Source of the DNA: Octopus bimaculoides
Taxonomy: Eukaryota
Assembly: GCF_001194135.2 (NCBI RefSeq)
Contig: NC_069001.1
Span: forward strand, 38,846,536 to 38,902,227
Length of the DNA stretch: 55,692 bases
Direction: 5' to 3'
Shown here: positions 1-55,692 of the stretch, in pieces
Layout of the letters: each line of letters begins with the position of its first letter
Numbering within the stretch: position 1 is the first letter of the stretch
The notes under the pieces: model-generated
What the model was told of the DNA's origin: nothing
Databases searched by the model: none
The model's input: the letters and a program-made list of their open reading frames with translations, nothing else
Position numbers and translations under genes: made by a program

Positions 1-336
1 CACCATTTTGAGCGTGGCCGTTGCCAGTACCGCCTGACTGGCTCCTGTAGGATTTTCGAGCGAGATCGTTGCCAGTGCCCCAGGACTGGCTTGTGCGGGT
101 GGCACATAAAAGACACCATTTCGAGCGTGGCCGTTTTCGTGCGGGTGACACGTAAAAGCACCCACTACACTCTCTGAGTGGTTGGCGTTAGGAAGGGCAT
201 CCAGCTGTAGAAACTCTGCCAAATCAGACTGGAGCCTGGTGTTGCCATCCGGTTTCACCAGTCCTCAGTCAAATCGTCCAACCCATGCTAGCATGGAAAG
301 CGGACGTTAAACGATGATGATGATGATGATGATGAT
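1..336 (+). mobile_element. Retroposon 3' end (family D; LINE-like tail ending in (GAT)n)
   Basis: ...ggaagggcatccagctgtagaaac...acccatgctagcatggaaagcggacgttaaacgatgatgat; the same motifs recur at about 1580-1875 (-), 8005-8290 (-), 14480-14790 (+) and 22125-22170 (+). Confidence 0.7.
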
Positions 337-725
337 ATATATACATATATATATGTAGATAGATAGATAGATAGATAGATAGATACACACAGCCATTAAT
401 TTAGGCATGTTTCTTCATTCTTTTTTTCTCTCCTTGTTTCTTTCTGTGTTCCTTTCTGTGGAAGAGCGTAGGCTCGAAATGTTAAAGACTTTCTCTATTC
501 CCGAGCGTTAAACTAATACACCTGTTTGTTGTCTACACCACCTGTCTTTTTCTTTTGTTTTTTTTTGTGAATTCTCCCTATATATAGTCATACATAGTTA
601 AACTTTGTGTATGTGGTTTCCTATGTACATGTGTGTGTGTGTATTTGTGTACCTGTATATTTACCTATGTACATTTTCCTGTGTGTGATGTATCACCCTG
701 TAGCTCATATGTTCGTTAATTGCAG

Positions 726-869
726 GTGATGGGTTGCTGTAACAAGGTGACCAACAGTCTGTTAGTACGGCCAGCCATCAAGATCCCGTTCATGGCAGTT
801 TGTGAGTTCCACCGACAGTCTCTCAAACAACACCAGTGTTGTCCTGGCTGTGGACATTTCTGTATGCAG
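726..869 (+). CDS. EHMT1: EHMT exon, Cys-rich region ([48 protein letters not shown]), phase 0-0
   Basis: ttgcag|GTG ... CAG|gtaagc; matches the EHMT1 [22 protein letters not shown] motif. Confidence 0.93.
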
Positions 870-3122
870 GTAAGCTCTCCGCCTTATTTCACAATCTACA
901 GGGTAGACTGAGCTGCTAAACATAGCAGCCAAATCACCTCTTCCCCACCCTTATTCTCTTAAAACTAATGAAAGGAACACCAATCAAGGCATGGGTTGCC
1001 TTCTAGCAGCGGGGGCTTTTGGAGAGATTGCTTATTATTATTATTATGAATGGGACCCACAGTATTTAAGTGATAACTTCACAGACAAGATTTATTTCTG
1101 TACAGATGCTGACACATCAACACCCAACAATACCATTAACAACAACAACAACAACAACAACAACAAAAGTTTTAATAACAACAAACCAACAGCATAATCA
1201 TCATCATCACCAACAACAACAACATTAATGCCAACAATAACAACACTCTTAACACGATTGTTTTCCTTTCGCTCAGGGACGCTTCTACCAGTGTCGGAAA
1301 CAAGGTGGCTCTACTATTCACAATTTCCACAAACAGTGTCAGCTGTTCCTTGACAACAAATCTTACTGTCCCCATTGTGGAGAAGAGTCGTCACAGTATG
1401 AAGTGATGTTAACTCTTAACGAACCGAGAATCATTAGTACGATAGAAGAGAAAACAGTTACTCAGCTGGAGCCATCGTTACCAAAGTAAGTATTAGATTC
1501 TTCTTCTTCTTGTTTCAACATCATTGCCTGCTTCGTACCCACACACATGCACACATTCATGTGTGTGTGTGTGTGTGTGCATCATCATCATTTGACATCT
1601 GTTTTCCAGGCTGGCATGGGTTGGACAGTTTGACCAGAGCTGGGGAGCTGCACCATATTCTAGTCTGATTTGGCTTGGTCCCTACAGCTGGATGCTCTCC
1701 CTAATGCCAGCCACTTTGCAGTGTGTGCTTTTAACGTGGCACTTCACGAGTGCTGTTATTCGACACCAGCATAAGTGTTTTTTTATGTGGCACCAGCACA
1801 ACTCTTGCAGTCCAATCCTCTGCACCAGGGGGAGTGGCTTTAACACCTCTTCTGTGGAGGATGGGTCTTCTTGAGACAGACACACACACACATACACACA
1901 AAATCCATGTTATGTTTTCATTGCTATATGTGTGGAGTTTATGCTGATGTGATATCTCAATGTGTGTGATAAATGATATGATATAAATATTGATTTGTCA
2001 GTTTTGTCATCACCATACTTCTCATTACATGTCAGTATCTAGATTAATATCCATTCCATACTGCTGCTGTATAATCACACTTTCATTGCTATACCTGTGG
2101 TTATATTTTCTCCCCTTCACAGATCAAGGGCGAAATTGTCAATTCATTTAAAAACTTACAAAGCTCAAGAGAAGAAGTCTTGTAAGTTAGCAAGTGTGGA
2201 GGAAGGAGAAAAGAAGGTTACATTTGAACCGTCAGCATCTTCATCACCAACTGTATTCACCTCAGGTAATCTTTACAGCCAAACATCATCCATTTGTGTT
2301 TCATTTGATTTTGAAAAAGAAAAACATTAAAAAAAAATCAAAGTTTTGAAGGGGTTTTAGTAAAATACCCAGTTTTTATTCACTAGTAACCTGATTGGTT
2401 GTCTATTTTTAGTATTTTTATCTTCTTTTTCTTCATGTGTTGTTCATTACCCCTTAAATGGGAATCCAGTAGGGATTGTATTTAGACTATTTCTGCTATA
2501 CCAGGAACACAGCACGAGAGGGTTAAGCGGTTGTTCTGTTATGTTACATTATCTTCCTTATATTTCATTGCAGTGCCCTGCATCACTAATTATCTCCGTA
2601 TAGAATTTCTATACCACCAAATATCTCCCTCTCCTATCATATATTACTTTATATTGAGGTGATGATATCTATTCAATATCTCACGTACTTTATTCAATTG
2701 TTTTCAGCTGGAATTCCCAAAGGCAAAGACAGAGAAATTTTAGAAAAATGTTTTTCTATTTTGGAACAAGAAAGGTGAGGTTTTGCTGTCGTTACTTTGC
2801 TTCACTAAGGGGCCTGTCCCTTGTAAAGACCCTCCTACCCAACTACTGGCATTATTTAATGGTCCTTAGGTATCTTTAACTGAATTCTCCCTGATTTTTG
2901 CAAGAATACGAGCCCTAGGGTAGGTGGGGAAGTGCATGCTAGGGGACGAGGGGATTACTATGAGAGGGGAGGCAGAGCAGATTCCTGTAGAGGGAACTCA
3001 CACACACACACACAAATTAAATGAAGTTGAAAATGCATAGAGGGTGTACATATATAATTGTTTGATTTTATTATGGCTTCATATTTATTAATACCTCACC
3101 ATGTGATATAAAATATCCATGG

Positions 3123-3153
<31 letters not shown>

Positions 3154-5180
3154 ATTGTCTTAAACCTGCCTCTCTAATCCTTCCAATGTTCTCTTTTACC
3201 GTTTCAGACCTAAAAAGTACCGAACTTTACCGAAATCTTTGTATAATCCATGTAAAGAAGGTGATCTAGCCAAAGTTATTTATATGTTAGGTAAGTGTAC
3301 TTGTGTGCCTTTGGGGGTTTGGCTGGTCAAGGGCTACGTGTGTGGGGGGTGAGGGTGATTGTAGTGATGGTGTGAGAGGGGGAGGGAGGGTGGATAAGAT
3401 TCAGTGTTTGGAGTAAAGTTATTGATTTTCTTTTATATCCCAATTGATGCACCCAGATTATCATAAAAGACGTTTGTCCAGGGTGCCATGCAGTGAGATC
3501 AAACCCACACCCTTTGTGCTTACAAAGCAAGGTGTTCTCCACTCGGCCATAACTGATGTGAATGAAATATTGTTTTATCATATTGCTTTGATGTTAAACG
3601 AGGATGTAATTGTTGTGGTTTTGTTTGTTTTGTGTAGTTGATGGAGCTGATCCCAACAAGAGAGATCCAGACAATGATGACCAGACAGCTGTCCATGCTG
3701 CAGCAATTAATGGTCATCTTGCTATCATACATGTGCTCATTCAAGTAAGAACATGTTTATTGTTGTTGTTGTTGTTGCTATTAAGGCAGCGAGCTGGCAG
3801 AATCGTTAGCACACCAGGCGAAATGCTTAGCAGTATTTTGTCTGCCGCTACGTTCTGAGTTCAAATTCCACCAAAGTCAACTTTGCCTTTCATCCTTTTG
3901 GGGTTGATAAATTAAGTACCAGTTATGCACTGGGGTTGATGTAACCAACTAACCCCCTCCTCCCAGATTTTGAGGCCTTGTGCCTTTAGTAGAAAGGATT
4001 ATTATTATTATTATATTTTAAGGTATCAAGCTGGCAGAATCATTAGCATGCCAGACAGATTAAATGTTTAACGACATTAGTTCAAATTCAACCAAGGTCA
4101 CCTNNNNNNNNNNNNNNNNNNNNNNNNNNNNNNNNNNNNNNNNNNNNNNNNNNNNNNNNNNNNNNNNNNNNNNNNNNNNNNNNNNNNNNNNNNNNNNNNN
4201 NNNNNNNNNNNNNNNNNNNNNNNNNNNNNNNNNNNNNNNNNNNNNNNNNNNNNNNNNNNNNNNNNNNNNNNNNNNNNNNNNNNNNNNNNNNNNNNNNNNN
4301 NNNNNNNNNNNNNNNNNNNNNNNNNNNNNNNNNNNNNNNNNNNNNNNNNNNNNNNNNNNNNNNNNNNNNNNNNNNNNNNNNNNNNNNNNNNNNNNNNNNN
4401 NNNNNNNNNNNNNNNNNNNNNNNNNNNNNNNNNNNNNNNNNNNNNNNNNNNNNNNNNNNNNNNNNNNNNNNNNNNNNNNNNNNNNNNNNNNNNNNNNNNN
4501 NNNNNNNNNNNNNNNNNNNNNNNNNNNNNNNNNNNNNNNNNNNNNNNNNNNNNNNNNNNNNNNNNNNNNNNNNNNNNNNNNNNNNNNNNNNNNNNNNNNN
4601 NNNNNNNNNNNNNNNNNNNNNNNNNNNNNNNNNNNNNNNNNNNNNNNNNNNNNNNNNNNNNNNNNNNNNNNNNNNNNNNNNNNNNNNNNNNNNNNNNNNN
4701 NNNNNNNNNNNNNNNNNNNNNNNNNNNNNNNNNNNNNNNNNNNNNNNNNNNNNNNNNNNNNNNNNNNNNNNNNNNNNNNNNNNNNNNNNNNNNNNNNNNN
4801 NNNNNNNNNNNNNNNNNNNNNNNNNNNNNNNNNNNNNNNNNNNNNNNNNNNNNNNNNNNNNNNNNNNNNNNNNNNNNNNNNNNNNNNNNNNNNNNNNNNN
4901 NNNNNNNNNNNNNNNNNNNNNNNNNNNNNNNNNNNNNNNNNNNNNNNNNNNNNNNNNNNNNNNNNNNNNNNNNNNNNNNNNNNNNTTTCTATTTACCCCA
5001 TCCATGTGTTTCCATCCCTGTAACTTAGCAGTACAAGGCTTACAAAGAATATGTCCTGGGGTCGATTTGTTCGACTAAAACCCTTCAAGGCAGTGCTCCA
5101 GCATGGCCACAGTCAAATGACTGAAACAAGTAAAAGAGTAAAAGAATATATATGCATATGTATATACATTTATATATGTT

Positions 5181-5237
<57 letters not shown>

Positions 5238-8011
5238 ATATGTATATACATAGACGCACACACACACACATACACTCCTATGTTTCTATATTGTTGTTCC
5301 ATTTGGTGTGTTTCTTGTTGCAGGGTGAAGATGGTATGACTTGTCTGCACATGGCTGCCAAAGGAGGCTACATTGATCTCATGGAGTTTCTCTTGTCTAC
5401 GCGGAAAGCCGACGTCAATGTCCAGGTAAGTGGACTCACTCTTGGAGTGACTGGATTCTCAACTATAATAAGGGACAGAGTGAGGGGGGTGAAAGAAGGA
5501 AGGGTGGGAGGGGAATAGTATCCCCTGATCATGGGGGAGGTATTAGTGTCCCTACAAGTGGAAGAAGAGGAAGAGGAGAGGAATGAGTGCCTCTACTTGT
5601 GTAGAAAGAGAAGGAGGAAGAGGAGTGTTAGTGGCCCCTGTTTCTTGCAAATGCTCCTTCCAGGCTGTTATGGTTGCAGTCCTAGATGTTGTGATGTTCA
5701 AGTTGTATCAACCCTTTTCCCTCATCTCTTTCACTCCCTAAATAAACCACTCAGACTCCCTAATCTGCTGAAATCCCTCAATGGTTTGAAAACAGGAGAC
5801 CCTTTCTAGAACTCAACCATATCAGTTGTTCCGGTGTATCTACTTACTGTCCCCTACAAACTGGTTTGGTTATCACTTGTGGGGTTGGGCTCAGAAGGTA
5901 AACAGGGAAGGGAATTTCATTTAGTACTTTTTGTGAAAATTAATTACATTATTTCACGTGATACGAGGGCAATTTGGCTCCTATTTCTAGCATTTCAAAC
6001 CCCTTTCTTTTACAGTAATGTTGACTTCTTGACCAAAATACAAGTTATGATTTTCAGCTGTAAACTTTCTGTCAAACCTCAACTTAATCAATCAATAATT
6101 AATTGTTTTTTCTTAATTAATTGTGTTTAAAGGATGATGGTGGTTGGACCCCAATTATTTGGGCAGCAGAGCACCGAAATGTTGAAAGTGCCAAGTTCCT
6201 TATTCAGCGTGGGGCTGATCCCACATTAAAGGATAATGTAAGTTTTTTAAAATGGCTTCTTTTGGGGGTTTTTGTGGGAATTGTTTAACTGTTTTCACAC
6301 TGTAGGAGGTCTTATCTACACCCTGTAGATAGATGCGTGTGTAGTATGTAACATAGAACTGTGTTATACACACTGGTAAATAAGTATGTATATAACAAAG
6401 AATAGTGTTATATACACTGGCAGGTGTGTATATATAACATTGTGCACACTGGTAGATGCATGTATGTAATATGAAATTAATTTATACAGATTAGTTGTGT
6501 GTATAAAAAAGAATTGTTATACACACTGGTAATTATGTGTGTATGACAAATCTATGTTGTACCCACTTGTAGATATGTATGTATAAAACGGATCTGTCAT
6601 ACACATTAGTGGAAGTGTGTATGTAACATATTGTTATATACTCTTGTGGATGTCTGTATATAACACAGAACTGTGATATACACATATATCATAAAACTGA
6701 TTTATACATGTATAGATGTTTGCACGTAGCATAGAACTGTTGTAGTTGTGTGTATATATACATTACAGTCTTTTATTATCAGCCTCTATGTATGTACACA
6801 GTTATTGACCCTCTGGGGGTCAGTACAGTTACAATAGAAGAATTTATTAAGAACACTTGTTTAGAAGATAGACAAAACAGTTACCATTACACCTTAATTG
6901 ATGATGATGATGATGATGATGATGACTGTTTTTTGTTTCCAGGAAGAGAACACGGGGCTACATTGGGCTGCGTTCTCAGGAAGTGTTGAGATTGCAGAAT
7001 TATTTTTGGATTACGGCTGTGAACTAGAATCTCCAAATGAACACGGAGATCGGCCCCTGTAAGTAGTATTTCCTAACCATCTTGTAGCCAGGTGGACACA
7101 ACCATCTGGCGTTTCTGTTACCTGTCCTCCCATTCCAATTAACCCCGTTCATCCTTCAACATACTCTCCTTTCCCAGTCCTTATTTCCTTTTTCCCAAAT
7201 TCTCTTGATTCTCACATATTACTACAATGGCAGTCTTGTGGAGGGTTTTACCCAATGCAATCGCTTCTGGCTTCTATTTTCAGATTCCATTCATCGAGTG
7301 AAGTCACAAGTCACTTTGATTACCAATTCTCTCTCTCAAGACTTTTCACTTTCTCTTTCTTCACTTCATCTTCCCTGTGATTTTCTTTGTTATCTCCCCT
7401 TGTACCAGTTTTTTTTCTTAATTCTCTTCGATTCCAATTGATGAACCACAATGTTTAGTGTTGTTGTTAGTTACAAGTTGTCTGAAGACCACTCACTGGG
7501 TCCTTGTATATCTGATGGAGTCAATGTAATCAACTTGCTTTGTGTCAAAATTATTATTATTATTATTATGTGTTTCCAGAGCGATGTTCCTGTTTTCACC
7601 TTAAACGTTTTCTTTATTCCTTGCAGACATATATCAGTTAGACAAGACAATTATGAATGTGTTGTGTAAGTAGAAACATTTTTCCTTCCTCTTTCTTAAT
7701 TATTCATCTTCCTCTGCTGCAATGTGTGGACCAACTTTAACTATGTGGGGGTCTTCTAGTGTGAGTGTCCTAAAGGGTGTCACTGGCAGAATGTGTACTT
7801 TGGTAAATAGGGGGCACACTGATGTGTGTATTGTTGCTGTGTGAAGCCCTCCATGATATGTTCTGAGCTGACAGACCCTAATTTGTAGTGTCTCTATGTT
7901 ATTGCAGGGTGGGAGCGACTTTTTTTTTAATTCCAAACTCTTAATTCTAGATAAAGAAATATGACACAAGAGAACCTGAAGAACTATCCTTTGGGTCAGG
8001 GTTATCATCAT

Positions 8012-8042
<31 letters not shown>

Positions 8043-8589
8043 AGCATAATTTAATGTCTGTTTTTGCCATGCTAGCATGGGTTTGCTAATTCATTATGAA
8101 TGGACAGGCCACAGGGCTGCCCTCTGTTTTGGCATGGTTTGCAGCTGGATACCCTTCCTAATACCAATCGCTTCTCTAAATGTACTGGGTGCTTTCTTTC
8201 AAGGCATCAGCTCTAGCAAGGTCACCAAGTACCCGTAAGACAAGGTAGGTCCCTCATCTGGATGGGTTAGGAAGTATTGGGGAACACTAAATCATGAGAG
8301 AGGGACAAGAGCAAGTGTTTTACTCCAGAGCTAAATGAAGATATGGCTTCTCCACCTGGAAAGAGTGACAGAGAGAGATGTGAGGTGAAGGTACAAAAAG
8401 GATTTGTTAATAAACAACAACAACATGGCTGTATTTCTTTCCCAGTAAGAAGTTGGCTGAAGTCAAAGCTGCTCCCCCACCCATATTTTGACCCAGGGTT
8501 AAATAAACCCTGAAATATTGCAACAGTGTTTTTTAAATAAATCTACCTTTTATATAAAACTGTGTAATATAATAATAATAATAATAATA

Positions 8590-8631
<42 letters not shown>

Positions 8632-11600
8632 TGATGATGATGCTAAATGATTGTTGTATTCCCAACAGGTTGTGTCTCTTACGTGGGGCTGACATTAGTG
8701 CTCGCAACAACATCAACCAATTACCATCAGACGTAAGTTACGTTATTATCTTTCATTCTTTCCTTCCTTCCTTTCTTCCTTCCTTCCTTCCTTCCTACTT
8801 CCACATTGCAACAAACTTAATACAGTAAACATTACAATAGAGAGACACCTCTTTGCATTTTAACCCTTTTGTTACCATATTTCTTTTGAAATACTCTGCC
8901 TTTTAACAATTAGAGAATTTAGTAAAATAGCTTTTGTCAGTAAAAAGACAATGTTTGGAACATAAATTGAGTTTTAACAAAAGAATTTGATTTAGATCAC
9001 TCTGAAGTAGGAAGTTGTATTACAGAACCACGGATGGTTTCAGGCTGGTTGGTATGAGAAGGGCTGAAATTAGCACTCACACACACACACATCCTGTATG
9101 TTTAATGAGTGTATAATTTGTTTTGCTGTGTAAATGGGAGTGGGGCTGGAAGAGGTGTCGCAGTTTGTGAGGAAGATTTCTCAGTAGTTTCATCTCATTA
9201 AGGACTCAACAAGTAACATTAAATAGTGTGTCCATGCTGTGACAATATATTGGTTACACAAGGACTATTTCATACATTTCTCATCTTAAATGCTTATGGC
9301 CCCTGCCCTCAACCCTTGGACTTTTGAGGTAATGGTTTTTTCAGTCCGTCCACCCTCTTCCTTCCTCACTGTAACAATGGTTTCCACAATTGATGATCTT
9401 TTACTCATGTTGTTGCTTGTAGTGTTGTCTGGACCAGAAAAGTAATGTGTGGATGGCACTGAACGTAAACAAGGAGCTGAGAGATTTGGCCTCAAAGAGA
9501 CTTGAAAGATCCGAAAAACTTGTCCACAGGTAAACTGGCATTTTTTATAATGTTTGATGCTGTTGTTGTTGTTATGTAGCAGGTCAGCCCTGATTCAGCA
9601 GATGTGTGTTCTAAGTGGTTCCATTCATGGCCATCTTATCTTTTATTCAGGCATTGTCTATCTAGGACTACATTATCTCTACAGGAGAGATGATTGTACT
9701 GTGTGTGTGTGTGTGCGTGTATGTGAATTTCTTTAACCAGAGATTTATGTATAAGTTGTGGTAATAATAATAATAACAATCCTTCCTACTATAGGCACGG
9801 GGCCTGAAATTATGTGGGACAGGGCTAGTCAATTACATAGACCCCAGTGCTCCACTGGTACTTACTTTATTGACCCCGAAAGGATGAGTGGCAAAGTTGA
9901 CCTTGGCAGAATTAGAACTCAAAATGTACAGACAGACAAAATGCTGCTTAGCATTTTGCCTGGCGTGCTAACGATTCTCCCAGCTTGCTGCCTAATAATG
10001 ATGATAATAATCGTAATAATGATAATGGTATTTATAGAGCAGGTGTTGTGTGATGAATTAAAAATATAAGGGGTGTTGATAACAGGTAGAGTACCCTCCC
10101 TCACTAATCACCTTCTATTATTGTGTTTAATTAGTCTATTGTAATTAAAAATTTTATTATTGTTTTTAATTAGTCTGTTGTAATTGACGATGTGTTTTTG
10201 TTACTGACTTTACAGAGATATCTCGTTTGGCCGTGAAAACTTCCCTATTAACAGTATCAATGCCATCGATGATGAAGGACCACCCCTAGATTTCCAATAT
10301 GTCACCCAGAGTGTCGAAACCACTCCTCTCAATATCAACAGGGTAATTTCTAGCTTGCAGGTGAGTATCCCTCATCCTCCTCTCTTTCTCTCTCTGACAA
10401 CAACGATTGTTAACTGAGACAGTCTTTATATATTCACTGTACAATACTGCAGATGTGTGTGTGTGTGTGTGTATATATAAAGAAGAAAAGGAAATACTTC
10501 CTCCAGTAGACAAATGTAAAGCGTTTGGTGTTAGGAATGGCATTGAGCCATAGAGATGATGCAGGGCAGTGCAACCCATGCCACCAGGACATTGAATGAT
10601 GATGATGATGATAATGGCACACTGATATGTACACACACACACACACACACATCAATCAATCTATTCCACTCCCACCCCTTTCTTTGTGTGTGTGTGTGTG
10701 TGTGCTATATTTAATTAAAATGTCAAGGTTGTCTCCCTTATCAAAGGTAATGAATTATTCTGCTCCACGCTACTTAGGATGTGACTAGTTTACAATTTAT
10801 ATAGTTTCACATATTCATACACACGTGTATGCCCACAAATAAATATGTATGTACATACACACACTGTGTAATATTAAACCACTCACATATTTATATTTTA
10901 ATGTATGTTTAAGGATCAGAATACATGTCTTTGGGTGCTACTAATAGTTTCATGTGTCTGAAAATCTAAACAAGTTCTTCAGGCGCAGACCAGTCTTTGT
11001 GCCGAGAAATTCTTAGTTCAGCACGAAAAGTAGTGTGCATGTGAAGCTATTAGTAGCACCCAAAGGCATGTACTGTGACCCTTAAACAGAAATATTTGAC
11101 TCTCACCAGATGGAGTACTTTCTTTGTTGAATTATACCATGAACCAATGCATTACATGTATATATATATATATATACATACATACATACACACACACACA
11201 CACGTTCTCACCTTCCCTTCTTAATGCAAGTAGCTATGTGACTTCTCGTTATAATAATGTGTGGTTGTTTCTTACACCTGTAGGTATATATCTACAAGTG
11301 GACACACACCTGTGATGTTTTGAAATAGTTTCCATGACAATAATTATTTGTTCAACACTGCACAATGTTGTTGTTGTTTGTTCGTTTCTGAAGATTTTCT
11401 GTTATTTCTTTCTTTCAGAGTTGCAACTGTCAGGACAGTTGTGCTTCTATGTTATGTGTGTGCAGCAGGAACAGCGTCCAATGCTGGTACGACCAGGTGA
11501 GAACATACCTTGCACTGATTACCTCTTGCTGCTTTCTATTAATGGCGCCAACCTAATTAGTCTGGTTTACTTGTCATTCATTTGTTTATCTTTTTGTTTC

Positions 11601-14600
11601 AATCCTTGGAATATGGCCATGCTGGGGCACTGCCTCGAAGGCTTTTTACTCAGATTGACTCTAATCTCATACTTATTGTATCAGTCGTCTGAAGCTGAAC
11701 TGCTAAACTATAGGGATGTAAACAAACCAACACTGGTTGTCAAGTTGTGGTGGGGAACAAATGCACACACACACATATATATACACGATGGGCTTCTACA
11801 CAGTTTTCGTCTACCAAATTCACTGAAAAAGCTTTGGTTGAGCTGGGATATCGTAGAAACATACTTGCCCAAGATGCTTGTGCAGTGGGATTGAACTCCC
11901 ACAACCATACAGCTGCATTTAGTACTCTGTATTATGTCAGTTTCACACTGAACGTCTCCCCATTTCTCGTATTTGTTAACCCCCCCCCCCCCAGCACCAG
12001 TTATCGTTCACTACCCCAATATGTTCAGATAAGGGGTACAGCTCTGTACCCTACGCACTTATTTTAGCAACATACCTCTCTACTGGGTGGTTGGCATATT
12101 ATTTACCCCTCCTTCTTCTTCCTACAAATACCTGATGCCTAGGGACCAACTTAATATGTACCCCTACCCATCCCACAAATCTACTGACCCCTTCATGTTT
12201 CCTCCATTTTCTGTTTCAGATGGGTCGCCTTGCCCAAGAATTCAACCAACTGGAGCCTCCCTATATTTTTGAGTGCAATAGAAATTGCCGCTGTTGGACC
12301 ACATGTAACAACCGGGTCGTGCAAAATGGCATTGTGTAAGTCACGGAACTCCTTTCATAATCACGTTTTGTAAACCAGAACTCCTTTGACAATGACTTTA
12401 TTTCAGCGCCCCACCCCTGAATCAACACCTGTCTATTCTCACCTGCCACACAGGTCTCTTTCTCTCTCAGTACCAGTAATATATGTTATATTATTTTCTT
12501 CCAGATGTCGTCTGCAACTATTCAAAACCAAAGGACGAGGTTGGGGTGTGAAGACCTTACGTGACATCCCTCAGGGTGTCTTCATTTGCGAGTGAGTTGA
12601 TCCTTCATTCTCATGGCTTGCAGCCTCTCCTTTCTCTCTCTATGTCCGTCTTTCGTCTCATGTTACCATAACACCATTGGTCAGACCTGTCTCCCAAGTC
12701 TGCCACATTCCCCCTCACCTTCTACTGTCCACAATCCACTGATCACCCTCTACTGCCCATTACAGTCCTCCACTCTTTCTGTTTCAGGTACATTGGAGAG
12801 TTGATCTCAGATTCAGAAGCTGATCGTAGAGAAGATGACTCTTATCTTTTTGATCTGGATAATAAGGTAACTTCATCACACACACACACACGTATGTTTA
12901 TATTTTGCTGGTTCTGTCTTGTAGTAGTGTTGCTGTGGTTGAGGTTGTGTCATGATTTGATCAACCACCATAGAAACCCAGTTGCTTCTTACTGTGGCTC
13001 AAAACTGTCCCCAGATCAAATGGATCAGTGACTAAACGCATTCCAGCCATGACCATTCTGTCTTTTTGTAGATATATGACTATATTGACCAAAGTATGGT
13101 GATAAGAGTATGCTGGGTTTAGCAGGATGAGTGAATGAATGTTCTTTGATTGAATTGAAGGTGGCTGGATCTTTTAGGTATAAGGCTCAAGTGTGCTGTG
13201 CCCTTTGGGCTGCTGGGAAGTGGTAAGGGTGGGTACCAGTGCGTCAGATGTTGGTAGGAATTTTAAGGATACGTTTTAAGCCAGTTTAATCAACCCCAGA
13301 CTAGTGACGACGCTTATCATTGTTTGCACGACTTTTTATTGCAGGATATTTCTGTTTAAATGCACGTATTTGTACTTCATGATGTCTTCTTGTGTATTTC
13401 AATTATAATTAGTGAAATCTTGTTTCTAATTAGTATTGTGATTAATTTACACTCCCTTACCGACTCCTTTCTCTCTCTGCAGGATGGTGAGACATATTGT
13501 ATCGATGCCCGTCGCTATGGTAACATCAGCCGTTTTATCAATCATCTATGTGAACCGAATGTGATCCCTGTTAAGGTATTTGTTGATCACCAAGACATGC
13601 GCTTTCCACGGATCTGTTTCTTTGCATCCCGAGACATCAAAGCCGGAGAAGAAATGGGGTAGGTACCAAGATTCACTCTTCTCTTTCTGACCATATTATA
13701 AATTTTCTTGAATAAGTTGCACTATTTTATAATACTTGCTTTAAACTGAAAAGACTGAGATTTGACTTATTAAACAGGACAAAACTAAAACTATGTAAGG
13801 CAAAATATTTTATACCAAAATTTAATATTAAATTAAGGGTGCAACTTATATACAAGTAAATACAGTGTGTGTGTGTGTATGTATATATACACACACATTC
13901 ATAAATACAGGTGATGCTAATGTTGCAATCTATGATTTAGACCATGCGTGTTGCCATCTTCAGAGACCAGTTAAAGCAGAGTTGTGTCAGTTATTAGTTT
14001 TTCATAAGTAAAGTGGGACAGTTTAACCTTTTAGCATTTAAACTGGCCATATCCAGACCAAATATTCTTTTATGTTCAAACTGTCAAAATCTGGCCTCTC
14101 ACACCTGCCCTACAATGTCATTCTAAAAACAAAACAATCACATCATTTAAATCTCGAAGCTATGAGATAATGTATGATGAATTCAAATCAATGTGAATTA
14201 ATAAGTATCAAAGTTGGTAATCTATTGAAGAAGTTACTGGAAGATATGGCAGTGTTGTAGAGAGCTACATCTCTATTCAAACAGAAATTTAGACGGTATC
14301 TGCAGGTATTTCTAATTGGTGTGGTTCGTTTCTGACTATTTTAGATGCAAAGTGAAACACCATCACGAGGATTGGTGCATCATGTCCCAACTTTCATACA
14401 GGAAACTTGTCTGAGTTATCTCCCTTCAGTATGTAGCTGATGTCGACTTTACTCCACTGGATCTCTGCAATAACAAGTGAGCGAGATGTTTGGAGATATG
14501 CTGTGCTTGAGAAGACCCAGCAAGTCAAGTGAGATCATAGCAGTGACTGATGCCAGTTTAAAAGTAACCGTTGGATAATATGCTGTGCTTGAGAAGACTT

Positions 14601-15325
14601 GTTGAGTGGCACATTGAAAGCACCCACTACCCTCTTGGGGTAGTTGGTGGTAGGAAGGGCATCCAGCTGTAGAAACCTTGCCAAATCAGATTGGGAGCTT
14701 GGTGCAGCTTCCTGTTCAGTCCATTGCAGGATGAATGCCTCAACATGTTGCATGTTCTCTCCACCAATCATGGTCGGATGTGGAGGCCATTAATTGTTTA
14801 GTTTGAGTTCATGCTTGTTTGATGAGCTGAGTCTGGCACCCTGGCTTCATGTGTGTATATATAATATATATATGTATGTGTGATACCTCTTTAAGTACTC
14901 TGTAAATTAGAATCTGGCTAACAAAATGGTCGACATGTTTAGGTTATTGTTTATTTCTTGAGACAGGAACAGTTTATATAAATCCAAAGATGATTGCTAA
15001 TTAGTTTTAGTGTATTGATCACAAAATATATCAAGATGAAAGAAGGCGTATAATGAATACAGAACATTGATGATACATCTTTATTCTTGATATTTTTACT
15101 AAGCATGTGCCACAGGTGTATGTCTGTATGTATGGTGCGTTTCTCATGTGTCTCGTAATTTGTTTCAGCTTCGACTACGGTGAGAAGTTCTGGGTGATCA
15201 AGTGGAAACAGTTTACCTGTGCGTGTGGTTCGCCTAAATGTAAGTACTCTGCTGATACCATCCGACAGACGTTGGAGGAGTACCGTCTACGACACGGGGA
15301 AGACGACACTCCACAGGAGTCATGA
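726..15325 (+). CDS. EHMT1: Euchromatic histone-lysine N-methyltransferase (G9a/GLP, EHMT1/2 orthologue), 5'-partial, spliced CDS of 19 visible exons (2124 nt = 707 aa + stop)
   Basis: Exons 726-869, 1277-1485, 2123-2265, 2708-2774, 3208-3290, 3638-3744, [gap], 5324-5425, 6133-6237, 6943-7058, 7627-7665, 8669-8732, 9423-9529, 10216-10360, 11419-11496, 12220-12335, 12505-12591, 12788-12866, 13483-13658, 15169-15325 all have AG/GT ends and matching phases. Translation gives [17 protein letters not shown], ankyrin repeats ([25 protein letters not shown]), pre-SET cysteines, SET ([31 protein letters not shown]) and post-[11 protein letters not shown], closely matching vertebrate EHMT1/2. Invertebrates typically have one gene, so EHMT1 vs EHMT2 is nominal. 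Confidence 0.97.
1277..1485 (+). CDS. EHMT1: EHMT exon (GRFYQC...HNFHKQC...[10 protein letters not shown]...), phase 0-2
   Basis: ttttcctttcgctcag|GGA ... CCA AA|gtaagt; [10 protein letters not shown] motif as in EHMT1. Confidence 0.92.
2123..2265 (+). CDS. EHMT1: EHMT linker exon ([21 protein letters not shown]...PTVFTS), phase 2-1
   Basis: ttctccccttcacag|A ... TCA G|gtaatc; open and phase-consistent, though poorly conserved. Confidence 0.8.
2708..2774 (+). CDS. EHMT1: EHMT exon ([22 protein letters not shown]), phase 1-2
   Basis: ttttcag|CT ... AG|gtgagg; resembles EHMT1 GPGKETLESALIALDSEK. Confidence 0.88.
3208..3290 (+). CDS. EHMT1: EHMT exon ([27 protein letters not shown]), phase 2-1
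   Basis: gtttcag|A ... TTA G|gtaagt; matches [27 protein letters not shown]. Confidence 0.93.
3638..3744 (+). CDS. EHMT1: EHMT ankyrin exon ([36 protein letters not shown]), phase 1-0
   Basis: ttttgtgtag|TT ... CAA|gtaaga; ankyrin consensus. Confidence 0.94.
3783..3997 (+). mobile_element. SINE family A copy (tRNA-like head ggcagcgagctggcagaatcgttagc)
   Basis: Homologous copies at 9778-9992 (-), 27985-28184 (-), 29899-30045 (+), 35880-35985 (+), 39870-40080 (+) and 45035-45135 (+). Confidence 0.75.
4104..4985. other. Assembly gap (882 N) inside EHMT, probably containing one ankyrin-coding exon
   Basis: N run between the phase-0 donor at 3745 and the phase-0 acceptor at 5323; the expected ankyrin segment is absent from the flanking sequence. 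Confidence 0.85.
5324..5425 (+). CDS. EHMT1: EHMT ankyrin exon ([34 protein letters not shown]), phase 0-0
   Basis: ttgttgcag|GGT ... CAG|gtaagt. Confidence 0.95.
6133..6237 (+). CDS. EHMT1: EHMT ankyrin exon ([35 protein letters not shown]), phase 0-0
   Basis: tgtgtttaaag|GAT ... AAT|gtaagt; methyl-lysine cage W..W..E residues. Confidence 0.95.
6310..6745. repeat. Degenerate minisatellite of about 40-bp units in an EHMT intron
   Basis: Recurrent gaactgtgttatacacactggtagatgtgtgtatataacata-like units, roughly 10-11 copies. Confidence 0.65.
6943..7058 (+). CDS. EHMT1: EHMT ankyrin exon ([39 protein letters not shown]), phase 0-2
   Basis: ttttgtttccag|GAA ... CT|gtaagt. Confidence 0.95.
7627..7665 (+). 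CDS. EHMT1: EHMT 39-nt exon ([13 protein letters not shown]), phase 2-2
   Basis: ttccttgcag|A ... GT|gtaagt; matches HIAARENRYDCVV. Confidence 0.92.
8669..8732 (+). CDS. EHMT1: EHMT exon ([21 protein letters not shown]), phase 2-0
   Basis: ttcccaacag|G ... GAC|gtaagt. Confidence 0.92.
9423..9529 (+). CDS. EHMT1: EHMT exon ([36 protein letters not shown]), phase 0-2
   Basis: ttgttgcttgtag|TGT ... AG|gtaaac; matches CASLNSQVWSALQMSKAL...ERIVSR. Confidence 0.9.
9778..9992 (-). mobile_element. SINE family A copy, CpG-decayed
   Basis: Reverse complement of 3783-3997; many CpG>TpG/CpA changes relative to the 28 kb copy. Confidence 0.75.
10216..10360 (+). CDS. EHMT1: EHMT pre-SET exon ([48 protein letters not shown]), phase 2-0
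   Basis: actttacag|A ... CAG|gtgagt. Confidence 0.94.
10913..11081. mobile_element. 169-bp MITE with about 45-bp TIRs and TTAA target duplication (Kolobok-like GG...CC termini) in an EHMT intron
   Basis: TTAA|GGATCAGAATACATGTCTTTGGGTGCTACTAATAG ... CTATTAGTAGCACCCAAAGGCATGTACTGTGACCC|TTAA. Confidence 0.75.
11419..11496 (+). CDS. EHMT1: EHMT pre-SET exon ([26 protein letters not shown]), phase 0-0
   Basis: ttctttcag|AGT ... CAG|gtgaga; pre-SET Cys cluster. Confidence 0.94.
11590..11912 (-). mobile_element. SINE family B copy
   Basis: ggccatgctggggcac ... ttgtcaag ... gtctaccaaattcact ... tagaaacatacttgcccaag ... cagtgggattgaac; related copies at 5010-5150, 19120-19480, 25603-25920, 29225-29400, 30405-30470, 44890-45000 and 49425-49630. 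Confidence 0.7.
12220..12335 (+). CDS. EHMT1: EHMT pre-SET exon ([39 protein letters not shown]), phase 0-2
   Basis: ttctgtttcag|ATG ... GT|gtaagt. Confidence 0.95.
12505..12591 (+). CDS. EHMT1: EHMT SET exon ([29 protein letters not shown]), phase 2-2
   Basis: ttttcttccag|A ... GA|gtgagt. Confidence 0.96.
12788..12866 (+). CDS. EHMT1: EHMT SET exon ([26 protein letters not shown]), phase 2-0
   Basis: ttctgtttcag|G ... AAG|gtaact. Confidence 0.96.
13483..13658 (+). CDS. EHMT1: EHMT SET exon ([59 protein letters not shown]), phase 0-2
   Basis: ctctctctgcag|GAT ... GG|gtaggt; RFINHxCxPN motif. Confidence 0.97.
14480..14790 (+). mobile_element. Retroposon family D copy in the last EHMT intron
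   Basis: gctgtgcttgagaagac (twice), aaagcacccactac, aggaagggcatccagctgtagaaaccttgccaaatcagatt shared with 1-336. Confidence 0.65.
15169..15325 (+). CDS. EHMT1: EHMT terminal coding exon ([27 protein letters not shown]...PQES*)
   Basis: ttgtttcag|C TTC GAC TAC ... TCA TGA; catalytic FDYG and post-SET CxCxxxxC. Confidence 0.96.
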
Positions 15326-15830
15326 AACAATCTCAGTTGACCGGGCAGACAGCTGTGTGGACAATTATATATATATAGCAGTTATGATGGTGATGACGAA
15401 GACGACTTGAAGATGATTACGATGACAGTGGTGATGATCATGATGTTAATTGGTAAAACTAAATCTCTTGACCAAAATAATGGAACAAAATGTAAAAATT
15501 TAAATGGAATTAAGACGATTTTGAAAAATGTGAAACGTTGAAATGATTCTTTTCGACAGAATGTGAGCTCTGTGTTAATGTTTTGGTGTTGCTGTCTCCA
15601 GAGCTGGGGCAGTGTGGTCTCACATCTTTCAATGTTGGATTGCTTGTTGAGAGAGAGAGAGAACAGCAGGAGCAATGGGGGCAGAAGGATTATGTAGGAT
15701 TAAATACCTGCACAAAACACGTTTGTCCTAAATGTGTGTGTGTATATATGTATATATATATATATACACACACATACATACACAATTATCAAAATTTATA
15801 TAATTGCATTTGTGTATGCATGCATGTGTA

Positions 15831-15874
<44 letters not shown>

Positions 15875-15921
15875 TAAATATACAATCCACTCACTCCTCA
15901 GTTGTGTGTGTATGTATATAT

Positions 15922-15963
<42 letters not shown>

Positions 15964-17015
15964 GCATGAAAATTTTTACTGTCAACCTTTTTACTTTTCT
16001 TTTCTGACATTTGAAATTCCAATATTTTCTATCAAAACAATCACCACCACTACTACTTCATTAATACCCCCTATTCTACCACCACCACTACTCCTCCTCC
16101 TATCATCATCAACACTACTCTTTTGATGCCAACCATTGGTGACCACCCCTACTGCTTCTATGATTCAAACTTTCCTGTTTCAAAGTGATCTAAATTAAAT
16201 CCTTCCATCAAAATCTCATATTAATTTATGTTCCAAACTCCAGCTTAAATAACGACAAAATTATTTTAATAAATTCATTATTTTCAAAATTCATTGAAAC
16301 AAAGACTGTTTTCCGACAGAAAAAAATGTAACTAAAGTGTTGTTTGTGGTCAGTTGGTCAATCATCAAATTGTGTTGAGATAAAGGTTGGAGTTTGTTGT
16401 TTCACATTTCTGCACTTGACCACAACAGGCCTCTGTCTGTTCTGGTTAAACTTTGTTCTAATTGGTCATTGAATGTGTGTGTGTGAGTGTGTTATGGTCA
16501 ACAAACCTGGCAGGAGAAACAGATTGACCAAAACTGCCAAAAATCTGTTTAATTTGTCTTTTTTGCCCCCCCCCCCTATTTTATTGAAATTGAGTGTGAG
16601 TGGTACCTTGAATGTGAGTGTAAGCATTAATGTAAATAATTAGTGAACTCATTCATAGCTTGAGTGAGAGAGAGACGTGTGTGTGTGTGTGCATTTGGCA
16701 AACGAATGCAAGAACTTTTTTATGTTTCTCATCATCCCACCCTCACCCCGTCCCCTACGCAGACAGTAGCAGGAATCTGGATTTTGGTGAATGCTTCAGT
16801 GACAGTTGTATGGGTGGTGGTTGATGACAGCTGATGTATGAGGCTGCAGTTTAGGACTTTTGTTTTAATTGGATTGGGAAGAGGTGGGAGGGAGGGAAAT
16901 ATTTTAACAAACCCCTAAAACAGTTGATGTATGAGACCCCCCCCCCCTCGCAAACCAAAGGAACTTAATGGATTGTCAAGTATTTTTGTTGAAAGAGAAT
17001 CAGTTCTAACTGGAG

Positions 17016-17120
17016 GAGGGTAGATCCAGCTTCATTCCATCGAGGGCGGACACTGCTCCACTCCATTGAGGGTAGTCACTGCTCCATTTTGTTGAGGGTA
17101 GACTTAACCCCATCTCCATC
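17016..17120. repeat. 26-bp period tandem repeat, 4 units
   Basis: gaggg(t/c)(a/g)g unit starts at 17016, 17042, 17068 and 17094. Confidence 0.8.
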
Positions 17121-20100
17121 CTGCAAGTGCTGAACACCCACATCCCACCAACTCTTATTCTCCAAAACATCCTGAAACATTTTCAAGAATTTCTGATGAC
17201 TTGACACTTATTAACATTTCAGAAATTCCATTTTAATGTAGAATATTTCCAATAACCAATAAAATTATTATAATTGACCCATAATTTAAAATGTAACCAA
17301 CTTTGGAGTAAGAATATGGTAGATACCATATCATCCACTTCAGGAACTTTGATGCCAATGTAGACTGTTGACTTTTCTCAGCAAATAGAAGTTGTCTGTG
17401 GCTCTCACAAGACAACCTTCTGTTATCATGTCTACACTCAGTTTAAATCCTACCAAAAATATATGTTCCTTAATTGGTGTATTAATTAGGGCTCATTAAA
17501 TTGACCCCACTTAGCCCTCATTTAAGAAATTCTGATGAAGACAACCAACTGATTGATCATGGTTTCATGTTGAAGTCACCTCCATGCACACACATGGGTT
17601 GTGTGGTAGGTGTGAGAGGCCTATCTGGTCAGTTTGACCAAAGTTTGAGAGAAAACGGCCTGCAGCAAGGGACTGGGGCTCTGAGCCCCTTCTCTCCCAT
17701 TGTCTTACATGTAATCCAGCTAAATCCCTCTGAAATCATACCCTGCTCTCCTTCACAAAGGAAAGGATATGTTATTAATGTAGTTGTAAATGGGACGGCC
17801 ATGACTGGGTTGTCTGATCAGAATGAAAAACTGACTCTCATGTCTGCATGTTTAATGGTTACCTGTTACAGTGTGTGTGTGTGTGTGGGGGGGGGGGCGC
17901 ATTAGTGTCATGTGCTACCCTCAGTATTTCTGAGCCAGTGTCAGATTGAAAAAATTACATGACCTACGCTGTGGACAACCCAAATGACCACCACCACTGA
18001 GTGTCCGTAAGAAGAGGACTGTTGAAATAGCAAACCACTACAAAGAATCATATTAATGAGTTATGTTGATGATGATGATGACCAGGGTGTCCCCTCCTCT
18101 CCATCAAGCCACCCCCACTACAAACTTTTGTTTTCAATTAAACATTTTCTTTTAATTACTTTGTTATCTCCTAAATTTTGTGTTCTGTTCTCATGATGGG
18201 AGGGGCAGGACACACAGACAGCTCTCCCCGCTTCATCTCTCTCTCTCTCTTTCCAACATTCAGTTCATTCTGTCGAAATCTGTCTTATTGGTCTCAGTCA
18301 ATGGGCCACGGCCATTCTGGGGCAGTTCAAAAGTCACTTGATTAAATTTCTTCCTTCCCTCTCCTGCACAAAAACGTTTTTTATCGACCAAAATGACTTC
18401 GGAAGAAAAGTGAAAAAAAAAAAAAATACAAAAAAAAAATAATAACTTTGAGCTGGGACTCGACAAAAGAGGAGGTTACTTGTTTGGCACATGACCTCTG
18501 AACTCTGACCTCTATTACACAAAATATAAACGATGAAATGAAAACAAGAAAAACTATTAAAAAAGTAAATAAAAGAAATCAAGCCAACCTCAAACGAAAT
18601 GCAAAAAAAAAAATATTTGAAAATCCCCCAAATTTCTTGTATTTAAAAGAAAAAAAAAAATTTCTCCCTTGAAACTCCAATGTACAAATTAAAAATTAAA
18701 CAAGAAATCNNNNNNNNNNNNNNNNNNNNNNNNNNNNNNNNNNNNNNNNNNNNNNNNNNNNNNNNNNNNNNNNNNNNNNNNNNNNNNNNNNNNNNNNNNN
18801 NNNNNNNNNNNNNNNNNNNNNNNNNNTCTGCAGACAACAAACAATTTCAATTTTCTTTGTTTCTCTTCCAGGGTTTTTTTTTTTTTCCTTCTCCAATAAA
18901 AACCTTTTTTTTCTCCAAAACAAACAACAAAAGCAAAAATTGTGTTTTGTTGTGTGTGTATTGTGAACGCTTTTGGCTGAATCGGTTGCGGGTATTTGGC
19001 TCATGATTGCAAGGTCCTGAGTTCAATTCCTGGTGGTCTGTTGTGTCCTTGAGCAAGACACTTTATTTTACGTTGCTCCAGTCCACTCAGTTACTAATGA
19101 AAGTGTGTTGTACCGGCATAGGTTGTCAAGCGATGTTGGGGGGGCAGACACAAACATACACACAACAAGCTTCTTTCAGTCCCGTCTACCAAATCCACTT
19201 ACAAGGCTATAGTAGAAGACACTTGCCCAGAGTGCCATGCAGTGGGACTGAACCTGGAACCATGTGATTGGTAAGCAAGCTTCTTACCACTCCTGTGCCT
19301 ATATATGCATATATATATATATATATAGTTATACACACATGATGGGTTTCTTTTAGTTTTGTCTACCAAATCCACTCACAAGGTTTTGGTTGGCCTTGGG
19401 CTATATAGTAGAAGACATACCCTGTGGTGGGACTGAACCTGAAACCATGTAGTTGTGAAGCAAACTTCTTACCCAACAGTCAGGCTTGTGGAGTTATTTA
19501 ATGAGGTGTTGTGTTGTGCTGAAAATATTTTGTCAGGCTTTTTGTGAATCATAATCCACAGATTTTCGAGGAACACAGCATGTGTCTGTGAGTCGGTTGA
19601 GCATCGGCTGAAGGTAAGTGTTCAAATGACTCATCACTGGTACAGAAAAAGAAGCTGACATAAACATCAGAGATTCTTTGCCTCGTTACAGAAACTGCTG
19701 GAGTTCTTCATGGACTAGGCAAGATCTTCTGACAGGGATTAAGGCCATTGCAATATTGGTAGCACTCTTCTGTTATAGAATATATTTGTGAAGATTTTCT
19801 AAATAATTTTCCTTCCATTAATGACTTTCAAATTTATTGATTTCATTATTCTAACGTATCTATAAAAAAACTTTTTGTTCTTTATTAACATTTTTACAGG
19901 AAAAAAATAAAAAGATATTTAAAATATGGAAGATTAAATTATCAAGATAAAGAAAAGACCCTCCTAACTACCTCACCAAGGAAAAAGTAGTGGAACTAAG
20001 CAGCAGGAGATGGTGGTGGGGAGTAACAGGTTAGACATCTCAGAAGAAATGGTGTGTTTAGCGATACCTTGTGGACACGATTGCAAAAGTGTTGCTGTGG

Positions 20101-23100
20101 AGAATGGCCAGTGGCAACATCCACCTCACCTGGTGGGGCTTGAAAACTTAACATTGCTTCCAAGTTTCGTGTATCCACCTTTCCCTTGAGCTGTTGTGAA
20201 AAGGTTAATGACCTTGGCATTCATCTCTACTCATTACAGAGTATGGGAGTTAGGCTTACAGCTTTGACAAGCAGCAAAGTGACTCATTGTAATCACCAAG
20301 ACCAAAGACTGTTTCTGGTGCTCTCTTAGTGTAATCCTGTATGCGACCTAAACAAGGTTTGCCTAAAGTCTGATGAAGCATTTTGTGGGCCTCAGGTTAG
20401 GGTGTTATGTTCATGGTTTCAATTCCTGGACTGGGTGATATATTGGGTCCTTGAGCGAAATACATCATTTCATGTCTCCACTCCACTTTACAACTGGATG
20501 CCATTTCTGCTGTTAACGTTTAACATACGAGGGGTCTTTGAAAGTACAAAGTGATTGATGATCACAGAAAATTGAATTTTAATGTTTAAAAAAAGTCCCA
20601 CAAGTTCATGTAACTTGAATAATTAACAAAAGTTAAAGAAGGGAAATAACTCGTGGATAGTGACAATTCTTATAAAGAAGAAAGGGAGATAATTTCAATG
20701 AAATTAAAAATTTTCATTAACTTCTTTAGGGGTGGGAAGTGTGTGCAACTAATTAACTGTGAACCAATTGAACTGGAAGAGGTAGTTTTTGCTATCAGAG
20801 TGTATATATTTGTGTGTATGTTTGTACATGTATATACATACATTACATGCACATATATTATCTTAATTGGGTAGAATTTGGTTTTCTTTGAAAATAAATC
20901 AACAAAAACAGGTTTATTTATTGGTTAGAGTTTCAAACCTGGCAGGCTCCACCCGCTTTTCTTTCTAATTCTTGCCTCAAACTTGGAATGTCTTCAGCAA
21001 TTTACAAAGAAACAGGTGTCTGATTTCCTCATAATTCTATACACCACCACCACTACTACTACTATTAGTGTGAATGTACTCAACATATAAAGAAGCAAGG
21101 AGATAGAGTAACAACCAGCTCCTCATGTATCAGTCATTAACCGTTTCAAAAAAATGACTTGAGGCAATTTGTAGGAATTCTCAAAGATCTTTGATTTTGT
21201 TTTTACATTTAAAGATTTCTTTTTCTTGCAGAGAATTTCAAGCAATATTTCGGTCGAAGAGAAATTTTGTTGTTGTTGCTAAGGGTTAGGGTTAGTCTTA
21301 ATTTTAAACAAAACCTTATTGATAAATCCAATTGCTCCCAGCACATGTGTGTGGGTGTGATGAGGGAAGTTGGTGACTTACAAGGGTGGGGGTTGAGAGT
21401 TGCAAACAAGGGTACTTCTGAAGAACCACTTAACCTGCAAGAAAAAGCAGCCAAACTCTTTCAAACCCTACCATTTAAGAATGGAAAGGCACATTGGATA
21501 CCAAAAGATAAGGTCATGACATAGAACTGTCCGGATCAGCAATGACCTGGGGTTAAAAACATTGACAAATGAAACAGTGGTCGATGCAGTCCTAGATAAA
21601 CTATGCCTGTAAGTCTGCAACAGTACCAACCTGCATCGAAAACACAGTAACCACAACCATTACTAACTGCTACTACTACTACTACTACTACTAACAACCC
21701 GTTTTACAGTATCTCCAATTTATTAACAGCTAATTAAACTGCCTTCCTCCTTAACTACACTCAGTTTATTAATGACCAATTAATTTCCCACCTCCACACA
21801 CATTACCCCCAGTTTATTGACAATAAATACACAGATGTTTGAAATGAAATGCCAATTAAATTTTTGAATTTTCACTTCAAATACAATCTGGAGAGACAGG
21901 ATCCCACTTCTGTGAGGAAGCATATCTCATTGCAATGTTTGTATGTATGTAGCTCTGTCTATTTTCATTAAATATATATAAGTATGTAGTTGTGATTTCT
22001 TGCTTTGAGTTCACCTGACAGTCGTAAAAAAGAACATTACCGCCATACAAGCGGCGTCTTTTTCCAATTCAATCCACGAGGAATTATTACTTTGCTTTGA
22101 AATAGACGAAGATTGGAGACAGAGAGGGCATCCAGCTGTCCGACCCATGCTAGCATGGAAAAGAGGACACTAAGAGAATCATCGCCTTCTCATACTCCAC
22201 GAATACCTTTTCATACAAGTTACATAAACATATTCAGATTTTAAACATCCATCTTTTTAATTTTTATGCCATTTCAAAATAAGAAAAAAATATCAAAATA
22301 TATTTCGATAAATCTTTCATTTCTCTTAGTTGTTTTCTATTTAACAACATTGAAAAATTCCATTAGACAAAGACACGTGTGGATTTAATTAAAAAGCCAT
22401 CATCGCTGCATTAGAAATAATTGCTTCGTTTTTAAAAATTGTTTCTAGAAATATAAATTCATTTTATACTTTATATTGTGTTGAGATTTTTGGTAAGAGC
22501 AGAGCGTGTGCGCATGGTATACACACACGTATGTATGTATGGATAAATGCCATGCACGGAAAACGCTGGAGTCCGATCAAATACAATAACTACATATAAA
22601 TATTTGTGTGTGTGTGTATATATATATATAAGGCATAACTACAGAGTCATGCCCCACCGACTTTGGATAACTTGATGGATATTTTTAAATGAAATTTTCT
22701 ACGAATGTGCATTATATCATGTAGATTCCGAATATACAAAAGTTTTTGGGGAAAGTGTTTTAGGAGGGGTAGGGAATTTCAGCGGAGTCCACTTCAATTC
22801 GTCTTAACTTTCAAGAAAATGGATATTTTTAAATAAAATTCTCTACAAATATACTTTGGACTATATAGATTCCGAGAACAGGAATTTTTTGGGAAAATAA
22901 TTGGGGGTTATTTATATAAAAATATTGGCCACTTACTGAAAAGGGTAAATGTTTTTCGAACCCCTGCAGTGCCATTGTCCGTGCTGAAATCATTTACCAT
23001 TTTCAGTAAGTGGTCAATATTTTTGTGAAGGATCGATTCCAGTACAAATCCTGTTTGTGACGTACATATTAGGATAATCACAAAGGAGTTTAGGGATTTC

Positions 23101-23180
23101 TGCAAGGAGTGACTGATCAATTATAATTTTTTTCGGTTTTAAAGTTTTTAAAGTTTATTCTGCAGCAATTTGCAATTGAG

Positions 23181-23872
23181 GGGCTAATGCAGTTTTGCAC
23201 CTTTCCTTGGAAAATGCATTTTTTTGAAAAGGTTTTTTTTCTTTTTCCATATTCCTACGTTTCAGATGTCGGAGATTACGAATATACAAAAAAAAAAAAA
23301 AACTAACAACAACAACCCATTTTGAAACTTTTAAATTCAATAAGCATATATATACGTGTATAAATAGATAGATACATCTTCCTGAGGTTAAAATCATTAA
23401 TACCTTCTTCTATAGGACCGTCACATTTAGTTGACAAATATATTTTATGAATAAATGGACAGGGATAAATAGACAGAAAGATAAATATATTGATGAAAAA
23501 GTTCAAAGTTTAAAATTGGGGAGGGGTGAAACTTAAGCCCCTTATTAAAACTTTATAACATTAATTATTAAATATTGTTTGTTTCTCATAAAATGGTGTA
23601 TATTTAATTTATATTAAATTATTTACGATTAAGGCAAACAAAAGTAAAACGCGAATTCTTTTCACTTTAATGTTTTTGTATCTAATTTCGATTTGCATAT
23701 AATTCGTCAATTCTTTAAAGTAAAGAAAATCAAAAATATGAATTGGGGGAATTAATTAAAAAAAATAATTTATTTTCCATGTTCGTAATCTCTGACATTT
23801 AAAACGTAGGAATCCGGAGAAAAAAAAAAAAAGCATTTTTAAGAGGGTGTGTATGCGAAACTGCATTAGCCC
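23181..23872. mobile_element. Foldback/MITE-like element with long degenerate TIRs
   Basis: gggctaatgcagttttgca ... tgcgaaactgcattagccc, plus an inner inverted match attcctacgtttcagatgtcggagattacgaa / ttcgtaatctctgacatttaaaacgtaggaat. Confidence 0.65.
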
Positions 23873-24059
23873 TAGAATTGAAACCGTCAACTTCTGCTGT
23901 CCAGCTTTTATTCTCTTCTCATTTTTAAAATTTTGACATGGATATCATGCAATGTCCTCCATTTCACTTAGACGTATGTTTCCAATATGCACAGACCATG
24001 ACGGACTAATTGACTGTTTAAAAAAATATGGACTTTTATCTCAAGAATCATGTCTGTGA

Positions 24060-24350
24060 GTGTGGCCGCAATTATTCCCGGTACATGAATACCTTGGAAC
24101 CAATTATCCAGCAACATGTTTGTCTAGGTAGCATAATTTTTACTGAAGAATGGGCGGCGTACTGTAATTTGCGAGAAATTTCTAATATTTAACGGTGGAC
24201 CATTTTATATCATTTGTTGAAAGAAGCCATAAGTGTCCACAAATCATATGGAAGCCATGCTGAGCGCATTAAATACCGACAACTTTATGGGGCTTTTTCC
24301 AATTGTTCCGCACATATTTAATCGAATTTATGTGGCGGAAGAGGTACATC
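24060..24350 (+). mobile_element. Merlin / IS1595(ISXO2)-like DDE transposase remnant, frameshifted
   Basis: NTLEPIIQQHVCLGSIIFTEEWAAYCNL, TVDHFISFV and [11 protein letters not shown] in shifting frames resemble TLLPIIxxHVxPGSIIxTDEWxAY / TVNHSxxFV / YLxEFMWRxR. Confidence 0.75.
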
Positions 24351-25602
24351 AGTACAAAATTTGAACATCTTGTTCAAATTGCAGAACAATGAACATCTTT
24401 TTGCAGAACAAAACACATTTTAAAAAACCAGACAATGACATACACTAGACTTCTTTTGTTGTTGACATACACTAGACTTCTTTTGTTGTTTGCAAAACTT
24501 TTTAGTTTTCATTTTGAAGAAATAATTTAACAGAAAGAAACTCAATTTTATTTTTTACAATGCATGATTGACCAATGACCCAGGAAATTAAAGGCACACA
24601 CCCACATAATTAGTAATTTGTATAAACTTTATAATTTCTCTGAAAAAGCGAAGACTGGTCGAACGAACGAATAAAGGTAAGTAAGAAATGTTCTTTAAAT
24701 GTAAATTTTGAATTTAGTTTTAGTTATATAAATGAACATATCTTCAAATGTTTTTATTATTTAAACACATAAACACACTATACGATCATGTAATCAGTAT
24801 GCATGAGCGCAACGACTGGAAGTTGTTGCGTACTTGTACCGAAAGATCGCCAAATATCTATTTTAAAAAAAAAAACAACCCCAAAACCAACTCGGATCCT
24901 GTATGCGAAATTGCCACCCATTCCCATAAGCTAATTTTGTCCCTAATCAATCATAACTAAAGACTAATTTTAATCCAATCGGTCTCATCTTATTAATCAC
25001 GACTCTTGGTAGTTTCCTATTTTACTGTCGTAAAGTCAACTTAGGACAGAAATTGCATCAACCCGAGCATTCTTGTTGCGCTGAACCTCACCAGAAATGT
25101 CTTTCCGAGAGAAGTCGTAGGACTTAGCAAAATTGATAAAAGGATGGTTTTGGACAAATATGGAGATGGCTGGTTTCGAACCAATAGCCTTGGTTTTTGC
25201 ACCGTTGTTAATATCTAGTTTAGCACCCGTCCCGCTACACACAAAATAAGTGCGGTAATTTTTCAGAAAAATTAGCATTTTGACCTGAGGCTCTCCAAGA
25301 TTTTGAATTAGAAACAATCAGAGACAAGGGAGTGAGGTTGGAAAAGAAATCTAATTTTCAAAATGTTTTTTTCCAATAGAATAAATATGTTTAAGGAAAA
25401 AAAATATTGAAAAAACATGAATACATTATTACAAAAGTGAGAAAGAAGCGAGGAGGGTTGTCATGGGATGAACTAGAAACAACAGCCAAATCTCCCTTAA
25501 ATTACACTTTACCGAAAAGGCTCAGGCGATTGTTTTTAAGTGCAAATAAATTGGCCAAAATTGGTCCAGAGGGGAGTAAAAAAAAAATATATATATATAT
25601 AT

Positions 25603-25920
25603 ACTCTCTTTTACTTGTCTCAGTCATTTGACTGCGGCCATGCTGGGGCACCGCCTTTAGTCGAGCAAATCGACCCTAGGACTTATTCTTTGTAAGCCTA
25701 GTACTTATTCTATCGGTCTCTTTTGCCGAACTGCTAAGTTACGTGGACGTAAACACACCAGCATCTGTTGTCAAGCGATGTTGGGGGGACAAACACAGAC
25801 ACAAACATATATATATACATATATACGACGGTCTTCTTTCAGTTTGCGTCTACGAAATCCACTCAAAAGGCTTTGGTCGGCCCGAGGCTATAGTAGAAGA
25901 CACTTGCCCAAGGTGCCATT
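25603..25920 (-). mobile_element. SINE family B copy, near-intact, truncated by the N-gap
   Basis: ctcttttacttgtctcagtcatttgactgcggccatgctggggcaccgcctttagtcgagc ... gctatagtagaagacacttgcccaaggtgcc. Confidence 0.75.
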
Positions 25921-26289
25921 CGTATATATATATATATATATATATNNNNNNNNNNNNNNNNNNNNNNNNNNNNNNNNNNNNNNNNNNNNNNNNNNNNNNN
26001 NNNNNNNNNNNNNNNNNNNNNNNNNNNNNNNNNNNNNNNNNNNNNNNNNNNNNNNNNNNNNNNATTCCACTGACTTCCTAAGATGCTGCAAAACCCTTTT
26101 GGAAGTCCGAAAACGGGGTCGGGGTGAGGTAGAAGCCTCGGAAATTGTACCCACTCCCAACATTTTACAGAAATAAATTTTCCAGACTAAATTACATGGT
26201 TCGTTATTAAATGAGAATGTGACATCTATATTGTGTATAATCTATATATATATATAATAGCGTGTATGAGTTATGTATGTATACATGTA

Positions 26290-26893
26290 AAAATTCACCA
26301 ACAAAGTGCTACTTACCTCTTTGCTGTCAAATAAATGGATTAATAATCAACAAAACACACTTTTTTTGCTCGACTCAGCTTTATACCAACGTTTTAGGGG
26401 GAAAAACAAAACAAAACCCTTTCGTGCATAAAATAATTTGTGTGTGTGTGTGTGAGAGAGAGAGAGGAAGGAAGGAAGCTGAACGATGTCACATTCTCTG
26501 ATATATATATGTATATATATAAATATATAAGTAAACAAACGAACCATGTGTTGTTATCCACGCCCTGGGAAATTTATTTCCGTCAACCGTATTGTTTTCT
26601 CAAACACACAAGATATTGGTCTATAAATTAAGGATGTTTTTGAAAGATACCATATTTTGTCATCAGAAAATATATACTCTCTCACAACAATTAAGATCTA
26701 TTTATTTTAAATCGTTCGTCTTTCTTCCCCTGTGCACACACACAAATTATTTTATGCACGAAAGGGTTTTGTCTTGTTTTTTCCCCTAAAACGTTAAAAT
26801 AAAGCTGAGTCGAGCAAAAAAAGTGTGTTTTGTTGAGTATTAATCCATTTATTTGACAGCAAAGAGGTAAGTAGCACTTTGTCGGTGAATTTT
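26290..26893. repeat. 159-bp near-perfect inverted repeat (26290-26448 / 26735-26893) with a 286-bp spacer
   Basis: Direct comparison by eye gives about 7 mismatches in 159 nt. Confidence 0.9.
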
Positions 26894-27489
26894 GGTCTGA
26901 AAAATTACCTGTTTTNNNNNNNNNNNNNNNNNNNNNNNNNNNNNNNNNNNNNNNNNNNNNNNNNNNNNNNNNNNNNNNNNNNNNNNNNNNNNNNNNNNNN
27001 NNNNNNNNNNNNNNNNNNNNNNNNNNNNNNNNNNNNNNNNNNNNNNNNNNNNNNNNNNNNNNNNNNNNNNNNNNNNNNNNNNNNNNNNNNNNNNNNNNNN
27101 NNNNNNNNNNNNNNNNNNNNNNNNNNNNNNNNNNNNNNNNNNNNNNNNNNNNNNNNNNNNNNNNNNNNNNNCAAAACGGAGAAATTCCAACTTATGTGGT
27201 CTTCTTGACGAAACTCTTATTCCCACCCCCAGTCCGGAAAAATTTCCCCCACAAGTTTCTTTATAATCGTAATCTATGTCGTTTGAAAGGTATTTATATA
27301 AAATTTCATTGAAAGATATCCATTTTCCTAAAAGCTATGAAGGAAAAAAATCGGATCATGTGAATTTTCCGAAATTCCTCTCCCCCACCCTTGGTTAATT
27401 TGCGCAAATTTTGGTTTTCAGGTTCGTTTACTACACATTTTTTTGTTGTTTTGGTGGGCCGGGTATTAAACTAGATATTAACTGTTTTA

Positions 27490-27590
27490 CCAGTGCATGT
27501 TGCACGCTCGGCACAGATGAGAATCCTTCAATAATCCACGGCGGTCACACCAAGAAAAATACAAGTCACTGAACGATGGAGCCATTGTTA
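27490..27590 (-). mobile_element. Possible N-terminal Zn-ribbon fragment of a Merlin/IS1595-like transposase
   Basis: FSWCDRRGLLKDSHLCRACNMHW (GLL..CxxC pattern), next to a repeat shared with the 22.7 kb region. Confidence 0.35.
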
Positions 27591-27984
27591 GAATTGTATG
27601 CCTTTCATTGATTACCTGCTGATCTGTAAGCATTTCCTTGCGATGCCCAATAAAACGAAGAGATGCAAGGAGGAGTCCACAAAGCATGCTAATCATGAAA
27701 ATAAAACTGATTCGATTTTACGAATTTAAAATAGGAAATTACCCGGCTCCATCATCATCATCATAATAATAATATATACATGAACGTTAGCTGAAGTATT
27801 TATGTAATGTGATGTCAGATTATTTTAAATATTCCATGCTTTTAATGAACAAAAGGCTTTCTTTTTTTCCTGTGGCGGAAATTGGAGTTTTTATTTCCTA
27901 AAATGAATGCGAGTCTTTTATGTTTTCAAACAGTCATTGGATCGGCTTCGAATTCATATAAATTGGCTGTTTTTAGTATTACTT

Positions 27985-28184
27985 CAAATTTTTTGCTACA
28001 AGGGCAGCTTGGGATGAGTCGATTACATCGACACCAGTGCGTAACTGGTACTTATTTTATCGACTCCGAAAGGATGAAAAGCTAAGTCGACCTCGGCGGA
28101 ATTTGAACTCCGAACGTAGCGACGGGCGAAATATCGCCAAGCATTTCGTCCAGCGCGCTAACGATTCTGCCAGCTCGGCGCCTT
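27985..28184 (-). mobile_element. SINE family A copy, CpG-intact
   Basis: aagtcgacctcggcggaatttgaactc...gctaacgattctgccagctcggcgcc. Confidence 0.75.
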
Positions 28185-29457
28185 CGTTGCTTTATTTCCT
28201 CATCTCGCATCATCATTATTATGAATCAATTCACTTCTTTATTTCCTGTCAGTTGTCTGGACAAAAGGTTTAAGGGTGAGTGATGCTCCCCATCCCCTCA
28301 GAAACCGGTTCAAACTATCGAGTAGGGATTCACAAGCTATTAGAAGTACGTTGTCTTGTGTTTTGTAACTAAGTGTTCCTTCTGGGTCCCAGTTACTGCA
28401 GCACCCCCAACGTGTCCTACATGAAGGTGATATCGAGGGCAGGGGCCTATGTGAATAGAAGACCAGAGACAGCTGAGAAAATTTAAAACAGAAGAATTCC
28501 ACGTAATATAATGGCAATATTTCGGTATTGGTAGACGTCATTCATTTCTTATTCAGCCTAACCTCTATCTACGTCACCGGGGGAAACTGGGAGTGAACGA
28601 CGTCGTCTACTAATACCGAAAGATCGCCGGAATTTTCTACAAATGCGCATAAGGTCGTGAAGATACCGATTATATCGAAATTTAATCTGAGTAAAAAACA
28701 ACACACATCACATTTTCTACAAAATGAAACTTGAAAATTCACCCACCCGCAACAAACAGAAATGTGTGTGCGTGCTCATCATTCGTCTTTTCAGAACAAA
28801 TTCCCTACATAACCAGAATCTACACACACTGAAGTGTATTTGTAGAAAATTTCATTCCAAGATATTAATTTTTCTGAAAGTTATCAGGAAACAAAATGTG
28901 ATGGGGGAAAACTTGTGTAGATCTGCTAAATTGCAGGTTATTCAATATTTTATGCAAACAAACGATCTGCCGCGTTCAGCCGGTTTACAAATAAATCATT
29001 TTATTTTAATGACTTAGATTAATTAAAGCGAGTTAATCACCGTTTTATGGTATATTACTTAATTAACACATCTTTGAATTTTTGTAGACCTTCAACAATT
29101 CCACGTGTGTAATCCATGTAAATAATGATTAACGAGACAACGAAAGAATCAAGGATTAATTAATTAAAACTAATTAAACTGACTTCGATACTGCTCTATT
29201 ATAAAACACCCTACATTTTCCTTGTACCAATCATAAGACTGCGGCCACGCTGGGGCACCGACTTGTAAAGTTAGTCGAACGCTTTTCACGTGCCACCACA
29301 GGAATGCTTTTATTCTATCGGTTTCTTTAGCCGAACTGCTATGTTATGAGGACAAACAAAAGCACATAAATACGACAGATACCCACACAGTTTCAGTTTA
29401 CCAAATGACGAGTTGGTCACGAGTGGAATGTCTTCAACAACACTAGTACAATGCCGT

Positions 29458-29551
29458 TGCGGCGGAGGTAAAGAATACGTACACCACCCGTTTTCGCCGC
29501 CGTAACCCTAACCCTAAACACCGGGTGTGCGTATTCTTTACCTTCACCGCA
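29458..29551. repeat. 94-bp palindromic element with 28-bp arms and a telomeric (TAACCC)-type core
   Basis: tgcggcggaggtaaagaatacgtacacc / ggtgtgcgtattctttaccttcaccgca (25/28 complementary); the loop contains taaccctaaccctaa. Confidence 0.8.
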
Positions 29552-30217
29552 GTGGACATGTGGTTGTTATTTCCAGCAGATCGAGTGTCCATGTAGAAGG
29601 TTCCCTGTTAGTTGAGGTGAGTCTGTCACCAACTTGTTTAACCCTAGGAATCTCTGGTCCAGTAGACCTATAAAATAATCCCTTCCTCTATCAGCACAAT
29701 TCCAGCAGCTTTAGGGGATGGGGCTAGTCGATTAGATCAACCCCAGTGCTCAACAAGCCCTTTATTTCATACAACCCCGAAAGGATGAAAAGCAAATTCG
29801 GCAGAATTTAAACACACAGCGTTATACTGATCGATTTACCGCCTCCCTCAAAATTGCAGGCCTTGTGCAAAAATGTGAAATCAATATTTACATGGAATCG
29901 AAGGCGACGTGCTGGCAGATTCGTTAGCACGCCGGACAAAATGCTTAACGGCATGTCGTCCGTCTTTACGTTCGGAGTTTTAATTCCAATTCGGTCAAGT
30001 TTGCTTCTTAGCCTTTCGGGGTCGATAAAAATAAGGGTGCACTCCACCATAAGGGTGGAGCTAGACAACAGCCATCCCCCATCCCCAAAAAACCGAACTT
30101 TTGGAATTTTTTTTTTCTCAGTGGATTTCTAGGTTTTCGTTGACGAAAGATTCCGAATATACAAAAAAAAAAATCACGTTTTCAAAATTTTTAATTTCAA
30201 TNNNNNNNNNNAAATTT

Positions 30218-30562
30218 ATCCACACACCCCTCGCCACCCAGCAAAAAAGGATGCGCGTGTGCAACAATCTTTACAGCTCACTGAAAATGATCGGATGAAA
30301 CAAGTGAAACAGCATACCTGTAATATACGTCGGTCTTGTAGTTTCGCTTTAAAGGGTAAACTATTCTCATAGAAGCAAACACTATATTAAATAATTCTCC
30401 GTCATACTCTTTTACTTGTTTCAGTCATTTGACTGCGGCCATACTGGGGCACCACCTTTAGTCGAGCATACGTCCACTAAAAACTTTAACATACTTCCAA
30501 AATGGGATTTCATCCATGATCGTCCACGTGCGTCTGTGCTGGGTGGCGAGGGGTGTGTGGAT
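30218..30562. repeat. Perfect 26-bp inverted repeat flanking about 290 bp that includes a SINE B fragment
   Basis: atccacacacccctcgccacccagca (30218-30243) / tgctgggtggcgaggggtgtgtggat (30537-30562). Confidence 0.85.
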
Positions 30563-30903
30563 CAAATCTGAAGTTTTTCATATAAAATTTGAAATTAATT
30601 TTTTGCTTACCATATTGTTAATCTTCGCGCCAAAGCAGCCAACATACAAAATACATATACACACACACACACACACACGATGGTTCCAATACAAAGTACT
30701 CGTTTTACCAAAATCCTTTAAAAGGATTTTACAAAAAAATCTACAGAAATCTTAAACACGAAAATATAAAACAGTTTTTTGATAATATATTTTAGACAAA
30801 AACAAAATGGAAAGGAATAATAAACTCAGGAAAAAAGAACAGATAATGTAGAAAATTATATACATACACACACATTATATATACACACATGTATATAATA
30901 TAA

Positions 30904-32613
30904 TTAAGGCGGCGCTCTATCAGGACATATTTCCGTCCAGGTAAGAAAAGTTTTGGAGTTGGCTAAAAACATAGCAGGAAGAAGGGCGTGGATATATAAA
31001 ACGGTATATTTTAATAGAAACACAACGAAAGAGGGTTGCTGGGGATGGTCAGGAGAAGGCAAAGTGTCCTGTTCAGTAGCGTTGGAGATACGGGAGTACC
31101 AGGTACTCAACCACTGGTCTTTGTATAGGGACTCGTAGAATAAACAGCTGATGGTAATTGAAACGCAAGTGGCAGAGACAACGGAGAAGAATCTGAACTT
31201 TCGCAACAAATCCCTTATTCGTCCATTGGTTTTTGAGATTCGAATCAGTGATATAAAAGCAGTGAGTCGAAATATAAGGCTGACGAGAAAATATAGAGTA
31301 TGCGGTAGTAGCAAGGATGCGATGAGGACGGTTGTGTTAAACAGACCCGTTTGACAAACGCCACTGAGGACATCTCCGCCGATATAACCATAGTTTAATA
31401 AAATAGACGTCTGCAGAATGGGGAGGCCCCATGATATGGAATGGTAATACAGATATTTCGCTTCGATTGCTTCCGAGCACCATTTCTTCGTAGCAGCTAG
31501 GAACCATACCAAACCAAAGATTACAGACCAAACGGAAGCAGCCATACTGAAGAAATAAACTAGAATAAAACTGAGGGTACAGATTCCGTTTTTTGTTCCT
31601 TGTCTGACTAAAGACACAAGTTGACATGTTTGATTGGGACACGATAGAGGGGCCATATCAATACATGCCACCGTGTCCCTGTAGAAGAAGGCAGCTAAAT
31701 AGTAGTTGAGTGAAACGAGCGAATAGCAAAAGGATTGGAATAAAACAACCCGTTGTGGGTATTGGAAACGTTGAATATTAATAAGGAATGTGACAGTGAC
31801 GAAGAAGCAGGGTATGAGGGCGAAAGACGAGAGAATACCGTTAAAAAGTCGAGCAAATTGTACCTGGGATTCTGTGAAAAACATGCCGATGCAGGGAGCC
31901 CCACAGTCCGGGATGATGAAGGATCCAATGATTAATTTATAATTTAGTTTGTCTGGTGTTCTGAGTTCCGGAGGGCAAAGTAATTGATGCTGGTGTTGTT
32001 TAGTATTGTTGTTGTTGTCGTTGGTGGTGGTGGTTGTGTCTTGTGACGAAGTTGTCTGTGGAAATGTTCTTTTCTCAGCTTCAGAAAAATGTGAAGAATG
32101 AGTTGTCAATCGATCAGTTCCCATTTTTGGACCGGTACACAGTCCCGAAGTGGGGAATCTCTTACAGCTTAAAAATTCCGGCCATTTGAAACCGAAAGAA
32201 TTCATCGTGTCTTCGCAGTCTTCTTGGACACGTTCACAGACTTTTCGACAAGGGGGCAAGACAAGGCTGTATTCCTCATTACAGGCAGGTGTATAAAGAA
32301 GACAAAGGAAGAACCGACCGTAGGGAGAACACTGCGACTCGATCAGCAGCAAGAATCCGTGCAGCCCGACCCTGGCTGCCTGTTGGTTCTGATCATTAAG
32401 GGGATTCGGAAACCCGGTCTGATTGTAGGGCAGGTCTTGACACAGACTAATGGCAATTGGTTCGCATTGAATGAGGTTCGCTCTTAACCAATGTCTTCGG
32501 AATGAAGTAATTGAAGGAGAAGAAACTACATGTTTACAGAGAATCATCAGAGAAACGAGGAATGAATAGTTAACCAACGTTTGATATGGCATTAAACACC
32601 GCGACATCGGCAT
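30904..32613 (-). CDS. FZD: Divergent Frizzled receptor (class F GPCR), single coding exon, 569 aa from ATG 32613; closest in motifs to FZD1/2/7 or FZD5/8, subfamily unresolved
   Basis: Uninterrupted ORF. Hydrophobic signal-like N-terminus; CRD with all 10 Cys (CEPI, CQD, QCSP, FFLC, YTPAC, PPCR, VCE, DCE, LSC, LCTG) and an NQT glycosylation site; linker CPPEL..DCGAPC; TM motifs TFLIN..RFQYPQR, YFFSMAASVW, WFLAA..KW..EAIE, GDVLSGVC, CLFYE, FLLKY; KTFLTW (KTxxxW). The ORF-track start at 32661 is a GTG; in-frame ATGs are at 32613, 32607 and 32592. Confidence 0.95.
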   Translation of the reverse strand: MPMSRCLMPYQTLVNYSFLVSLMILCKHVVSSPSITSFRRHWLRANLIQCEPIAISLCQDLPYNQTGFPNPLNDQNQQAARVGLHGFLLLIESQCSPYGRFFLCLLYTPACNEEYSLVLPPCRKVCERVQEDCEDTMNSFGFKWPEFLSCKRFPTSGLCTGPKMGTDRLTTHSSHFSEAEKRTFPQTTSSQDTTTTTNDNNNNTKQHQHQLLCPPELRTPDKLNYKLIIGSFIIPDCGAPCIGMFFTESQVQFARLFNGILSSFALIPCFFVTVTFLINIQRFQYPQRVVLFQSFCYSLVSLNYYLAAFFYRDTVACIDMAPLSCPNQTCQLVSLVRQGTKNGICTLSFILVYFFSMAASVWSVIFGLVWFLAATKKWCSEAIEAKYLYYHSISWGLPILQTSILLNYGYIGGDVLSGVCQTGLFNTTVLIASLLLPHTLYFLVSLIFRLTAFISLIRISKTNGRIRDLLRKFRFFSVVSATCVSITISCLFYESLYKDQWLSTWYSRISNATEQDTLPSPDHPQQPSFVVFLLKYTVLYIHALLPAMFLANSKTFLTWTEICPDRAPP

Positions 32614-32666
32614 TTCGGGGGTTAATTTCAGGGTGAAATGTTTTAAGTTAGAGAACCGCACATCGA

Positions 32667-32680
32667 CTGAGAAAAGATTT
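32667..32680 (-). promoter_or_regulatory. Probable 3' splice acceptor upstream of the Frizzled coding exon
   Basis: Minus strand reads aaatcttttctcag|TCGATGTGCGG, 53 nt upstream of ATG 32613. Confidence 0.45.
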
Positions 32681-33066
32681 ACACTTTCATTACATATGTA
32701 GGGGGAAGAAAGAAGGGGGTTAGAACCAGTATGGTGTCACACACACACACGGACACACAAACACACACACACACACACGAACACATTAATTGGCTGGTTG
32801 TGAGTGTGAAAGGCCATATTTATGGCTGGCAATGTTTAAAGTGAAGTTTAACCTCAATTTTCATCAACGTTTATTCGAAGTAATCGATGGACGAAGATGA
32901 AAGACAAGGACGACGACGACGATAGCCACAGGATGTTTTAATGTTAACGAATTAAATACGGCGTTTGATTTAAATAACGTTGGCTTCGTTGTTTAGGGGC
33001 TGAAGGGGGCCAACACTGTTGAAAAGATATACTTAATAAACGATGGATACGTGCGTGCGTGCATGT

Positions 33067-33105
<39 letters not shown>

Positions 33106-34466
33106 TACGCGTAAAACAAATAAATATAACATGGACAAGGATCGTTACATTTACTACACGAACATACTTTTATCTTATTGATTTATACATCTATCTATCT
33201 ATCTATCTACCTCTCTCTCTCTCTCTCTCTATCTGTTTTTGCTCTCTCTATCCTCTTTAAAACCCCTTTTCTCTTTCTCTTTGGCAAGCCTTCTCGCTTT
33301 GCTACCACCTGTTCACACACACACACACACACNNNNNNNNNNNNNNNNNNNNNNNNNNNNNNNNNNNNNNNNNNNNNNNNNNNNNNNNNNNNNNNNNNNN
33401 NNNNNNNNNNNNNNNNNNNNNNNNNNNNNNNNNNNNNNNNNNNNNNNNNNNNNNNNNNNNNNNNNNNNNNNNNNNNNNNNNNNNNNNNNNNNNNNNNNNN
33501 NNNNNNNNNNNNNNNNNNNNNNNNNNNNNNNNNNNNNNNNNNNNNNNNNNNNNNNNNNNNNNNNNNNNNNNNNNNNNNNNNNNNNNNNNNNNNNNNNNNN
33601 NNNNNNNNNNNNNNNNNNNNNNNNNNNNNNNNNNNNNNNNNNNNNNNNNNNNNNNNNNNNNNNNNNNNNNNNNNNNNNNNNNNNNNNNNNNNNNNNNNNN
33701 NNNNNNNNNNNNNNNNNNNNNNNNNNNNNNNNNNNNNNNNNNNNNNNNNNNNNNNNNNNNNNNNNNNNNNNNNNNNNNNNNNNNNNNNNNNNNNNNNNNN
33801 NNNNNNNNNNNNNNNNNNNNNNNNNNNNNNNNNNNNNNNNNNNNNNNNNNNNNNNNNNNNNNNNNNNNNNNNNNNNNNNNNNNNNNNNNNNNNNNNNNNN
33901 NNNNNNNNNNNNNNNNNNNNNNNNNNNNNNNNNNNNNNNNNNNNNNNNNNNNNNNNNNNNNNNNNNNNNNNNNNNNNNNNNNNNNNNNNNNNNNNNNNNN
34001 NNNNNNNNNNNNNNNNNNNNNNNNNNNNNNNNNNNNNNNNNNNNNNNNNNNNNNNNNNNNNNNNNNNNNNNNNNNNNNNNNNNNNNNNNNNNNNNNNNNN
34101 NNNNNNNNNNNNNNNNNNNNNNNNNNNNNNNNNNNNNNNNNNNNNNNNNNNNNNNNNNNNNNNNNNTATATATATATATATATATATCAATAGTTATCGC
34201 CAAGCCAACATGGCAGTCCAGGAAAATAGGACGAATGCTGCCGTTGGTTAGCTCCAAGAGGCCTTCACCTCTAGCTCGCTATGTGACCACACGAACCTGT
34301 GTCCATTATAACCTTCGAACGGAGGAGGTCTGTATACACACGCAGAGAGAGAGAAAGGAAGAGAGAGGGTAGGTGGTAAAGTTGATAAGCGTAGGGTTGA
34401 GGCAATTTACATTTGAGTACAAAATACAGATTATAAAATAAAGAAAGAATATATAACGAAAGGCAT

Positions 34467-34960
34467 TACGACGTCTGATGCGGTCGAATGGTGATTGGAG
34501 CCTCTTCGAAGTCATCCACTTCTGAAGCAACGAACTTTATCCAGCGTTGTTTCCATTGATGGAAGCATTCCTGGAATTCCTTTCTGGGATAGCAGCCGGC
34601 AGCCTGTCACAGTCCTTTGGATTTCCACAACGTCCTGAAACTTTGTTGAGGTCTTCTACTGGTTTCAGGGTCATAGCCATAGACTTCCGAGTTGTCCCCT
34701 GTTAAGATCGTTTCCAAAAAGTTTTCCTCTTCCTCGACAAAATGAAGGAGATTCGGCGAGGCTTGAAACCTAATCGCTTTCAGCTGACCACATTTATTAC
34801 ACATTTTCCTTCCAAGCATTGCTGTAAACAACGGAAGTGATCGAAAACGTTATAACTTATCAAGTTCAAGTTTAGTCTGTGTCAGGGCACCTTCACTCTG
34901 CGTAGTTTAACTCCGTTACCACAACAACGGAGTCCCGATACGTTTTCATCAAACCTCGTA
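34467..34960 (-). mobile_element. Internally deleted mariner (Tc1/mariner) DNA transposon with both TIRs
   Basis: Ends TACGAGGTTTGATGAAAACG (34960, - strand) and TACGACGTCTGATGC (34467, + strand), TA-bounded. Internal remnants NFLETILTGDNSEVYGYDPET (mariner ITGDETWVYxYDPE) and, after a deletion, EFQECFHQWKQRWIKFVASEVDDFE (mariner C-terminus). Confidence 0.85.
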
Positions 34961-37410
34961 CGTAATGTCTTGACAGCTGTTTCAAGAGGCCAATGTTACG
35001 CAGTAACAATATTCATTGGTGATATATGCATGATATCAAAGGTGTGTGTGTGTGATCAGCGTCAAATCAGGATGAAGTGACAAATGCGAGTCAATCAAGT
35101 TGAAATTTATCTGAGTCCGACTCTGTATTATCGTATTGAGCTCTCACCTATTCACTTTGTCTGTGTGTCTGTAGAATTGTATTGTCTAACCTGGTGCTAG
35201 TGTCGGTGATGGTGGGAGTGGGGAAGATATCGATGCTGATGGGGGTGGTGGCAATGGTGGTGTGGTGATGGTATTGTTGTTGGTAGTTTATGGAGTCAAT
35301 TAACTTTTGCTGGTTGATGATGGTGACGATGGTGATGATTGTATTGGTGCTGGTGATGAAGATGGCATTGATGGTGATGGTGATGATGCTGATGCTGATG
35401 ATGGTGATGGTGGTGTTGACACCCACACGTCATTGCTTGATCTGATTATCTGTGGTAAAAAATATTTTGGTTCACCGACGCCGCCACCACCACCACCACC
35501 ACCACCACCACATAATCTTATAAACCTCTTTACTACCATCATCATCATCATCATCAACAATAGTAGCAACTGTAGTACCATCGCCACCACCACCACCACC
35601 GCCCCTCCCTCTACCATTATGTCAATGACATTAAAGTGCCAAAACCACGTACACTTATTTCAACACTTTCAAAATGTCTTTTTTTAAAATTGTTCTTTTT
35701 TTTCTTTCTCCATTCACACCTTTCCGGAAGTTGTCACATCATGTGACTCTCTCATCCAAACAACAATGTCCGATCATATCAACACCAGAAATCAAATTAA
35801 CAATTGATTTTCTTTCTTCCAGTTTTATTTCATTGTGTCGTTGCTTCCTCCTCCTCCTCCTCCTCCTCCTCCTCCTTAATTCTCTAAGCCAATCGATGCC
35901 TGCCTGTTATTCCGATCCTCGAGTTCGTATCCCACCAAGGTCGATTTCACGTTTTATTCTTTCAGGGGTCGATAAATAAAGTAGCAATCTAGGGAGGTGT
36001 GGTAGAGACTGGTGCCTTGTGGTATTTCTCCAAGATCTTCACATTTCGAGTTAAAATTCCGTCATGACTTACTTAATCCATCACCTGGTCCACCACCACC
36101 ACCGACTGTTGCCCGGGATACCTTTAGCGGAGTTTAGTCCATGGCAAATATTTGGGTATCGTCGTTGTAAGGGTCTTCGATGTTGGCAGAAGGAAGGAAG
36201 GAAGGAAGGAAGACCTTGTCCAAATCTTTGCAACAGAGTGGGCTCCACACTGAAGATATCTGAAGGACAAGAATTTGCGTGAACTGAGCGAAAGGTCAAG
36301 TTTGCCATTGAAGAACCGAAGCTATTCGACCCCCCTTCTTCCACTCCATCCCTGTCAACCAAATTCCATTCACATTTGGTCGGCTTTAGGCTATGATATT
36401 AAACATTTGCTTTAGGTGCTGTGCACTGTGATTGAACCAGAGACTTTGTAGTTGGGAAGCGGGGATCTTAACCATAAGCCATATCTGCACTCCTTAACCC
36501 GGACAACGATGTCTGTTACGTCCCCTTGTCTACTCAGTCATGGCTGCACCCAGCTGAGAAGGGAATAACATTCAATACTTTGGCTTGGCATTGAATACAG
36601 AGGAGTACAGGGTTACAGTTTATAATGAAAACAAAAACACAAACATAATCACAACAACAACAACAGTAAGGGTGCCAAGAGCAAGAAAACTCCCCCCCCC
36701 CCAGCAACAAGAACAAATGTCGACAAATGATTTAAATTTAGATTGATTTCTATAATCATTTAAGACCATGGAGCTTTCATTTAGTTAAAGAATATTTTTT
36801 TGTAAAATTTAAGTTTCTTTTTGCATAAATAATTTTTTTCTTTTTCTCCAATTAAAAAGGAAAAAAAAAAGACTTTTATCGTTCAAAAAACAAAAAACAA
36901 AAAAAAACGCAAAACCTGAAGGAAAACCCCGAAAAACAGTTAAAAAAACAAAAGAAAAAAAAGGGGCAAAACAGAAGTAAAAGTTAGCAAAGATGGTGAA
37001 TGTATTTAATATTTGATTTTCCCGTTCTGTTTGACAAGTTATTGATTATTAGTTCGTGACAAGATGAATATTTATATTAATGGATTATTCTGAGACTTTA
37101 CCTGCTGCAGTCTTTAGGAGAGAACGCCACAAATATAAAAGTTTTGTTGATGTTTGATAAATAAACTGGGCAGAAGCGAAGAATCATTAGAGTCAGCCAT
37201 CTTTATTATATTCCAACCTTTGACAGATAACTCGGTGAATATTAACTTCTTAAGCTATCTCCTACTTCTTCATTATTGAACATATCGATTTTAAACTATC
37301 GACAGATCTTAATTATGCATCGAGACAGTTTCAAAAATATTGATTAGACAGAGATATTTTATGTTAAACTGATGGCGTAATGGTGTCGTGTTTTGTTGGG
37401 CGCCGAAATG

Positions 37411-37533
37411 GGGTTTGTGGTGACCAGAGCTATGGAGGGCTGAGGGCTTTGTGATAACCGGAACTATGGAGGGGCTGAGAGGTTTGTGGTGAGTGGAGTT
37501 ATGGAAGGCTGAAGGGGTTTGTTATGACCAGAG
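37411..37533. repeat. 33-35-bp minisatellite, about 3.6 units
   Basis: gggtttgtggtgaccagagctatggagggctga-like units. Confidence 0.75.
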
Positions 37534-39169
37534 GTCAACGCTGTTGCGGAATAATCCACTGAAAACAGGCAGTGTGATAAGCCAACATGGAGATGACAGG
37601 ATGGATGTCACCCAAATTAAGGACGACTGATAGGGTCTACAGTTACAGTGGGTCGTGCTGACCTTCGATGAAGAGGTTTGTGGGGTAAAAAAACACTGTG
37701 ACGACCCACAATGAACATAGGGTTGTTCTTTCTCAAAGTAAAGGGCTCTGTGACGACCTGAAGTTACAGAAGTTGCAGTGACACACTGTGGAAAGGTGAG
37801 TAAAAATATTCTAGCCATGGCCATCCCATCGAATATTCAGACTTAATGTATCTAGAACTGCATTCGCCATCTTTCCTTGTTGCAATTGTTGTTGAACCCC
37901 AGGTAGTCCTGTTCCAGCAGACCTATAATCAATGGTATTCCATATGTGACCATTCCATTTAGGATTCTGATATCATCTCCCTAGCACTATGGTTTCTAAT
38001 GTAACCCTCAATGTTGTTTAGTCCCAGGCCAGTCCTGATCCAGCAGAACTATGAACTGAGACTCTCCATCCGTGACCACCACAGATACATTCAGACAGTG
38101 TCTTAAGAAATACATTGTCTTATTTCATTTCATTCTCTCTTATAAATTTTTCTTTTAATCTTTAATCATATATTCTTTTATGTGTAATCATCTTTTATAT
38201 CCTAAGCTGGTTTATTTTGTGACTTATTAAACTAATCCTAATCCTTCCCCTCTTTTCACCCCCACTCCTATTATACATTATCCCCCCCCCTCTCTCACTT
38301 CTTTGCAAACAACTTTTCTAAGATAAAATTTTAATTAAAACTATTCTATGTTTGTATAAACTGTGCACAACATTATACATAGATATTTTCACCTGATGCT
38401 GTTTTAAGTGTGTGTATACCTACCTACCTACCTACCTATCTACCTACCTACCTACCAGTGGCGGACTGGGTCTAAAAATATTGGTTGCCAGGAGACTAAG
38501 GGGGCCCATCCACAACTACAGTTCTATCATTTAATTTTTTTTTGGTTAAAACTATTCTTTTCACCTGTCTACAAACACAGCCAGGCTGACATAATTAATG
38601 CATTTTTCCAGGAGTGAATAAAAAATTCTCAAACTTGAGGGGATGGGCAACCTTAGATACTAACATGGGTCCCCATATATGGATTCTAATAGCGCAGGGG
38701 CCCACTTGATATCGGGCAAGCTGGCAACTTGGCCAGCCTACCTACCTACCTACCTACCTACCTACATACATACATACATACATGCATACATACACATAAA
38801 CATATATATTCATGTTTACATAACGCTGGACCGGAAATTAAGTAAAACATTCACACTTCGTTGCTGGGCAAGGCATCAACATCACTCATTCGCTTCAACC
38901 CTACTCTGGACCTCTATCTTAAGGAATCGAGTTTTCAGTGGATGGATGACCAAAACTAGAAACGAGAAAGTCGAGGGAACCTTTGTTGGGCGTCCAGAAA
39001 TAACAACCAAACATTTTTTAGATAACATATTCCACTGGCTTAAATTGTAGGACACGTTGGACAATGTAATTGATGATTGGCAAAAAGACAGGATGGTCAC
39101 AAACAGAAAGCCTTTGATAACAGATCTCTTTGATTAAGGATGAACGACAGTAAGTACATCAAGCGGGAA

Positions 39170-39277
39170 GGACACATGAGTTAATGTAGTCCTAGATACA
39201 CAAGGACACATCGGGTAATGTAGTCGTAGATAGACTGGGACATTGGTTAATGTTGTCCCAGATAGACTAAGACACAT
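39170..39277. repeat. 33-34-bp tandem repeat, 3 units
   Basis: ggacacatgagttaatgtagtcctagatacacaa-like units. Confidence 0.7.
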
Positions 39278-39611
39278 TTTCGCTCTAATTATCGACGATA
39301 TTGATAATGGTAATTATTATGGTAATATATTGATAATGATAATTGTAAAACAGAATGGAGGAGGAGGAGTAGTAAGGTGGTGAAGGCAGGAAGTCAGCCA
39401 TATTTCTGAAAAGAGCGATAAGTCTTCTGCTAGGATTGGTTTGGACAAAAGCCAAACGCCAATATGTTCGATTATGGAGAAGAATCATATCGCACATCGA
39501 TTAGGGATTTCACCATTCATTATTAGCTGTATCGATTAGGGATTTAATGCCTATATTGATCAGTATTGATAATTTCAGTGAACGGGCGTGCGGAGGATCT
39601 ACTTAAAGTGA

Positions 39612-39703
<92 letters not shown>

Positions 39704-39869
39704 ACATCCGCATATATACATACACACACATATACGAACATACACATGTAATAAACACACATACAAACATATGCACATCACATATATACACGCACGCGTT
39801 AAAGTGCAAATTGAATGTACATACACACGTGCACACACATACATACACACGCACAAATGTACCTCTACA

Positions 39870-40080
39870 TAAAAGTAAGGCAGAGTTGTTAGCATGTCGG
39901 ATAGAATGCTTAGCGGCATTTCGTTCGTCTTTAAGTCCGGAGTTCAAATTCCGCCGCGGTCGACTTTGCCTTTCATCCTTTCAGGGTCGATAAAGTAAGT
40001 ACCAGTTAAGCAGTGGGAGTAAGTGTAATTGACTCACCCACTGACTCGAAATTGCTGGCTTCGTGTCAAAATTTGAAACC
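39870..40080 (+). mobile_element. SINE family A copy
   Basis: gttcaaattccgccgcggtcgactttgcctttcatcctttcagggtcgataaagtaagtaccag. Confidence 0.7.
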
Positions 40081-40427
40081 GATATCTCGACATCTCTAAC
40101 TAGAGAAGGAAGAGCGGGAAGGTCATGGCTGGAACGCTATTGATAATAGGTCTGGAGAGTCAGGAATGACTTGGGGTTAAAAGAAGAAGAACAACAACAT
40201 CAATTCGATATCCTTTATCACTCACAATGATCCACCGCATCTCTCCCCTCAACACAATCCGCGCTCTGTCCACGCATCTCCTTTCCGTCTACCCATCAAT
40301 GTTATCCCACCGTGTCTGTCGATCCCCCATTATCCCACAGCATTTATCACCTTTCTATTATTCCACTTTGTCTATTTTCAATATTTGCCGTTTTTATGAG
40401 AAATGTTTCCAAACAATTTATTCGACT

Positions 40428-41271
40428 AGAACATTGTCCACTGAATCGATCTCCTCAGAATTATCCCAATGTGACAATCCCCTCAGAATATCCTTTCATT
40501 ATTACCCTCTCTGTACCCATGCCGTCAAACCCTATATAATGTGCCTTTTTTTTCTCAACAAATCGAGCCAACCCCAAAATAACTTTGGCGTTTACTTATA
40601 TTAATGTATGAGAAAGGGTTAACAGTTTTATTGAATATATTAAGAACAAGTTCAGACGACAACAACAACCTAGCCATGTTTATCTCCTGTTTAAACCGCC
40701 ATTACAGGAACAATAGAAAACGTTTTTAGCTGGAAAATATTTCAAGACTTTGCCGACCAACCAAGGATGTTTTCCTGTAAAACTGAACAACTTTTCATCA
40801 AATCTGTTTAATACACTTCAGTGATTCTTCAAGAATTTTGACATTTCTAAGAACCTGTGCTAAAATGCAAAATGTCACTTAGATTTTCAGCTTCAAGCTG
40901 GGAACTTGAAAAACTCAGCGGAAAATTCCAAACAATATTTATCTCTGACATTCTCGTTTTTGTTCTGAAGCAGAAACGGAAAGATTTATTCTTATTTATG
41001 TGAAATCTCTCCTTTTGATTTTCTAACCATTACAATTCCGAACAATAACTACATTATTATTATTCTCCAAGAGCGTACGGCTCAGATTCTCAGGACGGGT
41101 AGAACAAGATTTATAGAATGGAATTATATATCGTATAACACGATTTGTATGATAGAATTACATAGACGTATAACAAGTATGGGTACAAAGGGAGTAATGA
41201 TAAAAGGATATTCTAAGGGGATTGTCACATTGGGATCATTCTGAGGAGATAGATTCAGTGGACAATGTTCT
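40428..41271. repeat. 93-bp inverted duplication (40428-40520 / 41179-41271)
   Basis: agaacattgtccactgaatc..ctcctcagaat..tcccaatgtgacaatcccc.. matches in reverse complement, roughly 85-90% identity by eye. Confidence 0.8.
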
Positions 41272-41343
41272 GGTTGTATAACAGGATTTGTATGATAGAA
41301 TTACATAGGCACAGGAATGGCTGTCTGGTCAGTAGCTTGCTTA

Positions 41344-41761
41344 CCCTGCCACACAAGCAGGAGAACCCAGTCATGGCTGTCAAACAATTCCTGCGACCAC
41401 ATCACCCCTAATATCTGGCTATCTAACTCCCCAGACTAGAACCCCCTTGATTATTGTGTGTGGGCTGCAGTTGAGCGAGAGACCAACAAAACTCTTTGTG
41501 ACACCAAAGATGAACTGAAGGCAAGGATTATGGCAGCATTCACCAACTTAAACAAGGAGACCATCCAGAAGAGCTGCAGGAGATTCCGAAGTCGTCTGGA
41601 GACCGTGGTTAAGGCCGATGGCGATGTTATTGGATAAATTTACTTTTTAGTATTTCAAGATATTCTTATGTAATTTTGGTAAATATATCTGTTAAAATGA
41701 AAAGTCAGTGTTATTTTCATTTTTGCGTAATTTAGACGACAATTTATTCGCCGCACCCTGT
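41344..41761 (+). mobile_element. Tc1/mariner-superfamily transposase 3' remnant with right end
   Basis: PCHTSRRTQSWLSNNSCDHITPNIWLSNSPD*NPLDYCVWAAVERETNK...KSCRRFRSRLETVVKADGDVIG* (41344-41637; decayed WPPNSPDxNPLD motif), then a terminal ...ttcgccgcaccctg. Confidence 0.85.
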
Positions 41762-43543
41762 CTATATATAAAACCAATCCTTCCCGGTTCCTGCAACATC
41801 TGAAGACCGACATCGCGTTAATGCTACGTGTTTTGAACAATTTAAACGTGGTAGCTTTCATTCCTCTCCAGGTCTTAACAACAGATTTGTTCCAAAGAAG
41901 AAAGGACACGAACCGAAACCAGTTCTGCAACTTCATTTATTGACCCCGAAAGGATGAAAAATAAAGTTGGCCACGGCGGGGTTTGATCTCTGAGTGTAGA
42001 GACGGGATACAAATACTGCGAAGCACTGTCTGTCTGTCTGTCACTCTAATGTCTCGTGCATTTATGAGTGCAGTGGCATAAATGCATTCAACTGATGCAC
42101 TCAATGGAAACTGCGAGAGAACTGCAGCTGTTTCACCTGATTTCACACGGCACAGCATCTCAAATTACGTTACGGCGAACATTGGACAGTGCAATCTTAT
42201 GTATGTATGTATGTATGTATGTATGCATGCATGTTGGCATGCATGTATCTATGTATGTATCTATCTATCTATCTATCTATCTCACCATACCATATTAAAC
42301 CATAGTCCCTCCTCTCTCAACTTTAATGTGATTCTATGAAAAACAAAAACAAACCCAGTGATGCGACTCGGATCACATCTCCATCCCACTTTGCTGAATG
42401 GCCACCTCCATGTGTACGCTTCGTTTCCTTTAGGTTCCCTTTTGAAATTGCTTACAAATCTTAATTGAACCTTTAATCCGACATTGCGTTATCGCCGGTT
42501 TCTTTGGTAACTTGCCAACCACTTAACGCACTAATGTTTAACTAAGCAGCCAGAGAAACCATCTTGCTTTCAAGTTTAAAACCGGAATTAAAGCGCTCCC
42601 CCACCCCCCACCTTAACTGTATGAATATATTATAAATGAACTCTCTCACATTCGCTCATTTATAGAAGCNNNNNNNNNNNNNNNNNNNNNNNNNNNNNNN
42701 NNNNNNNNNNNNNNNNNNNNNNNNNNNNNNNNNNNNNNNNNNNNNNNNNNNNNNNNNNNNNNNNNNNNNNNNNNNNNNNNNNNNNNNNNNNNNNNNNNNN
42801 NNNNNNNNNNNNNNNNNNNNNNNNNNNNNNNNNNNNNNNNNNNNNNNNNNNNNNNNNNNNNNNNNNNNNNNNNNNNNNNNNNNNNNNNNNNNNNNNNNNN
42901 NNNNNNNNNNNNNNNNNNNNNNNNNNNNNNNNNNNNNNNNNNNNNNNNNNNNNNNNNNNNNNNNNNNNNNNNNNNNNNNNNNNNNNNNNNNNNNNNNNNN
43001 NNNNNNNNNNNNNNNNNNNNNNNNNNNNNNNNNNNNNNNNNNNNNNNNNNNNNNNNNNNNNNNNNNNNNNNNNNTGTTTCCATACACACACACATTATGC
43101 GCAATATGCTGTTCACTGGAAAAACTGCAATAAATTTAAATATTATACTCCGTCCTTGTAGGATAAAGAAGAATGTAAAACCCTTACTTTCTGTGCTGTT
43201 GATTTGTAGATGGAAGCGGAGAAAGAGTTTCCTCACGGACCGTTAACAGTTTAAAAAATAAAACAAAACTATGTAATCTGTGTGCATTTTCCTTCTTTTA
43301 TTTTACACACACACGCACGCAGACATTTTTTGCAACTGTCCGACGATCAATCACTTGAAACACTGATCAAGAGCTTGTGAAGATTTTGTTTCGCCCTCTA
43401 ATAGTATGTTACTCTAACTTTGATATTAGAGTACTATTTTTTCCATCTTGTCACGCATTTTATGTACTTACTTATGTATCTTTATATGTATGCATGTATG
43501 TATGTATACACACACAACCTCACTATACATATATATATGTGTG

Positions 43544-43606
<63 letters not shown>

Positions 43607-44228
43607 CACCCCTACCACCTTACACACGTATGTATGCATACGTGTATGTATGTATGTATGTATGTATGTATGTGTAAGTATGTTCGTGTGCGTGTGTGTC
43701 TGTGCAAATGTATGGTTGTGTAAGCCAGTACCATAGTTTCGTATAGATGACGATTAACTACCAAAGACGATCTTTCGCGGACATGAAAAATGATGTCACT
43801 CAAAATGATGTGTGGAAACATTTTATTTCTTCGTTTATCTTATTTATATCTTTATCTTAGTTTTTTAACACACACACGCACGCACGCACGCACGCACGCA
43901 CGCACAAACTTCTGCACTACACACAAACATACACACACTCATGCACGCACACCCATACACACCAAAACCCCCTTTCACCAATGTTTAACCTCTCCCTATA
44001 ACCCCAACACGTTCATACACATCAGCCCCAACAAGACATACAGAATTATAGCCATTAACAAACTCATTTAACCAACTTAAGTGACAACCTTTCCTTTCTA
44101 CTACGTTCGTGCAAATCTCTCTCATAACGTACATATCAGTAAAAATTTGCATGTTAGCCGACAGTTAACATCGTTTATGTTAATGAAGCGGACAAGTTTT
44201 GAAACGTGCGTATATGATATATCGATAC

Positions 44229-44277
<49 letters not shown>

Positions 44278-44801
44278 TACACTGTACATTATACACTCTT
44301 CCACTTAAAAAAATGAGAAAAGTGTTAAAGAAAATAAAAACACCCTACGGTGTATGAAAGGAAAAACTGGAATGAATAAAACGAAAAAAGAAAGAGAAAG
44401 GAAAAACAGTAAAAACCAACATGGCTGAAAAGTAAGAAAAAATGGTGCGATGACAAATTCTGTGTATTATGTTATAAGTGGTGATAGCATTATATAGAGA
44501 GATCGATATTTTGTCACGTTATTCATCATATGTGACGAAAATTGATTGTATAAAATTGTAATATAATTTGTTTTTTTTTTTGTAAATAACAAAATATAAC
44601 ATATATAGAATTATGTGTGTATGTATGTATGTGTGTGTATGCATGTATGCATGTCTCTTCTATTTTTTTTTTAATTATTATAAATCTTCTACTGAGGAGG
44701 AAGCCGGTTTCCAACAAAGATACAAAGCCCCATCTTTGGGATGTAGTTAACACAGACAATTATGTATGTATGAATCTGTCTCTCTATCTGCATATATGTA
44801 C

Positions 44802-44853
<52 letters not shown>

Positions 44854-46236
44854 TTTTACTTTTACTTTTATACTATAACTTTTTTCAATTTACTGGATTC
44901 CAGCCATGCTGGGGCACCGCGTGCATAAATTTACTCGGACAAATCGACCGCAGTATACAAACCAACTCCCGTTGTTAAGCGATGTTGAGACAAACATAAA
45001 CCCTAACCCATATATATAAATATATACACAACGCATTTCGACCTTTCGGGGTCGATAAATTAAGTACCAGTTGCGTACAGGGGTCGATCTAATCGACTGC
45101 CCCCCTCCCTCAAAATTTCTGGCCTTGTGTCTAGAGTAGAAAAGGATACTACACATGTCGATATTAGACAACATATTGATATAGAAAAACATAACATAGA
45201 CAATAAATCTTAAGCGATCACGTGACCGAGCAGGCTATCAAATGCTGTTATACATCGCTGGTCAAAATGCGCTAAGCACCGTTTTAGTTTTCGAAAAGGT
45301 AGTTAACCTCGCTGGCCTGGTGAGGAAAAAACAAAGAATATTCTCTTCAAACCAGAAACTTTCGGAGAGCAATGGAATTTATTTATTTTTTTTTTTTTGG
45401 TTGGTTTTTCGATTGGAAGGAAAGAAACGCAGCTTTTGTCTAAAATGAAAAGGTTGTTTTATCAAAGTCGACTTGAACTTTCAAATTTACTGAAAACATT
45501 TCAATTGGTGCGAGTTTTAGTGTGAAATTCTTAGAGTAATCCGTCGGATTATCGGATGTCAAGGATTACATCAACGAAGATCTTTTGGGAAAGATAATCT
45601 TTTACACCTAACTCTATACGTAATCTTTTTTGGGAGAAGACAATGAGAATTGGATGGCAATGTGTTTATGGCGGAGATGTGGGCGATATCAAAGGTGGGG
45701 TGGGGGGACATATTTGATGATACGAGTATAAAGAGTTGAAGAGGGGTAGGTAACCCTCTGCCCCCAATTCGGTTCATTCACCCACTTCGTGCCTGTTTAA
45801 AAGCTGGCATAAATTCCATACTGTATTTATCCTGGCTTTTTATGATCTGAATTTAAATCGGCCCAAGTCAACCTTGGAATTCATCTTCCTATAAAGTAAA
45901 AGCCTGAAGGCAGGAACATAGGAGATGGAGATAAGAGGTGTTGGCGGTCGGCGATCAGGCCAAGAAAGAAAGATTATGGCTGTCCGAACACCGGTCACGT
46001 GGAAGGAAGAGAGAGGGGTAGGGGCAGCGGGACTGAAGGATTAGGGGAAGAACGGGAAAGAGAGAAAAATGAAAGAGACAAAGGGAAAGATACAGGGGAA
46101 ATAAACGAGGAGGAAAAGTAGGAGTTAAAGAAGAGAGGGTCAAGAAATATGAGAGAGGGAAAGCGAGAAAAAGAAAAGAGGAAGAAAAAGGAACAAAAGC
46201 GCAATAGAGGACAATATAACATCCGGTGTGTGTGTG

Positions 46237-46540
46237 AAGGCGCATGGTTTAGTGGTTAGGGCATTTGGCTCAAGATCGTAAGGGCACGAGATCAATTCCT
46301 GACGGCGCGCTGTGTCCTTGAGCAAGACACTTTATTTCACGTTGCTCCAGTCCACTCAAGTGGCAAAAATGAGTTGTACCTGGAATTCACAAGGGACCAG
46401 CCTTGTTACACTCTGTGTCACACTGAATCTCCCTGAGAACTGGATTAAGGGTACACGTGTCTGTGGAGTATTCAGTCACTTTCACGTTAATTGGATCAAC
46501 TGGAACCCTCGCTGTCGTAACCGACGGAGTGCCTGTAATA
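46237..46540 (+). mobile_element. SINE family C copy with tRNA-like A/B boxes
   Basis: ggcgcatggtttagtggttaggg...gatcaattcctg...tgtgtccttgagcaagacactttatttcacgttgctccagtccactca; also at 19010-19095, 20395-20500 and 53625-53740. Confidence 0.7.
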
Positions 46541-46937
46541 TATCTGTAAATATTTATGTATATATATACACGGCATGTGTGTGTGTGTGTGTGTGTAAAC
46601 AAAGATTAGCTATTAATACTAACCAGAATCCGGATAAATTCTGGTCTTGTTTGAAAGAATTATCGATCTCTCAGTGAAAATGGGAAAAAGACGGAGATGT
46701 ATTTTCAGGAAGTCGCCATTGTGGTTGACGTCACACATCACCATAGCAACGAGATAAGCACGATCTGAGAAATGCACCAATAGAGAAGTGTGCGCGCGCG
46801 CATACACACACACATATATACACGCACACATATATGTACGTAGATGCATACACATATACATGTATATATATATATGTGTATACAACTATACATGTAGCTA
46901 GATACACGCATACACGTATCACATATATACATACACC

Positions 46938-46991
<54 letters not shown>

Positions 46992-47147
46992 TACATACAC
47001 GCATAATTTCATTTATAATTCTACATTCGTATATATATCAATATAAACAGAAATTAATTTATGCAACTACATTTATATACACATATATACACACATTTGC
47101 GTGTTTGCGCATTGACATCTATGAAGATAAAGCAGACATTCGTATAT

Positions 47148-47199
<52 letters not shown>

Positions 47200-47275
47200 A
47201 TGTAGACACATATACGGACACATATATGTATGCATGTATATATGTATGTATATATATAAGTATACTCATATATGT

Positions 47276-47311
<36 letters not shown>

Positions 47312-47610
47312 ACATACGTACACACACACACACACATATATGTATACAGTATATATAGAAGTTGATATCGATAAATCAATGAAAGACAACGATATTTAAG
47401 TTAGAAAGGAAAATATAAATTAAACACAATCACAATAATAATAATGATAATAATAATAATAATAATTATAAGAATAAGAAAAACAAGAAGAAAATCTGTG
47501 GAACATTACTGAGTGTGGTCAGAGGGGTGAAAGTGGTAAGGTGGAACAACTCTATCACCACCACCACCACCTTTAACAACGACACAAACACTACCACCAA
47601 CACTACCCTA

Positions 47611-47870
<260 letters not shown>

Positions 47871-48220
47871 TGAGTGAGTGTATGTGTGAAATGTTGAGTA
47901 TATGCGTATGAGCTTGTTACTGTGGATGTCTGTATGTATGTATGTATGTATGTATGTACGTACGTATGTATGTGTGTATGTACGTACGTACGTATGTATG
48001 TATGTATGTCATTATTGAGTTTTATTTCAAGATTTCTTGCCAATCGGCAAAGCGCCGGTTTCTAACCTAGACCCAAGGCTCCTTCATTGGAATTTCAACG
48101 ACATCAACAGGGTATGTATGTATGTATGTATGTATGTATGTATGTATGTATGTATGTGTATGTGCAGATTTGTATGTTTTGCTTTATGTATGTATGCTCA
48201 TGTATATAGTTGCACCCACT

Positions 48221-48671
48221 TGTCACTGTATTAACCCTGGCAACTGTCCGCTTGATGGTAATTGTTTGGCAAAACCTACAGTTTACTGCTTTAAGATGCA
48301 TTTAAGCAACAGCTGTCCATAAAAGTCCTACATCAATCTAACCAAACATAGCTTTAAAATACAAATCTATCAGCATAGTTATTCTTTCAATAATTCTCAA
48401 AGATGCTGTATAACATTTTCATTCAAGTACATTTGACTGCTTTAGGAGATGCCCAGCCATACGGTCAACACCACTCGGTCCATCTTAGATTACGTCCAAC
48501 CACAGTGACAGGGAAATTTTAGACACAAGACCTGTTGTCAGCTTTGTCTAATTGAGAAAATGTTTTATCTTGCAGCAAGTTCGCAAGAGCACAAAGCTCC
48601 AATCAGAACTGTGAAATTTCTGCAAATGCGCAGCATTAAGGTTCTTTTTGGCCTACTATAAACCATCTTAA
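48221..48671 (+). mobile_element. Penelope-like element (PLE) 3' remnant: Cys-rich linker plus GIY-YIG endonuclease
   Basis: CHCINPGNCPLDGNCLAKPTVYC, KSYINLTKHSFKIQIYQHSYSFNN, KYI* (probably KYIW), ILDYVQP, CQLCLIEKMFYL and KCAALRFFLAYYKPS*, in the order expected for PLE CxCxxxxxCPLxGxC..VY / YIGxT..FK.R...H / CxLCLxEK. Confidence 0.75.
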
Positions 48672-49330
48672 GACTTAATATGCTTTACACTTTTGCTTAA
48701 CTAAAATCTCTGTAAAGCATTGCAGCGATTTTTTGTCAACTTCTTTTCAACTCATTTCTGAAGAGTTTTCATTACTCCCGGAAACTCCCACGTGACGCTT
48801 CCTCGTATGTTTCGTGTTCTTTCAACATTAATCAATTTCATCTCGTTTTGTTCAATTTTAATTTTTGCTTCTTATTTTTTGTTTCTTATTTTCATCTATT
48901 TTCTTTTAATTAATCTTTTCAATATTTCCTCATATCATCTATATTCCTTCTCACCTTTAACCTCTCCATTTGTCATCATTCATAATTTTCTTCATTCATC
49001 ACTCACTCGGTTGCGTTTATTATTCTAATTCACCTGATCCACCACCCTCCCCATCGCCATCTTATACTCCTGCGGCAAATATGTGTGTTTATTGGAAAGT
49101 GTAATCAGCCGGAACAAGAAGCCATGCCAGAGTGTGTTTGCACAACTGGGATGCAGTGTGGTTCGATCCCACAGCGCGGCATCCTACTTAACTGACATTC
49201 TCGAATTTTCTACTGTGATTGTGTATGAGAGTCTGTGAAATACTCTGCCATATCGACACGTTAGTTCAAGGGCAGGTAATTCATTTGATATTACAACTGA
49301 ATCTTCATCGTCGAAACCGACAGATATCCA

Positions 49331-49408
<78 letters not shown>

Positions 49409-49918
49409 ATACATCTATGTGTGTTTGTCTTCGTATCTGTATTTGTCTCCACCACCACTTGACAACCCGGTGTTGGTGTGTTTACGTCCCGTTACTAAGC
49501 GGTTCGGTGAAAGAGACCACTAGGCCTAGAAAAAAGTCCCGGGGTCGATTTGTTTGACTAGAGAGAGTTTTTGAAGGCGCTGCCCCAGCATGGCCGCAGT
49601 CAGATGACTGAAACAAATAAAAGAATAGAAGCTATCGACTCAGACCCGGAGCTATAGGAGAAGACCCCTGCCCTGCCCTCGATGCTGCCCATTGGCACCG
49701 AACTTAAGGCCACATGGTTGCAAGCCAAGCTTCTTAACAACGCTGCCACGCCTGCCTCTTATAGTTTTATGAAAGTGCAATACAAGCGTACATAAGTATA
49801 GTGCGTGTGTTCATTAGATGTCAACCATGACTCTACCAACAACACACATCACAGGATTTCAATGTTTGCGCAAATATTTACAGGAAACGGACAAGAAAAT
49901 GTAGTTATGTCAACAACA

Positions 49919-49953
<35 letters not shown>

Positions 49954-50031
49954 CATCACCGCCACCACAAATACCACCATCACTACTAATGCTACGACGA
50001 CGACGACGACGACGACGTCCACCACCAACAT

Positions 50032-50073
<42 letters not shown>

Positions 50074-53000
50074 CTTTTAACGGCTGTAGATGTAAACAAG
50101 GTTTAGTTGAACACCTTAAATAAACCTGTTGACCTTTCCTATAATGGCTTGGGAGGGGGAGGAGAGGAGTGTGATGGGGGAGAGGCAGAAGACGAAGGAG
50201 GAGGAGGAGAAGGAAAAGAGCTCTCGGTCGTCAGCTGTGATTGGATAGATGTAAGTTTGACGCCGTTCCAGCCATGGCCATCCAATTTTATGAAAGACTA
50301 TTGGGATTTGTCGTAGATTTAGCTGCTAATTCTAGCAAATCAAGCGACCGCAATAAATGCTTCCTTGTTGACTGCCTGTCTGTCTGCCTGCCTGACTGTC
50401 TTTGGGTCGACCTATGTGTCTATATGTTTGTGTGTGTCTGTGTGTCACTGTTTATCAACAGAGTATCTTTTGATAGAAATACATGTTGGCCTTGTTGTTG
50501 TTGTTGTTGTTCTCTCGTTGATTCTTTCACCTTTCTATAGTTTAATCAAATGACCAACACCATCCCCACCACTAAACCACCACCACCACCATCATCATCA
50601 TCGTCATCATCGCTATCGTTCTAACAAAACCCGGACGGCGACGACGACCATCACCGCCACCACCGCCGCCGCTACCACCGCCATCACCACTATCACCGCC
50701 ACCCTCACAACCACTACAACCATCATCGCTATCATCACTACACCGTCGCCGTTGCAACCACCTCCACCGCCACCATCAAACATGTGTAACCNNNNNNNNN
50801 NNNNNNNNNNNNNNNNNNNNNNNNNNNNNNNNNNNNNNNNNNNNNNNNNNNNNNNNNNNNNNNNNNNNNNNNNNNNNNNNNNNNNNNNNNNNNNNNNNNN
50901 NNNNNNNNNNNNNNNNNNNNNNNNNNNNNNNNNNNNNNNNNNNNNNNNNNNNNNNNNNNNNNNNNNNNNNNNNNNNNNNNNNNNNNNNNNNNNNNNNNNN
51001 NNNNNNNNNNNNNNNNNNNNNNNNNNNNNNNNNNNNNNNNNNNNNNNNNNNNNNNNNNNNNNNNNNNNNNNNNNNNNNNNNNNNNNNNNNNNNNNNNNNN
51101 NNNNNNNNNNNNNNNNNNNNNNNNNNNNNNNNNNNNNNNNNNNNNNNNNNNNNNNNNNNNNNNNNNNNNNNNNNNNNNNNNNNNNNNNNNNNNNNNNNNN
51201 NNNNNNNNNNNNNNNNNNNNNNNNNNNNNNNNNNNNNNNNNNNNNNNNNNNNNNNNNNNNNNNNNNNNNNNNNNNNNNNNNNNNNNNNNNNNNNNNNNNN
51301 NNNNNNNNNNNNNNNNNNNNNNNNNNNNNNNNNNNNNNNNNNNNNNNNNNNNNNNNNNNNNNNNNNNNNNNNNNNNNNNNNNNNNNNNNNNNNNNNNNNN
51401 NNNNNNNNNNNNNNNNNNNNNNNNNNNNNNNNNNNNNNNNNNNNNNNNNNNNNNNNNNNNNNNNNNNNNNNNNNNNNNNNNNNNNNNNNNNNNNNNNNNN
51501 NNNNNNNNNNNNNNNNNNNNNNNNNNNNNNNNNNNNNNNNNNNNNNNNNNNNNNNNNNNNNNNNNNNNNNNNNNNNNNNNNNNNNNNNNNNNNNNNNNNN
51601 NNNNNNNNNNNNNNNNNNNNNNNNNNNNNNNNNNNNNNNNNNNNNNNNNNNNNNNNNNNNNNNNNNNNNNNNNNNNNNNNNNNNNNNNNNNNNNNNNNNN
51701 NNNNNNNNNNNNNNNNNNNNNNNNNNNNNNNNNNNNNNNNNNNNNNNNNNNNNNNNNNNNNNNNNNNNNNNNNNNNNNNNNNTCTGTCTCCCGAGAAGCT
51801 ACACACACTTCACCAACTTCTTGTACCTATCAATAGCAAAAATGACCTATCTTATTGTTGCCACCAGAGGTGCTCCCTGTTAAGGAATTTGAAGCTGACA
51901 ATCCAGACATGCCGCTCTAGGCCTGACTGTCTCACACACAGGGACAAGGCATTTAATTCCTGCCACCCGTATAGGCTACAGCCACACCCATGTTGATCAT
52001 TAAACCTCAATTGCAACCCAACAGCACGAAATTTGGTTATTCCCACATAAAGATCACTGTCGTTAGTGTGTTAACACTCTTCTGAAAGACGACCGAAGTA
52101 CTTACTGACCAGCGCCATGTATGGCGCTCCAATACAAGGAACTGGCGTAGTTGTTGAATCCGCTGCATCGTAACCTCTCGCTAAAGCGACGACAGCATCC
52201 TGTCAACTTTCTGTCTGAACACGCAGACCTAAAAATAAGTAGCTGGTGTCGCTTTCCCAGCATTAATACCACGTAATCTGAGCTGACCAATAGAAGCCTA
52301 ATATTAAAAAACCATTTTGAATTTGTCTCAAATCTCTCCATTCTGTCCTAGCATTTGACGAGATGGACTCGTCCATGCTCCCACGAAATTTTAAGTTATG
52401 TGGAGTTGAGTTAAGCTGTTATTGATTATATATATATATATACGTGTATGTATGAGCAACGAAAGATGCCTCTACATGGTAGCTCGAGTAGAGAGAAGTA
52501 ACAGCCAAATTTCCCTTAAATCACACCCTCCGGCCGTGGGAAACAAATAACTCATTAGACAATGCACTCCTCGGTACACTGAGGCAAGGAAGGAAACAGG
52601 TTGACTTTAATCCTATGGATCTACTAGTACAGAACTAGCATAGTGCCAAACGAGAAGAACAACAGCAACAAACTGACCAGCGAGGAGTGGGTGCAGTGAT
52701 GCTGTGGGTGATGTCCCCTCTTTCGTTGTCAACCTAATCCTAGTCTTTTATGAAAAAAAAAACACTAGAAAAAAAAAACAAAAAAACCAGGAACGAATAT
52801 AAGCGAAGACGAATATGAAAAAAACAAATATAAATATCAAAACGTAAAAAAAAAACCTACAAAAAAAAACAACGCGAAATTATTAACAATTGATATCATT
52901 GTAAAGATTGTGTTTCTGTGGAATTGGTTGATGTTGATGTTGTTGTTGCTGTCGTTGTATGCTGTTGTTGTTGTTGTTGTTTTGTAGTTGTTGCTGATGT

Positions 53001-54151
53001 AGAAAAAATACTTTTTTGGTAGGAAATATTCGGGTTTTTGGGAATGGTGAAGGGAAAAAACCGGAAGTGTCAGATATTGTCAAAATGATAATAGAAATTA
53101 CAATAGCAGCAGCAGTAGTAGTCGTAGTCACAGTAGTAGTAGTCGTAGTAACTGTTGTCGTGGTAGTACTATTAGATTATATTGGTATTATTATTATTAT
53201 TATTATTATTATTAGTAGTAGTAGTGGTAATAGTGGCAGTAGTAGTGGTATTGTTTATGGCGGAAGCAGTAGCAGTGGTGGTGATGATGGTAATTGTACT
53301 ATTAGCTGTGGTGGTGGTGGTGGTGGTCGTAAATACAACAACCGTACGAGAGACTAGGGTGTGTATGGGAAGTATGAGATGTCTTATACTGAAGAGAGAG
53401 AGAGAGAGAGAGAAAGAATAAAGGTAAACTGTACAGTGTAGATTGTGTCTATTTACATTGGTGGTGGTTGTAGTAGTGGATTTGGTGGTGTTGATGGTGT
53501 GGACGTTGGTTGTGGTGGTGAGATGTATCTGTATAAATATTGACTTGGGGACAGCTATTATATCTCAGCTCTAACACAAATGTTGTGAGTATAAGTACAT
53601 ACATACATACATACAGATGTGTGTGAAGGCACGTGACCTAATTGTTAGGTCGCTAGATCGTCAGTTCAATTCCCAGTGCGTTGTGCTGTTGAGCAAAACT
53701 ACTTCATTTTACGTTGGTCCAGTCCACTCAGCTGTCAATGGGTCACACTGTGACAGCATACATAGCCTTTTGATGCGGGGGGATTTTGGTCTGCTCACTT
53801 AGCCATCATTCAAAAAGTAAAACCGATCGAAATGCATTGTGACTAGCGGTGTCCCAGCTGATGCGATGAAGGGAGCGGTCTGTTCGTGAAATTAACGTGC
53901 AAATTGCTGAGTACTCCACAGAGTAAATATGTATGTATGTATGTGCAGATTTGTATGTATTCTCATGCATATAGTTGCATATCTAGACATGCACATATAT
54001 ATTTAAATGATAAACTTCTGGAAAGTTATACAGATTTTTACAGTTCCAGCGATCTGTAGTCTTCGAATTAGCTTTCTCCTTTCTGGTTTTGAGAAGTCTA
54101 ATTTCTTAAGATTGGTATTTAGGCAATGTGTTACATATCCATATGTATGTA

Positions 54152-54213
<62 letters not shown>

Positions 54214-55102
54214 NNNNNNNNNNNNNNNNNNNNNNNNNNNNNNNNNNNNNNNNNNNNNNNNNNNNNNNNNNNNNNNNNNNNNNNNNNNNNNNNNNNNNNN
54301 NNNNNNNNNNNNNNNNNNNNNNNNNNNNNNNNNNNNNNNNNNNNNNNNNNNNNNNNNNNNNNNNNNNNNNNNNNNNNNNNNNNNNNNNNNNNNNNNNNNN
54401 NNNNNNNNNNNNNNNNNNNNNNNNNNNNNNNNNNNNNNNNNNNNNNNNNNNNNNNNNNNNNNNNNNNNNNNNNNNNNNNNNNNNNNNNNNNNNNNNNNNN
54501 NNNNNNNNNNNNNNNNNNNNNNNNNNNNNNNNNNNNNNNNNNNNNNNNNNNNNNNNNNNNNNNNNNNNNNNNNNNNNNNNNNNNNNNNNNNNNNNNNNNN
54601 NNNNNNNNNNNNNNNNNNNNNNNNNNNNNNNNNNNNTATACATATATGCATATACCGACTCCCAAACCCGTAGCCTCCGCACGTACTGTATTAAAATGTC
54701 GACCGTAATGGTGGTTTCTTTTGTCACGTCATAATTGAAGACATGAAAAATTAACGGATTTATTTATTTATTTGTTTATTAATCAATTAATTAATTTATC
54801 AAAATTTTATATGTTTTAGCGCAAAAACAAAAAGGAAAACCTGTTTCGTTCTTCTTGGTTGTCTTGTTTAGCACGAACACCCCCTCCATCAGGATTGATA
54901 CTGTTGTAGTCGTTGTCATTCTCCTTCTTTCTCTCTTCTGTTTGTTTGTTGTTGTTGTTGTTCTTCTTCTCCATCATCATAATCCACATCATCATCATCA
55001 TCTTCACAGAACTATCTCCGCAACCCGAACGCATTATTTACTGATACTATCATCATCTTTAGCATCATCATCATCATCATCATCACTATTATCATCATCA
55101 TC

Positions 55103-55143
<41 letters not shown>

Positions 55144-55648
55144 TATTATATGAAAACTCACAGCTTGTTTTCCTGGGTATGGTGGAAAGTGTCAGCTGTC
55201 CACAGCCAGCAGACTAAGGTGGCACTTGTTTATTGGTCAGGCTTCAAGAACCCTGCCAAGAATTCTTGCAGTTCCAAGCCGATCTAATTGTTGTAGGTGT
55301 TCGACCTTCACCCTTGCACCAATCTATTATTACTATTATTATTATTACTATTATTATTATTATTATTATTGTTATTATTATTGTTATTATTATTATTATT
55401 ATTATATGGCATTTGTCCAATGCATAGAATTAACAACGAGGAACGCAAACTGGCCATCGCCGACTGCGGTCTCTTTGTATGCCACTGAAATGCCAACCGA
55501 ACATGTTGCCTTGCACGTGGTTAAGGACCACCACATCACATCTAACGAGTCGAATAAAATTTACTTGAAACACATACGTACACTCACATGTATAAACATA
55601 CATGAATATATATTTACACATGTGCATGCATACACATGTATACACACA

Positions 55649-55692
<44 letters not shown>

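What the first reader, a model, noticed from the sequence alone, without database searches (positions are those of the whole stretch)
30904..32613. Intact but highly derived Frizzled that has lost several class-F activation microswitches together
Seen: a 1.7-kb ORF with no stop or frameshift in a region where every transposon is decayed, retaining the 10-Cys CRD, YP in ICL1/TM2, WFLAA, GDVLSGVC and KTxxxW. Aligned by eye to FZD7-type motifs: TM3 SIWWVIL reads SVWSVIF (W3.43>S); TM6 RIGVFSVLYTVP reads KFRFFSVVSATC (R6.32>K, G6.34>R, Y6.40>S, P6.43>C); TM7 GFWIWSGKT reads AMFLANSKT (W7.55>F). TM5 carries an Arg (IFRLT) and TM2 a Gln (FQSFCY). Established: the W3.43-Y6.40-F6.36 aromatic network, the P6.43 kink and the R/K6.32-W7.55 lock are described activation switches of Frizzleds. 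Inference: paired loss of the two interacting residues W3.43 and Y6.40 plus the TM6 proline suggests a lineage-specific paralogue with rewired signalling (biased, constitutive or decoy), possibly a cephalopod-specific Wnt receptor variant.
Basis: partly seen in the sequence, partly recalled or inferred. Interest (0 to 1): 0.75.

Follow-up and report, generated by a model that had tools for sequence, protein, structure and literature searches.

The report
Fast-evolving derived Frizzled gene in Octopus
This is a real, intact, single-exon extra copy of the Wnt receptor Frizzled, kept open in at least three Octopus species; it has replaced almost all residues that normally switch such receptors on and changes about 50 times faster than the normal copy, so it is probably a weakly constrained, signalling-impaired (decoy-like) receptor, not a finely rewired one.

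Summary
Window 30904-32613 (-) is a 569-codon ORF with a 10-Cys Fz CRD and a Frizzled 7TM domain. Proper alignments confirm W3.43S, Y6.40S, P6.43C, W7.55F and R6.32K. They add W7.57A, C1.43A, M7.44V, V7.48H, loss of both ECL3 cysteines, a 7-residue shorter ICL3 and no C-terminal ETxV. These positions are near-invariant in 119 FZD1/2/7 homologues, and Ser3.43 is unique among 61 diverse class F representatives.

New result: intact syntenic orthologues exist in O. vulgaris and O. sinensis, and they share the four core losses. They lack the window's TM5 Arg and R6.34, and have lost the Trp of KTxxxW.

Window versus O. vulgaris gives dN/dS of 0.50 (NG86) to 0.72 (ML, not significantly below 1). The canonical octopus Fz1/2/7 gives 0.012 at similar dS. 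It is still not a pseudogene:
- all three indels are in frame, where about 20 frameshifts are expected;
- no stops, P about 0.002;
- replacements avoid retained family-conserved sites, p = 0.002.

Best reading: an Octopus-restricted, fast-evolving Fz1/2/7-like paralogue with relaxed transduction machinery, most plausibly a Wnt-binding attenuator. Expression and function are untested.

The parts
30904..32613 (-). Complete single-exon coding sequence of the derived Frizzled: 569 codons plus the TAA stop at 30904-30906.
   Evidence: ORF list and translation. Pfam Fz plus Frizzled domains. A database protein is identical over the full length (P0001). Intact syntenic orthologues at L001:10001-11719 and L002:10001-11719.
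32518..32613 (-). N-terminal hydrophobic leader, aa 1-32. Likely signal peptide (inferred).
   Evidence: AF2 predicts a helix at 11-30 with low pLDDT ahead of the CRD. Only 2 of the first 49 residues differ from O. vulgaris.
32137..32466 (-). Cysteine-rich Wnt-binding domain (CRD), aa 50-159. All 10 cysteines and the YNxT glycosylation site are present.
   Evidence: PF01392 E 1.5e-30. The Cys columns are invariant in alignment A1. pLDDT is about 95. Its omega (0.34 NG86, 0.54 ML) is below that of the linker and the 7TM.
31882..32136 (-). Linker, aa 160-244. It holds a low-complexity Thr/Asn/Gln stretch and the conserved hinge cysteines C213, C237 and C241.
   Evidence: Translation. pLDDT is below 50 for residues 165-204. 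The hinge cysteines are invariant in A1.
30925..31881 (-). Seven-transmembrane core plus helix 8, aa 245-563.
   Evidence: PF01534 E 6.6e-74. The AF2 model has 7 TM helices plus H8 with pLDDT mostly above 90. Foldseek's best match is inactive FZD7 9epo (TM 0.91, rmsd 2.3 A).
31525..31527 (-). Codon of Ser363 at position 3.43, which is Trp in canonical FZDs.
   Evidence: W in 119/119 FZD1/2/7 homologues, and W or F in 61/61 diverse class F representatives. The same Ser occurs in O. vulgaris and O. sinensis.
31165..31200 (-). TM6 segment KFRFFSVVSATC, aa 472-483: K6.32, R6.34, F6.36, S6.40, C6.43.
   Evidence: S6.40 and C6.43 are shared with O. vulgaris and O. sinensis, while R6.34 is G there. 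TM6 residues 472-495 are 92% identical between species.
30937..30969 (-). End of TM7 and helix 8, FLANSKTFLTW, aa 549-559: F7.55, A7.57 and the KTxxxW motif.
   Evidence: In O. vulgaris and O. sinensis the motif reads KTLLPC, by a TGG>TGT change.
31471..31482 (-). ICL2 WCSE, aa 378-381. It keeps the Trp (ICL2) and Glu (4.36) that contact the DVL DEP domain in FZD4.
   Evidence: Residues W335(ICL2) and E338(4.36) of FZD4 are defined in PMC11369211. Both are invariant in A1 and kept here.
31030..31101 (-). ECL3, aa 505-528. It lacks both cysteines that are conserved in Fz1/2/7.
   Evidence: C515S and the absence of the partner Cys. The O. vulgaris orthologue also has none and carries a 5-codon insertion here.

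Best explanation
The locus is a genuine protein-coding gene. It is an intronless, lineage-restricted extra Frizzled paralogue, most similar to Fz1/2/7, and it sits alongside an ultra-conserved canonical Fz1/2/7.

**Shown.**
- The ORF is intact and syntenic in the window species (probably O. bimaculoides; inferred), O. vulgaris and O. sinensis.
- The class F activation network (W3.43, Y6.40, P6.43, W7.55), the ECL3 disulfide and the C-terminal PDZ ligand were lost before these species split.
- The protein now evolves about 50 times faster than the canonical copy (omega 0.5-0.7 against 0.012).
- Reading frame, stop-freeness and the retained family-conserved core are still under selection.

**Inferred mechanism.**
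- It is made as a CRD-bearing seven-pass membrane protein with the class F fold.
- It can probably still present a ligand-binding CRD, and possibly dock Dishevelled, because most DEP-interface residues are kept.
- It transduces poorly or not at all through the normal TM6/TM7 switch.
- It would therefore act as a membrane-tethered Wnt attenuator or decoy, or as a low-stringency accessory receptor, much as Drosophila Fz3 and insect Fz4 are thought to do.

My confidence is about 0.85 that it is a maintained, derived Octopus paralogue, and about 0.35-0.4 for the decoy mechanism.
For: **Identity and fold.**

**Switch losses.** They are confirmed and rare.

**Orthologues.**
- P0144 is O. vulgaris CAI9738078.1 and P0272 is O. 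sinensis XP_036367657.1.
- The full ORFs are intact.
- The flanks are collinear over about 12 kb of the window, 38991-27172.

**Selection for an open frame.**
- There are 3 indels of 3, 3 and 15 nt, all in frame.
- Non-repeat flanks carry 13.7 indels per kb, 84% of them frameshifting. About 20 frameshifts are therefore expected, P(0) about 3e-9.
- Neutral simulation of the 153 substitutions gives 5-6 stops, P(none) 0.002-0.003.

**Site-selective constraint.**
- Identity to the family consensus is 76% at invariant columns and falls to 11% at variable ones.
- Between species, retained conserved sites change at 6.7% against 18.3% elsewhere (p = 0.0017).

**Relaxed rate.**
- NG86 omega 0.50, with dS 0.157 and dN 0.079.
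- ML omega 0.72, with dS 0.123.
- The canonical copy has omega 0.012 at dS 0.144.

**Domain pattern fitting a ligand-binding, transduction-relaxed protein.**
- CRD omega is 0.34-0.54 and 7TM omega is 0.57-0.83.
- Helix 8 plus tail is 53% identical, and the KTxxxW Trp is lost in O. vulgaris and O. sinensis.

**DEP-contact residues.** W(ICL2), E4.36, L5.69, I5.72 and L6.29 are kept.

**An extra copy, not a replacement.** The O. bimaculoides proteome has 6 class F members against 5 in Lottia (PMC6408891 supplement).

**Precedent for decoy Frizzleds.** PMC10560568.
Against: - There are no expression data of any kind. No Logan-derived (public sequencing-run assembly) protein of this gene turned up, whereas the canonical copy sits on more than 100 such contigs.
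- ML omega is not significantly below 1 (p about 0.075). dN (0.08-0.09) is about equal to the substitution divergence of alignable flanks (K80 0.086). Most of the protein may therefore be free to drift.
- The CRD-versus-7TM difference in omega is not statistically established.
- The CRD lipid-groove helix is itself remodelled (HQFxPLVK becomes HGFLLLIE), so Wnt binding is not assured.
- TM6, which carries S6.40 and C6.43, is among the best conserved segments between species (92%). This hints that the derived core may matter, which fits an active rewired receptor better than a pure decoy.
- Subfamily origin is unresolved by tree.
Confidence: 0.55

Rival explanations
1. It is an actively signalling, rewired receptor. 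The loss of the TM6/TM7 lock and the aromatic network gives a constitutive or biased Frizzled (for example G-protein-leaning or DVL-independent). The high omega then reflects adaptive change, not relaxation.
For: - Mutating the R/K6.32-W7.55 switch stabilises an active, mini-G-binding state and abrogates functional DVL interaction in FZD4, 5, 6 and 7 (PMC6368630 abstract).
- The TM6 segment with S6.40 and C6.43 is 92% identical between species, and the four core substitutions are fixed in all three species.
- ICL1 and ICL2 are 100% and 91% identical.
Against: - 7TM omega is 0.57-0.83, not distinguishable from 1.
- Helix 8 and the tail drift freely and KTxxxW is broken in one lineage.
- Radical single-species changes occur in TM5 and TM6: L to R at 449 and G to R at 6.34.
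- P6.43F alone has only paralogue-dependent, mostly loss-type effects (PMC8225760).
- Positive selection cannot be tested with two lineages.
Confidence: 0.15
2. It is a functionless relic on its way to pseudogenisation: a gene that lost its role and is drifting, with the ORF still open by luck or only recently released from constraint.
For: - ML omega is 0.72 and not significantly below 1.
- dN is about equal to flank divergence.
- 4 of the 5 O. vulgaris versus O. sinensis differences are non-synonymous.
- Key motifs are eroding lineage by lineage.
- No transcript-derived copies were found in the protein collection.
- Annotators produced three different, partly truncated gene models.
Against: - No frameshift occurred where about 20 are expected, P about 3e-9.
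- No stop occurred, P about 0.002.
- The start codon and the TAA stop are the same in all three species.
- Replacements avoid retained conserved sites, p = 0.0017.
- The copy is about 61% diverged from any parent yet still open. At the simulated rate of 5-6 stops per 153 substitutions, my extrapolation is that neutral drift over that distance would have produced tens of stops.
Confidence: 0.17
3. It is not an extra paralogue. It is the extremely divergent Octopus orthologue of another ancestral Frizzled subfamily, such as Fz4 or Fz9/10. Its apparent affinity to Fz1/2/7 arises only because that subfamily is the slowest-evolving.
For: - K6.32 and the absence of ECL3 cysteines are FZD4-like features: K6.32 occurs in FZD4 and FZD9 (PMC8225760), and the Fz4 signature is '0C' in ECL3 (PMC4669655).
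- The NJ tree does not place it inside the Fz1/2/7 clade.
- The diagnostic-site test is uninformative.
Against: - FZD4 is the weakest FZD match in both CRD and 7TM: 212 bits against 333 for FZD7.
- The smallest distance is to the cephalopod canonical Fz1/2/7, P0002.
- Its NJ neighbour P0196 itself matches FZD7, FZD1 and FZD3 best.
- The O. bimaculoides class F count is 6, one above the usual 4 Fz plus Smo.
Confidence: 0.08

Closest known systems
Canonical Fz1/2/7 (human FZD7, FZD1, FZD2; cephalopod FZD1_7, e.g. O. bimaculoides XP_014787906.1 and Sepia pharaonis CAE1239454.1)
   Same: - Best sequence and structure matches: FZD7 E 2e-98, Foldseek TM 0.91.
- The same architecture: signal peptide, 10-Cys CRD, hinge cysteines, 7TM, helix 8.
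- Single-exon gene, like the Sepia canonical copy.
- WFLAA, GDVLSGVC, F6.36 and Y2.51 are kept.
   Different: - Only 37-39% identity.
- It lacks W3.43, Y6.40, P6.43, W7.55, W7.57, the ECL3 disulfide and the ETxV tail, and its ICL3 is 7 residues shorter.
- Omega is 0.5-0.7 against 0.012.
Decoy or attenuator Frizzleds of insects (Drosophila Fz3; dipteran and lepidopteran Fz4)
   Same: Full-length CRD-plus-7TM Frizzleds with degraded intracellular signalling motifs, proposed to bind Wnt without relaying it. Insect Fz4 lost KTxxxW (PMC10560568), as the O. vulgaris and O. sinensis orthologues here have.
   Different: - Those are ancient orthology groups (Fz9/10- and Fz4-type) shared across arthropods. 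This gene is a young-distribution, Octopus-only copy of Fz1/2/7 type.
- A decoy function is shown genetically for the insect genes and is only inferred here.
- The window species still has KTFLTW.
Smoothened (SMO)
   Same: Class F 7TM with non-FZD residues at the same three core positions: F3.43, A6.40 and F6.43, and no TM6 proline. In SMO this shortens the aromatic network and leaves room for the deep sterol pocket (PMC8225760). The octopus protein also lacks P6.43 and has small residues at 3.43 and 6.40.
   Different: - Sequence similarity to SMO is far lower, 69 bits against 333.
- The CRD, linker and ICL2 are FZD-type.
- The residues are S, S and C, not F, A and F.
- No evidence of sterol binding.
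Other multi-switch-loss Frizzleds (e.g. Tetranychus urticae 'frizzled-like' XP_015786657.1, and unnamed Logan proteins P0227, P0177, P0231)
   Same: Rare Frizzleds that changed 3-4 of the six switch positions. This shows that the network can be lost in fast-evolving lineages.
   Different: They keep an aromatic residue (F) at 3.43. They are not closer to the octopus gene than canonical FZDs are. None shares the S/S/C/F combination.

Membership tests
Frizzled (class F GPCR, FZD type) | N-terminal Fz cysteine-rich domain with 10 conserved cysteines | tested here: met
   PF01392 E 1.5e-30 at aa 50-156. C50, C58, C95, C104, C111, C122, C126, C133, C150 and C159 fall in invariant columns of A1.
Frizzled (class F GPCR, FZD type) | Frizzled/Smoothened seven-transmembrane domain and class F fold | tested here: met
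   PF01534 E 6.6e-74, profile positions 1-319 of 322. AF2 pLDDT 83.8 with 7 TM helices plus H8. Foldseek matches FZD7 at TM 0.91-0.92. The model was built from an alignment of canonical FZDs, which biases it towards that fold.
Frizzled (class F GPCR, FZD type) | KTxxxW motif in helix 8 (Dishevelled recruitment) | tested here: inconclusive
   Present in the window as KTFLTW. The orthologues of O. vulgaris and O. sinensis read KTLLPC.
Frizzled (class F GPCR, FZD type) | R/K6.32-W7.55 molecular switch | tested here: not met
   K6.32 is present, but position 7.55 is Phe and 7.57 is Ala. W7.55 is found in 117/117 homologues and 57/61 diverse representatives.
Frizzled (class F GPCR, FZD type) | Extended aromatic switch W3.43-Y6.40 (with F6.36) and the Y2.51-Y6.40 hydrogen bond | tested here: not met
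   S3.43 and S6.40. F6.36 and Y2.51 are kept. The switch is defined in PMC8225760 and PMC11358414.
Frizzled (class F GPCR, FZD type) | [quoted passage not shown] | tested here: not met
   C483 at 6.43 in all three species. The quotation is from PMC8648716.
Frizzled (class F GPCR, FZD type) | DVL DEP-domain interface: W(ICL2), E4.36, L5.69, I5.72, L5.76, L(ICL3), L6.29 | tested here: inconclusive
   W378, E381, L456, I459 and L469 are kept. L(ICL3) is Ile here and Thr in O. vulgaris. Position 5.76 falls in the shortened ICL3. Binding itself was not tested.
Frizzled (class F GPCR, FZD type) | Binds Wnt through the CRD lipid groove | not testable with these tools
   M137, F140 and F142 are kept, but the groove helix is altered from HQFxPLVK to HGFLLLIE. 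The assignment of groove residues is from my memory of the Fz8-Wnt8 structure and was not checked here.
Fz1/2/7 orthology group | Groups with Fz1/2/7 in phylogeny | tested here: inconclusive
   All best hits are Fz1/2/7, and the nearest distance is to cephalopod Fz1/2/7. NJ places the long branch outside the clade, next to P0196. It shares 1 of 6 Fz1/2/7 and 3 of 8 Fz3/6 diagnostic sites.
Fz1/2/7 orthology group | Two ECL3 cysteines and a C-terminal ES/TxV motif (signatures cited in PMC4669655) | tested here: not met
   ECL3 has no Cys. The protein ends ...TEICPDRAPP.
Processed or decaying pseudogene | Frameshifts, stops, neutral substitution pattern, no orthologous conservation of the ORF | tested here: not met
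   The ORF is intact in three species with only in-frame indels. P(no frameshift) is about 3e-9 and P(no stop) about 0.002. Replacements are site-selective. Omega is nevertheless high, 0.5-0.72.
Smoothened | SMO-type sequence with F3.43, A6.40 and F6.43 and the sterol sites | tested here: not met
   SMO scores 69 bits against 333 for FZD7. The residues here are S, S and C.
Secreted Frizzled-related proteins or FzCRD decoys | CRD without a 7TM (with or without an NTR domain) | tested here: not met
   The single ORF encodes a full 7TM. The truncated 176-aa O. vulgaris gene model is an annotation that splices out of the ORF.

The most novel reading that the evidence does not exclude
Replacing W3.43, Y6.40 and P6.43 with Ser, Ser and Cys, and the TM7 tryptophans with Phe and Ala, has hollowed out the base of the 7TM core and straightened TM6. 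That would make an Octopus-specific Frizzled with a Smoothened-like deep pocket, gated by a small lipid or sterol, or constitutively open, instead of by the Wnt-driven TM6/TM7 switch. It would be a natural intermediate between the FZD and SMO modes of class F activation. The comparatively high conservation of the derived TM6 between species would then reflect this new function.
Probability: 0.07. Interest if true: 0.8.

Novelty: new variant of a known kind. Interest (0 to 1): 0.5.

Why it matters
Frizzleds are described as the most conserved GPCR family (PMC6408891), and W3.43, Y6.40, P6.43 and W7.55 are treated as class-wide activation switches. Here nature has replaced all four at once, in a protein whose reading frame has been kept open across at least two Octopus lineages. 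The canonical copy next to it is virtually frozen (2 replacements in 546 codons).

- For class F pharmacology, this is a ready-made multi-mutant. It can test what the fold does without its switches: DVL docking, G-protein coupling, pocket formation.
- For evo-devo, it would add a lineage-specific modulator to the octopus Wnt toolkit, which published surveys reported as unexpanded.
- If it proves untranscribed, it becomes instead an example of how long a large ORF can persist under very weak constraint.

It also exposes three inconsistent public gene models, which should be corrected to the full 569-572-aa ORF.

Tried and rejected
1. **Word-index homologue searches.** I ran them with the whole protein, the 7TM and the N-terminus.
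   - They found no orthologue except P0144.
   - The O. sinensis protein is hidden inside P0144's cluster, so these searches under-report.
   - The exhaustive search was what revealed the orthologue.
2. **Rare-shared-residue test for affinity to octopus Fz1/2/7**. Not discriminating: 7 shared rare residues against 10-15 for random divergent sequences.
3. **NJ tree on 317 7TM columns**. It gives a long-branch placement next to P0196. I judged it unreliable. No ML tree software was available.
4. **Subfamily diagnostic columns**. There are too few to decide.
5. **The idea that its NJ neighbour P0196 is an Fz4, which would have pointed to an Fz4 origin.** Rejected, because P0196 matches FZD7, FZD1 and FZD3 best.
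6. **First HMM of the 7TM**. It failed because BRIL-fusion insertions became match states. I rebuilt it on FZD7 columns.
7. **Compensated frameshift as the cause of the divergent helix 8 and tail.** Rejected: the nucleotide alignment shows only clustered substitutions, TGG>TGT.
8. **Retrogene signature.** There is no poly(A) tail downstream. The canonical cephalopod gene is itself single-exon, so intronlessness says nothing about retroposition.
9. **A downstream exon restoring an ETxV tail.** I saw no convincing donor by eye, and the same TAA stop is conserved in three species.
10. **Literature search by accession** and for cephalopod Frizzled work. No paper describes this gene.
11. **Second copy in the window.** None.
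Full report
**1. What is in the sequence**

Window 30904-32613 on the minus strand is an ATG-to-TAA reading frame of 569 codons. Stop to stop it runs 610 codons. The next longest N-free frame in the 55.7-kb window is 192 codons. The window is about 38% GC, rich in microsatellites and broken by eight N gaps.

- Pfam finds an Fz cysteine-rich domain (aa 50-156, E 1.5e-30) and the Frizzled/Smoothened membrane region (aa 245-563, E 6.6e-74, profile 1-319 of 322).
- phmmer against PDB sequences aligns the protein end to end with FZD7 and FZD1 (E about 1e-98). Scores then fall in the order FZD3, FZD6, FZD5, FZD4 and, far lower, SMO.
- An AlphaFold2 model built on 56 homologues has mean pLDDT 83.8. 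It shows a CRD, seven TM helices and helix 8.
- Its best structural matches are FZD7 structures (9epo and 8yy8, TM-score 0.91-0.92). The model leans on an alignment of canonical FZDs.

**2. The claimed substitutions**

I anchored the generic numbering on published FZD7 residues: W354(3.43), R470(6.32), F474(6.36), Y478(6.40), P481(6.43) and W547(7.55) (PMC11358414, PMC8648716).

| Position | Canonical | This protein | Frequency of canonical residue in 119 Fz1/2/7-type proteins |
|---|---|---|---|
| 3.43 | W | S363 | 119/119 |
| 6.32 | R or K | K472 | not a loss |
| 6.36 | F | F476 (kept) | kept |
| 6.40 | Y | S480 | 117/118 |
| 6.43 | P | C483 | 116/118 |
| 7.55 | W | F549 | 117/117 |
| 7.57 | W | A551 | near-invariant |

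The HMMER pairwise alignment and a MAFFT alignment with the 119 Fz1/2/7-type proteins (molluscs, arthropods, chordates) agree on these residues.

- K6.32 is normal for FZD4 and FZD9, so it is not a loss.
- The protein differs at 47 columns that are at least 98% conserved. These include C1.43A, M7.44V and V7.48H, which belong to the 'solid base' layer named in PMC11358414. They also include the loss of both ECL3 cysteines, a 7-residue shorter ICL3, and a short tail with no ES/TxV.

**3. Is the combination ordinary elsewhere?**

An exhaustive HMMER search of 1.84 billion cluster representatives gave 61 diverse class F proteins with near-complete 7TM domains.

- In them, 3.43 is W (57) or F (4), never a small residue.
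- Y6.40 is kept in 53, P6.43 in 53 and W7.55 in 57.
- Only four representatives change three or four of the six switch positions. One is a spider-mite 'frizzled-like' protein. None has the S/S/C/F set.

So multi-switch loss happens, but it is rare, and this is the most extreme case in the sample.

**4. Orthologues**

This is the main new result.

- The exhaustive search returned P0144, a 176-aa protein that is 89% identical to residues 1-151.
- P0144 is O. vulgaris CAI9738078.1, annotated 'frizzled-5-like'. Its 90% cluster also holds O. sinensis XP_036367657.1, 'frizzled-1-like', 484 aa.
- The genomic loci are L001 (GCA_951406725.2 OX597834.1) and L002 (GCA_006345805.1 CM016879.1).
- Each holds an uninterrupted 572-codon frame co-linear with the window ORF, with the same start and the same TAA stop.
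- The flanks are collinear over about 12 kb of the window (38991-27172).
- Both public models are truncated because they splice out of the ORF at an internal GT at codon 150.
- The orthologues share S3.43, S6.40, C6.43, F7.55, the Cys-free ECL3 and Gln in TM2.
KTFLTW is KTLLPC.

No closer relative than 39% identity was found from any other animal. The collection does hold Argonauta hians and Sepia pharaonis Frizzleds. Unannotated genomes could not be searched.

**5. Mode of evolution**

Window versus O. vulgaris shows 153 nucleotide differences, 90.3% nucleotide identity and 82.9% amino-acid identity.

| Comparison | Method | omega | dS | dN |
|---|---|---|---|---|
| Derived gene, window vs O. 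vulgaris | NG86 | 0.50 | 0.157 | 0.079 |
| Derived gene, window vs O. vulgaris | ML (GY94, F3x4, kappa 4) | 0.72 | 0.123 | 0.089 |
| Canonical Fz1/2/7, O. bimaculoides vs O. sinensis | ML | 0.012 | 0.144 | 0.0017 |

- The ML value is not significantly below 1 (2dlnL 3.18).
- By domain, omega (NG86 / ML) is 0.34 / 0.54 for the CRD, 0.56 / 0.77 for the linker and 0.57 / 0.83 for the 7TM.
- The canonical copy has 2 replacements in 546 codons.
- The similar dS, the synteny and the source pattern of the window protein suggest the window is O. bimaculoides. This is inferred, not shown.
- Substitution divergence of alignable flanks (K80 0.086) is about equal to dN. Most residues therefore drift nearly freely.

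Three results reject a dead gene.

- **Indels.** Protein-guided alignment shows three indels of 3, 3 and 15 nt. Non-repetitive flanks carry 13.7 indels per kb, 84% of them not multiples of three. That predicts about 20 frameshifts in the ORF, P(0) about 3e-9.
- **Stops.** Neutral simulation of 153 substitutions yields 5-6 stop codons, P(none) 0.002-0.003.
- **Non-random replacement.** Identity to the family consensus falls from 76% at invariant columns to 49%, 42%, 21% and 11% in progressively less conserved bins. Between the two octopus species, sites that still carry the family-conserved residue changed at 6.7% against 18.3% elsewhere (Fisher p = 0.0017).

By segment, ICL1, ICL2, TM6 and ECL3 are the best conserved. 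TM1, TM2 and especially helix 8 plus tail (53%) are the worst.

**6. Origin**

- The canonical cephalopod Fz1/2/7 is itself a single exon (Sepia L004, 1716 nt). Intronlessness is therefore inherited and says nothing about retroposition.
- By distance, the nearest protein is the cephalopod canonical copy.
- NJ places the long branch outside the Fz1/2/7 clade, and diagnostic sites are too few to decide.
- A published count gives O. bimaculoides six class F proteins against five in Lottia and 'no cephalopod expanded groups' (PMC6408891 supplement). That fits one unremarked extra copy.
- The 7TM distance to the parent (about 1.1) is about nine times the per-lineage distance since the species split (0.12). 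The duplication is therefore much older than that split, or it was followed by a burst of change. This is inference.

**7. Mechanism**

Shown: an intact CRD-plus-7TM protein whose switch layer is replaced and whose helix 8 and tail are unconstrained.

Inferred:
- Canonical transduction is impaired.
- The CRD, which has a lower omega than the linker and 7TM, is the part that matters most.
- Most DEP-contact residues defined on FZD4 are retained: W(ICL2), E4.36, L5.69, I5.72 and L6.29 (PMC11369211).
- A membrane-tethered attenuator or decoy is the most economical reading. It would resemble Drosophila Fz3 and the KTxxxW-less insect Fz4 (PMC10560568).

Points against this reading:
- The lipid-groove helix of the CRD is itself altered.
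- TM6 is well conserved.
- There are no expression data.

The rivals are an active rewired receptor, a drifting relic and a divergent orthologue of another subfamily. They are scored in the report sections.

A speculative but testable alternative comes from SMO. SMO has F3.43, A6.40 and F6.43, and this shortened network makes room for its deep sterol pocket (PMC8225760). The octopus S/S/C layer could open a comparable cavity.

**8. Verdict**

- The gene is real, Octopus-restricted as far as could be seen, and already present in databases under inconsistent names and truncated models. I found no paper that describes it.
- It is a new variant of a known kind. Interest is moderate and hinges on expression data.

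Noticed in passing
window 32164-32166 (Cys150 codon; donor AGCT|GTAAGA); L002:10001-11719; L001:15708-15785; window 28373-28444 (-): The O. sinensis RefSeq model (484 aa) and the O. vulgaris model (176 aa) both splice out of the ORF at the same internal GT donor, which is conserved in all three species. The O. sinensis acceptor (TGCAG|) reads GGG in the window, so it is not conserved. The terminal exon of the O. vulgaris model has an 83% identical counterpart 2.5 kb downstream of the window ORF. These could be annotation artefacts, or real CRD-only and linker-less isoforms.
   Followed up: partly
window 32467-32613 (-), aa 1-49: The N-terminal leader differs from O. vulgaris at only 2 of 49 residues (NG86 omega 0.21). 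That is far better conserved than the 7TM and unusual for a signal-peptide region. It may reflect overlapping regulatory or translational constraint.
   Followed up: no
window 31337-31642 (-); L001 10966-11271 (+): A 101-codon GTG-initiated ORF in another frame inside the Frizzled ORF is open in both the window and O. vulgaris. This is probably chance, given 90% nucleotide identity.
   Followed up: no
window 5024-5515 (+), ankyrin match at about 5330-5425: An exon-like ORF encodes one ankyrin repeat (Pfam Ank E 1.5e-7), next to a (TA/CA)n-rich stretch and an N gap. It is presumably an exon of a neighbouring multi-exon gene. None of the eight other long ORFs tested had a Pfam match.
   Followed up: partly
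window N runs 4104-4985, 18710-18826, 25946-26063, 26916-27171, 33333-34166, 42670-43074, 50792-51782, 54214-54636: Eight assembly gaps; the ones I read directly (33333-34166, and as seen in ORF translations those at 42670, 50792 and 54214) abut (CA)n, (GA)n or (TA)n microsatellites. The gap at 33333-34166 lies only about 720 bp upstream of the Frizzled ATG, so the promoter region is incomplete in this assembly.
   Followed up: no
L003 (O. bimaculoides GCA_001194135.2 CM046627.1), canonical Fz1/2/7: The canonical O. bimaculoides Fz1/2/7 gene has an N gap inside its linker even in the chromosome-level assembly. This explains the truncated public models (UniProt A0A0L8FPZ8, 517 aa; XP_014787906.1, 543 aa). 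Outside the gap it differs from O. sinensis at only 2 of 546 residues.
   Followed up: partly
P0121-P0136 (exhaustive search): The highest-scoring library proteins are not receptors. They are very long proteins, up to 6305 aa, matched in up to 15 separate stretches, apparently arrays of tandem Fz CRDs. Their source organisms are unknown.
   Followed up: no
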